Of a DNA stretch of 64,000 bases, positions 1-64,000 are shown in pieces. The stretch comes from Clostridia bacterium. GTDB lineage: Bacteria > Bacillota > Clostridia > TANB77 > CAG-465. The stretch is taken from assembly GCA_045537895.1 (NCBI GenBank), contig JAZSQI010000036.1:5157-69156 (forward strand), read 5' to 3'. The notes under the pieces were generated by a model, which did not search any database, was not told the origin of the DNA, and was given only the letters and a program-made list of their open reading frames with translations. Each line of letters opens with the position of its first letter. The stretch's first letter is position 1. Both the position numbers and the translations under genes were made by a program.

Positions 1-336
1 TTAATATGATAAGATTTACCATGTAATTTACGAAGTATAGGCTCTAATTTGTTTTCAAATGTTGTATAACATTGGTCACATCCAAATAATCCAGTATTAG
101 CATAATCTGAAAATGTATAACCACATTTTGGGCATTGCTTTTCCTTTAATTTTTCATATTCTATATTAATTGGTTCATCAAAAAATGATAATAACATATT
201 GTCCATAAAACTTGTGTTAAATATACCTAGTTTTTGACTACATAAATTGCATAAATTAACTTTTTTCTTCTCTCCATTTATATTTTCTTCATATACGACT
301 GTTGCATGTCTTTTTTTACAATTATCACATAACATA
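1..336 (-). CDS. mcsA: McsA-like zinc-finger protein. The 3' end lies beyond the window edge, and the reading frame breaks after codon 12 (see findings).
   Basis: Lies immediately downstream of ctsR. An AAGGAG SD sits 8 nt before the ATG at 336. Four CxxC pairs (CDNC, CNLC, CPKC, CDQC) fit McsA, but the first pair is in a different frame from the other three. Confidence 0.6.
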
Positions 337-348
337 TATATCACTCCT

Positions 349-801
349 TTATATAACATTTAAAATAACATTTTTAAATATATTTGCTCTCGTAGTATCT
401 CTATCTTCATAATTTAAATTTGATAATGCTTTATCAGATGTTGCTACTTTTATTATTAAAGCAGTATTTTTATCAATAACATTGTAATCCAAAAGTGCTT
501 TCAAGTATACATCTACGACAGTCTGCGACATTTTACTACCAATCTTGTCAAATATATCAGCTACAATTTCATCTTCGTATGAAGCAACTTTTTTTATTCT
601 AATGTAACCTCCTCCACCTCTTCTAGTTTCTACATAGAATCCCATTTCTGGAGCAAATCTTGTTGATATAACATAATTAATCTGAGATGGTACACAAGAA
701 AATAGCTCTGCTAAATCGCTTCTTCTTACTTCTAAAACTGCATTATCACATTTTTCTACTTCCTCTTTTATATATCTTTCAATCATATCTACTAAATTCA
801 T
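349..801 (-). CDS. ctsR: CtsR, transcriptional repressor of class III heat-shock genes
   Basis: 150 aa. N-terminal MNLVDMIERYIKE..., the RRGGGGYIRI glycine-rich loop, and its own CtsR operator upstream. Confidence 0.93.
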   Translation of the reverse strand: MNLVDMIERYIKEEVEKCDNAVLEVRRSDLAELFSCVPSQINYVISTRFAPEMGFYVETRRGGGGYIRIKKVASYEDEIVADIFDKIGSKMSQTVVDVYLKALLDYNVIDKNTALIIKVATSDKALSNLNYEDRDTTRANIFKNVILNVI

Positions 802-810
802 TTTATCACC

Positions 811-846
811 TTTGTCCTTTTTTGACTTTTTGACCTTTTCTGACTA
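811..846 (-). promoter_or_regulatory. CtsR operator: canonical box AGTCAGAAAAGGTCAAA (829-845) plus extra GTCAAA and GGACAAA half-sites
   Basis: The minus strand reads AGTCAGAAAAGGTCAAAAAGTCAAAAAAGGACAAA. This matches the RGTCAAA-NAN-RGTCAAA consensus with one mismatch and starts just after the -10 box. Confidence 0.85.
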
Positions 847-848
847 TT

Positions 849-877
849 ATTTTATATCTATTTAGTTTAAATGTCAA
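849..877 (-). promoter_or_regulatory. sigma-A type promoter of ctsR (TTGACA-17 nt-TAAAAT)
   Basis: -35 TTGACA is the reverse complement of 872-877 and -10 TAAAAT is the reverse complement of 849-854, with an exact 17-nt spacer. Confidence 0.8.
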
Positions 878-905
878 TAATATATAATTAAATTTTATTC
901 ATCAT

Positions 906-934
906 TTTACTTTTATGTAAAGTTGTGGTATAAT
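906..934 (+). promoter_or_regulatory. Extended -10 promoter (TTTACT-17-TATAAT, with TGg upstream) for the lipoprotein gene
   Basis: TGGTATAAT at 926-934 and TTTACT at 906-911. Confidence 0.55.
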
Positions 935-988
935 AGTTACAGTAGTTTATATAAATACAAAAAATAATTTTTATGGAGGATTTTTATT

Positions 989-1633
989 ATGAGATTTAAA
1001 TCAATCGTTATTACTTCTGTAGCTTTAGCTGTTACTATTTGTTTAGCTGTTTTCTGCTTATCAGGATGTGAATGGCTAAACAGTGAGATGAATTCCCTAA
1101 AAGGAAGTCTTAAAGGTGTTACTTATAACATTGAGACATACGACAATTATGGCAGTCTCACTCAAACAACTTCTGGCGAAAACATAGATATTGAAGGTAA
1201 TAAAGTTGAAGAAATCGGTTTTGATTCTTCTGGAAGCACTATTACAAACTATACTCTTTCTTCTGTAATTACAATTACAATTGATGGACATGAAATGGAA
1301 AGTTGTGGAGATACTGTGATATTTGCAGAAAGTGGACTTAAAAAAGATGTGGATTTTACGCTTTCTGATATTGAAAGTAGTAACGAAAAGGGACTTGGTG
1401 GTTTTACGGCACCTGCAAAATTTGTCAATAAGTACAAAAACTATTTTGGTAAGTCTAGGGTTGTCGTTATAAAATCACAGATGGGTGTTCCAATTTGTGC
1501 ATATAGTGGTGAAAGTGTATATTGGGAAATTCCTGATGATTTACCTAAAACAACAAAACTTTCTATAGATGGCAAAGCTCTTTATATTCATAGAGCTAAC
1601 TTTACTATAATTGATACTGCACTTATTGACTAA
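989..1633 (+). CDS. Putative lipoprotein of unknown function
   Basis: Signal peptide with lipobox LSGC (Cys27). GGAGG SD before the ATG. One of only two convincing plus-strand genes in the window. Confidence 0.7.
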   Translation: MRFKSIVITSVALAVTICLAVFCLSGCEWLNSEMNSLKGSLKGVTYNIETYDNYGSLTQTTSGENIDIEGNKVEEIGFDSSGSTITNYTLSSVITITIDGHEMESCGDTVIFAESGLKKDVDFTLSDIESSNEKGLGGFTAPAKFVNKYKNYFGKSRVVVIKSQMGVPICAYSGESVYWEIPDDLPKTTKLSIDGKALYIHRANFTIIDTALID

Positions 1634-1637
1634 AGCT

Positions 1638-1670
1638 AAAAAGTGGAATGTTATTTCATTCCACTTTTTT
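1638..1670. terminator. Bidirectional intrinsic terminator between the convergent lipoprotein gene and folD
   Basis: AAAAA-GTGGAATG-loop-CATTCCAC-TTTTTT. Confidence 0.8.
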
Positions 1671-1681
1671 CATATACATTT

Positions 1682-2524
1682 TTATTTACTATTTTTTGCT
1701 AAATCTACAACGTTTTCCATAAGAGTATATACTGTTGTAAGTCCAACTCCACCAGGAACAGGAGTTATATACTTTGCTTTTTTTAATACATTTTCTGTAT
1801 CTACATCTCCTATTAATTTTCCATCTACTCTATTTATTCCAACATCTATAACAGTAGCTCCTTCTTTAACCATATCTTCCGTTATTAGATGAGGATGCCC
1901 AACTGCTACAACTAATATATCAGCATTTTTTGTATGCTCTTTAAGGTTTCTTGTCTTAGAATGACAAGTCGTTACAGTTGCTCCTTTGTTTAAAAGTAAC
2001 GCACCCATAGGTCTTCCAACTATTATACTTCTTCCCACAACAGTTACATTCTTTCCTTCAATATCTATACCCATCTCTTCAAGTATAGTCATTACTCCCT
2101 TTGGAGTGCATGGTGCTAATCCTCCAACCCCTTGCATGATTTTTCCAATGTTTATTGGATGAAATCCATCTACATCTTTATTAGGAGAAATAGCTTCTAG
2201 AATATTAGCTGTATCTAAATGTCTAAATATAGGGAGCTGAACTAATATTCCATGGACGCTTTCATCTAAGTTCAACTTCTTTATTAAATCCAATATTTCT
2301 TTCTCAGTTACATTTTCATCAAAATCATATTCTTCCTCAAGAATTCCTAGTTCCTCACACATCTTCCTTTTTTTAGATATATATACATTTGATGCTTCAT
2401 CTTGATTTGCGTGTATAACTACAAGTTTCGGATTTATTCCTTCCTTTTGTAAAGCGCATATCTTTTCTTTTAAATCTAACTTTCTTCTTTCAATTATATC
2501 TTTTACGTTTATTATTTCTCCCAT
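1682..2524 (-). CDS. folD: Bifunctional methylenetetrahydrofolate dehydrogenase/cyclohydrolase
   Basis: Typical FolD length and motifs (GILVQLP, VVGRS.IVGRP, PGGVG.T). I prefer the ATG at 2524 (AGGTGG SD 8 nt upstream) over the track's GTG at 2536. Confidence 0.92.
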   Translation of the reverse strand: MGEIINVKDIIERRKLDLKEKICALQKEGINPKLVVIHANQDEASNVYISKKRKMCEELGILEEEYDFDENVTEKEILDLIKKLNLDESVHGILVQLPIFRHLDTANILEAISPNKDVDGFHPINIGKIMQGVGGLAPCTPKGVMTILEEMGIDIEGKNVTVVGRSIIVGRPMGALLLNKGATVTTCHSKTRNLKEHTKNADILVVAVGHPHLITEDMVKEGATVIDVGINRVDGKLIGDVDTENVLKKAKYITPVPGGVGLTTVYTLMENVVDLAKNSK

Positions 2525-2545
2525 TAATCTATCCACCTACTTATT

Positions 2546-3370
2546 TTATCTTATCCATATTGTTATTAATATTATGGCTGCTAAAACTACTCTATATATA
2601 GCAAAAATTCCAAACCCTATTTTTTCTACAATTTTCATTAAAGCTTTAATTGAAATTAGTCCTACAATGAATGATACTACAACACCAACTACAAACTCTA
2701 TAGTTATCATATCTAGTGTTAAGTCCTTTAATGCAAGCAGTGCTGCACCAAACATTACAGGCGCTCCAAGTAAAAATGAAAATTTTGCTGCAGACTTTCT
2801 ATCTATTTTCATAGCTCTTGCTGCAGTCATTGTAGTCCCAGATCTTGAAAAACCTGGTATCATTGCCATCATTTGACCAATTCCTACTCCCATTGCTTGT
2901 TTTAATGTAAGTCCTTCCATATCTGTTTCTGATTTAGAAAATTTATCAGCTACATACATTATTATTCCCATAACTCCCATAGCAATAGCTACTACAAGTG
3001 GTGTTCTAATATATTTTTCTATAATATCATCAAATAATATTCCAACCACACCTGCAGGTATACATGCAGCTACAATATACCACATTATCTTACCTTCATG
3101 TTTTAAATTTTTAAAGCTGAATTTACCATCTTTTCCTTTAAATCTAAATCCTTCCGTTATCATTTTCCAAAAATCTTTAAAGAAGAATATAAATATGGCA
3201 AGGAAAGTACCAAAGTGTAATGCTATATCAAATATCATTTCTGCTTTCTCGCTATCAAGTCCGAAGTCAAATAAATATCTAATTGCAATTAGATGTCCTG
3301 AACTAGATATTGGAAAAAATTCCGTTATTCCTTGCACGATTCCTAAAATTATTGATTGTAAAAGTGTCAT
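2546..3370 (-). CDS. uppP: Undecaprenyl-diphosphate phosphatase (BacA/UppP)
   Basis: 274 aa polytopic protein with EFFPISSSGH and PGFSRSG motifs. Confidence 0.92.
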   Translation of the reverse strand: MTLLQSIILGIVQGITEFFPISSSGHLIAIRYLFDFGLDSEKAEMIFDIALHFGTFLAIFIFFFKDFWKMITEGFRFKGKDGKFSFKNLKHEGKIMWYIVAACIPAGVVGILFDDIIEKYIRTPLVVAIAMGVMGIIMYVADKFSKSETDMEGLTLKQAMGVGIGQMMAMIPGFSRSGTTMTAARAMKIDRKSAAKFSFLLGAPVMFGAALLALKDLTLDMITIEFVVGVVVSFIVGLISIKALMKIVEKIGFGIFAIYRVVLAAIILITIWIR

Positions 3371-3388
3371 ATGTTTTCCTCCTATTAA

Positions 3389-4171
3389 TTATATTTCTTG
3401 AACTATCTTATCAATTATCTGTTTAAAATAAATTGCGGATGATTTTGGCGCAATTTTAGCTGGCAAAGCAAGCTCCAATGAAGCATTAATATTAATTTCC
3501 TTAGCATATTCAAAATCAACCCCTCCTGGTTTAGAAGCTAAATCTATTATACAAACATCTTTTTTTACTAAATCCAATCTACATTTATCTAATATCATAT
3601 ATGGTATTGTATTAAATATATAGTCAAATTTAGAAAGATAATTATCAAGATCTTTTAAATCTACATCATTATACCCCATTGACTTAATTTGCGCAAGGTC
3701 TTTTGACTTTCTTGCTTCGCAATATACCTTTGCACCTATACCTAAAAGCATTTTTGAAAGCACTTTTCCTATTCTTCCAAACCCTAAAACAAGTACATTT
3801 GCACCACATAAAGTTATGTCTGTCTTTTCCATAGCTATTTTTATAGCTCCTTCGGCTGTAGGAATAGCATTTAATATAGCCAGTTCATCATATTCCATTA
3901 AATCATAATATTTAATTTTTTCTTTTTCTAGCTGCTGCCTAACTGCTTTTGGTATTGCTCCTGAGAATAATACTTTATCTTTGCACCACATTACACCTTC
4001 TTCACATTTAATATTAGTTCCTGTAATATTTACTCCATCTTTACTAAATGGAGTTGGTGCAATTATATATTTTGCATCTAAAGAGCTTTCTACTATCTTA
4101 CCTTCATTTTTATACATCTCTTTAATATTAATTATTCTCTTATCTGCTCCTATAATATAAAACAAGCTCAT
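3389..4171 (-). CDS. dpaA: Dipicolinate synthase subunit A (SpoVFA/DpaA)-like
   Basis: N-terminal IIGADKR resembles the DpaA GGDxR motif. Central Rossmann motif VLVLGFGRIGK. C-terminal DLASKPGG.DF matches the B. subtilis SpoVFA pattern. Confidence 0.7.
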   Translation of the reverse strand: MSLFYIIGADKRIINIKEMYKNEGKIVESSLDAKYIIAPTPFSKDGVNITGTNIKCEEGVMWCKDKVLFSGAIPKAVRQQLEKEKIKYYDLMEYDELAILNAIPTAEGAIKIAMEKTDITLCGANVLVLGFGRIGKVLSKMLLGIGAKVYCEARKSKDLAQIKSMGYNDVDLKDLDNYLSKFDYIFNTIPYMILDKCRLDLVKKDVCIIDLASKPGGVDFEYAKEININASLELALPAKIAPKSSAIYFKQIIDKIVQEI

Positions 4172-4222
4172 AAAATCACCTCTTAAAATTATATGATTTA
4201 TATAAGCTCTTTTATTCTTTTA

Positions 4223-5014
4223 CTATTTAACTATTTTTCTTGCAACAACAGCAAATCTTCCATCTTTTTGAGAATACTCACATGTAGATAATGTCATAAG
4301 CTGATCACCATATTTTGCAGTAGCTTCAATACTATATAAACTAGCTTTTTTAGCACTAGATACATAATTATTAAATTCTGCTTCATTATTTGCATGAATG
4401 AAATAATAATACCTAAATACATTTTGTTCATGTTGATAATATACTCTAGATTTAAATACTGCTATTATTTCATACTCAGCTTCTTCAGAAAGTGTAGTAA
4501 ATTTTATTGTTTTATGTGCTTTATAAAAATCTTCATTTTTATACTTTAATAGTTCTACAAACATCTCACTGCTACCAACATTATTATGACCATATATTAA
4601 AAGATTTGTACTTGGTACATTCCAATTATATGCTTTATCTAAAAAAAGCGAGCCATCTTTAGAATATTCTTTTTTATAATTATGAGTCATATAATAGTCA
4701 TTGTTTGTTGTTTGCATAACAGGATAATTTATATTAGTTCCATCTATTTCTATCAAAGCAACTATATCAGGATTGATTTGTTTAAGTTCGTTAAGCTTTT
4801 CTATTCTAGTCTTTTCTTTTGGTTTTTCCTCATTACCATTATCTTCATATATATTATTTAATTCATCTCTTATATCACTATTTGTTTTGTTATCTCTAAA
4901 ATGAATAAATAAATAGAAAACGACTATTGATATACTTACTAAAAAGATTGATAGAAGAATTATAAATCTTCTTTTTGTAATACGAATATTTTGTTTTTTT
5001 ATTGCTGCGCGCAT
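4223..5014 (-). CDS. srtB: Class B sortase
   Basis: N-terminal membrane anchor, IYGHN, and the catalytic LSTCEY and GRFAVVARK motifs. The ATG at 5014 has a GGAGG SD; the track's start at 5050 lies inside an intergenic hairpin. Confidence 0.85.
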   Translation of the reverse strand: MRAAIKKQNIRITKRRFIILLSIFLVSISIVVFYLFIHFRDNKTNSDIRDELNNIYEDNGNEEKPKEKTRIEKLNELKQINPDIVALIEIDGTNINYPVMQTTNNDYYMTHNYKKEYSKDGSLFLDKAYNWNVPSTNLLIYGHNNVGSSEMFVELLKYKNEDFYKAHKTIKFTTLSEEAEYEIIAVFKSRVYYQHEQNVFRYYYFIHANNEAEFNNYVSSAKKASLYSIEATAKYGDQLMTLSTCEYSQKDGRFAVVARKIVK

Positions 5015-5036
5015 AATTATTCCTCCATAATATTTT

Positions 5037-5061
5037 AGAGCAGAATACACAACTCTGCTCT
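5037..5061 (-). other. Intercistronic stem-loop between the surface-protein gene and srtB
   Basis: AGAGCAG-11 nt-CTGCTCT with no U-tract on the minus strand. Possibly a transcript-processing or stability element. Confidence 0.4.
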
Positions 5062-5089
5062 AATAATATATTTAATTTATATATTTAAA

Positions 5090-6772
5090 TTAATTGTTTT
5101 TAGCATATTTTTTAGATACTAATACACCAAATGTAGCTACAGCTAAAACTGCACTAACAAGCATTACAACGTTCATAGAACCAGTTGCTGGTGTACCATC
5201 TTTTTTCATTTCTTTAAATGTAACTTCTACTGTTACATCTAAATCAGGCATTATAAATGCATTATCTTTAACAACTATTTCATTTCCGTCTAAATCTGTA
5301 ACTTTTATGCTAGCTACTTCATAGTTTTTATTTGGAGTTACTGTTACTTTAACAGGTTGTCCTTCAACTGCCTTTTCAGGAGCTGTTGCTTTTCCATTTA
5401 ATCCAGCTTTTACTGTAATTTCTCCTTCAACACCTACATAGTTTACTCCATTAACTTCCTTACTAGCTACACCTGACTCAAGATATGCAGAAACATCATC
5501 TGTAAATGCTCCACCTTGAACGATAGCAGTTCCATGGTCATCAGAAACTTTTATTTCACCATCAACTAATCCACCTGTAATTCCAAGTACACCAGCCTTA
5601 GTGTTTCCTCCTGCTTGACTTACTAATATAGCATCTCCTATACCACTTGTAGAAGTATTATCTTTAATTTCTCCACCTTCGATTAACATATTTCCACGAG
5701 CTACATATACACCAGCACCACCACCATCTTTAAGTGTAGTTGCATTTGGTATTCCTTTTGCAGTATTTCCAGTAATTAGTCCACCCATCATTGTTATGTG
5801 ACCAGTCACAGCATTTGTTTTTGGTCCATTTACGTAAACGCCTCCACCAGCTCCAGCAGCCACGTTATTTTTAATAACTGCTGTATCTTCAATTATAATA
5901 TGTTTAGTATCATCAGATAAAAATGTATATAAACCACCACCATTATCAGTAGTAGCTTCATTTCCTTCTATAGTTCCGGCTATTGTAGCATTTGAATCTC
6001 CAATATGTATTCCTGCGCCCTCTTTTGCTTTATTATCTTTAACAACAGAGTCTTTATCAAAAGTAAATGTTTCAACTTTTTGAATACTTACTGTACCATT
6101 GTTATCTCCAGTATTACCAGAAATTATTGTTTTTTCAATTAAAACATCCTCAGCTCCTTCAATTCCCATCGCTGAACCTGAGTTTTTTGCATAGTTATCT
6201 TTTATTGTAGAATTAGTAAAAGTAACACTTTTTGCACCTGTTGCTTTAAGTGCACCACCATACATTCCACTAACATTATTTTGTAATGTAGAATCCTTTA
6301 CCGTCAAACTTGCTCCAGCTTTAACATAAACTCCAGCCGTTGCATAATCATAAGACCCTTGTGCTCCAACTTCTACGTTTTTACCATCAACAATAACCCC
6401 ATTTAATGTTAATTCAGCATTAACACCATCTACAATCACTAATGAGCCTCTTATAACTGAAGCATCTCTAGCTATTGTTCCATTTTTTATTTCTAATTTA
6501 GAATTTACTATTATTGGGTTTGATCTACCATAATCAAAAACACCTTTTATTGTAAGTGTTTTTCCACCCAAATCAACAACTTCAACATCGGATGGTACAA
6601 CTAAATTGTCAGTTAAAGTAACATCATCTGCTAAAGTAATAGTTTTATTGCTATCTACAGTTGCTAAAAGTTCTGCTGCAGTCATGTTTGCTGCATAAAC
6701 ACTACTGCAAGCAAATACAGCTATTAGCATAAAACTTGCTAAAAATAATATTTTCTTCATATTCATTTTCAT
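5090..6772 (-). CDS. Sortase-anchored surface protein with parallel beta-helix (Pmp-like GGA/GGG) repeats and a C-terminal Ig-like domain
   Basis: Signal peptide. Many GGAL/GGGLY/GGGVYV repeats. C-terminal TPATG motif followed by a hydrophobic helix and a KKYAKNN tail. Confidence 0.8.
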   Translation of the reverse strand: MKMNMKKILFLASFMLIAVFACSSVYAANMTAAELLATVDSNKTITLADDVTLTDNLVVPSDVEVVDLGGKTLTIKGVFDYGRSNPIIVNSKLEIKNGTIARDASVIRGSLVIVDGVNAELTLNGVIVDGKNVEVGAQGSYDYATAGVYVKAGASLTVKDSTLQNNVSGMYGGALKATGAKSVTFTNSTIKDNYAKNSGSAMGIEGAEDVLIEKTIISGNTGDNNGTVSIQKVETFTFDKDSVVKDNKAKEGAGIHIGDSNATIAGTIEGNEATTDNGGGLYTFLSDDTKHIIIEDTAVIKNNVAAGAGGGVYVNGPKTNAVTGHITMMGGLITGNTAKGIPNATTLKDGGGAGVYVARGNMLIEGGEIKDNTSTSGIGDAILVSQAGGNTKAGVLGITGGLVDGEIKVSDDHGTAIVQGGAFTDDVSAYLESGVASKEVNGVNYVGVEGEITVKAGLNGKATAPEKAVEGQPVKVTVTPNKNYEVASIKVTDLDGNEIVVKDNAFIMPDLDVTVEVTFKEMKKDGTPATGSMNVVMLVSAVLAVATFGVLVSKKYAKNN

Positions 6773-6822
6773 CCTTTGAATATTATATAAATTATATATA
6801 TCACATATTTTTTACTTTGTAA

Positions 6823-6860
6823 AGATATATTACAATTTTTACAAAAATTGTAATATATCT
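6823..6860. terminator. Perfect 18-bp inverted repeat after tgt, just upstream of the surface-protein promoter
   Basis: AGATATATTACAATTTTT-AC-AAAAATTGTAATATATCT. Confidence 0.6.
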
Positions 6861-6863
6861 ACA

Positions 6864-9559
<2,696 letters not shown>

Positions 9560-9587
9560 AAGTACCTCCTTAAAATTTTATTTTACT

Positions 9588-10646
9588 TTATGTAATATAT
9601 TTTCCTACTATAGGTATTTTAGATAAAATGTATGTTAATGCCATACTACAAACATAAACTATAACAACTGTTAAAGGAACTGCAACAAGTACATTCCATT
9701 TTAACATGTTTATATTTAACTTTTCCATAAAAATAATAAACATAGGATGTGCTAAATAAACACCTAATGATAATTTAACTATCTTTTTAATAATAGCTCT
9801 TATTTTTTCTTTAAATTTTAGTTTACCACATAATTCTCTAACAATCAAATATATGGCTATAGCTGTAATGCATACCGGCAATGTTAAATAATCATAGAAA
9901 AATTGTTCTGCAAATCTAGTATTTTCTCTTATTTTTATAATGCTTGTCCCTACTACTATACAAATTACAGATAAAACTGCTAATGCGTATATAATTATTC
10001 TTGTTTTCTTACTATATCGTTTTTTACTTAAATAATATCCTAAAATATAGTAACCTACATAGCCCATTATTAATGACATATTAAAATTAGGTATTGTCAT
10101 ATTTACCCTATTACCATATATAATTGTATTTATCATTGGAACCAATAGTTGAAATACGCCCCACAATATCAAAAAATATTCAATAATCTTATCATTATTT
10201 TTATCAATAATACTTTTTATTATTGGTGTAATTAAATACAAACCTATAAGCATATATAAATACCATAAATGGTAATGACTTGCAAAATATTTATTAACAA
10301 TCATCCCAATAGAAACTTTAAACTCAGAATTAATAAATGGAACTAATGCATACACAATTTGCCAAAAAACTAATAAGATTACTATCTTTTTTATATATTT
10401 AATAAAAACATTTTTTAAAGTGATATCCTTTTCCGGATTAAGTAATAATATACCAGAAGCCATAACAAATATAGGTACAGCCCATCTACAAAACGAATCA
10501 GCTATATTTAAAGCCTGCCATCGCAAACTCGTTGGATTTATAGTATACCACTCAATTGCAACAACATGGATTATCACAACAGCAATACTAGCTATTATTT
10601 TTAATATATCAACATATATAATATTTTTGTTTTCCATAATATTCAC
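9588..10646 (-). CDS. Membrane O-acyltransferase (acyltransferase family 3)
   Basis: About 10 TM helices. The N-terminal pattern IYVDILKIIASIAVVIIH is typical of the acyl_transf_3 family. Confidence 0.7.
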   Translation of the reverse strand: MNIMENKNIIYVDILKIIASIAVVIIHVVAIEWYTINPTSLRWQALNIADSFCRWAVPIFVMASGILLLNPEKDITLKNVFIKYIKKIVILLVFWQIVYALVPFINSEFKVSIGMIVNKYFASHYHLWYLYMLIGLYLITPIIKSIIDKNNDKIIEYFLILWGVFQLLVPMINTIIYGNRVNMTIPNFNMSLIMGYVGYYILGYYLSKKRYSKKTRIIIYALAVLSVICIVVGTSIIKIRENTRFAEQFFYDYLTLPVCITAIAIYLIVRELCGKLKFKEKIRAIIKKIVKLSLGVYLAHPMFIIFMEKLNINMLKWNVLVAVPLTVVIVYVCSMALTYILSKIPIVGKYIT

Positions 10647-10656
10647 TCACGCTTTA

Positions 10657-11349
10657 TCATCTTATTTTTACCAAATTAAAATCAGTATAATCACCTGCTA
10701 CCATTATATATTTAATGCCATCTATATTTCCTTGCCTAACCATATAATGCCCATCCCCATGCAGATGTCCATATATACAAATATTTGCACCTATTTCATT
10801 TAGTACTTCCCTAAACTCATGATAAAAAGGTGGAAAATGAGTGATTACAATTTTCTCTTTCCTCTTATCTTCTTCATTTAAAGAATTATATGATAATCTT
10901 AATCTAATACATTCTCTCTTGATTATTTTATTATTATCAACTTTTTCTTCTGCTTCTACAACATTGCCCCAACCTCTTGTGCCACATATAACAGTATCTT
11001 CTACTACATATGAGTTATTATATAGTATATGTATTGTATTAAAATTATTAACTTTTAAAAACTCATTAACTTTTTTCGTTGTAGAAAAATAATAGTCATG
11101 ATTTCCTTTTATAATTATTTTCTGGCCAGGAAGACTATCTATAAAAGCAAAGTCTTCTTTTGCATTTTCTAGATTATTTGCCCAAGAAATATCTCCAGCA
11201 ATAAGTACTGTATCTTCTTCCTTTACAGTATTTTTCCAATTGATATCTATTTTTTTTACATAATCTTTCCAATCGGGTCCAAAAAATTCCATTGATTTAC
11301 TATCATCACTAAAGGACAAGTGTAAATCTGATATTGCGTATATAGACAC
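10657..11349 (-). CDS. Metallophosphoesterase
   Basis: Motifs SDLH, GDISW, GNHDYY and GHLHG. Confidence 0.8.
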   Translation of the reverse strand: MSIYAISDLHLSFSDDSKSMEFFGPDWKDYVKKIDINWKNTVKEEDTVLIAGDISWANNLENAKEDFAFIDSLPGQKIIIKGNHDYYFSTTKKVNEFLKVNNFNTIHILYNNSYVVEDTVICGTRGWGNVVEAEEKVDNNKIIKRECIRLRLSYNSLNEEDKRKEKIVITHFPPFYHEFREVLNEIGANICIYGHLHGDGHYMVRQGNIDGIKYIMVAGDYTDFNLVKIR

Positions 11350-11350
11350 T

Positions 11351-12346
11351 TTATTCCTCCTCTATATTAATACAAGCTTTAGCATTTAATGCTAAATTAT
11401 TTGTATATTTACCTGCTAAATAATTATAATAACCTGCCATAGCTATCATTGCAGCATTATCTGTACAATACTCTAAATTTGGTATATATGAATTAAAATT
11501 ATTTTCTTTTGCTTTTTCTTCTAATGTTTTTCTAAGAACATCATTTGCAGCAACACCACCTGCTAAGGCAACATTTTTAATGTTATTTTCTTTCATTACT
11601 TTGATAGTATTTTCTACTAATACATTACATACATTATCTTCAAAGCTTTTTGCTAAATCTTCTTTTCTTAATTTATCTTTTTCTTTATTTGCCAAATTAA
11701 GTACTGCTGTCTTTATCCCACTAAAACTAAAATCCAAATTATCAAATTTAGTTGTAGGAAGCTTGTATGTAGCTTGTCCAATTTTTGCTAGCTTACTTAC
11801 CTTTGGGCCTCCTGGATAACCAAGACCCAAAACTCTAGCTACCTTATCAAAAGCTTCTCCTACTGCATCATCTCTAGTTTTAGCTAATATTTTAAACTTT
11901 GTGTAATCTTTAACTTCTATTATATGAGAATGTCCACCTGATACAACTAGTGATATAAAGGGTGGTTTTAAATCAGGATGTGTTAAATAATTAGCAGCAA
12001 TGTGTCCTTGAATATGATGTACAGGTATTAATGGTATATTTAAAGCATAGGATAAACTCTTTGCAAAAGATACTCCTACAAGCAGTGCTCCTACAAGTCC
12101 TGGTCCATATGTCACAGCTATTGCTGTAATATCTTCTAACTTTATATTTGCTTTTTCTAGTGCCTCTTCTAAAACATATGATATATTTTTTATGTGGTGT
12201 CTTGAAGCTATTTCAGGAACAACGCCTCCAAATTCTTTATGTATATTTATTTGTGATGATACAATATTAGATAGAACTTCTTTTCCATCTTTTAATATGC
12301 ATATAGAAGTCTCATCACAACTTGTTTCAATTCCTAATATTATCAT
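11351..12346 (-). CDS. tsaD: tRNA N6-adenosine threonylcarbamoyltransferase
   Basis: ILGIETSCDET, VHHIQGH and GGVAAN motifs. 331 aa. Confidence 0.95.
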   Translation of the reverse strand: MIILGIETSCDETSICILKDGKEVLSNIVSSQINIHKEFGGVVPEIASRHHIKNISYVLEEALEKANIKLEDITAIAVTYGPGLVGALLVGVSFAKSLSYALNIPLIPVHHIQGHIAANYLTHPDLKPPFISLVVSGGHSHIIEVKDYTKFKILAKTRDDAVGEAFDKVARVLGLGYPGGPKVSKLAKIGQATYKLPTTKFDNLDFSFSGIKTAVLNLANKEKDKLRKEDLAKSFEDNVCNVLVENTIKVMKENNIKNVALAGGVAANDVLRKTLEEKAKENNFNSYIPNLEYCTDNAAMIAMAGYYNYLAGKYTNNLALNAKACINIEEE

Positions 12347-12363
12347 TCTTTTACCTTCTTTTT

Positions 12364-13017
12364 CTACAATCCTAAAATTAAATTAATTACAAATGCAACT
12401 CCCATGTATGCTGGTAATATTATGTACGAATAAAGTCCAGTCCATAAAAGAAATATTAAAATCCAAATTGAGTATTTTTCTATACTATTCATGAATTGTT
12501 TTCCTTTATATGGAAGGAAATAATATAATATTTTTGATCCATCAAATGGTGGAAGTGGTAGTAAATTAAAAACTGCGAAAATTATATTAAACTGTATAGC
12601 TATATTAAGCATATAATATAATATTTGACCAACACTTGATGTTATTGTATCTGGTGTTATTCCAAATACCCATAATAATTTAAGAACAACGGTTAGTACT
12701 ATCGCAAGTATTATATTAAATAATGGCCCTGCGAGTGACACTAGCATGTTTCCTTTTGCTCTATTTTTAAAGTTTCTATCATCTATTAATACAGGTTTTC
12801 CCCAACCAAATCTAAATAAAAGTATGAATATAAAGCCAAGTGGATCTATGTGTGCAAATGGAGAAAGCGTAAGTCTTCCTAATGCTTTTTGACTTTTATC
12901 TCCTAATTTATATGCAACAAGCGAATGACCAAATTCGTGTATAGAAAGCGATAATAATAACGCTGGTATAAAATATAGCATTTCTAAAAAACCGTCTCTT
13001 GTAAATATATCAAACAT
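12364..13017 (-). CDS. Site-2 protease family (M50) zinc metalloprotease
   Basis: HEFGH and NLLPLPPFDG motifs in a polytopic 217-aa protein. Confidence 0.85.
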   Translation of the reverse strand: MFDIFTRDGFLEMLYFIPALLLSLSIHEFGHSLVAYKLGDKSQKALGRLTLSPFAHIDPLGFIFILLFRFGWGKPVLIDDRNFKNRAKGNMLVSLAGPLFNIILAIVLTVVLKLLWVFGITPDTITSSVGQILYYMLNIAIQFNIIFAVFNLLPLPPFDGSKILYYFLPYKGKQFMNSIEKYSIWILIFLLWTGLYSYIILPAYMGVAFVINLILGL

Positions 13018-13098
13018 TAAAAATTCTCCTTATAAAAAATAAAATATCATTACACATATTATACTATATGTAATGATATTAAACAAGTATTTATTCCT

Positions 13099-14919
13099 CT
13101 ATAAATTATTTATTTTTAGCTCTTTAGCTTCTTTTTCAGCGTTCCTTCTAAATATCTCTACGCCACCTGCTGCTAAAATATATACTATAATTTTTGCTAT
13201 ATACGAAGTGTTTCCATTTACTTCTGCAAACATATATGTAAAGAAATTAACTAATATTATAATATAAAGTAGATACAATCTTTTATCTTCTATATTTCTA
13301 AATTTACTATATAATACTATTATTGCCATATTAATAGTACAAAATAGAAAGATAGATTTATCATATAATTTTATAATTTCTAAAACATTTTTTTCTTCTA
13401 TGTTACTAAATATTGATTCATAAGAGGAATAAGTCCAAAACGCTTTTTCTCTTTCCTCAATTGATATTGCCTTTTCTTTTAAAGAAGTTATATTACTTTC
13501 GTCCTTATTTATTAATTCAAAGTATGTTTTATTTCCAAATAATCCTACATCATTTACACCTGTTAATTTTATTATAAATGATGCTGATATATTAACAATG
13601 AAAAATATGGTAATAATACAAATTACAGAAATCATTCCACTTTTTATTTTTTCTTTACTTAATGAATTTATAATTACATATGCAAGTATAACTACTACAT
13701 ATAAAGTAGCTTCTGGTCTAAGTATGTTAGAAACTGAAAGCAAAACAGCAATAATAGAATATTTTAATATATTATTCATTTTACTATATCTTTTCGAGAT
13801 TAACATATATATTGCTGTTAATATAAATACTGTGAATATATGTACACTTGTTAACTTCCCACACAAAGCTGATACGTATATTCCAATGCAATATAATATA
13901 GAAACAACAATAGCAGATTTCTTACTAAATAGTTCCTTTGATATTAGGTATATAAACAAACATATAACTGCTCCATATATACAATCAAAGATATGTAGCC
14001 ATACATCACTGCCTAAAAGTCCTATTATAACAGCATCATAAATTACCATCACTGTTTGATATGCATAAGAAGCAAAATATGGTGTTATATTTATATTATT
14101 AATACCATTAACTAATTCTTTAGCTGTATTAAGTACTGTTAAAAATTCTCCCTCTTGCAAGATTTGTAATTTAATGCACATCACAAATCTTATTACAAAT
14201 GCACAAATTAATATTACAAAATGAAAATTTTTGCCTAAAAATACAAATATTTTCTTAAATATGTTATCTTTTTTCTCTTTTTTAGAATATTTATAATTTT
14301 CAATACATTCTAATATTATTTCAACTATTATAAGGAAAAACACTGCTAGTAAAAGGTTAATTATATTAAAATTCCAACAAGCAATACATATAGAAATTAT
14401 CATTATTACAAGTTGAATAATGTATCTAAAAAAATTTACTGGTGCATCAGCAATATCAAGCGCAGAATAACACTCTTTCTTTTCTTTATTTTCGGTCTTA
14501 TCATTAAATATAAATAATTTACTGAAAATATAATTTAATGCTATAACTACAAAATTAGATGCTAGTTTCATAATTAAATCGTTTATTCCCATTAAATCTA
14601 CAGAAACATACATAACTACAATATCAATAACACCTGATAATATTCTAAACCAGAAAAAAGATACTATCTCTCTAAACATTTCTGATTTCTTAGTTACTTT
14701 ACTTTCAAATACATATTTTCTATTAGTTATATATGCAAATAATACTGATACAAACCAAGCAATACTAGTTGAAACAACTAGCTCAATTCTAATTGCTTTC
14801 GCACAAATAACATATACAATATAATTAACTAGTGTTGTTAATACGCCAAAAATTATATAATTAGCAAGTTCTTTATATTTTATATAATATTTCATAAAAA
14901 TATCAAAAATCTTCTTCAT
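13099..14919 (-). CDS. GtrA-like domain fused to a large polytopic (GT-C-like) membrane domain
   Basis: The first ~135 aa have the GtrA signature (ITNRKYVF ... NYIFSKLFIF). The remaining ~470 aa contain many TM segments. Confidence 0.6.
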   Translation of the reverse strand: MKKIFDIFMKYYIKYKELANYIIFGVLTTLVNYIVYVICAKAIRIELVVSTSIAWFVSVLFAYITNRKYVFESKVTKKSEMFREIVSFFWFRILSGVIDIVVMYVSVDLMGINDLIMKLASNFVVIALNYIFSKLFIFNDKTENKEKKECYSALDIADAPVNFFRYIIQLVIMIISICIACWNFNIINLLLAVFFLIIVEIILECIENYKYSKKEKKDNIFKKIFVFLGKNFHFVILICAFVIRFVMCIKLQILQEGEFLTVLNTAKELVNGINNINITPYFASYAYQTVMVIYDAVIIGLLGSDVWLHIFDCIYGAVICLFIYLISKELFSKKSAIVVSILYCIGIYVSALCGKLTSVHIFTVFILTAIYMLISKRYSKMNNILKYSIIAVLLSVSNILRPEATLYVVVILAYVIINSLSKEKIKSGMISVICIITIFFIVNISASFIIKLTGVNDVGLFGNKTYFELINKDESNITSLKEKAISIEEREKAFWTYSSYESIFSNIEEKNVLEIIKLYDKSIFLFCTINMAIIVLYSKFRNIEDKRLYLLYIIILVNFFTYMFAEVNGNTSYIAKIIVYILAAGGVEIFRRNAEKEAKELKINNL

Positions 14920-14936
14920 AACAATACCCCATCATA

Positions 14937-16007
14937 TTATTTTTCCCAATTTAAATATTCTTTCCCAAAATGACCATAAACTGTTGTATCTGAATAATTT
15001 ACGTTTAGTAAATCTAAATCATCTATTATTCCTCTTGGTGTTAAATCGTAATTATCTTTAATATAATTTACTATTTCGCTTAACTCAATTTTCTCTGTAT
15101 TGAAACAATCAACAAATATTGATATTGGCTCTTTTACACCAATTGCATATGACAATTGTATTTCACATTTATCCACCATATTTTTTCTTACTACATCTTT
15201 TGCAATTTTTCTTGCCATATATGCTGCACTCCTATCAACCTTGGTAGGATCTTTTCCAGAAAAAGCGCCACCTCCATGATGTGCATATCCTCCATAAGTG
15301 TCTGCAATTATTTTTCTTCCTGTAACACCAGCATCTCCAATACTACCACCTATCATAAATCTTCCTGTAGGGTTTATTAATATTTTAAAATCCGTGTTCA
15401 TATCATATTCTTTTGCAGTATATATCATAATTTTAGTTACTATTTCTTTAACTTCTTCAAGAGATGTTTCCTCTTTATGCTGCGTTGATATAAGGAAAGT
15501 ATCTATTCTGCTTGGCACATTGTCTATATATTCTATCGTAACTTGTGCTTTTGCATCTGGAAGAAGTTTATCGCTATTTAACTTTTTCAAATTAACTAAA
15601 GCTTTATTTGCTATAGACCAAGCAATTGGCATCATCTCTTTCGTCTCATTAGTAGCATAGCCAAACATTATTCCTTGGTCTCCAGCTCCACCAATATCAA
15701 CTCCCATTGCAATATCCGGTGATTGTCTGTCTAACAAATTTGTTATAATATACTTATCTTTATTTGGAACACCAACATATGTTAATACCTCATCTAGAAC
15801 TTGATATAAAATCTCATCAGTTATATCAAATTTAGTAGTAACTTCTCCTGCTATTATAACATCATAATTTTTCATCATAACTTCAGTTGCTACCCTGCTT
15901 GCCTTATCATATTGCAAACATAAATCAAGTATTTTATCTGCTATTTGATCACACATTTTATCAGGATGTCCACAAGATACTTGTTCACTTGTTACGTATT
16001 TTTTCAT
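14937..16007 (-). CDS. metK: S-adenosylmethionine synthetase, compact divergent form
   Basis: GHPDK, GAGDQG, GGGAFSGKDPTKVDRS and AYMARK motifs. About 356 aa. The ATG at 16007 follows a GAGGTG SD. Confidence 0.85.
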   Translation of the reverse strand: MKKYVTSEQVSCGHPDKMCDQIADKILDLCLQYDKASRVATEVMMKNYDVIIAGEVTTKFDITDEILYQVLDEVLTYVGVPNKDKYIITNLLDRQSPDIAMGVDIGGAGDQGIMFGYATNETKEMMPIAWSIANKALVNLKKLNSDKLLPDAKAQVTIEYIDNVPSRIDTFLISTQHKEETSLEEVKEIVTKIMIYTAKEYDMNTDFKILINPTGRFMIGGSIGDAGVTGRKIIADTYGGYAHHGGGAFSGKDPTKVDRSAAYMARKIAKDVVRKNMVDKCEIQLSYAIGVKEPISIFVDCFNTEKIELSEIVNYIKDNYDLTPRGIIDDLDLLNVNYSDTTVYGHFGKEYLNWEK

Positions 16008-16023
16008 ATACACTTTTCACCTC

Positions 16024-17427
16024 TTACCATTCTTTAGCTACTATTTTATCTAGTCCAAAATAAATACGAATATTTTCATTAGTCCAATATGCTGTAGTTG
16101 TTGACAAATCAGCCAATCCATCAAGACCACAATATTTATTATTTACAGCTATTTTATACACTTCTAACTCTAAATTTCCTTTTCCTTTTTCACTTTCAAT
16201 ATATTCTATTCTTTGATTCCATTCATAATTTACTCTTGATGATTCTCTAAACGCATACCAATAATCTTTAAGTGCAATTACTATAAATATTGTAAGTAAC
16301 ATATATGACATGTTTTTTACTAAACTATTATTTTCATCAAACTCAGCATAAACTGTCCCTATCGCAATAATTATATATACTATAACACCTGTCCAAGCTC
16401 TATATGGAAAATCTGGTGAAAGTATCATGCTATATATTGCAGCTAATGTTCCAATAAAAAATATAACTGATGTAGTTAGCTTATTATTTTGATATCTACT
16501 CACAATAGCTGTAATAAAATAAATAACAACTAATGGTAATACTATTTCACAAGCTAACAAAGAATAATCAACTATCCTATTAATAATAGTAATAATAAAC
16601 GGTATTTGTTCTTTAAATTCTTCTGCTCTAACATAATTTCCAGGAGCAGCAATCATTATTACAAAGCCTATTATTAATCCAATAAATGCTATTATATCAA
16701 CCCTATTTATTTTAATATTACTTCTTTTAAATTGTATTAAATACAAAAATACTATAACTATTGCAGCTGCTGCAGTATTTTCGTTTGTCCATCCTGCAAG
16801 GACGCCAAATATAAAAGCTGGTATTAAAAGTAAATTTTTATGGTTATATTCTTTTTTACCTACAAGTCTTATTTTATACATAAGTAGAAATGCTAAAACA
16901 ATTGTTATTCCATACATATAATTTGCACTTCCAGTCACCCATAAAAAGGCTTGTCCAAAAGCAGGAACTCCAAACCAAACTAACAAAAATATTCCTAAAA
17001 ACAATAACAGATTTGTCTTTTTACCATAATTACAATTTAAATATATTAAAAATACAAATATCAAAAAGACTGCTGTATTTAATATATTTATGTATGTTTT
17101 TGATATCATCAACATAACTTGAGCTATAAAATGAACTATACTTCTTCCTCCCCAAGTCATATAATGAGTAACCTGAGATTTAAAAATATCAGCAATACTA
17201 GTTACTCTGTCTGTTGTTCCAAATATAAAAGAATAACTATAATCATCTGCGGCCATTGGAGTATTGCAATTTAGTACCCAAATTAATAATCCAATTACTA
17301 CTATTGAAAGAAAAATAAAAATTTTCTTCCTTTTACTTATAAAATCAGTTATTTTTTCATAATACGAAAGCAACCATTTAATAGCCATTTTAAGAAAAAT
17401 TTCCACTTTATTTATCAAGTTAATCAC
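16024..17427 (-). CDS. Polytopic membrane protein, possibly an extracytoplasmic glycosyltransferase (DUF6056-like)
   Basis: 467 aa with more than 10 TM segments. The first-loop motif PMAADDYSYSF recalls GT-C-type proteins found in cell-wall polysaccharide loci. The family assignment is from memory only. Confidence 0.4.
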   Translation of the reverse strand: MINLINKVEIFLKMAIKWLLSYYEKITDFISKRKKIFIFLSIVVIGLLIWVLNCNTPMAADDYSYSFIFGTTDRVTSIADIFKSQVTHYMTWGGRSIVHFIAQVMLMISKTYINILNTAVFLIFVFLIYLNCNYGKKTNLLLFLGIFLLVWFGVPAFGQAFLWVTGSANYMYGITIVLAFLLMYKIRLVGKKEYNHKNLLLIPAFIFGVLAGWTNENTAAAAIVIVFLYLIQFKRSNIKINRVDIIAFIGLIIGFVIMIAAPGNYVRAEEFKEQIPFIITIINRIVDYSLLACEIVLPLVVIYFITAIVSRYQNNKLTTSVIFFIGTLAAIYSMILSPDFPYRAWTGVIVYIIIAIGTVYAEFDENNSLVKNMSYMLLTIFIVIALKDYWYAFRESSRVNYEWNQRIEYIESEKGKGNLELEVYKIAVNNKYCGLDGLADLSTTTAYWTNENIRIYFGLDKIVAKEW

Positions 17428-17454
17428 TTCCTTACATTATATATCTGTATTTTC

Positions 17455-19011
17455 TTAAGCTTCTTTACGTCTTCTTAAGATTTTTGATAAAAATGTTTTT
17501 AACAAATCAAAAAAGTATTTAAACTCATTTGTCTTTACAAATAATATTAAATACATAATATTAGGTATCAATATTACTGTAATAATAGCAACTATCAATT
17601 GAATAATATCACTCGTAATCATTAGTCTTTCTGATGCAAAATCAAACAAAATATGCGATAAAACTACTGACACAAAAGCTACAAAAGCATATTTTAAATA
17701 TAATTTGTAATATTCCAATATATTTCTATTAAATACTTTTTTATACACAAAGTATGGTAAACTATAAAATACTACTATTAAAGAACTCATAAATGTTCCT
17801 ATAAATATTCCAACCATACCAAATAATTCAACGAATATTATAGAAAATACTATATTAAGTACTGATTCTATAATTGGAACAAACCTATCTTCATAATATA
17901 TTCCTGCAGCATCTTTATATGTTCCAATTGAAGCTCTCATTCCTGTCATATAAAAATTAATTACTAATATTATTAAAATACTATTTGCAAGCAAATATTC
18001 TGAACCCAACCAAATAGTAACAAACGGTTCCATCATCACATACATTGCTGCAGAAGCGAAGCCATATATCCAAAAATTAAGAAACATTATCTTTTTGAAG
18101 ATATCATATGACTTTTCCTTAGATTCTTTTACTAGTAGATTCCCTACACTAGCTGTAATCGCCGTAAAAATTTGTGATATAAAAGTTGCTGTTGAATTTA
18201 TTATTAAATAATAATTCGAATACAATCCTACTTCAACAATACCAACAAATTTTGATATTAATATATTATCTGTTCCCATTACAACAAATCCACCTATTTT
18301 GTGGAAAACTAAACCTTTTACTTTTTTAAATATAGATTTTTTCTCTTTTTCATCAATATCTTCTACTTTTTTTTCTTTTATATAGCTATACTTATGGTTT
18401 GCATATATGTTAATTAATACATTTTCAATTACTCTAAATACTATTTTTATAATTAGATATATAAAATAATCTTTTTTTACTAATAAGAAACATATTTGCA
18501 ATACACTCATTATAAAATACACTATCCCGTGAATTAAGTTAATAATTCTAACTTTCTGATCAGCTTGGATTATTGATCTTTTATATGAGCAGATGTATGA
18601 TAACGCTGCATCTATTATAAATAGTAAAAATATTCCATATACACCTGAAAAACTCATTTCTATATTCGTATCAACAAAGTATTTTATAAAAGGCATTGTA
18701 CATAATCCAATAGCAAATATTAATAATGCAATTATTGTATAACACTTTTTATAAAACTTAAGTATCGATTTTACCTTTTCTTTATTATCTTCTGCTAGAG
18801 GGCCATAAAGACTATATATTATAGCTGGCCCTATACCTAACTCTACAATTGCAAGCATTGATACTATATTTGTAAATAATCCATTTATGCCTAGATATTC
18901 AGTTCCTAAGGTTTTGACAAATATTGTTTGTGAAACAAATCCTATCACCATAATTAAAATGTTGGATAACATTGCTATAGCAGAATTCTTTATAGAATTG
19001 TTTACTCTCAT
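17455..19011 (-). CDS. Oligosaccharide flippase (Wzx, MOP superfamily)
   Basis: 518 aa with ~14 TM segments. The N-terminal pattern is typical of polysaccharide biosynthesis proteins. Overlaps the upstream gene by 4 nt. Confidence 0.75.
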   Translation of the reverse strand: MRVNNSIKNSAIAMLSNILIMVIGFVSQTIFVKTLGTEYLGINGLFTNIVSMLAIVELGIGPAIIYSLYGPLAEDNKEKVKSILKFYKKCYTIIALLIFAIGLCTMPFIKYFVDTNIEMSFSGVYGIFLLFIIDAALSYICSYKRSIIQADQKVRIINLIHGIVYFIMSVLQICFLLVKKDYFIYLIIKIVFRVIENVLINIYANHKYSYIKEKKVEDIDEKEKKSIFKKVKGLVFHKIGGFVVMGTDNILISKFVGIVEVGLYSNYYLIINSTATFISQIFTAITASVGNLLVKESKEKSYDIFKKIMFLNFWIYGFASAAMYVMMEPFVTIWLGSEYLLANSILIILVINFYMTGMRASIGTYKDAAGIYYEDRFVPIIESVLNIVFSIIFVELFGMVGIFIGTFMSSLIVVFYSLPYFVYKKVFNRNILEYYKLYLKYAFVAFVSVVLSHILFDFASERLMITSDIIQLIVAIITVILIPNIMYLILFVKTNEFKYFFDLLKTFLSKILRRRKEA

Positions 19012-22000
19012 TTACTACTCTCCTGTTTTTTAAATAAATCTTTAAGTTTTTTAGCAAAAATTCCAATTTTTATGCTTAATGTGCTTGTTTGTAAATCAAT
19101 AGCTATATCTTTTAAACTTTTACTATCTTTAACTGCATCATAATAACCATAATAATGACTTAATCTACCTTTTATAGATACATAGCTATATCTTATATTA
19201 TTTCTTATAAATAGCAAATATCCTTTCGGATTTCTCTTATATAAGCCCATTCCTTGATTAGTAAGACCGTCATTTAAGTAATCACATATGTATATTATAT
19301 CCTTGAACCATCTAATTTTATATCCAGTTCCACCTATTTTATTCCAAACCACATTCTCAGATACAAATTTTTCTCCTTCTATTTCAGGGAATTTATATCT
19401 TCTTAATAAATCAGTATAGTATACCTCTGCTTTGTCGCCTAAAAGATTATTAATATTTCTTTCATTATTTGGACAGTCTAAATATTTTTTATTTAACTTT
19501 AGTCCAATAGTTTTTTCTAAGCTATATCCTCTAAATCCTGATATTCCTGCAAAATTTTCTTCATTTTTTATAGTCTCTTCAAATTTAAATACTTTTTCAA
19601 TAGAATCATTTGTTAAGTAGTCATCCGAATCTACAATAAAGAACATTTTTCCTTTAGCTAAATCAAGACCTTTATTTATTGCCCTTTGCTTACCACCGTT
19701 TTTAACTTTAACGTAATTTATATTAAAATCATTTTTCTCTTTTAACCATTTACTAAATAATTCTTCTGTATTATCCTTACTTCCATCATCTATAACTAAC
19801 CACTCAAAATCTTTAATAGTTTGCGATTTTAATGAATCATATAACCTTTCTAATGTATAAGCCCTGTTATACGCTGGAGTAAAAACGGTACAGAAAACCT
19901 CACCTTGTTTTTTTATTGGACTTTTAATATCAAACACCTTTTCAATTTCATTAATAGTATTGTTAATATTAAAAATCTCTTTCCTTTCTATAGAATCATG
20001 TTTCATTTTCAATAATAGTTTTTTATCTGATAATATCTGTTTTATTCCAGAATATATACCTTCAAAACTATTATCTACAATTAATCCGTATTTTCCGTTA
20101 TCAAGAATATTTAAAGGTCCTGAAGTGTTGGTGCTTAGTACAGGGACATCTAGCACAATAGCTTCTGCTAATGCCAAACTGAATCCTTCTACAAGTGAAG
20201 ATGATATAAATAAATCAGCTTGCTTCACATATTTATATGGATTTTTTACAAATCCTAGTAATTTGATAAAATTGTTTAATTTATTTTCTTCTATGTATTT
20301 TTCTAATTTTTTTCTCTCAGTTCCTTCACCTATTATTAAAAGTTCAATATTGTTATATTCATCTTTTAATTTATTAATAACTTCACAAAGTCTCATATAA
20401 CCTTTTGGTTCAGTTAATCGTCCTACAGTAGCTATAGTAAATTTATTTTTGTCTTTTATATATTCGCATTCTTCATTTGATTTCTTTACAATTTGTTCTT
20501 TATCAATAGGATTATATATAGTTATTGTATCTTGGTACAAATTTGTTAAATTACAAAAATTTTCCTTTGAACTATCTGATACGCATATTACTTTATCGAA
20601 GTTTTGATAACCTGATATAATTTTCTTTTTATTTTTAAACAAAAATGGGCTTATACCTTTTTCTGATATATCGGTATGGAACCATGCTATTTTAGTGGCA
20701 CTGCTATTACTTCCAGATATTACCTTAGTTGAAAGAAATTCTAGAAATGTAATTTCTACATCATACCTTTTTTCTATAAACAAATTATATATAAATCTAC
20801 TAGGCAAATATTTTATAAGTCTATTAACAATCCTTTTCTTCCATATATTAGGTCTTTTTATGACTGAAGTGTAACATATAGCCTCATTTAATTGTTCCCT
20901 ATATACTCCCTCATTATATATAGTCTTTACTTCTATATTATATTTTTCCATATTTAAATTGTTTGTAACATCAATTAATACTTTTTCTGCTCCACCTTCT
21001 GCTAAACTATCAATCAGTATTAATACATCTTTTTTATTTTTATCTGTGTTTTTTTCACTCAATTTAATAAGTCTATCTACATTACAAATAGAGGTCCAAA
21101 AAATTGGTACTACAAATAACGAAAAGAAATATAATAAATTAGAATCAGATAGATTTATTGCTAATATACTTATGATTAGACAAACATATGACAGTATTAA
21201 ATTATATAATGACTCACAATTCTTTTTATATTTCAATAAATATTTTAAATAATCTATTCCTTTTATTATAAAATATGAAACAAATACTATAAATGCAAAA
21301 ATACCATGCCCTGCTAATATTTGTAAGAAAATATTATGAATATTTTCGGATAATCTAGGCTTTATTTTTACAGTTCTTTCTGTCATATATTTATTTGCAA
21401 CTTGATTAACATTTTTTATACCTACTCCAAATAGAGGTTTTTCTGAGAAAGTTTTTAATCCTGCTTTCCATAATTCAAATCTACCATTGGATGTGTCTCC
21501 ACTGCTATTTGGTTTTCTTTGGACACTGTTAATTGTATTATTTCCAATTTCTTTCCCATCTATCTTTATAAAACTAAATAAATTTGAAACAAGTGGCATA
21601 CTATATTTTAAAGCCATTGATATAATAAACACACATACAAATGCAACTATAGTTTTTCTTACCAACTTTAATTTATTATTTAAACAATATCTCACAATAG
21701 TTTGTTCATCATTTTTACTTTTTATGGCAGTATTTAGTATATAATATATAATTATGGAAATTATTGAACCCAACATAGATGATCTAGAATTTGATAATAA
21801 AACACAAATCCATTGTATAACAATATTAGTATATAGTATTGTTTTGTTTTGTTTTTTCCCTAATATTTTATTAATGTGTAATAAAATCAAACTATTCCAA
21901 ATGGAAAACAATGAAAAATGGCCTAAAGTATTTGGATTTCCATAAATACTCCATAACCTTCCTTCAAATGTACCTATCAACATTTTATGATAGCCATTAT

Positions 22001-22469
22001 TAACTGAAAATTTAAATCCTGCAATATAAATAACAATAGATACTATTGAACATACCATCGTTAAAATAACTATCAAATAAGAATATGTTTTTAATTCTTT
22101 TAATAAACTCTTTAAGTTAAAATTTTTATTACTATATATAGTCATACAAAATGTTTGCACAAACATATAGAATACATTTACAACATTAGCAACTAAATTA
22201 CTTTTATAATTTGTTAAACAGCCTATACCAGCTATAACTATCATAATTAACAATAAATAATTTTTTTTATTAATAGTTAATTCTTTTCTCTTTATTAAAT
22301 CATATAGCACAATAACTACAGCCCATACAAGAAATATTTTTATAACAGAACTCATAAAAGCTGATGTAAATGGAAATGTATATAGAAAACATGCCACAAG
22401 AAAAACAAGTTTAAAATTCTTTACATCAGTTAACATATTTACTAACTTCTTAAATGTTTTTATTATCAC
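19008..22469 (-). CDS. Three-domain fusion: O-antigen ligase/polymerase-like membrane domain, then GT4, then GT2 glycosyltransferase
   Basis: aa 1-470 are polytopic, with LSNSRSSMLG and GNPNTLGHF motifs. The middle domain has the GT4 motif SSLVEGFSLALAEA. The C-terminal domain has the GT2 motifs VFTPAYNR, VIDDGSKDNT and DSDD. Confidence 0.7.
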   Translation of the reverse strand: MIIKTFKKLVNMLTDVKNFKLVFLVACFLYTFPFTSAFMSSVIKIFLVWAVVIVLYDLIKRKELTINKKNYLLLIMIVIAGIGCLTNYKSNLVANVVNVFYMFVQTFCMTIYSNKNFNLKSLLKELKTYSYLIVILTMVCSIVSIVIYIAGFKFSVNNGYHKMLIGTFEGRLWSIYGNPNTLGHFSLFSIWNSLILLHINKILGKKQNKTILYTNIVIQWICVLLSNSRSSMLGSIISIIIYYILNTAIKSKNDEQTIVRYCLNNKLKLVRKTIVAFVCVFIISMALKYSMPLVSNLFSFIKIDGKEIGNNTINSVQRKPNSSGDTSNGRFELWKAGLKTFSEKPLFGVGIKNVNQVANKYMTERTVKIKPRLSENIHNIFLQILAGHGIFAFIVFVSYFIIKGIDYLKYLLKYKKNCESLYNLILSYVCLIISILAINLSDSNLLYFFSLFVVPIFWTSICNVDRLIKLSEKNTDKNKKDVLILIDSLAEGGAEKVLIDVTNNLNMEKYNIEVKTIYNEGVYREQLNEAICYTSVIKRPNIWKKRIVNRLIKYLPSRFIYNLFIEKRYDVEITFLEFLSTKVISGSNSSATKIAWFHTDISEKGISPFLFKNKKKIISGYQNFDKVICVSDSSKENFCNLTNLYQDTITIYNPIDKEQIVKKSNEECEYIKDKNKFTIATVGRLTEPKGYMRLCEVINKLKDEYNNIELLIIGEGTERKKLEKYIEENKLNNFIKLLGFVKNPYKYVKQADLFISSSLVEGFSLALAEAIVLDVPVLSTNTSGPLNILDNGKYGLIVDNSFEGIYSGIKQILSDKKLLLKMKHDSIERKEIFNINNTINEIEKVFDIKSPIKKQGEVFCTVFTPAYNRAYTLERLYDSLKSQTIKDFEWLVIDDGSKDNTEELFSKWLKEKNDFNINYVKVKNGGKQRAINKGLDLAKGKMFFIVDSDDYLTNDSIEKVFKFEETIKNEENFAGISGFRGYSLEKTIGLKLNKKYLDCPNNERNINNLLGDKAEVYYTDLLRRYKFPEIEGEKFVSENVVWNKIGGTGYKIRWFKDIIYICDYLNDGLTNQGMGLYKRNPKGYLLFIRNNIRYSYVSIKGRLSHYYGYYDAVKDSKSLKDIAIDLQTSTLSIKIGIFAKKLKDLFKKQESSK

Positions 22470-22471
22470 AA

Positions 22472-24424
22472 CTATACCTCCTCATTATACAAACTATAAA
22501 AAGTATTTATACTACTTTTTATACTATATCCTTTTTCATCCATTTTTTTATCAATAATTGTATAATCAAGTTCTTGACTACTATTATTTTCGAAATTATA
22601 AATCCAATCATTAATATTTTCTATATCTATTCCTACAAATTGAATTAATCCTAACCCTAAATCAATTTCTTTTGTTACCTTATCAGAAACAATTGCCATT
22701 ATCCCTGCTGCTTGTGATTCTATAGTCACAACTGGTAATCCTTCATAAAGGGAAGGTAAAATAAGAAAATCAAAGGTTTGAATAATTTCTGGAATATCGT
22801 TTGTTGTTCCAAAAAATATAATGTTATCAGAAAGGTTTTCTTTATTTGAAAACTCTTTATATTTTTTAAGAGCTTCACCATCACCCACAAATACAAACAA
22901 ATACTTATCTAGTTTTTTTTGTTTTTTCATAGTACTAATAATTTCAAATATATATTTATGATTTTTTACAGGACCATCAAACCTGCCTATGTGTCCAATT
23001 ATAATTTTATCACAAGGTAATTTATATTTAGTTCTTATTTCGTCTTTTCTCCCATAATACTCTTTAAATTTATCTACATCCACGCCATTATTAACCACAA
23101 TTACTTTACCTTTATTTACGCATCTCTTCCCGTATAAAAATTCTCCAGCAAGCTTTCCACATGCACAGTATTTAGTAGCAACTAATTTATTTAAAAGTTT
23201 CATAACGTCAGTAGCAATATTATATTTAAGTGTATTAGGTTTTTCTGTAGTAGTTGTATGAGCGTGGGAAATTCTAATTTTTGCACCACCTAACATTGCG
23301 CCAAGCAGTACTAAAGAATTATTTATACTAATATGCGAATGAACTATATCATAGTTATTTTCTTTAACAAGTTTCTTTACTCCTTTAATATATTTGATAA
23401 CTCCAACTCGCCTTATTGGTTCAATATACTGTATTTTCCCACCTAAATTTAAAATTTCTTCTTCATATTTTCCTGCTTCTTTATCATGATTAGTAAAATC
23501 AAACTGTACTTTTGATTTATCTATATTTCTATATACGTTCATTAGCATCGTTTCAACTCCACCTAAGTGTGGTCTACTAACAACTTGAAGCACTCTTTTT
23601 ATATTTTCTTTTTCTGTATCTTTTTTTGTTGTTTTTTTTCTTATAGAATATTGTATCTTTCTAGGTATTAATCCTACTATTAGAGGCTTAATAGCGAAAA
23701 TTACTCCTATAGGCATTAATTTTAATTCTTTATACGCACTCCATCTCATTTTTGCTTCTTGAATTCTATATTTATATTCTCTTCGCATATAAGCATCAAT
23801 GTTTTCGTTATAATAATATAATTTTTCTAATATATTAGCACCTCTAAAACCAGCAATATGTAATCTTAAAAGCAAATCAAAATCTTCTGTTCTTGCATTA
23901 TTTTTCCCTGGTTTATATCCTTCCACTTTCTTTAAAGCTTCTCTTCTAAACATTGTAGTTCCATGAACATAAGGAAGCCCCCACAAGAAATCTTTATTTG
24001 TAGGTTCAGCATTCCAAGGATAATATTCACCCCATATTCCATCCTCATTATATCTATACATAGCTGTCGATACAAAAGCTATTTCTTCTCTTTCCTCTAA
24101 CACTTTTACTTGTTTTTCTATTCTAGTATAATCTGAATAGTCATCTGCATCTTGAACTGCAACATACTTACCTGTAGCTTTTCTTATGCATTTATTTCTA
24201 GTTTCTCCAGCTTTAAGATTACTATCGTTTTTTAATACAATTATTCTACTATCTTTTTTTTCATATTCATATAACTTTTTCAGTGAATTATCAGAAGATA
24301 AGTCATCACATAATATAATTTCTAAATTTTTATATGTTTGATTTAAAATGCTTTCTAAACACTTATCAATATGCTTTTCTACGTTGTACACTGGTATTAC
24401 AACTGACACTTTTGGTTCATTCAT
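22472..24424 (-). CDS. Two-domain GT2-GT4 glycosyltransferase
   Basis: N-terminal VVIPVYNVEKHI, CDDLSSDNS and QDADD. C-terminal PSLYEGLPVVTIESQAAG. Confidence 0.8.
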   Translation of the reverse strand: MNEPKVSVVIPVYNVEKHIDKCLESILNQTYKNLEIILCDDLSSDNSLKKLYEYEKKDSRIIVLKNDSNLKAGETRNKCIRKATGKYVAVQDADDYSDYTRIEKQVKVLEEREEIAFVSTAMYRYNEDGIWGEYYPWNAEPTNKDFLWGLPYVHGTTMFRREALKKVEGYKPGKNNARTEDFDLLLRLHIAGFRGANILEKLYYYNENIDAYMRREYKYRIQEAKMRWSAYKELKLMPIGVIFAIKPLIVGLIPRKIQYSIRKKTTKKDTEKENIKRVLQVVSRPHLGGVETMLMNVYRNIDKSKVQFDFTNHDKEAGKYEEEILNLGGKIQYIEPIRRVGVIKYIKGVKKLVKENNYDIVHSHISINNSLVLLGAMLGGAKIRISHAHTTTTEKPNTLKYNIATDVMKLLNKLVATKYCACGKLAGEFLYGKRCVNKGKVIVVNNGVDVDKFKEYYGRKDEIRTKYKLPCDKIIIGHIGRFDGPVKNHKYIFEIISTMKKQKKLDKYLFVFVGDGEALKKYKEFSNKENLSDNIIFFGTTNDIPEIIQTFDFLILPSLYEGLPVVTIESQAAGIMAIVSDKVTKEIDLGLGLIQFVGIDIENINDWIYNFENNSSQELDYTIIDKKMDEKGYSIKSSINTFYSLYNEEV

Positions 24425-24432
24425 TTATTTTC

Positions 24433-25551
24433 TCATTCCCCTATATATATTTCTATAATTTTATCTAAAACATTATCTAATAGATAGTCTTTTATTATTT
24501 CACTATTTTTTTGTTTTATTTCTTTTAATTCTCTCTCGTCATAACTTGAGTAATGTTTAACTTTATTTAAAAAATCCTTCCTATCATTTATTCCTACGAT
24601 ATAACCATTTTCTCCATTTTGTATTAAATCTCTATTTCCTCTACACGCAGTCACTACTACAGGTAGACCTACATACATTGCTTCCATTACATTTACAGGC
24701 AATCCCTCTCTTATTGAAGAAGATACTGCCAAATTAGCAATATTCAATAACTTAGGTATATCATTTCTAAAACCAAGAACGTGTATTTGATTTTTCAATT
24801 TTAACTTTTCAACTAAATCGTGAACTTTTCCATTCATTGAGTCTTGACCTGGAAGTAAAATATGTATTTTTTGATTATCTTTTAATAATTGTTTTAAAGT
24901 CTCAATTAACCAAAGTTGACGCTTTTCTGCAGTTAATTCAGCCGTATATATTATAACATAATCATCTTTTTTAATTCCCAACTCTTTTCTAAGTTCCTGT
25001 TTTTCGTTTTCAGTCATTTTAAAATCAAATTTCCTAACATCAAGACCTATTCCACTAACTAACCTAACATCGGTTTTAAATTTTTTCTTAGCAATTTCAT
25101 AATCATCTAAATTAATTGTAATAAGTCTATCTGTATACTTAGCAAGATATTTTTCTGCATTGTAAAATAATAACCAATAAATAGGTGATGAGCCTTTATA
25201 AAAATGAAATCCATGCACCATATAAACCATTCTAGTATCTTTAATTTTTAGATTTTTAAAAGCTAGTCTAGTTATTGCTCCTCCCATAGGTGTATGACAA
25301 CTGATTATATCATAATGCTCATTTTTTAGTAGTTCTATCATTTGTTTATATGATTCAATATTTTGTTTAAGATTAAGGCTTCTTGCAAAATTAACATCAA
25401 ACTTTTTATCACAATATGGTATATCTATATCTTCAGATTTACTTGCCACATGTACTTCATAACCATTATTTTTAAAATACTCTAATTGTGGAATTAAAAA
25501 TTTAGTAAAAAACGAATCTAAATTTGCAGTAAATAATATTTTTTTTGACAT
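24433..25551 (-). CDS. GT4 glycosyltransferase
   Basis: SSIREGLPVNVMEAMYVGLPVV (the E-x7-E region). 372 aa. Confidence 0.8.
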   Translation of the reverse strand: MSKKILFTANLDSFFTKFLIPQLEYFKNNGYEVHVASKSEDIDIPYCDKKFDVNFARSLNLKQNIESYKQMIELLKNEHYDIISCHTPMGGAITRLAFKNLKIKDTRMVYMVHGFHFYKGSSPIYWLLFYNAEKYLAKYTDRLITINLDDYEIAKKKFKTDVRLVSGIGLDVRKFDFKMTENEKQELRKELGIKKDDYVIIYTAELTAEKRQLWLIETLKQLLKDNQKIHILLPGQDSMNGKVHDLVEKLKLKNQIHVLGFRNDIPKLLNIANLAVSSSIREGLPVNVMEAMYVGLPVVVTACRGNRDLIQNGENGYIVGINDRKDFLNKVKHYSSYDERELKEIKQKNSEIIKDYLLDNVLDKIIEIYIGE

Positions 25552-25598
25552 GCAACCCTCCGTGTTTTTCTTTTTATACTTTGAATAAGTATAGTGTT

Positions 25599-26543
25599 TT
25601 AAATATCTTTTTCACTTTCTCTAACAATATATATAGGTCTATTTTTTGTTTCTAAGTATGTTTTAGCTAAATATTGACCAATAATTCCTATACAAAACAA
25701 TTGTATTCCACCTATCATAAACATTATACAAACCATAGATGGCCATCCACTTGTTGGATCTCCAAACACAACAGTTTTTATTATAATAACAAAAATCATA
25801 ATAAATGATATTATACAAAAAAGAATTCCTATAAATGCTGACATAACAAGTGGTGCTGTAGAAAACGCAGTTATTCCTTCTAAAGAATATTTAAATAATT
25901 TCCAAAAATTCCACTTTGTATTTCCTGCAACTCTTTCAATATTATCATAAGCTAACCATTTTGTCTTAAATCCTACCCAACCAAATATACCTTTTGAAAA
26001 TCTATTGTATTCTGTCATACTTAATATTGAATCCACCATTTTTCTCTTCATTAATCTATAATCTCTTGCACCATCTACAATATCTGCATCAGACATTTTA
26101 TTTATTAATTTATAGAACATTCTTGCAAAAAAACTACGTATAACAGGCTCTCCTTTTCTTGTTTTTCTTCTAGTAGCTATTGAATCATAATCTTCATTTA
26201 TTAATGTATTATACATTTCTTCTAACAATGATGGTGGATCTTGAAGATCAGCATCCATTATTGCTACAAAATCTCCTGTTGATTCTTTAAGTCCAGCATA
26301 CATAGCTGCTTCTTTACCAAAGTTTCTTGAAAAAGATATATATCTAACTCTATTATCTTTTTTTCTAAGCTCTCTTAATATATTTATTGTATTATCTTTC
26401 GAACCATCATCTATAAATATAAGTTCAAAATCTACATAATCCATCTTATTTATTTGTTTTAGTGCCTCATCATAAAAATAAGGTAATGATTCTTCTTCAT
26501 TATAACAAGGAACTACAATTGATATTTTGTTTTTTCTACTCAC
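25599..26543 (-). CDS. Polyprenyl-phosphate glycosyltransferase (GtrB/CsbB-like GT2 with two C-terminal TM helices)
   Basis: VVPCYNEE, IDDGSKDNT and DADLQDPP motifs, plus a C-terminal TM pair. I prefer the GTG at 26543 (GGAG SD 7 nt upstream), because the track's start at 26591 runs into the -10 box. Confidence 0.8.
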   Translation of the reverse strand: MSRKNKISIVVPCYNEEESLPYFYDEALKQINKMDYVDFELIFIDDGSKDNTINILRELRKKDNRVRYISFSRNFGKEAAMYAGLKESTGDFVAIMDADLQDPPSLLEEMYNTLINEDYDSIATRRKTRKGEPVIRSFFARMFYKLINKMSDADIVDGARDYRLMKRKMVDSILSMTEYNRFSKGIFGWVGFKTKWLAYDNIERVAGNTKWNFWKLFKYSLEGITAFSTAPLVMSAFIGILFCIISFIMIFVIIIKTVVFGDPTSGWPSMVCIMFMIGGIQLFCIGIIGQYLAKTYLETKNRPIYIVRESEKDI

Positions 26544-26595
26544 ACAAATCACTCCATTTATCCAAACAGCTAACTTTATCCAAAATTGCAAACTA

Positions 26596-26624
26596 ATTAT
26601 ACTATACTAAAGCTGTAAATTCAA
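26596..26624 (-). promoter_or_regulatory. Putative promoter of the 26.5-13.1 kb glycan operon (TTGAAT-17-TATAAT)
   Basis: -35 is the reverse complement of 26619-26624 and -10 is the reverse complement of 26596-26601. Confidence 0.6.
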
Positions 26625-26650
26625 GTTTTTACATATGAGTCACATAAAAT

Positions 26651-26687
26651 ATCTCAATCATTAAATGTTGTGTTTAATGATTGAGAT
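26651..26687 (-). terminator. Perfect 15-bp stem hairpin
   Basis: ATCTCAATCATTAAA-7 nt-TTTAATGATTGAGAT, followed on the minus strand by ATTTTAT. Confidence 0.6.
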
Positions 26688-26788
26688 TACCTAATTTAAT
26701 CCTTCTTCGCAACCGGCTTCATTGACCATTTTTGCATTTTCCTAAAACCTTTTATTTTCATTAGTTTTAAGTACTTTTTAGTTTTCAA

Positions 26789-26811
26789 TGAATGCAATTT
26801 GAATGCTACCA
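26789..26811 (-). repeat. 23-nt direct repeat, copy 1 (TGAATGCAATTTGAATGCTACCA)
   Basis: Identical to 27366-27388. It contains an internal heptad direct repeat, GCATTCA-N4-GCATTCA on the minus strand. Confidence 0.9.
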
Positions 26812-26934
26812 AATTTAATCTATTAGCACTTATTACGCTTTTCATTTATTGCCTTTGCTTTTTCATATATGATTTTGATGCTATATTTTCTGTAATTACA
26901 TAATGAGATTTATTTTGTACTGTTGCATAAAACA

Positions 26935-27312
26935 CTATTTTAAAATATTTATTATTTTTATAATATTTATCCCATATATATTTAAATATCTTTCATTAAA
27001 AGCTAATCCCATTAAATGGCTGTTAGGACCAGTTGGTGCATAAGTATTTCCGTTATGATATATCGGAATTAAAAAAGTTATCAAAATAAAAATCAAATAA
27101 ATAATTACATATGCCTTAGTTATTCTATTCTTTCTAAAAAATAGTACTCCAAAAATTAGATTTATTAATTCAATAATAAGTAGTAGTAAATAATATGTTT
27201 CATTGTATATCTCGTAACCATCTGATAAAACAATAGTTGTCATAACAAAAACAATAATTGAAATAATAAAACTTATAGCCCAAACTATCTTTAATATTTT
27301 ATCGTTTTTCAT
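26935..27312 (-). CDS. Small membrane protein (3 TM), unknown function
   Basis: 125 aa with an AAGGAG SD. Flanked by the two 23-nt repeat copies. Confidence 0.6.
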   Translation of the reverse strand: MKNDKILKIVWAISFIISIIVFVMTTIVLSDGYEIYNETYYLLLLIIELINLIFGVLFFRKNRITKAYVIIYLIFILITFLIPIYHNGNTYAPTGPNSHLMGLAFNERYLNIYGINIIKIINILK

Positions 27313-27365
27313 TTAATTCTCCTTATTATTTTTTATCTTTTAAGTAATTCTTTTTTATTAATTAC

Positions 27366-27388
27366 TGAATGCAATTTGAATGCTACCA
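27366..27388 (-). repeat. 23-nt direct repeat, copy 2
   Basis: Identical to 26789-26811. Lies 16 nt downstream of the -10 of the promoter at 27404-27432. Confidence 0.9.
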
Positions 27389-27403
27389 GCAAACTTTTAT
27401 TAA

Positions 27404-27432
27404 AATTTATTAACTTTTTGTATATATGTCAA
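27404..27432 (-). promoter_or_regulatory. sigma-A type promoter (TTGACA-17-TAAATT) upstream of the small membrane protein gene
   Basis: -35 is the reverse complement of 27427-27432 and -10 is the reverse complement of 27404-27409. Confidence 0.6.
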
Positions 27433-27511
27433 ATTATTTAATAATGTCTCATTCATTTCTATTTGAACGCTTTGCAAGCTTTTATGCTTTGTTAAAATTT
27501 ATAAAATGTTC

Positions 27512-29014
27512 TCACGCAAGTGGTTTCATCGTTGGGAAGAATAATATATCTCTAATTGAATAACTGTTTGTAAGAAGCATAATAAGTCTATCTAGACCAA
27601 TTCCAAGTCCACCTGTAGGAGGAAGCCCAATTTCAAGTGCATTTATGAAATCCTCATCCATTCCACCAGCTTCTTCATCACCTAAAGCTTTTGCTTCGGC
27701 TTGTTTTACAAATCTTTCATGTTGATCAATTGGGTCATTAAGCTCAGAATAAGCATTACCATATTCTCTTCCACCAATAAATAATTCAAATCTTTCAACT
27801 AAACTTGGTTCAGAAGGTTTTCTCTTAGTAAGTGGAGATACCTCTACAGGATAGTCAATAATAAATGTTGGCTGTATTAAAGTTTCTTCAACAAATGTTT
27901 CAAAGAATTCATTTATAATATGTCCTCTTGTATTTTTAATTGGATCTATTTCAACATTTTTTTCTTCAGCTAATTTTCTTGCTTCTTCATCTGTTTTTAT
28001 CTCATTAAAATCAATTCCTGTAACTTCTTTTATACTATCAATCATAGATATTCTTCTCCAACCTGGCGTTAAATCTATATCTGTTCCTTGATAATTTATT
28101 TTAGTTGTTCCAAGAACATTTTGAGCAATAGTTGAAATAATTTCTTCTGATATATTCATCATATCATTATAATCTTCATATGCAGCATATATCTCTACAT
28201 TTGTAAATTCAGGATTATGTTTTATATCCATTCCTTCGTTTCTAAAGTTCTTACCTATTTCATATACTTTATCTATTCCACCAACTATAATTCTCTTTAA
28301 ATTAAGTTCAGGTGCAATTCTTAAATACATATCTAAATCAAGTGTATTATGATGAGTAACAAATGGTCTTGCACTATCTCCCGTTGCCACTGTTGTAAGC
28401 ATAGGAGTTTCTACTTCCATGTAGCCTTTTTCATCTAATATTCTTCTTAATTCCTTTATAATTTTACTTCTAAGTACAAAAGTTTCTTTTACTTCTGGAT
28501 TTACTATTAAATCCACATATCTTTGTCTATATCTAAGATCAGGATCTTTTAATCCATGCCATTTTTCTGGAAGTGGTCTTAAAGATTTAGTTAAAAGTTT
28601 TACTTCTTTAGCATGTACCGATATTTCTTCCGTCTTAGTTTTAAATACAAATCCTTTAATACCTATAATATCTCCTATATCATAAGTTTTAAATTCTTTA
28701 TATGATTCTTCTCCTAAATCGTTAGTGCTAACATAACTTTGGATTCTACCTTGTCCATCTTGAATATGGCAAAAAGAAGCTTTTCCCATAACTCTTTTTG
28801 CAACTATTCTACCAGCAATAGACACATCTTTTCCTTCCAAATTTTCGTAATTTTCTTTAATATCTAAACTTGTATGTGTTCTATCATATTTTGTTACATC
28901 GAAAGGATTTTTTCCTTTTTCTTGTAATTCCTTTAACTTTTGAATTCTTACTTCAACAAGTTTATTCATATCCTCCATAGTTATTTCTTCATTATTTACA
29001 TTTTCATTATTCAC
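27512..29014 (-). CDS. lysS: Lysyl-tRNA synthetase, class II
   Basis: 500 aa with an OB-fold N-terminus and class II motifs ([15 protein letters not shown]). Confidence 0.95.
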
Positions 29015-29040
29015 TTATATTCACTTCCTATTCTTTTATC

Positions 29041-29520
29041 TTAAACTGTTTTTTTAATATCTTCTATTTTATATTTAGCAACTCCGTCTGGAATTTCAAC
29101 TTCTATTTCTTCACCTTTTTTCTTTCCAAATAAAGCTTTACCAACAGGTGATTCTATAGAAATTTTGCTTGCTATAACATCAACTTCTGTTGCTGGTACT
29201 ATATGATATTCAACATTTTCATCAAATTCATAATCATATAATGTAACTGTTACACCAATACCAACTGATCTAGTTGATATTTTATCAACTATTTTAGCTG
29301 TTCTTAAAGTATTTTCCATTTCAATTATTTTAGCTTCTAATTGCGCTTGTTCATTTTTGGCTTCATCATATTCAGAGTTTTCAGAAATATCTCCAAATTC
29401 TCTTGCAACTTTTATTCTTTCAGCAACTTCCATTTTTTTAGTACCCTTTAGGTATTTTAATTCTTCTTCTAATTTTTGATATCCTTCTTCAGTAAGTAAT
29501 ACTGCTTCTTTTTCTTCCAT
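29041..29520 (-). CDS. greA: Transcription elongation factor GreA
   Basis: 159 aa with an N-terminal coiled coil, the SENSEYD motif and a C-terminal FKBP-like domain. Confidence 0.93.
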   Translation of the reverse strand: MEEKEAVLLTEEGYQKLEEELKYLKGTKKMEVAERIKVAREFGDISENSEYDEAKNEQAQLEAKIIEMENTLRTAKIVDKISTRSVGIGVTVTLYDYEFDENVEYHIVPATEVDVIASKISIESPVGKALFGKKKGEEIEVEIPDGVAKYKIEDIKKTV

Positions 29521-29581
29521 TGTTATTTCCTCCTAATATTTATATCCTGTTAATTAGTATACCAACCAATTAACCTAATAT

Positions 29582-29610
29582 ACTATACTCCATCATTTAA
29601 TATTTGTCAA
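29582..29610 (-). promoter_or_regulatory. greA promoter (TTGACA-17-TATAGT)
   Basis: -35 is the reverse complement of 29605-29610 and -10 is the reverse complement of 29582-29587. Confidence 0.65.
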
Positions 29611-29625
29611 TATTTATGTTACCTT

Positions 29626-29982
29626 CTATTTAATAATTCTTCTTTTTTTAATTAACCTAGATCTTCTTTTTATAGCTTTGTATATTCCAATTATTATTAG
29701 CATAATGATTTGTGATGCGCAAAAATATATAGATATAAATGTAAAATTATCTTCCATAGGTCCATATTTGCTAACAAATACTTCATAATCTTCCATAGCT
29801 TTATACGATAAAGTAAGCAAATACGAAAATGTTACAACACCTATTATTTCTTCTATAACCATTAAAAATGCTGTTAATCTACTTTTTATATTAATCAGTT
29901 TTTTTATAGTAATTACACATAATATAACCATAAACATTAATACAGCAATAGTTAAATATATCGATTTTATATCTATTATCAT
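29626..29982 (-). CDS. Small membrane protein (3 TM) with a basic tail
   Basis: 118 aa. C-terminal KRRSRLIKKRRIIK. Confidence 0.5.
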   Translation of the reverse strand: MIIDIKSIYLTIAVLMFMVILCVITIKKLINIKSRLTAFLMVIEEIIGVVTFSYLLTLSYKAMEDYEVFVSKYGPMEDNFTFISIYFCASQIIMLIIIGIYKAIKRRSRLIKKRRIIK

Positions 29983-30001
29983 TTGTATATCACCTCTTTA
30001 T

Positions 30002-30880
30002 TTAATTTATTATGCTATTTGAAACTGTAATTTTCCCATATTGTTCATATAATTCTTTTATTTTATTTGAATAGTAAACGCCTTCTTTTATTTTCTTTTC
30101 TAGTTTAATATATTTTAAATTAAACTTGTCATTTTCTTTATTTGTAAAATCTATAAAACAAGATTTTTTACTAAATTTACCTGTGCTATATTCAGTCCTT
30201 GCTAAATCAACAAAAATACATACGTTGTATTTTCTAAAATCTTTTTCTTTTTTATCCAGCACCTGAATACATGAGCCATATTCATCATTAATTCTTTTAA
30301 TTCTATTTCTAAAGCTTTTACAAACACCATTATCACAAAAAACTGTAATCTCTTTGTATTTACTATTTAATTTTTCTACCAATTCAAAATCCAGGTTCTT
30401 TGAATCATTTAAAAATATTATTGGCTTTAAGCTTTCTTTTCCTAAATCATTATTTTTTATATATTCATCAATGTACTTATATACATTTTCTTTAACCGTA
30501 CTTGTATTAACATATTCGTTTATACTAAATCTATTAAATATTTCATCCATGTATTCTTTTATTTTTTTATCTTTCTTTATGTTATTAGAGTAGATTATAG
30601 AATAGCCTATTAAATCATTCTTTTTAATGATTTTAGCTATATCTTTATTTAATCTGTTTAAAGTCAGTTTCATATTTAATGTATCAGTCCATGTTAACTT
30701 ATTACGTTGCTCACCTAAACGTTTTAAATTAGTAATATATTTTGTAATATTTTTTATAGCTTTATTTGAGATGTTTAGTTCTAATATATATTCATCATCG
30801 CTCACATTAGTATAACTTAATTTAATTAATTTACCATTTAATACAGTATCAGAAACTTCCTTTAGAAATATTGTATTCAT
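30002..30880 (-). CDS. Hypothetical soluble protein occupying the position usually held by cdaR
   Basis: About 292 aa, with no TM segment and no family I can recognise. The ATG at 30880 follows an AGAGGTG SD. Confidence 0.55.
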   Translation of the reverse strand: MNTIFLKEVSDTVLNGKLIKLSYTNVSDDEYILELNISNKAIKNITKYITNLKRLGEQRNKLTWTDTLNMKLTLNRLNKDIAKIIKKNDLIGYSIIYSNNIKKDKKIKEYMDEIFNRFSINEYVNTSTVKENVYKYIDEYIKNNDLGKESLKPIIFLNDSKNLDFELVEKLNSKYKEITVFCDNGVCKSFRNRIKRINDEYGSCIQVLDKKEKDFRKYNVCIFVDLARTEYSTGKFSKKSCFIDFTNKENDKFNLKYIKLEKKIKEGVYYSNKIKELYEQYGKITVSNSIIN

Positions 30881-30936
30881 ATATATCACCTCTACGAATA
30901 ATATATATGAACCTTCAAAATATTTATTACACTTTT

Positions 30937-31806
30937 TTATCTTTGACTGCGAATAGTTTCTTTCATTTTTGTTGCAACAATTTTATCTTTGTTTTTTTCT
31001 AGACCTTTTAATAATATTGCTGTAAGTTTTTCTCCTGTCAAATCTCTTTTCATCTTTCCACTTTCAACAAAAGATATTGTTCCAGTTTCCTCTGAAACTA
31101 CAATAACAAGAGCATCAGATACTTCACTCATACCAACTGCAGCCCTGTGTCTTGTACCAAGATTTTTAGGAACAAGATTTTCAGATGCTAAAGGAAGTAC
31201 ACAGCTAGCTGCCTTTATTTTATTATCTCCAATTACTACTGCTCCATCATGAAGAGGTGTTCTTGGTATAAATATAGTTTGAAGTAATTCAGCCGATACT
31301 TTTGCAGATAAATCTACACCTTCTCTTGCTATATCTGATATTTTTGTACTTTGCTCTATTACTATTAAAGCTCCTATTTTCTTTAATGACATTATTTCAA
31401 CAGCTTTAACTATCTCAGAAACAATTTGTTTGTTTTTTAATTTATCATCAAAATCAAATATATCAACTATTTTCTTTCTACCTAATTTTTCAAACGCATT
31501 TCTAAGCTCAGGCTGAAATACAACTATAAATAAAAGCATACCATACGTCATTACATTTGTAAGTATAAAATCAAGAATAACAAGATCTAGCGCCTTACTT
31601 ATTATCATAAGCACAAACAGAATTAAAATTCCTTTTACTATTTGCATAGCTCTTGTTTGTTTTATAATTCTAATGACATAGAAAACTATAAATGCTACTA
31701 ATGTTATATCAACTACAAGCGCTACAACTCTCCAAGCGCTTGTTAGATCTAAAACATCTTTTAATTTATACATAAAATCTATTATTATGTTCCATAAATT
31801 TTTCAT
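30937..31806 (-). CDS. cdaA: Diadenylate cyclase CdaA (DisA_N domain with three N-terminal TM helices)
   Basis: TPLHDGAVVI, GTRHRAA and VVVSEETGTIS motifs. Confidence 0.93.
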   Translation of the reverse strand: MKNLWNIIIDFMYKLKDVLDLTSAWRVVALVVDITLVAFIVFYVIRIIKQTRAMQIVKGILILFVLMIISKALDLVILDFILTNVMTYGMLLFIVVFQPELRNAFEKLGRKKIVDIFDFDDKLKNKQIVSEIVKAVEIMSLKKIGALIVIEQSTKISDIAREGVDLSAKVSAELLQTIFIPRTPLHDGAVVIGDNKIKAASCVLPLASENLVPKNLGTRHRAAVGMSEVSDALVIVVSEETGTISFVESGKMKRDLTGEKLTAILLKGLEKNKDKIVATKMKETIRSQR

Positions 31807-31838
31807 TAACTTTTTTCACCTCTTCCTAAAATACAATT

Positions 31839-31937
31839 TTATATTACACTATAAATTAACGCTAAAAATGCAGTAAATACAGTAGAACCTATTAAAAGCC
31901 ATACTATAATTTTTATTAATTTACTATCTTTGCTCAT
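31839..31937 (-). CDS. Candidate 32-aa hydrophobic micro-protein (MSKDSKLIKIIVWLLIGSTVFTAFLALIYSVI)
   Basis: A GAGGAGAG SD lies 6 nt before the ATG. Single predicted TM. Sits 32 nt upstream of cdaA. Not in the ORF track because it is under 60 aa. Confidence 0.45.
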   Translation of the reverse strand: MSKDSKLIKIIVWLLIGSTVFTAFLALIYSVI

Positions 31938-31968
31938 CCAAAACTCTCCTCTCGTATAATTAAATTTT

Positions 31969-32772
31969 CTATTTTGTTATAGTTATATCAACAACGCCAT
32001 AACTTTTATCAACCACTTCTCCTTCATTTAAAAGCATGTGGAATTTATTTTCTTTAACATAGAATTGTTCCATACCAGTTATAGTATAATTATATTTGCT
32101 TTCAGCTATCATTTTTGAAGCAATAACTGTACTTTTTACTTGTTCACGTATAAGAGCTGAATAATTTGACCCTAAAACTTCAAGAGCAGTATCTTCCTGA
32201 GAAAGTAATTTTTTTTCTGCCAAGTCAATATTATATGCATCAACTCTATCTGTTGTAGTAGAACCAAGCGCATTATCTATTATTCTCTCATGAATTGTTA
32301 TAGAAATAATTCTTCTATCTCCTACTTTATTTTCATATTTTTTATGTGTTACTTTATATGTAAATTTATTCTCTGCATTTTTCATCTGTTCAAGCATTGT
32401 ACTTGCTCTATCTTCATAATGTTTTTTAATATCGTTATTTATTTCATCCAAAGCAATACCGTTTATACTAACTACTGGAAGCGACATATTAATACTAAAA
32501 TTACCTTCTTTATTAGTAACTGCTTCAGCTGCTACATCATATGTTATATCATCTAAATTAATAGTATTTGTACTTGTTACTTCCTCAGCCTTATCTTCCT
32601 CATCATATATTTCTACATCTTTTAACGGATCTTTTCCTAATACCGTAGGTTTTGGCTCATTTATTATAGAGTAAGCAACAAGGGTTGTCCCAAGTATTAT
32701 AAATAGAAAATATGCATATACTCCTACGCTTTTTCTTTTCTTTCTTATCTTGTTATAACTCATTGTTTCCAT
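31969..32772 (-). CDS. Membrane-anchored extracytoplasmic protein, unknown function
   Basis: Basic N-terminus plus one TM segment, followed by a ~220-aa soluble domain. Confidence 0.55.
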   Translation of the reverse strand: METMSYNKIRKKRKSVGVYAYFLFIILGTTLVAYSIINEPKPTVLGKDPLKDVEIYDEEDKAEEVTSTNTINLDDITYDVAAEAVTNKEGNFSINMSLPVVSINGIALDEINNDIKKHYEDRASTMLEQMKNAENKFTYKVTHKKYENKVGDRRIISITIHERIIDNALGSTTTDRVDAYNIDLAEKKLLSQEDTALEVLGSNYSALIREQVKSTVIASKMIAESKYNYTITGMEQFYVKENKFHMLLNEGEVVDKSYGVVDITITK

Positions 32773-32927
32773 ATAAATTACATCTCCTTTTAATCTTTAT
32801 TCTTAATATTTTCTATAGCATCTTTAATATCTTCTGGAATATTATTTACTTTGTCTTTAATCTCATCTATATCTATCTTTTCCTTTATATTATCTATAAA
32901 ATTAACTCGATTATTTATGTTTGTTTT

Positions 32928-33383
32928 TTATTTTTCTTCAGTTTCTACATTCTCTTTTTCTTCTGCAAAGTAACCTCTTTTTACGTTCTCACTATATTCT
33001 TTATCTTTCTTTAATTTAGTAACAAGATTAATTACAAAATAAATAATATTTATAGCAATAACTATGCTAAAGAGAGCTCTTGGAAAAGTCATGTATGCTT
33101 TGTCACAATCATCCTCCAAAAGTACCCCATGTGGTCCAAGTCTAGATACTAAAACAGCAGATATTATGCTAAAGACTATATATATTCCGATAGTAAATAA
33201 ATTTATAACTTCAATATAATCTCTTCTTTTTATCTTCCATAGTTTTCTAAACATATATATATTGGCAAACATAATAATTAAACAAATTAAAATGCCAAAA
33301 TTAGTAAACGGTTCTATTAAATATTCAGATAATTTTTCAGGTATAGTATGAACCTCATTTGCTGCAACATATTGTGGATTCAT
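32928..33383 (-). CDS. Membrane protein (3-4 TM), unknown function
   Basis: 151 aa, 10 nt downstream of pta. Confidence 0.5.
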   Translation of the reverse strand: MNPQYVAANEVHTIPEKLSEYLIEPFTNFGILICLIIMFANIYMFRKLWKIKRRDYIEVINLFTIGIYIVFSIISAVLVSRLGPHGVLLEDDCDKAYMTFPRALFSIVIAINIIYFVINLVTKLKKDKEYSENVKRGYFAEEKENVETEEK

Positions 33384-33393
33384 ATAATCCCTC

Positions 33394-34395
33394 CTAATTA
33401 TTATCTCCCATTGCTTGAACTGCAGTTATTGCAATTACTCCTACGATATCTTCTGCAATACATCCTCTTGATAAATCATTAATTGGTTTTGCTAAACCTT
33501 GTGTTATTGGTCCATAAGCATTTGCCTTAGCAAATCTTTGAACTAATTTATATCCTATATTCCCTGCGTTTAAATCTGGAAATATAAATACATTCGCATC
33601 TCCTGCCACATCACTTTCAGGAGCTTTTAAATTTGCAACAGTTTTATCTACTGCAGCGTCTAATTGTAACTCACCATCAATTTTTATATCAGGTCTTCTT
33701 TCTCTTACTATGTTAAGTGAATTCTTAACGCTTTCTATACTATCAGACTTAGCGCTTCCTTTTGTTGAATATGAAAGCATTGCTACTTTTGCCTCTTCTC
33801 CTAAAAGAAGTTTGCAACTTTCACTAGATTCTATAGCAATCTCAGCTCTTTGCTCGTCTGTTGGAAACTCAACTAGCCCACTATCTGCAAATATATATGC
33901 ATCTTTGTAATTAGAATTTGGTATTTCCATTATAAAGAAAGCTGATACACATTTAGCTCCTTTTTTTGTCTTTATTATTTGAAGTGCTGGTCTTAAAGTG
34001 TCTGCAGTAGAATGACATGCTCCACAAACAAGTCCATCTGCTAAATTTTCTTTAATCATCATTACACCAAAGTATATATAATCATGTACTAACTCATTTG
34101 CTTTTTCTTCTGTCATTCCTTTTTCTTTTCTTAACTCGTAAAGTTTTTTTGCAAATCCATCTGTATACTCAGAAGTTTCAGGATCAATTATTTCCACTCC
34201 AGCTAAATCTATATTTTCAATTTTGCAAATTTCTTCTATTTTTTCTTTATTTCCAACAACTATTATCTTAGCTATATTCTCCTCTGTAGCTACTGATGAT
34301 GCCTTAAGCACTCTTATATCTTCGCTTTCTGGAAGAACTATTTTCTTTACATTACTTCTTGCTCTTTCTTTTATTTTTGAAATTACAGTTTCCAT
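33394..34395 (-). CDS. pta: Phosphate acetyltransferase (333-aa PTA_PTB type)
   Basis: Typical short-form Pta length and pattern (IVLPE.ED.RVL ... DLSRG). Substrate (acetyl or butyryl) cannot be resolved from the sequence alone. Confidence 0.8.
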   Translation of the reverse strand: METVISKIKERARSNVKKIVLPESEDIRVLKASSVATEENIAKIIVVGNKEKIEEICKIENIDLAGVEIIDPETSEYTDGFAKKLYELRKEKGMTEEKANELVHDYIYFGVMMIKENLADGLVCGACHSTADTLRPALQIIKTKKGAKCVSAFFIMEIPNSNYKDAYIFADSGLVEFPTDEQRAEIAIESSESCKLLLGEEAKVAMLSYSTKGSAKSDSIESVKNSLNIVRERRPDIKIDGELQLDAAVDKTVANLKAPESDVAGDANVFIFPDLNAGNIGYKLVQRFAKANAYGPITQGLAKPINDLSRGCIAEDIVGVIAITAVQAMGDNN

Positions 34396-34409
34396 ATTTA
34401 ACTTACTCC

Positions 34410-35003
34410 TTAAAATAATTTATTTTCTTCTTTATTTATAATTCTTTTTATGTTTGCTCTATGTTTGTATATTATAATAAAGGCTGCTATACATACTCCA
34501 ACAGCATATTTAGGTTCTAGTACAAGTATCATAATTGCAAAAAGTCCTATTGCACTTACACTACCTAAAGATACCATTCTTCCAATTATTATAATTATAA
34601 CACCTACAATTATACAAACTAGTGCTGGTTTTGGTGCTATTATTGAACAAGCAATAAGCATAGCTGCAACACCTTTTCCACCTTTAAAATTATAATATAT
34701 AGGGTAACAATGACCTATTATTGAACCAACTAAGTAAAAAGATTTTGAAGCAGCTGTAGCTCCATCACCAAACAAATTAACTAAAACAAGCATTAACCAG
34801 TATGATACTACTACTTTAAAAGAATCTAGTATAAATACAAGTGCTCCCCAGCCTTTTCCCATTGTTCTTAATGCATTAGTTGTTCCAGCATTTCCACTTC
34901 CAACTTTTCTTATATCAGTTCCTATTACTTTTTTGCTAAGTATTATTGCTGGATTTATTGAACATACTAAATATGAAAATATAAATACAAATACATTTAA
35001 CAT
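34410..35003 (-). CDS. plsY: Glycerol-3-phosphate acyltransferase PlsY
   Basis: GSGNAGTTN and FKGGKGVA motifs. 197 aa, polytopic. Confidence 0.92.
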   Translation of the reverse strand: MLNVFVFIFSYLVCSINPAIILSKKVIGTDIRKVGSGNAGTTNALRTMGKGWGALVFILDSFKVVVSYWLMLVLVNLFGDGATAASKSFYLVGSIIGHCYPIYYNFKGGKGVAAMLIACSIIAPKPALVCIIVGVIIIIIGRMVSLGSVSAIGLFAIMILVLEPKYAVGVCIAAFIIIYKHRANIKRIINKEENKLF

Positions 35004-35021
35004 TATTTATTCCTCCAAATA

Positions 35022-36350
35022 TTAAACCTCTTTTTCATTTTTCCCTCTAGCCATAATTACTATTGGTGTTCCTTCTAAATCAAAATTCTTCCTTATATGA
35101 TTTTCCAAATATCTTAGATATGAAAAATGCATAAGCTCTTTATCATTTACAAACGCTACGAAAGTAGGTGGTTTGTTTCTTACTTGAGTCACATAGTATA
35201 CTTTTAATCTTTTACCTTTTTCCACATTAGGTGGGGTAACTGCTAAAGCTTCAATTATTACATCATTTAAAATACTAGTAGATACTCTAAAGTTATTAGC
35301 TTTGTATACTTTATTTATCATTTCAAATAATTTTTCAACTCTTTGACCTGTTTTTGTTGATATAAACACAATAGGAGCATAAGACATAAATTTAAAGTTT
35401 TCTCTTACTCTTTTCTTGTATGAATCAAAAGTTGTATCTCCTTTATTTATTAAATCCCATTTGTTTATTGCTATTATCATAGCTTTACCTTTTTCATGAG
35501 CATAACCTGCAATTTTTTCATCTTGCTCTGTAACTCCTTCTGTTGCATCAATCATTATAATACAAACGTCAGCCCTATCAATTGCAGATTGTGCTTTAAG
35601 TACGCTATATTTTTCTATTTTATCATATACTTTACTTTTTCTTCTTATTCCAGCTGTATCAATAAAAGTATATTTCCCATAATTATTTTCAAAATCGCTA
35701 TCTATTGCATCTCTTGTAGTTCCTGCTATGTCACTTACTATTGTTCTTTCTTCACCTAAAATATAATTTACTAAAGATGATTTTCCTACATTTGGCTTAC
35801 CAATTATTGCAACATTTATTCTCTCATCATCTTCTTCATCAATACTTGTTTTAGGAAAATGAGAGCATATTTCATCTAGCACTTCCCCTATACCAAGTTT
35901 AGCTTTAGCAGATACTGGCATAGGCTCTCCTAAACCTAAATTATAAAATTCGTATATGTCTGCTGGTGGCTTTCCAACATTATCACACTTATTACAAACA
36001 AGAATTACAGGTTTTCTTGTTCTTCTAAGCATTTCTGCTACTTCCTCATCTTGAACTGTGATTCCTGCTTTTACATCAGTTATAAAAACAATAACATCAG
36101 CCATATCCATAGCAAGCTCTGCCTGTCTTCTCATCTGTTTTAAAATTATATCTTCTGATTCTGGTTCTATTCCACCTGTATCTACCACTTGAAACACCTG
36201 TGAACACCATTCTGCATCTGCATATATTCTATCGCGAGTTACACCTGGTCTATCTTCAATTATTGCTAATTTTTCACCTATTAATACGTTAAAAAACGTA
36301 GATTTTCCAACATTTGGTCTTCCTATTATCGCAACTACTGGTTTTACCAT
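35022..36350 (-). CDS. der: Ribosome-associated GTPase Der (EngA)
   Basis: Two tandem G domains (GRPNVGKST, GKPNVGKSS) plus a KH-like C-terminus. Confidence 0.95.
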   Translation of the reverse strand: MVKPVVAIIGRPNVGKSTFFNVLIGEKLAIIEDRPGVTRDRIYADAEWCSQVFQVVDTGGIEPESEDIILKQMRRQAELAMDMADVIVFITDVKAGITVQDEEVAEMLRRTRKPVILVCNKCDNVGKPPADIYEFYNLGLGEPMPVSAKAKLGIGEVLDEICSHFPKTSIDEEDDERINVAIIGKPNVGKSSLVNYILGEERTIVSDIAGTTRDAIDSDFENNYGKYTFIDTAGIRRKSKVYDKIEKYSVLKAQSAIDRADVCIIMIDATEGVTEQDEKIAGYAHEKGKAMIIAINKWDLINKGDTTFDSYKKRVRENFKFMSYAPIVFISTKTGQRVEKLFEMINKVYKANNFRVSTSILNDVIIEALAVTPPNVEKGKRLKVYYVTQVRNKPPTFVAFVNDKELMHFSYLRYLENHIRKNFDLEGTPIVIMARGKNEKEV

Positions 36351-36447
36351 TTTAGGCCTCCTTTTTTACTTATATATTTTACTTTATTTTACACTTTTAG
36401 TCAATAAATATACGGGGAAAAGGTAAAATAAACATAAATTTATCAAT

Positions 36448-36483
36448 AAAAAAACAGATGCTAAACAAAGCACCTGTTTTTTT
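36448..36483 (-). terminator. Intrinsic terminator, copy A of a duplicated 30-nt element
   Basis: The minus strand reads ACAGGTGC-8 nt-GCATCTGT followed by T7. The stem has a G-U pair on the minus strand but an A-C mismatch on the plus strand, which favours minus-strand function. Confidence 0.8.
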
Positions 36484-36485
36484 AT

Positions 36486-36562
36486 GAAAGTTTAGGTAGG
36501 GTGACATTCCTACATCTCCTAACTCAGGGCGACGGCTGCCTGTTCCGTCCTCAGAAACTTTC
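36486..36562 (-). ncRNA. Candidate structured RNA element: 77 nt, GC-rich, three-way junction
   Basis: By my count 39 of 77 nt are G or C, in a strongly AT-rich background. Closing helix GAAAGTTT/AAACTTTC, with internal hairpins GACGG/CCGTC and GTAGG/CCTAC. It directly abuts terminator copy A. Strand and class are not established. Confidence 0.45.
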
Positions 36563-36574
36563 TTAACATATTAT

Positions 36575-36600
36575 ATGTATGAATAAATTATATCATACAT
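36575..36600. other. 8-bp hairpin (ATGTATGA-10 nt-TCATACAT) with TGATATAAT in its loop on the minus strand
   Basis: Read directly from the sequence. It could be a plus-strand terminator (followed by TTATTGTTTTTT) or could carry a minus-strand extended -10 box. Confidence 0.35.
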
Positions 36601-36611
36601 TTATTGTTTTT

Positions 36612-36998
36612 TCAATATTTTTTAGCATATCCCTTTTTTAAATATATTTCTTTTTTTCTACTGGACATTTTAAAGAGTGTTTTTGCAAACATATTTCCCC
36701 TGTTGCTTATTCTTACAGCCACCAATATAAAATCATTATTACTATAATATTCTTTTATATACTCAATAGAATTTTGCATTGGATTCTTTGCAACATATGT
36801 TGGATTATTTAATATTTTTTCTATATCTTTTCCATATTTTTTATAATCCTCCAAATGTTTCCTTTTCATATGTTCTATATTAGTTTCCCCTATTAATATT
36901 GGCAGTTCCTTTTTGAATTCTAAATTTAATAACTTAATTACTCTTTTATTAACTATTCCAATCTGTCTATTTGTATTATGCTTATCTATATTTACTAC
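36612..36998 (-). pseudogene. PBECR-like (phage Barnase/EndoU/colicin-E5/RelE-like) nuclease gene whose frame is offset by +1 from its ATG
   Basis: The frame is open from 36998 to the TGA at 36612 and encodes ...IGIVNKRVIKLLNLEFKKELPILIGETNIEHMKRKHLEDYKKYGKDIEKILNNPTYVAKNP...VAVRISNRGNMFAKTLF.... The only SD-linked ATG (37002) is in another frame and stops after 6 codons. The track ORF 36612-36869 begins in the middle of the conserved IEHMK.KH motif. Confidence 0.55.
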
Positions 36999-37018
36999 TC
37001 ATCTCCTTGCACAAACAG

Positions 37019-37027
37019 ATTATATCA
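37019..37027 (-). promoter_or_regulatory. Extended -10 box (TGATATAAT) for the nuclease cassette
   Basis: Reverse complement of 37019-37027, located 17 nt upstream of the ATG at 37002. Confidence 0.45.
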
Positions 37028-37097
37028 AAAATTTCAATAAATTCTTTTTATATTACAAAACTAGTCATTATATTTTATTTTTCAACAACAAATTAAG

Positions 37098-37127
37098 AAA
37101 ACAGATGCTAAACCAAGCACCTGTTTT
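37098..37127 (-). terminator. Intrinsic terminator, copy B of the duplicated 30-nt element, immediately after the stop of the 854-aa gene
   Basis: AAACAGATGCTAAACCAAGCACCTGTTTT differs from copy A at one loop position. Confidence 0.75.
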
Positions 37128-37128
37128 C

Positions 37129-39693
37129 TTAATTTACTCTTTCTTTAAATTGATTTATAGCTTTTGTAACTACATCACTATTTAAATATTTGTTATCGTC
37201 TTCAAGTTCTCCTATATATTTATTACACATAGTATGATATATCTCATTTGCCTTATTTGAAAGTGGACTAAGCATAATTATTCTATCTGTAAGTTTTAAC
37301 GCATAATTTAAATAAAATGCGTATGCTACCTCTTCACTAGAGAATTGCTCTTTGTATATATCAGCAAATATAATGTAATTTTCTATATATACATCTGCTA
37401 CATCATTTAATACATATTTATCATAGTATTCATATTCTAGCATCTTATCCGTATTTTCTTTTATTTTAATTACTACTCCTTTCAACTCTTTATTTAATTC
37501 TTCTCTTATTTCTTTATCATTTCCTGCATTTATATAGCCTTCTGTTACTAGCTCTTTATATTTATAATATTCTTTATTTAACTCTTTCATGTAGTCCATA
37601 TCGTATCTATCTTGAGATCTTTTTAATTCTAAATATGCAATATTTTCTGCAACTTCAAGTATATTTAAATCTCCTGATTTATTTGGAACCTTAATCAAAC
37701 TTGCTCTATATGCATTTATAGAAAAATATGATGCATAAACAAATGTAACCACAGACATTGAAAGTACTACTATTTTTATATATGACCAGTCTATCTTGCT
37801 TTTACTTTCTTTTATTTTTTCATACATAAATATAGTGTCTATATATGCTTTTAAAAGAAGTGCCGTAACTATAGCAAAAACATATATCATAAATGCATAT
37901 GAAAATGCTAAATCAACTATCATTATACTAAAAAGTAATATATATATCGATGCTATCATAGATATATGCATTTTATCTTCTAAGGAAAATCTTTTAAAGT
38001 TACTTATTAATTTTATTATTATACACACTGAAACACAAAGTATTCCTAAAAATACAACTGTTCCTACTGTTCCAACCTCAACAAGCGATTGAAGCACGGC
38101 AGAATGGGCCTCACTCGACACATACCCTATACTTTGAACACTTGCATAAGTATGCTTAAATCCTTCTCCACCAATTCCTATTATAGGATTTTTCATAAAT
38201 AGTTTAAATGTATCTTTTACATATTCCAATCTGTGATAATCACCATAATATGCTCCACTTAATGTATCTTTAATTTTAAACACTATACTATCAGGTATCA
38301 ATATGTATGACAATTTTATATTTTTATTATTTATTTTAAATCTTTCTATATCTATATTTCCATCTTGTACTTTTATTATTACGCTTATTTTTTTTGCATT
38401 TTTGCTAACTTCAAAATCAACATTAAAAGTATTTTCCTCTTTATTATAATTGTTAAAATTAGCTATCACGTTAGATGTATAATTCTCTTTTATTTCTATA
38501 ATATCAGCCGAATACTTAGCAGAATTGTAGGTATTAACTTTAACATCAAGCTCATTTTCCCCCTCTTTAAAATCATATATACTTCTCTCGATTTCTACTG
38601 GCTCTTGTGTATTACAAACAATTCTTAATTTTTTAGGTGCTATTTGAAGCACTATAGTAATAGCCAAAACAAATATCACAATAATAATTTTCACAAATCT
38701 ATTATTAAGCCCAAATACTTTAAAAACTCTACTTTCTTTTACTATTTTTTCATTTATAAATCTAAAAATTATTCTAATTAGTTCCGTAATTAAAACAAAA
38801 GCTATTGCAAATATTCCTAAAAGTATGTATATCTTCAAATATTCTTTTCTTGATATAGCCATCTCTATTATACTGCTTGAAAAAACAGAAAAAATACCTA
38901 ATATTAATTTATATATTCCTTGTTTTTTACTTATGCATACAAAATTTAGTATGCAATCTACAAATAACAACAAAGCTGATATTATTATTGCTGTTCTAGA
39001 ATCAGTAAGTATAATTGCAGAAAACTCAAGTAAAATAGCAAAAACACAAATTATTTTTTCTATATATTTATTCTTTTTTGCAAGTAAATTAGAAAGTTTA
39101 TTAAAACATATAACAAGTCCAAAAGCTATAACAATTCCTGTCACATTTGCATACTGAATTGTAGCAGATAATCTATCATTATTTGGCAAATACCCAGTCG
39201 ATATAGTATTTAAAAATTTTTCAAATGTTCTAAAAGTTAGTTGATCTATTCCTAATATACTTTGAACTATAGATATAATTACAAATATATTTAAGTATAT
39301 TTTCTCGCTTTTAGTATTTCTAACAATATAATAAATAACTGTCATATTAACATATCTAAGCATTTCAAAAATACTATCTGGCAGACTTACATATTTCTTA
39401 AATATTATGGGTAATAAATATGTAAAAGGTAAAAGAAGCATAAACATATCTAAAAATATTTTTAACTTTGGTCTTACTTTTTTATCTTCACTTTTACTTA
39501 TTACTTCTTTTATTATTTTATATACTAAATATATAGTACCTATAATTGATATTATTGCGTTGGGAAATAAAAAATCTGATTTATAGAAAGAACCCTTATA
39601 TATAGAAGTTATAAAAAGGAGCAGGCATATTATAATGTCTAATATGCCTGTTAAACTTTGAGCAATATAATTTGTTTTTTCAGTTTTTCCCAT
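37129..39693 (-). CDS. O-antigen ligase/polymerase-like polytopic membrane protein with extra soluble domains
   Basis: 854 aa. TDSRTAIIISALLLF and SEAHSAVLQSLVEVG resemble Wzy_C-type motifs. The C-terminal ~200 aa look helical-repeat-like. Confidence 0.6.
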   Translation of the reverse strand: MGKTEKTNYIAQSLTGILDIIICLLLFITSIYKGSFYKSDFLFPNAIISIIGTIYLVYKIIKEVISKSEDKKVRPKLKIFLDMFMLLLPFTYLLPIIFKKYVSLPDSIFEMLRYVNMTVIYYIVRNTKSEKIYLNIFVIISIVQSILGIDQLTFRTFEKFLNTISTGYLPNNDRLSATIQYANVTGIVIAFGLVICFNKLSNLLAKKNKYIEKIICVFAILLEFSAIILTDSRTAIIISALLLFVDCILNFVCISKKQGIYKLILGIFSVFSSSIIEMAISRKEYLKIYILLGIFAIAFVLITELIRIIFRFINEKIVKESRVFKVFGLNNRFVKIIIVIFVLAITIVLQIAPKKLRIVCNTQEPVEIERSIYDFKEGENELDVKVNTYNSAKYSADIIEIKENYTSNVIANFNNYNKEENTFNVDFEVSKNAKKISVIIKVQDGNIDIERFKINNKNIKLSYILIPDSIVFKIKDTLSGAYYGDYHRLEYVKDTFKLFMKNPIIGIGGEGFKHTYASVQSIGYVSSEAHSAVLQSLVEVGTVGTVVFLGILCVSVCIIIKLISNFKRFSLEDKMHISMIASIYILLFSIMIVDLAFSYAFMIYVFAIVTALLLKAYIDTIFMYEKIKESKSKIDWSYIKIVVLSMSVVTFVYASYFSINAYRASLIKVPNKSGDLNILEVAENIAYLELKRSQDRYDMDYMKELNKEYYKYKELVTEGYINAGNDKEIREELNKELKGVVIKIKENTDKMLEYEYYDKYVLNDVADVYIENYIIFADIYKEQFSSEEVAYAFYLNYALKLTDRIIMLSPLSNKANEIYHTMCNKYIGELEDDNKYLNSDVVTKAINQFKERVN

Positions 39694-39743
39694 TAGTTAT
39701 TTCTCCTTTTTATAAATATATTCATTTACAAAAATAATGTTTA

Positions 39744-40238
39744 CTATTTTCTCATTTCATCATAAAAGCTATTTTTATACTCTTCAATTTTATCTTTATC
39801 TATTGTTCCAATTTTAAACATTATTTGTTCATTTAATATTTTATATATTACATCTGTTTTCACTATACTATCTTTATGCAAATGATTTAAATTATCTTTT
39901 TCTAATAATTTATTAGCTTTAAACTTTAATTTTTCTAAATTAGATGATATAAGCATTCCAAAGTTTTCAATAGGTACTGCCGTATTATCTTTATCTATTA
40001 TAACAAAAAGGTGATTAATCCCTTTTTTACCATTAGAATAACTATATTCTTTGACGAATACAATATCACCAATGCTATAATTCACATCATAATGTTCAGT
40101 ACATTCCATTATAACATTTTCTACTTTGCCTTTGTGCCATTCATCCTCTACTGGAAATTCTTCAAATGCTTCTTTTAAATCTCTCACTTTATTATATTTG
40201 TACGCCATTTTTAAGAAATCACTCAATTCTTCTTTCAT
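39744..40238 (-). CDS. PemK/MazF-fold protein with a ~55-aa N-terminal extension
   Basis: GDIVFV...HLFVII...LISS...KDSIVKTDVIYKI...IGTIDKDKI aligns by eye with MazF/EndoA (GDVYFADL...RPVLVI...ITA...RDSVILLEQIRTID). The ATG at 40238 follows an AAAGGAG SD. Confidence 0.5.
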   Translation of the reverse strand: MKEELSDFLKMAYKYNKVRDLKEAFEEFPVEDEWHKGKVENVIMECTEHYDVNYSIGDIVFVKEYSYSNGKKGINHLFVIIDKDNTAVPIENFGMLISSNLEKLKFKANKLLEKDNLNHLHKDSIVKTDVIYKILNEQIMFKIGTIDKDKIEEYKNSFYDEMRK

Positions 40239-40310
40239 AGTAACTCCTTTCAAATCATTATACTAAATTAATATATTTATAACTTAAGCAGAATAATTAT
40301 ATATTTTTAA

Positions 40311-42656
40311 CTACTTAACAATACTATAACCATTTTTTTCAATGTTTTGTAATATTTCATCAGATACAACTTGTATTTCTTCATGAGTTAAAGTTTTATC
40401 ATTAGCTCCAACTGTAAATCTTATTGTAACTTTTTTCTTATCGTCAATATATAAATCATGTAGATTATATGATATTAAATAATCATTAGTATATTTATTT
40501 AATACTTTTTCTAGATTATCATATAGATCATCTTTTTCCATTATTACAGTGTAATCTACTGTAGTTACAGGGTATTTAGATGGTTCTAAATACGCTATAT
40601 CTTCTTTATTTATCTCAAGTAATCTTTCTACATTTAATTCAACATTTACTATCTCTGATTTTTTAGAACATTCTTTTGAAAACATTTTATCAAAAACAGA
40701 TATATACCCTACATCTATTCCATTTGCTTTTATAGCAAGAGAATATTCCTCGTTTATATATTTTCTATTAACGTTAGCTCTTTCAAACGAAACTGATATA
40801 TTTTTATTTGCCTTAATTAGTTTATTTACTAATTTTTTAAGCTCCATGTATTTCTTTTCTAAATTTGATTTTAAACATACTGATAATATACTTAAAATTC
40901 TTTCCTCTTTTTCTTTAGTCATTGTGCTTCCAATTTCAAATATACCATATTCAGAATAATATTTAGAATTCTTTATACATTGTTCAAATAATGATAATGA
41001 TAAATCATCACGAATAATGCTGTTATCTTTTTTATTTACCAATCTTACATTATCATCTTTTTCTATTCCATATTTATTTAATAAATCTGTAGAATACCAT
41101 AAATATGTATGAATTTCACTAAATCCTGTATCTGTAGATACTGTTTTCTTCAAATCATATTCCAAATCGTATTTATTATCTCCATTTGTAACTATTAAAT
41201 CTAGTTTTAATGGTACTTCTTTTAAATTATTATAGCCATATATTCTTGCTATTTCCTCTATTATATCAGCTGAATATGAAATATCTTTTGTAGAACGATA
41301 AGTTGGTGCTGTAACAATATATTCATCTTGAGCTACTTCTACTTTAAAATGCAGCGAATTTAATATTTTACATACAATCTCATCTTCTAAAACAAATCCC
41401 ATATACTTTCTTAAGTAGTCTTTTTTTAGATGTACAATATTTTCTTTAACTTCATTTACATATATATCTTCAAGTCTAGAATCAATTGTAATTTGCTCAT
41501 CTACTTCTTTTAATAATTTTACAAATCTCTTAACTGCTAAAGTAGTCATATTAGGGTCTAAACTTTTTTCATATCTTGCACTAGCCTCTGTTCTTAAACC
41601 TAATTTAGTTGCACTTTTTCTAACACAAGTAGCATCAAAATTTGCAGATTCTAATATTAATGAAGTTGTATCATCATCAATTTCAGAGTTAAGGCCACCC
41701 ATAATACCAGCTATAGCTACTGGTTCTTTTTCATTACATATCATAAGTGTGTTTTCGGGTATTTCTCTTTCTTCAGAATCTAAAGTTGTAAATTTAATCT
41801 TTTCATTTCCTACATTTTTAACAATTATGCTATCTATTTTAGAGCTGTCAAATGCATGCATTGGTTGACCAAGTTCTAACATTAAGAAGTTTGTTAAATC
41901 AACAAGAAGTGAAATACTCCTCATACCACAATAATACAGCATAACTTTCATATCTAACAATGATTCTTTTTTAGTTATATTACCTATTTTTAGACATGAA
42001 TATCTATTACAATTTTCAGTATCTTCAACTTTAATATTTAATGGAGTAGTATTTGTTATTTCATCAAATATTTCTAAAGGTAATAATTCTTTTTCTGATA
42101 TTGCAGCTACTTCTCTTGCTATTCCATAATGGCCCCACATATCAGGTCTATTTGTTAAAGATTTATTATCTATTTCAATTATAAGATCATCAATTGGAAT
42201 GTATTTTTTTATGTTTTCACCAATTTCATATGATTTATCTAAATCCATTACGCCTAAGTGACTATCGCTTATTCCAAGTTCTCTTTCACTAGCAAGTACA
42301 CCTTCACTAGGAACTCCACCTAAATTTGCTGATGTTACTTTATCTAACCCTTTTAAGCTTCCACCTTGAAGTGCACAAGGAACATACATGCCCTCATACA
42401 AATTAGTTGCGCTACTTACAACAGTTATATTTTTGCCACTACCTATATCTAGTTTTGCAACATTATATTTTTCATTTGATGGATGCTTTGAAAGCTGTAA
42501 TATTTTTGCTACTACAACATTTTGTATATCGTTACCTTTTTCTTCTATACCATCTATTTCAGCAGAGCGAATAGTAAAGTCTTGCCATACCTTTTTAAAA
42601 TCAATAGTATCTGCATCTTTTATATATTTTTTTAAACAATTAGTTGATATATACAT
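40311..42656 (-). CDS. pheT: Phenylalanyl-tRNA synthetase beta subunit
   Basis: 781 aa with an N-terminal tRNA-binding domain and B3/4, B5 and FDX-ACB-like regions. Confidence 0.93.
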   Translation of the reverse strand: MYISTNCLKKYIKDADTIDFKKVWQDFTIRSAEIDGIEEKGNDIQNVVVAKILQLSKHPSNEKYNVAKLDIGSGKNITVVSSATNLYEGMYVPCALQGGSLKGLDKVTSANLGGVPSEGVLASERELGISDSHLGVMDLDKSYEIGENIKKYIPIDDLIIEIDNKSLTNRPDMWGHYGIAREVAAISEKELLPLEIFDEITNTTPLNIKVEDTENCNRYSCLKIGNITKKESLLDMKVMLYYCGMRSISLLVDLTNFLMLELGQPMHAFDSSKIDSIIVKNVGNEKIKFTTLDSEEREIPENTLMICNEKEPVAIAGIMGGLNSEIDDDTTSLILESANFDATCVRKSATKLGLRTEASARYEKSLDPNMTTLAVKRFVKLLKEVDEQITIDSRLEDIYVNEVKENIVHLKKDYLRKYMGFVLEDEIVCKILNSLHFKVEVAQDEYIVTAPTYRSTKDISYSADIIEEIARIYGYNNLKEVPLKLDLIVTNGDNKYDLEYDLKKTVSTDTGFSEIHTYLWYSTDLLNKYGIEKDDNVRLVNKKDNSIIRDDLSLSLFEQCIKNSKYYSEYGIFEIGSTMTKEKEERILSILSVCLKSNLEKKYMELKKLVNKLIKANKNISVSFERANVNRKYINEEYSLAIKANGIDVGYISVFDKMFSKECSKKSEIVNVELNVERLLEINKEDIAYLEPSKYPVTTVDYTVIMEKDDLYDNLEKVLNKYTNDYLISYNLHDLYIDDKKKVTIRFTVGANDKTLTHEEIQVVSDEILQNIEKNGYSIVK

Positions 42657-42668
42657 TTTACGCCCTCC

Positions 42669-43682
42669 TTATTTAATTCCAAATTGTTTTAAATGTCTAA
42701 TTTCACCTGAATTTAAAACCCTTATATCATTTATTTTGTATTTCATCATTGCCATACGAGTAAGTCCTATACCAAACGCAAATCCACTATACTCATCTGG
42801 ATTTATTCCTCCCATTCTTAAAACTTCTGGATGTATCATTCCACAAGGGCATAGTTCAAGCCATCCACTATTTTTACAAGTTGGACATCCTTCACCTTGG
42901 CATATTAAGCATTTTATATCTAGTTCAAAGCCTGGCTCAACAAATGGGAAAAATCCTGGTCTTAATCTTACTTCTATATCTTTTTTATATATTTCCTTTA
43001 ATATATTTTTCATTACATATATTAAATTACTAATAGATACTTCTTTATCTATTACCATTCCTTCTAATTGGAAGAATGTATTTTCATGACAAGCATCCAA
43101 ATCTTCATTTCTAAAACATCTTCCTGGTGCTGCCATTCTAAGAGGTGCTCCATATATTTCCATACTTCTTGCTTGTACTGGTGAAGTATGAGTTCTTAAA
43201 ACATCACCTAAATCAGTCCAATATGTATCCTGCATATCTCTTGCAGGATGATTTTTAGGTATATTAAGGGCTTCAAAGTTATAATATTCTTTTTCCATTT
43301 CAGGTCCAGATACAATTATAAATCCCATCTTTTTTAATACTTCTGCAACTTCATTTGCAACAATAGTAATAGGGCTAAGTGATCCTATTTCTTCATCTAC
43401 AGGAACAGTATTATCAAAAATTCTTTTATTTTCTTTTTTTGATACTAACTCATCCATTTTGCTTTTTACACTTTTTTCTATGTAACCTTTTATTTCATTC
43501 GCAAGCTTTCCTACTATTTTTTTATCTTCTATAGATAAATCTTTCATACTTCTCATTACTTGCATAATTTCACTATCTTTTCCAAGATATTCTGATTTTA
43601 TTTTTAATATATCTTGCTCACTAGTAGCTTTTGATATTGCATGAATTGCACTATCTTTTAACGCTTCTAACTTTTCTTTCAT
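42669..43682 (-). CDS. pheS: Phenylalanyl-tRNA synthetase alpha subunit
   Basis: HPARDMQDT, CFRNE and FFQLEG motifs, with GFAFGIGLTR at the C-terminus. Confidence 0.95.
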   Translation of the reverse strand: MKEKLEALKDSAIHAISKATSEQDILKIKSEYLGKDSEIMQVMRSMKDLSIEDKKIVGKLANEIKGYIEKSVKSKMDELVSKKENKRIFDNTVPVDEEIGSLSPITIVANEVAEVLKKMGFIIVSGPEMEKEYYNFEALNIPKNHPARDMQDTYWTDLGDVLRTHTSPVQARSMEIYGAPLRMAAPGRCFRNEDLDACHENTFFQLEGMVIDKEVSISNLIYVMKNILKEIYKKDIEVRLRPGFFPFVEPGFELDIKCLICQGEGCPTCKNSGWLELCPCGMIHPEVLRMGGINPDEYSGFAFGIGLTRMAMMKYKINDIRVLNSGEIRHLKQFGIK

Positions 43683-43690
43683 ATTTATTC

Positions 43691-44224
43691 CTACTTTCCA
43701 AATTTTTCTTTATATGCTTTTATACAACTATCAACTATTTCAATTGCTTCTTCTTTTCCTTTAAATCCTCTGATTTCTACTTTTTTCTCTTCAAATGCTT
43801 TATACACATTAAAGAAATGTTCCATTTCAATAGTTATATGTTCAGGTAAATCTTCTAACTTTTTAAACGAAGAATATACTCTATCTTTTACTGGAACTGC
43901 TATAATTTTTTCATCTAAGCGACCATCATCTTCCATAAGCATAACTCCAATTGGTCTTACTTCTAATATAACACTCTGAGGAATTGCTTCTTGGCACAAT
44001 ACAAGAACATCAAGAGGGTCATCATCATTTGCATAAGTTTTTGGTATAAAACCATAGTTTGCAGGATATTGCACAGATGTACTAAGTACTCTATCTAACT
44101 TTACAAGTCCTGTTTCCTTATCTAATTCATATTTATTTTTGCTTCCTTTAGGTATTTCAATAAACGCCCAAAATCTATCTTTTTTTATTCTCTTAATATT
44201 AAAATCATGCCATGCATTAAACAT
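43691..44224 (-). CDS. ppa: Inorganic pyrophosphatase, family I
   Basis: 177 aa with [19 protein letters not shown] and DDDPLDVLV motifs. Confidence 0.9.
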
Positions 44225-44437
44225 ACTAATTCCTTCTTTCTTACAAAACGTAATATTTTACTAAAAAATTATATAATATATATGCTTAAAATGCAAGGTT
44301 TCAAGTATTTATTTTTACGTAATTCTATTAGCTTTTTTACCTACTTTTTATATCTGATCTTAAAAATATTTCCACCTAAAAATTCTTAGCGCATTATATT
44401 AATGTAAATATAGATTGTTTCTTCAAATAGCAAAACA

Positions 44438-44480
44438 AAAGCAATAAACAATTACTTAATTGTAATATATTTATTGCTTT
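44438..44480 (-). terminator. Terminator after the pilin-like hydrolase gene
   Basis: AAAGCAATAAA...TTTATTGCTTT stem, with a T-rich tail on the minus strand. Confidence 0.65.
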
Positions 44481-44498
44481 CTAGAAATAATCAAAATA

Positions 44499-46181
44499 TT
44501 ATATATTAGCACAAAGTGCACTATATACTACATTTGCTATTTTTGTATAACCACTTGTCAATGGATGTATAGAATCACTTGTTCCGAAGTCATTTACCAT
44601 ATCTACAGCTAGCTCTATTGGAACTATTGTAACATTATTATATGTTCCAAAAGTGCTATAGAAATATTTTAAGAAGTTATATGCTGTTCCTATTCTATAA
44701 TATTTATTTACTGTAGTCATTGGTGTTATTAAATATATTGGTAAATCAGCATCATATGATTTTATATTATCTACTATTGCTTTTAGCTTTATATCTTCAA
44801 GTGTTCTATTCGGATAATACGACCCATTAATATTCATATCATTAGTTCCTAAAAATACCATTACCGAATCATAACTTGCATTATTTGTCTCTATATAATA
44901 TTCATAATCAAAAGTGCCTTTTTCTGAATTATAGAATGGATTTGTAATATTTGCTATAGTAGATGCCGTATAATAATTTTGTGTTGAGGCACCACTAATT
45001 GCAGATTCAATAATATCAATCTTCCCATCTGACATAGTTTCTACATCTGTAATCCACGATTTATTGTTTGACAAACTATCTCCTATCAATAATATATCTT
45101 GTTCTTTACTAATTGTATTTTCTACAACATTTATCTTTATAGTTTCACCATCAACTATTTTATTATCTTCATTATATACTGATACTTTTGCTGTATAATT
45201 ACCTATATCTTCACTTGTAGGACTAAATGATATTCCATCACTATTACTTGTTCCTATGTCACACTCCCATTTAAATGTTAATTCTTCCCAATGTGAATTA
45301 AGACATATGTTTGAATTATATATATTAAATGTTGCTCCTACACATACATCAATTTCTTCTGGTAAATATGTTTCATAATCTACAATTGCATAGGCTTTCA
45401 TATATTCAGAATAATATTTAGGTGGTTCATTTTTACAAATAACAAGTGTATCTGCCAATTTTACTTTACCGTTACCTGTACTAAAGGAAAATCTTACATA
45501 AGATACACCTTCTGGAACTTCCCATGGAATTGGCTCATTATTATTGTCACTATCGAATGACCTTCCACCAGTTTGCTCTTCTTTTATGAAATTTTTATTT
45601 TCATCAAAATATGCAACATATACTACATTTTGAAGATGATAGTAAGCAGTTATAAATTGATAATCAAACGCTGCATATTTTGGTACATATGCAGACCAAT
45701 ATAATTTATCCCCTGGATTTACTGGTATATACCCCGTTAACATATAATTATCATTTTTACCTTCTTTTGGACCTCTCTGAAAATACCCTATCTTCATCTC
45801 TTCTTTATTGTACAAATTTACATTTTCTACCGGAACTTTAATTATATCATATTCATTTATATATACTACTCCATTATCGCTTATTTTTACTTTATTAATT
45901 TCTACATCTGTAAAACCATTTTTTAATAATTTTGTTTTAATATAGTCAATTTTCGGTTCCTCTGCATTTCCCAAGTTTTTTTCAAGATCCCATTCTGCTG
46001 CTGCCAAATTTGCAGCTTCGAGTAAAGCTGCCTCGTTAGTAGCAGTTTTTGCTTCTCCTGCTTTTCCAATTATTCCACTTCCATTTAGTGCTAAAATAAT
46101 TGTTGTTGCTAAGATTATCATTACAATTATTGTTATTACTAGTACTATTAATGATATTCCCTTCTTTTGTTTAATTTTCAT
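44499..46181 (-). CDS. Pilin-like N-terminal anchor, central Ig-like domain and C-terminal SGNH/GDSL hydrolase
   Basis: MKIKQKKGISLIVLVITIIVMIILA resembles a prepilin N-terminus but lacks Glu5. The SGNH blocks are LLIGDSLS, GTND and DSIHP. The ATG at 46181 follows a GAGGGAGG SD. Confidence 0.7.
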   Translation of the reverse strand: MKIKQKKGISLIVLVITIIVMIILATTIILALNGSGIIGKAGEAKTATNEAALLEAANLAAAEWDLEKNLGNAEEPKIDYIKTKLLKNGFTDVEINKVKISDNGVVYINEYDIIKVPVENVNLYNKEEMKIGYFQRGPKEGKNDNYMLTGYIPVNPGDKLYWSAYVPKYAAFDYQFITAYYHLQNVVYVAYFDENKNFIKEEQTGGRSFDSDNNNEPIPWEVPEGVSYVRFSFSTGNGKVKLADTLVICKNEPPKYYSEYMKAYAIVDYETYLPEEIDVCVGATFNIYNSNICLNSHWEELTFKWECDIGTSNSDGISFSPTSEDIGNYTAKVSVYNEDNKIVDGETIKINVVENTISKEQDILLIGDSLSNNKSWITDVETMSDGKIDIIESAISGASTQNYYTASTIANITNPFYNSEKGTFDYEYYIETNNASYDSVMVFLGTNDMNINGSYYPNRTLEDIKLKAIVDNIKSYDADLPIYLITPMTTVNKYYRIGTAYNFLKYFYSTFGTYNNVTIVPIELAVDMVNDFGTSDSIHPLTSGYTKIANVVYSALCANI

Positions 46182-46268
46182 TTCAATTCCTCCCTCTTCT
46201 TTTATTAAACAATATTTATATATAATCACAACTTAATTGTGTTTATATCAGCACTATTTTTTAGGCGC

Positions 46269-46306
46269 AAAAAAGCCAGCTATGTAAAAACTACATAACT
46301 AGCTTT
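46269..46306 (-). terminator. Intrinsic terminator in the leader of the hydrolase gene
   Basis: Minus strand GCTAGTTATGT-AGTTTTT-ACATAGCTGGC followed by TTTTTT. The stem is 11 bp including two G-U pairs. Confidence 0.7.
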
Positions 46307-46355
46307 ATATTTATATTTTTAGGCATGCTAACTAAATCTAGACTATTTCTAGATA

Positions 46356-46433
<78 letters not shown>

Positions 46434-46464
46434 ATTTTATTTTTCACCTCTTATACTCGTAATT

Positions 46465-46493
46465 ATTTTACAATATTCTATTTTTTTATTCAA
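46465..46493 (-). promoter_or_regulatory. sigma-A type promoter (TTGAAT-17-TAAAAT) for the mini-ORF transcript
   Basis: -35 is the reverse complement of 46488-46493 and -10 is the reverse complement of 46465-46470. Confidence 0.55.
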
Positions 46494-46552
46494 CTATTTT
46501 TTATATTGTAATATATTTGTAATATTTTCGTAACATTACAGTTTACGTAACC

Positions 46553-46580
46553 TTGACAAATTTATATATTATGATATAAT
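46553..46580 (+). promoter_or_regulatory. Promoter (TTGACA-16-TATAAT, with TGa upstream) for the 46.7 kb plus-strand gene
   Basis: TTGACA at 46553-46558 and TGATATAAT at 46572-46580. Confidence 0.65.
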
Positions 46581-46692
46581 TATTTAGATAATACATTTTG
46601 ATTGTATTGTAATTACAGTACATAACGTTAAGATGTTTATTTTTATCCAACTTTTTAAAAACTAATTAACTTTATGAATATTTTTTAATGAG

Positions 46693-46947
46693 GTGTTAAT
46701 TTTGACAGCAAAAGAAAGACGTAAATTAAAGCATACATTAAAAACAAACATTGATCGTGCAGACATGTACATCAAATTAGCTCTTATAGGTAATGGTATT
46801 GGTATAAATACCGATGAGTATCGTGACGAAACTAAAGAATCAAGAGCTACTATTGTTAAAGATTTAACAATGCTAAGAGACGCAATTTCTAAAGACTCCT
46901 CCTCCCTTCTCTCCGAGATAGATAATTTAATATCTAATCTTAAGTAA
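46693..46947 (+). CDS. Small helical protein of unknown function
   Basis: 84 aa. The start could instead be the TTG at 46702, 6 nt after a GAGGTG SD. I do not recognise a family with any confidence. Confidence 0.55.
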   Translation: MLILTAKERRKLKHTLKTNIDRADMYIKLALIGNGIGINTDEYRDETKESRATIVKDLTMLRDAISKDSSSLLSEIDNLISNLK

Positions 46948-46973
46948 ATAATTATATATTCATAAAAAGTTGG

Positions 46974-47004
46974 AAAAGACGCAGACTAAAAATCTGCGTC
47001 TTTT
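46974..47004. terminator. Bidirectional terminator between convergent genes
   Basis: AAGACGCAGA-7 nt-TCTGCGTCTT with A-rich and T-rich flanks. Confidence 0.8.
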
Positions 47005-47028
47005 AAATATTAATCGAATATTTTGCTT

Positions 47029-48057
47029 CTATTCAACGTAGGATGCCCATAATTTATAATAGTAATTAAACTCTTCGATTCCCGTAATATCATAAAATAT
47101 TTTGCAAAATACTATGTGGTATCTGTGATACGGGACACCAACATGTGGTTTTTCTAATCCCCATGTAATATGTGATAAATCATATGCTGTAAAACCTCCT
47201 ATATCATAGTATGGTAATATCTGTACTAAAGTTTTAATACCTAAATCAAAATATTCCTTAGCTATTTCGCTTGTTGGATCAGCAACACAGCTCCAGTCAT
47301 ATAGTCCTATTAATGTAAACATAAAGCCATTCAAAGTATACGTTGGAGGTAAACATGGATATTCTTCATAAATTTTATACTTTTTTAAAGATTTATGTAA
47401 TGCGTACATCGATGTAAACATTCCTCCTTCTTCTATTGGTTTATTCCAAACTGCCAACTCTTTTTCAGCAGCCTCCCTATATTTGGAATTGTTAGTTACA
47501 TTATAAGCTCTAGCCAATACAGAAAGAAAATGACCCGAATCCATACCTGAAACCCATCCTGGTTTAAAATAATTTTTACTATCGACATAATATGGATATG
47601 AAAACTCGTATGGTAATTGTCCTTCTTTACTTTGCATAGACATTAGAAAATCTGCAATTTTCAAAAACTCTTCTTTATCCACTTTTCCGTTTAAATATTG
47701 ACCATAAACAGTTAAAGCATGTTGAGCAGTAGTGCATGGATTATATCTATACTATCCATCATATTCTACCATAACCATTCCTTCTAAATCAGTTTTCAAT
47801 GAGGAAAAATTTCTATATGTTGACCAGTTTAAATAATCACCAAAAGCATCATAACCATTTTCCGAAAGAAAAACTGTATGGTCACAATTTCTTGCTTTAT
47901 ATTCTTCAACTGATTTTTTTGCAATCTCCGAATAAGTTTTATTAGCTGGTATTTCTGGCCATTTTTCATAACAAATTAATTTAGTAATAACAAAACTAGT
48001 AATTATTAGTATAATTGCAATAACACAAAATTTATATATTTTAAATTTATTCACCAT
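47029..48057 (-). pseudogene. D-glucuronyl C5-epimerase-like protein (TM anchor plus catalytic domain) interrupted by one in-frame TAG at 47752-47754
   Basis: Track ORFs 47752-48057 and 47029-47682 are in the same frame. The 23 codons between them (YRYNPCTTAQHALTVYGQYLNGK) look like coding sequence. GWVSGMDSGHFLSVLARAY resembles the C5-epimerase C-terminal domain. Confidence 0.6.
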
Positions 48058-48110
48058 TTTTTCTCCTTTATTTTACTTGCTTAAGCATTATTATCTATTA
48101 AAATTATATG

Positions 48111-49583
48111 TTAATTGCCCAAAATATTATTTATTTCCTGCTTTGCATTATCCACTGTTGATTGATCTGGAACCATAACATATAACAATTGTGAACCATA
48201 TGAATATGTTATTTCATTTGCTCCTATTCCATTTACACTTATAGATTTAATAGTCCAACCAGACATATCATTTAATAAGGTCTTAACCATTTCACTTATA
48301 TCATTTTGAGATATATTAGTTTGAAAATACCCTTCTAACGCACTTAAAATACTTGTGTACTTTGTTAATATGGTATCGCTACTTAATACTTTATTCATTA
48401 TAGCTGTAATAACTGCTTGTTGATTTTTTATTCTTTGTCTATCTCCTCCTGGAAGTGTATTTCTTTCCCTACTAAATATCAAAGCCTTCTTTCCATTTAA
48501 TTGATTTGTACCTTTTCTAAAACTATAGCCCAAACTACTAAATGCATATTCTGAATATACCTCTATACCACCTAAAGTATCAATTAATTTTTGAAGTGTT
48601 GTAAAGTTTACTCTAACATAATAATTTATATCAATATCAAACAAGTCTTCAACCGTAGCAACGGTTTCATTTATTCCATACATTCCTGAATGTGTCAATT
48701 TATCTTTTTTTCCTTTACTATGTAATGTAACATAAAAATCTCTTGGTATGGAAGTTAGCAATATTTCCTTTGTATCAGCATTAACCGTAATTAATATATT
48801 AGCATCACTTCTTGCAACATTTGTAATACTACCAGATGTGTCTATACCACTTACATATATATTAAACCTACCATTTTTAATAGAATATATACTATCTTCT
48901 TTATCACTCGGTTCTTGAATTCTTTTTTCAATTTTGTGTTTAATTGTATAAATTATTTTTGTTTTTTTATCAAAATCTGAAATTTCATCATCAATCATCT
49001 CATATTGTGATGCACTTACTAAAGCAAAATAACTTTTTTGAGATATTATATCTTCTGCTAATTTATTTAAGTTTTCATCTTCCTTAAACAATACTTTTGC
49101 TTTTGTTTTAATTTCTTCTTTAACATCTTCATACTCTTCACCTCTACTGAATACATGGATGTTTTTCCCATCTGCTTCTTCTATTTTACTAAAATTACTA
49201 CTTGCCGATACAATAACATGATATTCTTCAGTTTGCTCTATTTCCTCTGATATTGAACTAATAAAAGACATGGTTTTATTTAAATAACTATACAAAAAAA
49301 CATATATAGCTGTTATTAAAATAGCTATAATTATACATATAATGTTTATTACTATCTTTTTTCTTTTTTTAGCAATTCCAACACATATTGCTCCTGTTAT
49401 AATTAAATCTAATAATCCTATAACAACTAGATAAAGTGTTGGCAACATATTAAGACTTAATCCATATATATAGAATAATACACTCACTAATAAAAAGATA
49501 GAACAAATTATTTTAAAGAATACATTTACTTTTTTATTAGCATGTTTATCTATTTCATTATCATTTATTTTTCTTCTTGACAT
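48111..49583 (-). CDS. LytR-CpsA-Psr (LCP) family glycopolymer-to-peptidoglycan ligase
   Basis: N-terminal TM segments followed by LTSIPRD.YV, NYYVRVNF and GDRQRIKNQQ motifs. Confidence 0.85.
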   Translation of the reverse strand: MSRRKINDNEIDKHANKKVNVFFKIICSIFLLVSVLFYIYGLSLNMLPTLYLVVIGLLDLIITGAICVGIAKKRKKIVINIICIIIAILITAIYVFLYSYLNKTMSFISSISEEIEQTEEYHVIVSASSNFSKIEEADGKNIHVFSRGEEYEDVKEEIKTKAKVLFKEDENLNKLAEDIISQKSYFALVSASQYEMIDDEISDFDKKTKIIYTIKHKIEKRIQEPSDKEDSIYSIKNGRFNIYVSGIDTSGSITNVARSDANILITVNADTKEILLTSIPRDFYVTLHSKGKKDKLTHSGMYGINETVATVEDLFDIDINYYVRVNFTTLQKLIDTLGGIEVYSEYAFSSLGYSFRKGTNQLNGKKALIFSRERNTLPGGDRQRIKNQQAVITAIMNKVLSSDTILTKYTSILSALEGYFQTNISQNDISEMVKTLLNDMSGWTIKSISVNGIGANEITYSYGSQLLYVMVPDQSTVDNAKQEINNILGN

Positions 49584-49594
49584 TAATATCCTCC

Positions 49595-51100
49595 TTAGAT
49601 TAATTTGATTTTATATTTCATTATTGTTAATGCAAGAATATATGTTATTAATGCAATTAAAGCACTTATTAATAATTGTAGTATTAATGATACAAAATTA
49701 CTAATAAAGTATATAAGATTTATATATTTTTTAAATATCATTAAAACTATAAACATTATAGTTGCAGCAATTGTTATTTTTAATATATTCATTATAAATT
49801 CTTTGTTTAATAAAGTCCCATATTTCTTTTTAAACATTTGTAATAACATAATTGTAGATATTACAGATGAAATTACTGTGGCTATAATTATTCCTTTATA
49901 TCCAAATGGTTTTGCAAAAGTAATTGTAAGAACAATATTAGTTATAATTGCTATAACAGCCGATTTAGTAGGACTCTTGGTATCTTGCATAGCGTAAAAA
50001 ACTTTAAACAATATTGTTTTTATGCAAACAAAAACTAAAGCTATTGAATATATAGATACAGCTGTGGCCGTTATGTTTAATGATGATATATCAAATTGTC
50101 CTCTAAAAAACAGTAATTTTATTATCTCTTTTGAAAACAATAAAATTAACATCATACAAGGAACAGAAACAAAAATAACCAGCTTTAAAATTTCACACGT
50201 TTTTTGTTTAATAGCTTCAATTCCTTCTGAACTAAACATCTTAACAACATTAGGAAAAAATACTGTAACTAGTGATGTCGCAAAAATAGCTGCAACCATA
50301 TCTACAATATAATGAGAATAATTTATCGCAGATACATATCCTTCTCCTATTATACTAGCAATTGATTTATCTACTATACCATTAATCTGCCATACAACAT
50401 CATTCAATAATATAGGTAAGGTTAAAATAACCATTCTTCTTAAGTACTTGTCTTTAAAATCCAAATTTATTTTTAATTCAAATTTGTTTCTTATTGCTAT
50501 TATTAGTGTTATTATAAAATTTAATATATATCCAAATAATACACCATAGCCTAATATTTGATACTTTTCAGTAGAGCTTAATACAATTCCTAATATCATC
50601 CCTGCATTAGTAATTATTCCTTCTAATGCCGTACTTGTAAATTTTTCCTTATATTGAGAAAAACCTTTTAATATGTATGAAATAACTGTAAAAGGCATAC
50701 AAAATATTGTTAATCTTGAAATATTACTCAAATAATCAATACCTGTTTTATCAAAACCTAATGCAAATATTTTTACGATATTTTCTGTAAATAGCAAGAA
50801 CACTATTATTAATATAACTGTCATAATTAAGCAAATACTAGTTAAGTTTCCATTAAATTTCTTTGCTTCTTCTTTTGAGCTCTTCTCTGCTTGAGAAAGT
50901 AAAGGAATATAATTTGTTAAAATAGCCCCTGATATTGAAGTAATTAAAATAGTAGGAATATTTAAAGAAATAATAAATGAATCACTAATATATCCTGTAC
51001 CATATTTATTAGCCAACAAAATCTCTCTTAATAAACCTAATCCTTTTGATAAAAGAGTTCCTAACATTATTATAATAACTGAATTTCTAAATTTTTTCAT
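49595..51100 (-). CDS. MurJ/MviN-family flippase
   Basis: LSKGLGLLREILLANKYGTGYISDSF matches the MurJ N-terminal signature. 501 aa, ~14 TM segments. Confidence 0.75.
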   Translation of the reverse strand: MKKFRNSVIIIMLGTLLSKGLGLLREILLANKYGTGYISDSFIISLNIPTILITSISGAILTNYIPLLSQAEKSSKEEAKKFNGNLTSICLIMTVILIIVFLLFTENIVKIFALGFDKTGIDYLSNISRLTIFCMPFTVISYILKGFSQYKEKFTSTALEGIITNAGMILGIVLSSTEKYQILGYGVLFGYILNFIITLIIAIRNKFELKINLDFKDKYLRRMVILTLPILLNDVVWQINGIVDKSIASIIGEGYVSAINYSHYIVDMVAAIFATSLVTVFFPNVVKMFSSEGIEAIKQKTCEILKLVIFVSVPCMMLILLFSKEIIKLLFFRGQFDISSLNITATAVSIYSIALVFVCIKTILFKVFYAMQDTKSPTKSAVIAIITNIVLTITFAKPFGYKGIIIATVISSVISTIMLLQMFKKKYGTLLNKEFIMNILKITIAATIMFIVLMIFKKYINLIYFISNFVSLILQLLISALIALITYILALTIMKYKIKLI

Positions 51101-51115
51101 ATTTTCCCTTTCCTA

Positions 51116-52189
51116 CTATATTAATTTAGCTATATTCTCTGCTGCGTTCCCATCGCCAAAATAATTAATTTTATTTTTATCATCTATATTAGCATTTTGT
51201 ATTGCATTAAGTAATAAATCATATTTAGGCTGTACTAATACGTTATATCCTCTTGACAATGTTTCAACCCATTCTGTTTGCTCTCTTATAGTGATACATG
51301 GAACATCTAAAAGATAACATTCCTTTTGTAATCCACCTGAATCGGTAACTACCTTAAATGCATTTTTTGTTAAATATAACATTGTTAAATAATCTACTGG
51401 TTCTATAAAATATATATTATTATACTTATTTTTTCGATTTAAGTCATCAATCATCTTTTTAATTCTAGGATGTACCGGAAAAATAACTAACTTATCTAAT
51501 TTTTCAAAAACTTTAAGAATAGTTGCTAAAGCTTTGTTATTCATTGTGTTTTCTGCTCTATGAATAGTAGCTAAATACCAATCATTTACATTTTTTTTTT
51601 CATAAATGGGTATTAAGTTTATATTTTTGTTATTAATTTTAGCCTGTGCCATTTCTGAATAATATAAAACAGAATCACACATAACATCTCCTGTCAAATA
51701 AACATTCTCTGTTATTCCTTCTTTTTTCAAATTCTCAATTGCAGTATTGGTAGGGCAAATTAATATAGTCGATAAATGATCCGTTAAAACCCTATTTTGT
51801 TCTTCGGGCATAGATTTATTATATGAACGTAATCCTGCTTCAATATGTATTATAGGTATAAGTAATTTAGAAGAAGCTAATGCACCAGCTAAAGTAGAAT
51901 TTGTATCTCCATAAACCATTACATAATCTGGTTTTTCTTTTAATAATACTTCTTCTATTTTGATTAACATTTCTCCGGTTTGTTTACCGTGTGAACCTGA
52001 ACCGATTCCTAAATTATATTTAGGAACAGGTATCTCTAATTGCTCAAAAAACACATCTGACATATTTTTGTCATAATGCTGCCCTGTATGTACTAATATT
52101 TCTTCGAACTTATTTTTTAAAGCTTTAGAAACCATAGCTGCCTTAATAAATTGAGGCCTTGCCCCTATAATAGTTACAATTTTTTTCAT
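51116..52189 (-). CDS. UDP-N-acetylglucosamine (or UDP-GlcNAc3NAcA) 2-epimerase, non-hydrolysing (WecB/WbpI type)
   Basis: GARPQFIK, HTGQHYD, GDTNSTLAG, HIEAGLRS and DSGG motifs. Confidence 0.88.
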   Translation of the reverse strand: MKKIVTIIGARPQFIKAAMVSKALKNKFEEILVHTGQHYDKNMSDVFFEQLEIPVPKYNLGIGSGSHGKQTGEMLIKIEEVLLKEKPDYVMVYGDTNSTLAGALASSKLLIPIIHIEAGLRSYNKSMPEEQNRVLTDHLSTILICPTNTAIENLKKEGITENVYLTGDVMCDSVLYYSEMAQAKINNKNINLIPIYEKKNVNDWYLATIHRAENTMNNKALATILKVFEKLDKLVIFPVHPRIKKMIDDLNRKNKYNNIYFIEPVDYLTMLYLTKNAFKVVTDSGGLQKECYLLDVPCITIREQTEWVETLSRGYNVLVQPKYDLLLNAIQNANIDDKNKINYFGDGNAAENIAKLI

Positions 52190-52197
52190 ATTATGTA

Positions 52198-53565
52198 TTA
52201 CTCCTTTTCTTTAGATTTTCTACCTATATTTATGTAATCTTTTTCAAAAAATAGGATTACAACATATAACAATAATAAACTTCCAAAAGTCAACGAAGGC
52301 AATAAATGCTTTTCATTCAAGGACATAAATGCTAGTATTGAAATTCCCATAAAAAACCCCTTATTGTTACTATTTATTTTTTTAGAAAAAACAAATAATA
52401 ATATTCCTAATATTATTGGTATTAATATAATTCCTATCCACCCAAATCTAGCATAACCTTCAGCCAAAAAACCAGTGCTAGAATACATTGATGGTTTATT
52501 AAAATACTGCTCTGCTATAACATTAGGGTACGGCATATCGGAATATGGATTTGGCTCCTTTAAAATTGAATTTATAATCGTTCCAACCAACCCTATTTTG
52601 CTGTTCTTGGAAAAGAAATCAATATGAATAAATTTCAACATTGCAGGTGTTATGCACAATCTCATAACGAAAATCCCAAAAGCCATTGCAGTAATTCCAT
52701 ATATTAGCATTGAAACAAAAACAGTCATAGCAAAAATTGCTGGCAATAATTTATTTATGTTATTCCCCACAAGTTTAAATATGTAGTATATCCCTACACT
52801 TAAAGGTATAGATAATAATGTAATTTTATCCCCCTTCCATAAGAAAAATAAAATCTGTAATACTATTGATATACTTGTCAATATATATTGTTTTTTATCT
52901 ATAAATAATATTATAAAAAAAGTTATTATAAATTGTGTTTCAAAAACAAATAGGTAACTTAAAATGTTAGGCAAATAGAAATTTTCCCTAACAGTATAAA
53001 CATTATTTAAGTTAAATGCCGTTAATGAAGGTAATGAATTATAATAGCAGCAGCCAACTAATACTACTAACGTATTAATAATAAATAATGTAAAAATTAA
53101 TTTTGTTAATATTTTTTTGTTCAATATTTTTTTTATCTTTTTAGTATATTTTTCCCAATTAATTTTTTGAAAAATCTTTTGCATGATAGTTATTGTATAT
53201 ATTATAATTAATATTTGCAACATTAAAGCTAAATATATTCCTATTGAATAATCTTTTCCAACGTAAACACAAGAAATTGGTATTACCATTAAATAAAGAA
53301 ATATTTTCAAGTAAAATTCTAATTCCAAACATTTTACACTTTTTATTCTATAAAATATAAACATAATAACAGGAATAGTTATAACACACTTTATCAAACT
53401 AAAATGGGTCTTTTTCTCCTCATAAACTTCTGGTTGAATAAATACCAAAAAACCAAAATAAATTAAAAAAGTGTATATCATAACACATATAATCTCAAAA
53501 TATTTTGAATTTATAGTTTTTTTTATTTTATCAAATATATATTGTAATTTATTATTTACAAGCAT
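52198..53565 (-). CDS. Probable repeat-unit polymerase (Wzy-like polytopic membrane protein)
   Basis: 455 aa with ~12 TM segments, in a glycan locus. No diagnostic motif, so the call is by context. Confidence 0.5.
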   Translation of the reverse strand: MLVNNKLQYIFDKIKKTINSKYFEIICVMIYTFLIYFGFLVFIQPEVYEEKKTHFSLIKCVITIPVIMFIFYRIKSVKCLELEFYLKIFLYLMVIPISCVYVGKDYSIGIYLALMLQILIIIYTITIMQKIFQKINWEKYTKKIKKILNKKILTKLIFTLFIINTLVVLVGCCYYNSLPSLTAFNLNNVYTVRENFYLPNILSYLFVFETQFIITFFIILFIDKKQYILTSISIVLQILFFLWKGDKITLLSIPLSVGIYYIFKLVGNNINKLLPAIFAMTVFVSMLIYGITAMAFGIFVMRLCITPAMLKFIHIDFFSKNSKIGLVGTIINSILKEPNPYSDMPYPNVIAEQYFNKPSMYSSTGFLAEGYARFGWIGIILIPIILGILLFVFSKKINSNNKGFFMGISILAFMSLNEKHLLPSLTFGSLLLLYVVILFFEKDYINIGRKSKEKE

Positions 53566-53585
53566 ATTATATTTCTCCTTTGTAT

Positions 53586-54725
53586 TTACCTAATTGATAG
53601 AATCTTTTTTATACATTTTTTTATTTTTCTAAAGAAATTTCTTCTGTTGCTATAGTTCTTAAACGCACTATGTTTTCTAATTATACCGTTACTTATTATT
53701 TCATCAAATTCTTCTCTAGAAATATTAATTTTATTTATAAAATCATTAATATCTGCTTCCATTAATTCTTTATTGTTTGAATATTCATTTTCTTTTAACA
53801 TTTCAAGTGCTATACTTCTATCTAACTGACCTGCAACTATTAAACTAGAATAATGAGCCTTTGTTTTATTAATACCAAATTTCTCAGGTAAAATGTAGTT
53901 TTGATATAATCTAGTAAAAATACTTTCACAATGTTTTCCACCATAATATTCAAATCCTATCTTATCATGTAATTCGTCTATAGCTTTTTCTTTATTATAA
54001 TTAATATAATTAAGTGGTCTTATTTTATTTAATTTATCTATATATGGTATTTTTATAAATATTTCCCAAAATGATAAAGGTTTTATGCTTTTTAATTTTA
54101 TAGAGCCATATTTTTTATGAATGTCTTTTAAATTTTTTCCATCCATAGCATCGAATCCCCAACATCTTGGTAATATAGATTCACTAGCAAAATTTCCTCC
54201 TCCAACAAAATATTTTATACCGTGCTTTAATGCATATCTGTACAAGCAAGCAAAAAATATGTGATCTTGTGGTACATCTTGATTTAATACTTCAGCTAAA
54301 AAATATGCTCTCTGTAGATCAAAAATTTCTTTTTCATCAATTTTAATAACATGTAATTCAATTCCTAATTTATCGCATAGTAATTTAACATTTCTATTAG
54401 AAACTTCTGTATTCCAACCAGCATCAATATGAACGGCTAACATCCTTACTTTATACTTACTCAACAAATATGCTGTATAACAACTATCTATACCACCACT
54501 AAGCCCTAATATGCAATCATATTTTTTGTGCATATTCTCTTTTTTCATTTTATTAATTATCTCTTCTAATTCAAATTTCCCGTTTTCGCTATTATGCCAT
54601 ATCTTATCTTTTAATTTTAACGCATCTGTACAATAATTACAGAAACCATTTTCATCAAACGATATTTCTGTATTTTTATCATCCATTACGCATCTTTTAC
54701 AAATCTTACTCATACTTTCCCTCAC
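53586..54725 (-). CDS. N-acetyl sugar amidotransferase (WbpG-like PP-loop ATPase)
   Basis: N-terminal Cys cluster CKRCVMDD...CNYC and PP-loop GLSGGIDS. Confidence 0.8.
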   Translation of the reverse strand: MRESMSKICKRCVMDDKNTEISFDENGFCNYCTDALKLKDKIWHNSENGKFELEEIINKMKKENMHKKYDCILGLSGGIDSCYTAYLLSKYKVRMLAVHIDAGWNTEVSNRNVKLLCDKLGIELHVIKIDEKEIFDLQRAYFLAEVLNQDVPQDHIFFACLYRYALKHGIKYFVGGGNFASESILPRCWGFDAMDGKNLKDIHKKYGSIKLKSIKPLSFWEIFIKIPYIDKLNKIRPLNYINYNKEKAIDELHDKIGFEYYGGKHCESIFTRLYQNYILPEKFGINKTKAHYSSLIVAGQLDRSIALEMLKENEYSNNKELMEADINDFINKINISREEFDEIISNGIIRKHSAFKNYSNRRNFFRKIKKCIKKILSIR

Positions 54726-55854
54726 AATATATTTTATTTAAATTTAAACTAATTTTTTCCCATGTAAATTCTTCAAAATTACTGTTTTTAATATTTTCTG
54801 CTTTTTCTTTTAAAAGATTAGGATTATTTAATATTTCATCTACCACATTTTTTATATCCATATAATCAGTTCCATCAACTTCAAATCCTATATTATATTT
54901 TTTAACAAAGTCTCCCATAGCAGAATTTTTTGAAACAATTAATGGTATTTTAGTAAGCAAAGCCTCATAGAATTTTGTAGGAATTGCAGTTTCATCATTC
55001 TTGTTTTGTTGATTATATACACAATATAACAAGTCACTATTTTCATAAAATTTTGCAATATCATTATGATCATATTTCCCAGTTAATTCAGAATTTTTCA
55101 ATTCTCTGCTATCATCCTTTAGTCTTTGATATGCTCCACCTTCACCATTAATAGTAACATATACATTATTAAGTTTATCAACAGCTTTCATTAAATTTAT
55201 TAAAGGAATATAGTGTCTAACATATCCTGTGTAACTAATTCTTAATTTTTCAGAATCTTTATGTTTAAAATCAGTAAATTTTCTTTTTTCTGGATAGTTT
55301 GGAACATATACTAGTTTTTCCCTTTGTCTTACATCTTTAACTTGGAAATCATTTACATGTACTATCCACTTACATCTTTTCTGTACATATTTTACTATTT
55401 TAGATATAAAAAAATTTAATATTTTGTTTTTCTTATTAGAATAGTACTCATGCATATCAAATACAACTTTTTTATTTCTAAAAAAAAGTACCCCACACAA
55501 AGCCATTTCTAAATCATGACAATGCAATATTTCATATTCATTATTACTCTTTAAATACTTTTTAACTTCTCTAATAAACTTTAAAAGCCAAAAAAAATAA
55601 ATAAAATATTTTAATTTTTTTATAATAGTATATTTATCTATTAATCTTGTCGTCTTATCTGTTCTAGGATAAAACCTTGTTATATTTATTCCATCAAATA
55701 TTTCTTTTGGTTTATCTTTATATTCATTTTTTCTATCCATGCAAATAATCTCAACATTATTGCCTTGTTCCTTAAGAAATTTAGCCTCTTTATAAACCCT
55801 TAAATCTGGTGCAAAACCATTATTTAATAGCATTATTATTTTTTTTTGTTTCAT
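54706..55854 (-). CDS. GT4-family glycosyltransferase
   Basis: GT-B-like. N-terminal NNGFAPDLRVYKEAKFL. Paralogous to the next gene. Confidence 0.7.
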   Translation of the reverse strand: MKQKKIIMLLNNGFAPDLRVYKEAKFLKEQGNNVEIICMDRKNEYKDKPKEIFDGINITRFYPRTDKTTRLIDKYTIIKKLKYFIYFFWLLKFIREVKKYLKSNNEYEILHCHDLEMALCGVLFFRNKKVVFDMHEYYSNKKNKILNFFISKIVKYVQKRCKWIVHVNDFQVKDVRQREKLVYVPNYPEKRKFTDFKHKDSEKLRISYTGYVRHYIPLINLMKAVDKLNNVYVTINGEGGAYQRLKDDSRELKNSELTGKYDHNDIAKFYENSDLLYCVYNQQNKNDETAIPTKFYEALLTKIPLIVSKNSAMGDFVKKYNIGFEVDGTDYMDIKNVVDEILNNPNLLKEKAENIKNSNFEEFTWEKISLNLNKIYCEGKYE

Positions 55855-55872
55855 TTTTATCCCTTCTAAATA

Positions 55873-56970
55873 TTATTCATAGTTATATATATCTTTTAAA
55901 TTTTTAACTATCTCTTCCCATTTATATGTATCACATATCTTTTTAAGGCTTTCAATATAGTTTAGATAATTATTATTTACTTTAAATATAGCCTTTTTTA
56001 ATGATTCAACATTATTATATTCAATTACTTCCCCTATTTTATTTTTTAAAACAAAATCTCCTGCTACTGTATTTTTACTAACAATAATTGGAGTTAATGT
56101 AACAATTGCCTCAAAAAGTTTTACAGGATAAGCATTATTCCAATTCGAAATATTTGGATTATATGAACAGTACAATATATCTGTATTTCTATAAATATCC
56201 CCACTATCTCTTATTCCATCATATTTTCCATACAATTTTGTTTTTTGATTTTTATTGTTTTCTTTTAACTTATCAATACACACACCTGTACCGTAAATGC
56301 CAGTAACTACCTCATCACATTCATTTGCAATTTTCATTAAATTATTTAAAGAATCATAATCTCTAACGCTTCCAATATAATTAATTCTCGGTTTACTGCT
56401 TTTTGTTTTTTCTATAGGTGTATACGTACTTTTTTCAGGATAATTAGGTAAATATATTAATTTTGTTTTTTGATTATCAGTTAAATTTTGTATCTGTTTT
56501 TCGTTTACATATATAACATAATTGACGGTATTTAATATCTTATTAAACACAATATTAAATATTTTATTATCAGCATATGCATAATGATCATATATTTCAT
56601 GCATATCAAAAATCAACTTTATTTTTTTAACTCTCTTAGTGCATATTCCAACTATTATACCGTCAAAATCATGGCAATGCAAATAGCCATATTCCTTATC
56701 TTTTAAATGTTTTCTTACACATTTCACAAAATTTAAAAAAGGAATTATCTGTTTCATACCAGAACCTGGTATAGATGGGATTTCAAACCTAGTTATCTTT
56801 ATCCCATCTATTTTTTCTTCTGTTTTTTCTTTGTAATCGCCTTTTCTATCCCAGCATAATATTTCAACTTCAAACCCTTTTTCGACCAAATATTTAGCCT
56901 CTTTATACACTCTAACATCTGGATCAAACCCATTTGTTAAAACCATATAAACTTTTTTTGAATTATTCAT
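55873..56970 (-). CDS. GT4-family glycosyltransferase (tandem paralogue)
   Basis: TNGFDPDVRVYKEAKYL. Same architecture as 54706-55854. Confidence 0.7.
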   Translation of the reverse strand: MNNSKKVYMVLTNGFDPDVRVYKEAKYLVEKGFEVEILCWDRKGDYKEKTEEKIDGIKITRFEIPSIPGSGMKQIIPFLNFVKCVRKHLKDKEYGYLHCHDFDGIIVGICTKRVKKIKLIFDMHEIYDHYAYADNKIFNIVFNKILNTVNYVIYVNEKQIQNLTDNQKTKLIYLPNYPEKSTYTPIEKTKSSKPRINYIGSVRDYDSLNNLMKIANECDEVVTGIYGTGVCIDKLKENNKNQKTKLYGKYDGIRDSGDIYRNTDILYCSYNPNISNWNNAYPVKLFEAIVTLTPIIVSKNTVAGDFVLKNKIGEVIEYNNVESLKKAIFKVNNNYLNYIESLKKICDTYKWEEIVKNLKDIYNYE

Positions 56971-56980
56971 TTATTCACAC

Positions 56981-58303
56981 CTACAATAATTCTATGTTAT
57001 CTCTATCTGTAATATTTTTCATTGCATTTCTTGTATCAAATATGGCTTTAGCATTCTTTTGAATCATATTATAATCAAAATTGCTATGAGCAGCTGTAAA
57101 CACCACAATGTCTGCATCTGCAACTACTTTTTCGTCAATAGCAGTTAATCCATTATGAATCTTACCTTTATATTTGTACTGACTTATCCATGGATCATAG
57201 AAAGTAACATTTGCACTTTGTTCTTCTAATATTTCTATAACTCTTAATGCAGGACTTTCTCTATAATCATCTATATCGTTCTTGTATGCAACTCCAAGCA
57301 CTAAAACATTTGCACCATTAATTGCTTTTTTAAATTTAGCACTTAACATTTTTCCTATTCTTTCTACGCAATATTCTGGCATTCTGTCATTTATAATACC
57401 AGAAGCTTGAATAAGTGAAGTATGGAATCCATATTCTCTTGCTTTCCAGTCTAAATAATATGGATCAAGTGGTATACAATGTCCTCCTAAACCAGGACCA
57501 GGATAAAACGCTTGGAACCCATATGGTTTAGTTTTAGCCGCGTCTACAACTTCCCACAAACTAATCCCCATTTTTTCGCATAACATAGCAAGCTCATTAA
57601 CTAAGCCTATGTTTATGTTTCTATATGTATTTTCTAATATTTTCTCCATTTCTGCTACTGCAGGTGAAGATACTTCATGAACATCTGCACCTAACACTGC
57701 TCTATACATTCTAGCTATTACTTCAGTCGCATCTTTACCTATTGCTCCAACAACCTTAGGTGTATTCTTAGTTTTATATACCAAATTACCTGGATCAACT
57801 CTTTCTGGAGAAAATCCTAAATAGAAATCTTGTCCACATTTTAATCCTGAACCTTCTTCTAATATTGGTTTTATTAATTCTTCAGTTGTTCCAGGATATG
57901 TTGTAGATTCTAGAACTACCATTGTTTCTTTTCCTAAATATTTTGATATAGCTATAGAACTATTTTTTACATAGCTTATATCTGGTTGTTGATGCTCATC
58001 TAAAGGTGTAGGAACGCATATTGCAATAAAATCAACATCTTTTATAAAACTAAAATCAGTTGTTGCTTTTAGCATTCCACTATTAACAATTTCTTTTAAG
58101 TCGTCATCTACTACATCACCAATATAGTTTTTTCCTTCATTTACCATGTTAACTTTTTCAGCTTGTACATCAAACCCAATTGTTTTAAATCCAGCTTTTG
58201 CCTTCTCTACTGCAAGAGGTAAACCAACATAACCTAGTCCTACTACTCCAACTACAATTTCCTTTCTATCGATTTTGTTTAATAAATTTTCTTTCATACT
58301 CAT
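56981..58303 (-). CDS. UDP-N-acetyl-D-hexosamine 6-dehydrogenase (WbpA/WecC/Cap5O type)
   Basis: VVGLGYVGLPLA Rossmann motif and catalytic GLGGHCIP. The ATG at 58303 follows an AAGGAGG SD; the track's start at 58363 overlaps the upstream gene. Confidence 0.88.
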   Translation of the reverse strand: MSMKENLLNKIDRKEIVVGVVGLGYVGLPLAVEKAKAGFKTIGFDVQAEKVNMVNEGKNYIGDVVDDDLKEIVNSGMLKATTDFSFIKDVDFIAICVPTPLDEHQQPDISYVKNSSIAISKYLGKETMVVLESTTYPGTTEELIKPILEEGSGLKCGQDFYLGFSPERVDPGNLVYKTKNTPKVVGAIGKDATEVIARMYRAVLGADVHEVSSPAVAEMEKILENTYRNINIGLVNELAMLCEKMGISLWEVVDAAKTKPYGFQAFYPGPGLGGHCIPLDPYYLDWKAREYGFHTSLIQASGIINDRMPEYCVERIGKMLSAKFKKAINGANVLVLGVAYKNDIDDYRESPALRVIEILEEQSANVTFYDPWISQYKYKGKIHNGLTAIDEKVVADADIVVFTAAHSNFDYNMIQKNAKAIFDTRNAMKNITDRDNIELL

Positions 58304-58305
58304 TA

Positions 58306-58878
58306 TTATTTCCTCCTTACAATACAATTTTCTACAACATATTCCATGCCACACTCTGGACATCTGAAATAATTATCAACAAATTCCATTTTATGAGAAC
58401 ATTCACACACATAGTATCTTATTTTAGCAGGATTTCCCACTACCAATGCATAGTCAGGTACATCTTTTGTTACTACAGTTCCGGCACCAACAAAAGCATA
58501 TTTACCTATGTTATGACCACAAACTATAGTAGCATTTGCTCCAATAGATGCTCCCTTACCAATTATTGTTCTTCTATATTCATCTTTCCTAGATATAAAG
58601 CTTCTAGGATTTATAACATTAGTAAACACACATGATGGTCCCAAAAAAACATCATCTTCACATATTACACCCGTATATACAGATACATTGTTTTGAATTT
58701 TTACTCCATCTCCTAATTTTACATCTGGGGATATTACAACGTTTTGTCCTATATTACAATTTTTTCCTATTTCACAATCTTTCATTATATGTGAAAAATG
58801 CCATATCTTTGTTCCTTCACCTATTTTACATGGCTCATCAACATAACTAGATTCATGGACGAAATATTTATTTTTCAT
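58306..58878 (-). CDS. Hexapeptide-repeat N-acetyltransferase (WbpD-like) with a C-terminal CxxC...CxxC zinc ribbon
   Basis: Left-handed beta-helix repeats, and a C-terminal CECSHK...CPECG. Confidence 0.8.
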   Translation of the reverse strand: MKNKYFVHESSYVDEPCKIGEGTKIWHFSHIMKDCEIGKNCNIGQNVVISPDVKLGDGVKIQNNVSVYTGVICEDDVFLGPSCVFTNVINPRSFISRKDEYRRTIIGKGASIGANATIVCGHNIGKYAFVGAGTVVTKDVPDYALVVGNPAKIRYYVCECSHKMEFVDNYFRCPECGMEYVVENCIVRRK

Positions 58879-60013
58879 ATCTATACTCTCCTATTATTTG
58901 TTTCAATTTGCTTGTTATTTCATTGATTAATTCTTCAGACATATATGGATGCATAGGCAAACTAAGAACACATCCACACAATTTTTCAGATACTTTTAAA
59001 TCATCTAAATTGAAATTATATCCTTCATATACAGATTGTAGGTGAAGAGGTATAGGATAGTATACCATTGTTGGTACGCCCTGTTCTTTCATTTTATTTT
59101 GAACAAAGTCTCTTTCTTCTCTACTTTCCAACAATATTGTATACTGAGCCCAACTACTTACATACCCTTCCGGTACTTTAGGAGTTTTAACAATATTGTT
59201 TAATCTTTCTGTGTACATTTTTGCAAATTTGTTTCTCGCATCTAGCTCATATTCTTCAAATGCTTGTAGTTTTGGAAGAAGAATTGCAGCTTGCATAGTA
59301 TCTAACCTTGAGTTTAAACCAACTCTTACATTTTCATATTTATATGAACCTTTCCCATGAACTCTAAAAGAAAGTATTTTGTTATACAATTCTTCATCAT
59401 CAGTGAAAATTGCTCCACCATCACCATAACAACCTAATGGCTTAGCTGGGAAGAAAGAAGTTGTTGATATGCGCCCAAAAGAACATGCCTTTTTGCCATT
59501 TATAGAACCACCAAATCCTTGGGCTCCATCTTCAATAACTTCAAGATTATATTTCTCAGCAATTTTACTTATTTTATCAAATTCTGCAGGTTGGCCAAAT
59601 AAATCAACAGGAATAATAGCTCTAGGTATTAACTTTCCTTCTTCTAATACTTTTTTTATAGCTCTTTCTAATTTTTCTATATCTATATTAAATGTTCTTT
59701 CATCTACATCAATAAATATTGGTGTAGCACCTTCTAAAGACACTATTTCAGATGTTGAATAAAATGTAAATGTTGGTACAAATACTGCATCTCCTTGCTT
59801 AATATCAAACGCTTTCATAGCAAGTGTTAACGCATCTGTTCCATTAGCACATGTCGCACAATATTTTGTTCCAACATATTTTGCTAAATTAAGTTCTAAT
59901 TCTTTTACTTCTTCTCCCATGATATAGTGTCCATGCTTCAAAACTTTATTTATATTATTGTTTATTTCTTTTTCTAGTTTTTTATATTGGCTTTTTAAAT
60001 CAATAAATTCCAT
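58868..60013 (-). CDS. DegT/DnrJ/EryC1-family PLP aminotransferase (WbpE-like)
   Basis: 381 aa with a typical sugar aminotransferase pattern (GDAVFVPTFTF, TTSFFPAKPLG). Confidence 0.85.
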   Translation of the reverse strand: MEFIDLKSQYKKLEKEINNNINKVLKHGHYIMGEEVKELELNLAKYVGTKYCATCANGTDALTLAMKAFDIKQGDAVFVPTFTFYSTSEIVSLEGATPIFIDVDERTFNIDIEKLERAIKKVLEEGKLIPRAIIPVDLFGQPAEFDKISKIAEKYNLEVIEDGAQGFGGSINGKKACSFGRISTTSFFPAKPLGCYGDGGAIFTDDEELYNKILSFRVHGKGSYKYENVRVGLNSRLDTMQAAILLPKLQAFEEYELDARNKFAKMYTERLNNIVKTPKVPEGYVSSWAQYTILLESREERDFVQNKMKEQGVPTMVYYPIPLHLQSVYEGYNFNLDDLKVSEKLCGCVLSLPMHPYMSEELINEITSKLKQIIGEYRYEK

Positions 60014-60024
60014 AACTTTCTCCC

Positions 60025-61104
60025 CTATTTATCAAATCTTCCCACAAAATCCAATGTAGAACAACTATCCAACGGAAGTTTAACAGGTCTTTTTTCTGCT
60101 GCAGATTTATATATAGCAAGAACCATCTCTAAAGCCCTTTTACCCGCTTCTGCATCTACCAATGGTTTTGTATTTGTTTTAATTGCATTTATAACATCTT
60201 TATATAACGGTGTATGTCCAAATCCATATATGTTTTTTGGCATTTCACTATTTTTTTCTTTTATTATATCAGAACTTTCATTTTGGTTTTCAAACACCCA
60301 TTCCTCTAATATATTAACAGATTTACCTCCTGCTTTTACAGTTCCTTTTTGTCCAAATAAATATAATGTTTCTTCTAGATTTTTTGGATATACATCTGTT
60401 GTACCTTCTATTATACCATATGAACCATTTTTAAATTTAACTATCGCAATTCCTAAATCCTCTGCCTCTATAAAATCATGATTAAGGTTATCTGTATAAG
60501 CACAAACTTCTTCTACTTCATCACCCATCATCCATCTTAATAAATCTATATTATGAATACATTGATTCATTAAAGCTCCACCATCTTGTGCCCATGTTCC
60601 CCTCCAAGGAGCTTGAGTATAATAATCTTGTCCTCTATTCCACCTTACATGTGCTGTACCATACATCATTCTGCCAAAATCTCCAGCTTCAATAGCTTGT
60701 CTTATTCTTTGAATCGATTTATTAAATCTATTCTGATGATTAGCGCAAACTACCAAGCCTTTTTCTTTTGATTTTTGAATGATTTTATTTGCGTCTTCGA
60801 TTGATAAAGCTATTGGCTTTTCTATTATAAGATGTGTTCCAAAATCTAAGCAGTCTAAAGCTATTCTTGCATGTTCACCACTTTCTGTAGCTATTGCAAC
60901 TAATTCTGGCTTTTCTGCTTCTAACATTTCTTTGTAATCAGTATATTTTTTTATTTTATCGTTTGCTATTTGTAATTTTTCTAATATACTATCCATGTTA
61001 TGAGGAACAATATCACAAATCCCTACTATTTCTAATTCATTATTTATAGCAGCTTCTAAATGATTTGGTGCTATTCTTCCACAACCTATTAATGCATATT
61101 TCAT
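60025..61104 (-). CDS. Gfo/Idh/MocA-family oxidoreductase (WbpB-like)
   Basis: N-terminal GCGRIAPNH Rossmann motif and an EKP motif. 359 aa. Confidence 0.8.
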   Translation of the reverse strand: MKYALIGCGRIAPNHLEAAINNELEIVGICDIVPHNMDSILEKLQIANDKIKKYTDYKEMLEAEKPELVAIATESGEHARIALDCLDFGTHLIIEKPIALSIEDANKIIQKSKEKGLVVCANHQNRFNKSIQRIRQAIEAGDFGRMMYGTAHVRWNRGQDYYTQAPWRGTWAQDGGALMNQCIHNIDLLRWMMGDEVEEVCAYTDNLNHDFIEAEDLGIAIVKFKNGSYGIIEGTTDVYPKNLEETLYLFGQKGTVKAGGKSVNILEEWVFENQNESSDIIKEKNSEMPKNIYGFGHTPLYKDVINAIKTNTKPLVDAEAGKRALEMVLAIYKSAAEKRPVKLPLDSCSTLDFVGRFDK

Positions 61105-62327
61105 ATTTTTTCCTCCTTTAATTCTTCTAAATATTCTACTAATTCTTTATAAATCTGTTTTGCAACAAATTTTTGATCATATAATTTTTTTGCATTTAAA
61201 GCTATTTCATTGTATTTTTTATTGTCATTTTTTAGCATTAATATATATTCACAAATATAATCACTATCTAACGATGCAACTCCACAATTATTTTCTTCTA
61301 TTAATTCTTTCATATAGCCCTCAGTTGTCAATATTAATGGCAATCCATATGAAGTATATTCACAAAATTTATTTGAAACACTCATTTGAAAATCAAATGT
61401 ATTATTATATGGTGCTAATCCCATTTTAGAATTTTCCAATATAGTTATTAATTCTTGCTTTCCAAGCCATCCATGCAACTTTATATTTGTAACTTCACTT
61501 GCTAATTTCTTTAGTTCATCAAACTTAGGGCCTGTCCCACAAATATTTATAACTATATCCTTATCTTTTAATTCTAATCGTTTTGCTATATCAACTATTT
61601 TTTTATAATCAAACTGATTATTAATTGTTGCAAAAAAAGATATATTAAATTTATGAGCATTCAATATTATTTTGTCATTTTCCTTCACTACAGTATCTTT
61701 TTTGTCATAACCTATGTAGAATGTCCTATCCATATTTGTTTTTTCTCTTTTTCCTTTTCTTAGTCCCCAATTTAGCATAGCATCTGATATAGAGTTTATT
61801 GCTGTAGCATTTTTCATTATTTTTTTTGTCTTATAATCCATATACCAAATATATGGTTTAGCTGCGATTTTAACTATTCCATGTAAATTATGATTAAATA
61901 TATCCGGCCACAAATCTCTTATGTCGACTATCACTGGTACATTGTTCTTTTTTCCATATCTTATTGCTTCTTCTGCATAATCAATTGTAGGAAAAGATAC
62001 ATATATAAGATCAGGCTTTTCCAACTTATTAGCTATTTTCCTAAATTTTAAAGCTAACAATTTATGATTAATTATTCTACTAATTGAAATATTTCTTTTA
62101 TATTTTATTGAATGTATCAAATATATATAGTAATTATCTTTTAATTTCACTATTGTATTTTCATCAAAAAGTTGCTTTTTTTGAAAGTGATCAAATGTAG
62201 CAGAAAACCACATTATTTCATGTCCCTTTTTACTAAGTTCTTCTGCCATCATCCCTGTTCTTAATAATCTACTATCGTTTTTATCAAGTGGCATTATTTC
62301 ACTAGGTTGCATGAGCCATATTTTCAT
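61101..62327 (-). CDS. GT4-family glycosyltransferase
   Basis: 408 aa, GT-B type. 4-nt overlap with the downstream gene. Confidence 0.7.
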   Translation of the reverse strand: MKIWLMQPSEIMPLDKNDSRLLRTGMMAEELSKKGHEIMWFSATFDHFQKKQLFDENTIVKLKDNYYIYLIHSIKYKRNISISRIINHKLLALKFRKIANKLEKPDLIYVSFPTIDYAEEAIRYGKKNNVPVIVDIRDLWPDIFNHNLHGIVKIAAKPYIWYMDYKTKKIMKNATAINSISDAMLNWGLRKGKREKTNMDRTFYIGYDKKDTVVKENDKIILNAHKFNISFFATINNQFDYKKIVDIAKRLELKDKDIVINICGTGPKFDELKKLASEVTNIKLHGWLGKQELITILENSKMGLAPYNNTFDFQMSVSNKFCEYTSYGLPLILTTEGYMKELIEENNCGVASLDSDYICEYILMLKNDNKKYNEIALNAKKLYDQKFVAKQIYKELVEYLEELKEEKI

Positions 62328-63026
62328 TTACTTTAGCACCTCCAAAACCGTTTTTACACAAATCTTCATATCTTCTATCAAACTAAACTTTTTTAAATAA
62401 TCTAAGTTGTATTCCATTTTGTCAGGTAAAATATAATTTACGTATACTGCATCAATGTCATTACACTTTTTTAGATGTTCTTTAATCTTTTCATCTTCAT
62501 TTTTATATTCTATACTAGCTCTTGAAGTAACACCTGCTGGTAAAAGCAATGTTGCCTTCATTTCGTCAGTATAACAATCAACATATTTTTTCACTTCAGG
62601 TCTTGTTCCAACAAACGACATTTCTCCTAAAAATATATTAAATAATTGAGGTACCTCATCAAGGCGTAACTTTCTTATCTTTTTACCAACATTTGTGATC
62701 CTATTATCTTCTCCAATTGTTACTAAACTACCTTTTTTATCAGCATCCTGTATCATTGTTCTAAATTTAAATATTTTAAATATTTTACCATTAGTTGTTA
62801 CTCTTTCCTGTCTGTAGAAAACAGGTCCTTTAGAGTCTATTTTTATGATAAGCGCTATTATAAACATGAAAGGCAATGTTATAATGATTAATACTAAAGA
62901 AAATAATATATCAACTATTCTTTTTACTAATAATGAAATTTTCTTTTTTCTAATAATTTCATAGTATTCTTTTACTTGTTCATTTTTCATATAATCTGGA
63001 ATTTTCTTCCATTTTAATAATAACAT
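62328..63026 (-). CDS. Initiating phosphoglycosyl transferase (small monotopic bacterial sugar transferase, PglC/WbaP C-terminal type)
   Basis: FKFRTM, LDEVPQLFN and MSFVGTRPE motifs. Confidence 0.88.
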   Translation of the reverse strand: MLLLKWKKIPDYMKNEQVKEYYEIIRKKKISLLVKRIVDILFSLVLIIITLPFMFIIALIIKIDSKGPVFYRQERVTTNGKIFKIFKFRTMIQDADKKGSLVTIGEDNRITNVGKKIRKLRLDEVPQLFNIFLGEMSFVGTRPEVKKYVDCYTDEMKATLLLPAGVTSRASIEYKNEDEKIKEHLKKCNDIDAVYVNYILPDKMEYNLDYLKKFSLIEDMKICVKTVLEVLK

Positions 63027-63030
63027 TAAT

Positions 63031-64000
63031 TTAATTCTCCTTTAACACTTCCGTTACATTTTGTATTATAAACTTCACATCCTCATTACTTAGTAATGTA
63101 TGTAATGGTAAAGTTATTTCATTTTTATACATATCATATGCATTTGGAAAATCTTTAATATCATAGCCTAACTCTTTATATGCTGTCATCATTGGTAAAG
63201 GTTTGTAATGTACATTTGTGGGAACCCCTAATTCTGCTAGTTTCACTATAAGGTCATTTCTCTGTTGCTCATTTTTATCTAAAATTCTCATTAAGAATAA
63301 GTGAAAACTTGAAGTATGCTCCTGGTTATAATGTTCTAATACTTGTACATTAAACCCTTTCAATGCATTTTCATACATTTCAACTATTTCTTTTCTTCTA
63401 CTTAATATTGAATTGTACCTACTCAATTGTGCAAGACCAATAGAAGCCATTATATCAGTCATATTACACTTATATCCAGGTATTTTAATATCATATTCCC
63501 AGCTACTTGATTTGCTTTTTTGTAACGCATCTTTATTTTGTCCATGCAAAGATAACAACATAAATTCTTTGTAAAGCTCTTCATTATCTATATTAATGTT
63601 ACTCTTCCAGGTTACTGCCCCTCCCTCTGCAGTAGTTAAATTTTTTACTGCATGAAATGAAAAACTAGTAAAATCTGCTATATTTCCTGTCATAACACCT
63701 TTATATTTAGCTCCTATAGAATGAGCTCCATCAGCTATTACAGCAATTCTTCCTATTTTTTCTTGATATCTAGACATAGGAGTAAATTTATCCTTATTCC
63801 TATTAACAATATCGAATATGGTATCATAATCAGCTGGAATACCTGCTAGATCAACAGCAATAATTGCTTTTGTTTTAGAAGTTATACTTTTTTCTACTAA
63901 AGTATAATCCATCTCCAACGAGTCTTTCTGACAATCAACAAATACAATTTTTGCACCCACATGATTAACAACACTAGCTGATGCTGTATATGTATACGCT
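63031..64000 (-). CDS. DegT-family sugar aminotransferase (PglE/EpsN-like); 5' end beyond the window
   Basis: SFHAVKNLTTAEGG (PLP lysine). The ORF stays open to the window edge upstream of the track's Met. Confidence 0.82.
   Translation of the reverse strand, partial: AYTYTASASVVNHVGAKIVFVDCQKDSLEMDYTLVEKSITSKTKAIIAVDLAGIPADYDTIFDIVNRNKDKFTPMSRYQEKIGRIAVIADGAHSIGAKYKGVMTGNIADFTSFSFHAVKNLTTAEGGAVTWKSNINIDNEELYKEFMLLSLHGQNKDALQKSKSSSWEYDIKIPGYKCNMTDIMASIGLAQLSRYNSILSRRKEIVEMYENALKGFNVQVLEHYNQEHTSSFHLFLMRILDKNEQQRNDLIVKLAELGVPTNVHYKPLPMMTAYKELGYDIKDFPNAYDMYKNEITLPLHTLLSNEDVKFIIQNVTEVLKEN

What the first reader, a model, noticed from the sequence alone, without database searches (positions are those of the whole stretch)
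36486..36562. GC-rich 77-nt three-helix element fused to a terminator, ~100 nt upstream of der
This is the only conspicuously GC-rich patch in 64 kb of AT-rich DNA (39 of 77 nt by my count). It folds on paper into a closing 8-bp helix (GAAAGTTT/AAACTTTC) that encloses two 5-bp hairpins (GACGG-9 nt-CCGTC and GTAGG-8 nt-CCTAC), with a 17-nt joining strand. On the minus strand it is followed within 3 nt by an intrinsic terminator, whose G-U pair favours minus-strand function. After that come the der-plsY-pta genes. Two TATAAT boxes lie 8-35 nt upstream on the minus strand. An aptamer-like fold followed by a terminator and then a gene is the riboswitch/attenuator layout. Alternatively it could be a ~125-nt sRNA or the 3' UTR of the adjacent nuclease cassette. 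The P2 loop sequence AACAGG repeats the 5' arm of the terminator, so the terminator's 3' arm could pair with either. I could not match it to any riboswitch or RNA family I know.
Basis: partly seen in the sequence, partly recalled or inferred. Interest (0 to 1): 0.66.

Follow-up and report, generated by a model that had tools for sequence, protein, structure and literature searches.

The report
Known skipping-rope RNA beside nuclease gene
The GC-rich element is a typical member of a known but functionally unexplained small-RNA family (skipping-rope, Rfam RF02924); it arrived upstream of der as part of a small mobile cassette with a predicted RNase gene and is not a regulator of der.

Summary
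It is not an unknown RNA: on the minus strand it matches Rfam RF02924 (skipping-rope RNA) at 51.7 bits (gathering score 36.7). P1, P2 and P4 covary strongly in 66 diverse members.

It is not a der leader. Close relatives (flanks 96% identical) have only 131 nt and one terminator between the Wzy_C-like gene and der, with the same der promoter. The window carries a 647-nt insertion, bracketed by a 38-nt duplication of that terminator. The insertion holds a PBECR3 (Barnase/EndoU/colicin/RelE-like RNase) gene, then a promoter, the RNA and a terminator.

PBECR3 homologues in 7 unrelated contexts carry the RNA about 55 nt downstream in all 21 loci tested. In the other direction, 105 of 230 RNA loci have PBECR3, almost always directly upstream on the same strand.

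The window's PBECR3 has lost its start codon, while the RNA, its promoter and its terminator are intact.

Best inference (not shown): the RNA is the cognate partner of the RNase and neutralises it, like a type III antitoxin. The feature itself is already known; the mechanism is open and testable.

The parts
36486..36562 (-). Skipping-rope RNA (Rfam RF02924). P1 36562-36555/36493-36486, plus an inner G-C pair 36552/36495. P2 36549-36545/36535-36531, loop AACAGGCAG. Vestigial P3 and invariant GAGAUG in 36530-36514. P4 36513-36509/36500-36496, loop AAUGUCAC.
   Evidence: Rfam cmscan: 36489-36559 (-), 51.7 bits against gathering score 36.7, E 2e-9. Own covariance model R1: 84 bits. Covariation on 66 sequences.
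36587..36615 (-). Promoter-like site for the RNA: -35 TTGAAA (36615-36610, overlapping the PBECR3 stop codon), 17-nt spacer, TGnTATAAT (36594-36587). A second TATAAT lies at 36575-36570, just before P1.
   Evidence: 11 of 12 consensus match with extended TG. -10-like hexamers peak at about -45 and -23 from the GAGG anchor across the family; the window's boxes lie at -40 and -23. Transcription itself was not measured.
36446..36485 (-). Intrinsic terminator of the RNA (17-bp stem, 6-nt loop, A-tract/U-tract). It is also the right-hand copy of the 38-nt direct repeat (36447-36484).
   Evidence: Inverted repeat I4 and direct repeat D1. The fold of 36440-36582 has z = -4.9. A terminator-like hairpin follows 121 of 183 family members.
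36612..36974 (-). PBECR3-family predicted RNase gene (120 codons by homology). Its start codon is replaced by ACA (36974-36972) and about 15 nt are inserted between the Shine-Dalgarno sequence and that position. The first canonical in-frame start is ATG 36869, which would drop the invariant His just before it. It is probably a decaying gene.
   Evidence: Pfam PF18812: 51.8 bits for the 85-aa ORF, 78.6 bits (profile positions 3-114) for the open frame extended upstream. All homologues start MN(K/R)QIG. DNA alignment.
36975..37093 (-). 5' region of the cassette (promoter and ribosome-binding-site region of PBECR3). It is not conserved at the DNA level with other cassettes.
   Evidence: blastn homology to other cassettes covers only about 36486-36975. 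Alignment A2.
37094..37131 (-). Left-hand copy of the 38-nt direct repeat: the terminator of the upstream 854-aa Wzy_C-like gene, including its stop codon.
   Evidence: D1: 92% identical copies, 647 nt apart. Empty-site relatives L255 and L256 have one copy.
36376..36404 (-). der's own promoter-like site (TTGACT-17-TAAAAT), between the RNA terminator and der (35022-36350). It is not part of the element and is listed to show that der is a separate unit.
   Evidence: Near-identical in empty-site relatives L255 and L256.

Best explanation
The element is a skipping-rope small RNA gene (Rfam RF02924), transcribed on the minus strand from its own promoter and ended by its own terminator. It is the second half of a roughly 0.6-kb mobile two-part cassette whose first half encodes a small PBECR3-family (Barnase/EndoU/colicin/RelE-fold) predicted RNase. 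The cassette inserted at the terminator of the Wzy_C-like gene, upstream of der, and duplicated 38 nt of the target. It has no regulatory relation to der. Most likely mechanism (inferred, not shown): the folded RNA is the cognate partner of the PBECR3 RNase. It binds the protein through its conserved P2 and P4 loops and GAG-containing junctions and keeps it inactive, in the manner of a type III RNA antitoxin or the RCd22/AbiF pair. The cassette would then act as an addiction or abortive-infection module of prophages and integrative elements. In this window the toxin gene has lost its start codon, while the RNA, its promoter and its terminator remain intact. Shown: family membership, fold, linkage geometry, the insertion, and the damaged start. 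Inferred: RNase activity, toxicity, RNA-protein binding and neutralisation. My confidence by step: identity as skipping-rope about 0.97; recent cassette insertion unrelated to der about 0.95; antitoxin-like mechanism about 0.4. The figure given is for the full statement including the mechanism.
For: Identity: the only Rfam hit in the window, 51.7 bits against a gathering score of 36.7. Covariation: P2 and P4 are 99.7% paired with many double-sided changes, and all 8 outer P1 pairs show compensatory changes; the covariation score is 0.415 against 0.150 in shuffles (0 of 500 reach it) and at most 0.24 in slid controls. Cassette and insertion: relatives with 96%-identical flanks have a 131-nt gap with one terminator copy, and the window has 778 = 131 + 647 nt with the 38-nt repeat on both sides. 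Linkage: all 21 PBECR3 loci with readable flank, in 7 unrelated contexts, carry the RNA about 53-107 nt downstream on the same strand. Of 230 RNA loci found by pattern, 105 have a PBECR3-like ORF within 1.5 kb; 106 of 109 such ORFs lie directly upstream on the same strand, median gap 59 nt, across proteins only 23-74% identical. In unbiased clustering PBECR3 is the top neighbour and the only one with fixed geometry. The cassette has no room for a non-overlapping second gene. Protein clades and RNA loop subtypes partition cleanly (45 of 45 class A, 35 of 35 class B). Asymmetry typical of toxin-antitoxin pairs: I saw no toxin gene without the RNA, many RNAs without the toxin, and at least 6 of 90 cassettes plus the window with a broken PBECR3 and an intact RNA. 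The His, His, Lys, Arg and Thr/Ser positions are conserved in the family. -10-like hexamers sit at fixed distances upstream of the RNA. Precedent: another protein-linked RNA motif from the same 2017 screen (abiF motif, RCd22) neutralises its neighbouring toxin by direct binding. Context: lysogeny-module ends of prophages, next to integrases and CI-like repressors.
Against: No experiment shows that PBECR3 is an RNase or is toxic; the family is a computational prediction. The AlphaFold model (pLDDT 81) found no significant PDB neighbour; the best sensible hit is a CDI toxin at E = 0.097. About half of the RNAs are solitary, and only 2 of 109 have a PBECR3 remnant upstream, so the RNA may have a function of its own. 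Clade-subtype co-variation and co-occurrence could be explained by physical linkage alone. The architecture differs from canonical type III systems: a single structured RNA placed after the toxin gene, rather than tandem repeats before it. PADLOC has no model for the protein. The protein-first sample is mostly one clade (at least 66% identical), plus one group at 47-50%.
Confidence: 0.4

Rival explanations
1. The RNA is a positive partner of PBECR3 rather than its inhibitor. It could be a specific substrate that the RNase processes, or a scaffold, cofactor or guide that forms an active ribonucleoprotein effector (for example, one that directs or activates cleavage of phage or host RNA).
For: The same linkage data apply. 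The RNA carries two invariant GAG-containing single-stranded junctions (GAGG before P2, GAGAUG before P4) that could be recognition or cleavage sites. From my own knowledge, not tested here: the BECR-fold RNase RegB of phage T4 cuts at GGAG. The discoverers judged the structure complex enough for a 'sophisticated biochemical function'.
Against: Solitary RNAs are common, while no solitary PBECR3 was seen. Broken toxin genes with an intact RNA recur. A cofactor would be expected to decay together with its enzyme. A BECR RNase with no immunity factor at all would be unusual.
Confidence: 0.2
2. The RNA is an autonomous trans-acting sRNA or protein sponge of prophages and mobile elements with its own host or phage target. 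PBECR3 is only a frequent neighbouring accessory ('moron') gene.
For: 125 of 230 RNA loci lack PBECR3 within 1.5 kb, and the RNA there sits next to integrases, CI-like repressors and assorted toxin or Abi genes. It has its own promoter geometry and terminator.
Against: A passive neighbour would not keep a fixed side, strand and roughly 55-nt spacing across proteins only 23-74% identical. It would not show clean clade-subtype partition or be present at 21 of 21 loci. The highly conserved loops argue for a protein or structured target rather than variable mRNA targets.
Confidence: 0.2
3. The element is a cis-acting 3'-UTR structure of the PBECR3 mRNA (stability or processing), or an antisense type I-like regulator that pairs with the PBECR3 5' region.
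For: No terminator lies between the PBECR3 stop codon and the RNA, so read-through transcripts would include it. The cognate RNA x 5'-region duplex energy is slightly better than non-cognate (-25.4 against -24.7 +/- 0.4 kcal/mol).
Against: The energy difference is marginal and could reflect shared base composition. Solitary copies and 3 convergent arrangements exist. Positionally fixed -10-like elements lie upstream of the RNA. The conserved loops do not track the variable 5' regions.
Confidence: 0.08
4. The element is a riboswitch or attenuator controlling der-plsY-pta.
For: Only the local layout supports it: a structured RNA followed by a terminator upstream of der on the same strand.
Against: The element is absent from all 11 relatives' der loci, while the der promoter and ribosome-binding site are unchanged. 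It is a recent horizontal insertion. The family is rarely found in 5' UTRs. The alternative pairing is not conserved. der has its own promoter downstream of the terminator.
Confidence: 0.01

Closest known systems
Skipping-rope RNA motif, Rfam RF02924 (Weinberg et al. 2017, NAR 45:10811; PMC5737381)
   Same: Full-length covariance-model match above the gathering score. Same multi-stem junction with invariant GAGG...GGAA..GG and GAGAUG..GG nucleotides. A 3' intrinsic terminator. Not a 5' UTR. Associated with a specific nearby protein gene. Bacillota host, with many copies in viral contigs.
   Different: P3 is reduced to a marginal 2-4 bp stem in this subtype. In my sample the partner gene is almost always upstream on the same strand, whereas the paper describes 'either orientation and either side'; the paper's supplement was not available, so I could not confirm that its partner domain is PBECR3. 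This copy sits beside a damaged partner gene.
RCd22 / abiF-motif RNA with AbiF (Abi_2) of a C. difficile prophage (bioRxiv 10.1101/2025.04.15.648962)
   Same: A structured, non-repetitive RNA motif from the same 2017 screen, encoded next to a prophage toxin-like RNA-targeting protein. [quoted passage not shown] This is the best functional analogy.
   Different: Unrelated RNA fold and unrelated protein (HEPN-like Abi_2 against the BECR-fold PBECR3). No experiments exist for skipping-rope/PBECR3.
Type III toxin-antitoxin systems (ToxIN, CptIN, TenpIN)
   Same: An endoribonuclease toxin paired with a non-coding RNA. Found on mobile elements and prophages, with a role in abortive infection. The phage-borne orphan pseudo-antitoxin RNAs known for ToxIN (my own knowledge, not checked here) parallel the solitary skipping-rope copies.
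   Different: Canonical antitoxins are tandem repeats located upstream of the toxin gene, separated from it by a terminator, and processed by the toxin. Here a single complex RNA lies downstream and has its own promoter. The toxin folds are unrelated.
PBECR domains of phage polyvalent proteins and MuF fusions (Iyer et al. 2017, J Bacteriol 199:e00245-17; PMC5512222)
   Same: The protein matches Pfam PBECR3/PBECR2 and keeps the His and Thr/Ser-type residues proposed as the active site. Phage and prophage association.
   Different: Here it is a solo 110-135-aa protein tied to an RNA gene. That paper predicts RNase function but describes no RNA partner or immunity factor.
Drum and DUF3800-I to -XI RNA motifs (same 2017 screen)
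   Same: Highly conserved structured RNAs with 3' terminators, genetically tied to one protein domain, function unknown.
   Different: Different folds and different partner proteins. None matched the window.

Membership tests
Skipping-rope RNA (RF02924) | Covariance-model score at or above the curated gathering score over the full model | tested here: met
   51.7 bits against 36.7, model positions 1-80 of 80, E 2e-9 over the whole window.
Skipping-rope RNA (RF02924) | Closing helix P1 enclosing hairpins P2 and P4 with conserved loop and junction nucleotides, supported by covariation | tested here: met
   P2 and P4 are 99.7% paired with compensatory changes. All 8 outer P1 pairs covary. 0 of 500 shuffles reach the observed score.
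Skipping-rope RNA (RF02924) | Central variable hairpin P3 | tested here: inconclusive
   The window has only a 4-bp minimum-free-energy stem (CCUG/UAGG). Those registers are paired in only 54% of cells family-wide, and the covariance model marks non-canonical pairs there. P3 is long in other subtypes.
Skipping-rope RNA (RF02924) | Rho-independent terminator at the 3' end | tested here: met
   A 17-bp hairpin with a U-tract begins 1 nt after P1. A terminator follows 121 of 183 members.
Skipping-rope RNA (RF02924) | Association with a specific protein gene nearby rather than a 5'-UTR position | tested here: met
   A PBECR3 gene ends 49 nt upstream of P1. The general association is shown.
Riboswitch / transcription attenuator of der | Conserved position in the 5' leader of the regulated gene across relatives | tested here: not met
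   None of 11 relatives' der loci has the RNA. The RNA is found in 7 other contexts.
Riboswitch / transcription attenuator of der | Conserved mutually exclusive pairing between the aptamer and the terminator | tested here: not met
   Loop 6-mer repeats occur downstream in 19 of 183 members, against 22.9 +/- 3.9 in the control. The terminators differ between contexts.
Riboswitch / transcription attenuator of der | Ligand binding | not testable with these tools
   This needs in-line probing. The main text of the 2017 paper reports no ligand-binding test for this motif, only a negative self-cleavage test.
Type III toxin-antitoxin (ToxIN-like) | Toxin is an endoribonuclease whose expression is toxic | not testable with these tools
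   There is only the Pfam PBECR3 assignment (E 4.5e-22) and conserved His/Lys/Arg/Thr positions. The fold search gave no significant match.
Type III toxin-antitoxin (ToxIN-like) | Antitoxin is an array of tandem RNA repeats upstream of the toxin gene | tested here: not met
   A single-copy structured RNA lies downstream of the gene. The only direct repeats in the region are the flanking terminator copies.
Type III toxin-antitoxin (ToxIN-like) | RNA binds and neutralises the toxin protein | not testable with these tools
   Inferred only, from the linkage, the toxin/RNA asymmetry and the decay pattern.
PBECR3 (PF18812), for the adjacent ORF | Pfam score above the gathering score across the domain | tested here: met
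   78.6 bits against 30, profile positions 3-114 of 115, on the extended frame.
PBECR3 (PF18812), for the adjacent ORF | Intact, translatable gene | tested here: not met
   ACA replaces the start codon used by all homologues, and the first canonical start removes the invariant His.

The most novel reading that the evidence does not exclude
Skipping-rope RNA is a new kind of RNA antitoxin or immunity factor. It would be a single, complex-folded sRNA that directly neutralises a BECR-fold (PBECR3) RNase, forming a compact mobile RNA-protein toxin-antitoxin or abortive-infection module. The many solitary copies in prophages and chromosomes would act as 'anti-toxin' decoys against PBECR3 effectors delivered by competing phages. 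A further possibility is that the cassette moves by an unusual mechanism that duplicates 38 to 66 nt or more of target sequence.
Probability: 0.35. Interest if true: 0.7.

Novelty: already known. Interest (0 to 1): 0.38.

Why it matters
As a feature of this window it is ordinary: a clear hit to a curated RNA family. The wider value is that skipping-rope has had no proposed function since 2017, when its discoverers wrote that no specific hypothesis was obvious to them for the related DUF3800 motifs. The data gathered here name the partner as a PBECR3 predicted RNase. They show a strict gene-RNA geometry, a toxin/RNA asymmetry, repeated decay of the protein gene beside an intact RNA, and a filled/empty site pair. 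Together these turn the open question into a simple toxicity-rescue and binding experiment. If that experiment confirms the idea, it would add a second structured, non-repeat RNA antitoxin class after abiF/RCd22, and it would assign a first immunity mechanism to solo PBECR RNases.

Tried and rejected
- The supplement of Weinberg 2017, which names the associated protein, is not held, so the published partner domain could not be compared with PBECR3.
- tblastn of the PBECR3 protein against 50,697 GenBank phage records found no match.
- PADLOC gave no family, and PHROGs gave only an unknown-function family, phrog_29609.
- The PDB fold search with the AlphaFold model (pLDDT 81.3) had no hit at E <= 0.001. 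A CDI toxin chain (7m5f_C) at E 0.097 is only a hint.
- The search for related loci with the diverse alignment A6 failed because no stretch was conserved enough. The tight alignment A1 gave only 4 viral loci.
- The antisense-pairing test of RNA against the PBECR3 5' region was marginal, so I rejected it as the main mechanism.
- A search for PBECR3 remnants upstream or downstream of solitary RNAs found 2 of 109. 'Orphans are decayed cassettes' is therefore rejected as a general explanation.
- Pfam scans of the ORFs upstream of solitary RNAs gave a heterogeneous mix (Abi_2, PemK, YoeB, YafQ, PIN, NYN, SocA, HTH) with no second common partner.
- A scan for hidden second ORFs in the cassettes was uninformative, because chance antisense ORFs are everywhere. 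My automatic 'no start codon' class is unreliable for divergent subfamilies and is used only for the window, where it was checked by hand.
- Other weak Rfam matches in the region (mir-703, STnc240, STnc40, Atu_C9) are far below their gathering scores and lie on the AT-rich terminator. I rejected them as chance.
- An exact look-up of the window's Der protein found no contig. Relatives were reached through its 90% cluster instead.

Full report
**1. The observation**

Window 36486-36562 is 39/77 G+C in a window of 27.2% GC. It is the single top-ranked 77-nt window for GC. On the minus strand it reads GAAAGUUUCUGAGGACGGAACAGGCAGCCGUCGCCCUGAGUUAGGAGAUGUAGGAAUGUCACCCUACCUAAACUUUC.

- The 77-mer alone does not fold better than shuffled sequence (z = -0.38). 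With the adjacent terminator z is -4.9.
- The terminator is a 17-bp A-tract/U-tract hairpin at 36485-36446.
- Two TATAAT boxes lie at 36592-36587 and 36575-36570. The first belongs to a TTGAAA-17-TGnTATAAT site with 11 of 12 matches.
- der (35022-36350), plsY and pta follow. der has its own TTGACT-17-TAAAAT site at 36404-36376, downstream of the terminator.

**2. What it is**

A scan of the whole window against Rfam gives one hit: RF02924, skipping-rope RNA, at 36489-36559 on the minus strand. It scores 51.7 bits against a gathering score of 36.7 and matches the full model. There are no tRNAs or other families.

The '17-nt joining strand' holds the vestigial P3 and the invariant GAGAUG.

Of 240 matches, 230 show the P2 and P4 hairpins and 186 are unique.

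On an alignment of the window's RNA with 65 diverse members, pair counts were as follows:

- P2 and P4 are 99.7% paired, with many double-sided changes. Pair 24-40 is AU 39, UA 17, GC 10; pair 78-93 is GC 26, AU 23, UA 15.
- All eight outer P1 pairs show compensatory changes. P1 was not constrained by my search pattern.
- The covariation score is 0.415, against 0.150 in shuffles (0 of 500 reach it) and at most 0.24 in slid controls.
- P1 is 70.5% paired in the window's register. The +1 slid control suggests that much of the remainder reflects a one-column shift in subtypes lacking the 2x1 internal loop.
- P3 in the window's register is not supported family-wide (54% paired).

**3. It belongs to a nuclease cassette, not to der**

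The 85-aa ORF directly upstream on the same strand (36612-36869) is PBECR3 (PF18812), but it matches only profile positions 34-114. The frame stays open upstream, and the 128-aa translation matches positions 3-114 at 78.6 bits.

The database search found 154 homologues; the 120 listed are mostly 120-121 aa, and all ten I aligned start MN(K/R)QIG. The window has ACA at that codon (36974-36972) and about 15 extra nt between the Shine-Dalgarno sequence and that position. The first canonical start, ATG 36869, falls just after an invariant His. The gene is therefore very probably inactive.

Homologues were located in 7 unrelated contexts:

- a DUF5711/Colicin_V/DUF308 neighbourhood;
- a glycosyltransferase cluster;
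- next to enolase;
- next to a PALP enzyme;
- between prophage tail genes;
- after holin-endolysin at a prophage end beside an integrase;
- a viral contig group.

All 21 loci with readable downstream flank carry a skipping-rope RNA 53-107 nt after the stop codon on the same strand. Rfam scores are 50-51 bits; my covariance model R1 scores 66-83 bits.

In the other direction, 105 of 230 RNA loci have a PBECR3-like ORF within 1.5 kb. Of 109 such ORFs, 106 lie directly upstream on the same strand (median gap 59 nt) and 3 are convergent. These proteins are solo domains of 110-135 aa, only 23-74% identical to the window's. Unbiased clustering of all neighbouring ORFs ranks PBECR3 first (103 loci). 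Cro/CI-type HTH regulators (46), tyrosine integrases (29), serine recombinases (9) and ImmA-like peptidases (9) follow. That is the lysogeny-module end of prophages and integrative elements.

**4. A filled/empty site pair**

The window's Der has relatives at 90% identity or more in metagenomes.

- In L255 and L256 the flanks are 96% (der side) and 89-93% (Wzy side) identical to the window, and the synteny pheT - Wzy_C-like - der - plsY - pta is kept.
- There the Wzy_C-der gap is 131 nt and contains one copy of the terminator.
- In the window the gap is 778 nt = 131 + 647. The 38-nt terminator, including the stop codon, is present on both sides of the insert (36447-36484 and 37094-37131, 92% identical).
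- The der promoter and ribosome-binding site are essentially unchanged.
- None of 11 relatives' der loci contains the RNA.
- The closest DNA relatives of the cassette are only about 78% identical. The homology covers only the CDS, the spacer and the RNA (about 36486-36975). This is a horizontally acquired cassette.
- The host is an uncultured, very AT-rich Clostridia lineage. The only named Der relatives are 'Clostridia bacterium' MAGs at about 70% identity.

**5.

The AACAGG coincidence between the P2 loop and the terminator is real in the window, but the loop is a family-invariant sequence whereas terminators differ between contexts. A loop 6-mer recurs downstream in 19 of 183 members, against 22.9 +/- 3.9 for mismatched controls.

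The discoverers also state that the motif is only rarely found in 5' UTRs, and that it showed no self-cleavage. The riboswitch/attenuator reading is therefore rejected.

**6. How it most likely works**

Shown:

- The RNA and the PBECR3 gene form a two-part unit with fixed geometry across deep divergence.
- Protein clades partition cleanly with RNA loop subtypes: 45 of 45 are class A, 35 of 35 are class B, and a third clade is A or C.
- -10-like hexamers peak at fixed distances (about -45 and -23) upstream of the RNA, and the window's boxes (at -40 and -23) sit on these peaks.
- A terminator-like hairpin follows 121 of 183 RNAs.
- There is no room in the cassette for a second non-overlapping gene.
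- No PBECR3 gene was seen without the RNA, while about half of the RNAs are solitary. Only 2 of 109 solitary RNAs have a PBECR3 remnant nearby.
- At least 6 of 90 unique cassettes have a frameshifted, stopped or truncated PBECR3 next to an intact RNA. Four of these are chromosomal copies of the window's own clade, and the window is one more case.

Inferred: BECR-fold RNases normally need an immunity factor (Iyer et al. 2017), and the RNA is the only other conserved component. The direction of dependency and decay is that of a toxin and its antitoxin. I therefore favour an RNA that binds and neutralises PBECR3. That resembles type III systems, and especially RCd22/AbiF, where a motif from the same 2017 screen was shown to do this. 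Solitary copies would then be orphan antitoxins or decoys.

Weak points:

- There is no experimental evidence for RNase activity or toxicity.
- The fold search found no significant structural neighbour.
- Linkage alone can explain the co-variation.
- The architecture differs from canonical type III systems.

Rivals are an activating, substrate or guide role; an autonomous sRNA; and a 3'-UTR or antisense role. The antisense test was marginal: -25.4 against -24.7 +/- 0.4 kcal/mol.

**7. Comparison and novelty**

The feature is a typical member of a curated family, so as a finding it is already known. What is not in the literature I could search is any function for skipping-rope, or any RNA partner for PBECR proteins. 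The analysis above gives a specific, testable hypothesis and a natural filled/empty site pair.

**8. Verdict**

- Observation: confirmed.
- Interpretation: partly supported. The der riboswitch is wrong; the sRNA and nuclease-cassette readings are right.
- Identity: confident, about 0.97.
- Mechanism: inferred, about 0.4.
- Interest: moderate-low for the window itself, higher for the hypothesis it opens.

Noticed in passing
window 36447-36484 and 37094-37131; L090 about 2916 and 3640; L044 about 5900 and 6585: The roughly 0.65-0.72-kb PBECR3 + RNA cassette is bracketed by long direct repeats of local target sequence: 38 nt (a terminator) in the window, at least 40 nt (a GC-rich hairpin) in L090, and at least 66 nt (AT-rich) in L044. 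The repeat sequence differs at each site, so it derives from the target. It is far longer than ordinary transposase target duplications, and the cassette encodes no recombinase. 83 of 95 other cassettes show no flanking repeat. The mobility mechanism is unknown.
   Followed up: partly
window 36869-37010 (minus strand): The PBECR3 gene has ACA where all homologues have the start codon, and about 15 nt are inserted after the Shine-Dalgarno sequence. A 6-codon out-of-frame mini-ORF (ATG at 37001) sits there instead. The remaining 120 codons are open and keep every family-invariant residue, so the inactivation looks recent.
   Followed up: yes
window 39744-40253 (minus strand), compared with L255 2230-2373: A 169-aa ORF lies between pheT and the Wzy_C-like gene. 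It has a weak PemK/MazF-like match (E 5.8e-4, below the Pfam cut-off) and no PADLOC or PHROGs hit. It is intact in the window, but the close relative L255 keeps only its first 49 codons (98% identical) and has lost about 380 nt. This is a second toxin-like gene that is polymorphic between strains.
   Followed up: partly
L016, L067, L081, L108 (genome contigs of uncultured Clostridium/Clostridia): The window's closest chromosomal cassette relatives all carry frameshifted PBECR3 genes next to intact, high-scoring skipping-rope RNAs.
   Followed up: partly
L260 1717-1807 and 2001-2357: A viral contig has a skipping-rope RNA about 200 nt upstream of a PBECR3 gene. The contig ends at the gene, so a downstream copy cannot be seen. 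This may be a tandem or rearranged cassette.
   Followed up: no
solitary-RNA loci, e.g. L015, L177/L183/L186, L175/L187/L247: Solitary skipping-rope RNAs often sit directly downstream of other RNase-type toxin or Abi genes (YoeB, YafQ, PemK, PIN, NYN, Abi_2), or next to integrases and CI/ImmA modules. I could not tell whether this reflects shared insertion hot-spots or alternative partners.
   Followed up: partly
P0088, P0114 (homologues of the window's PBECR3): Some PBECR3 homologues are named 'transposase' in NCBI MAG annotations. Nothing in the sequence supports this (Pfam gives only PBECR2/PBECR3), so it looks like annotation carry-over.
   Followed up: no
window 37129-39693 compared with L255 2389-4869: The Wzy_C/O-antigen-ligase-like membrane protein is 854 aa in the window and 826 aa in the close relative. 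It is only about 89-92% identical at the DNA level, against 96% for der, so it is a faster-evolving surface-polysaccharide gene next to the insertion site.
   Followed up: no
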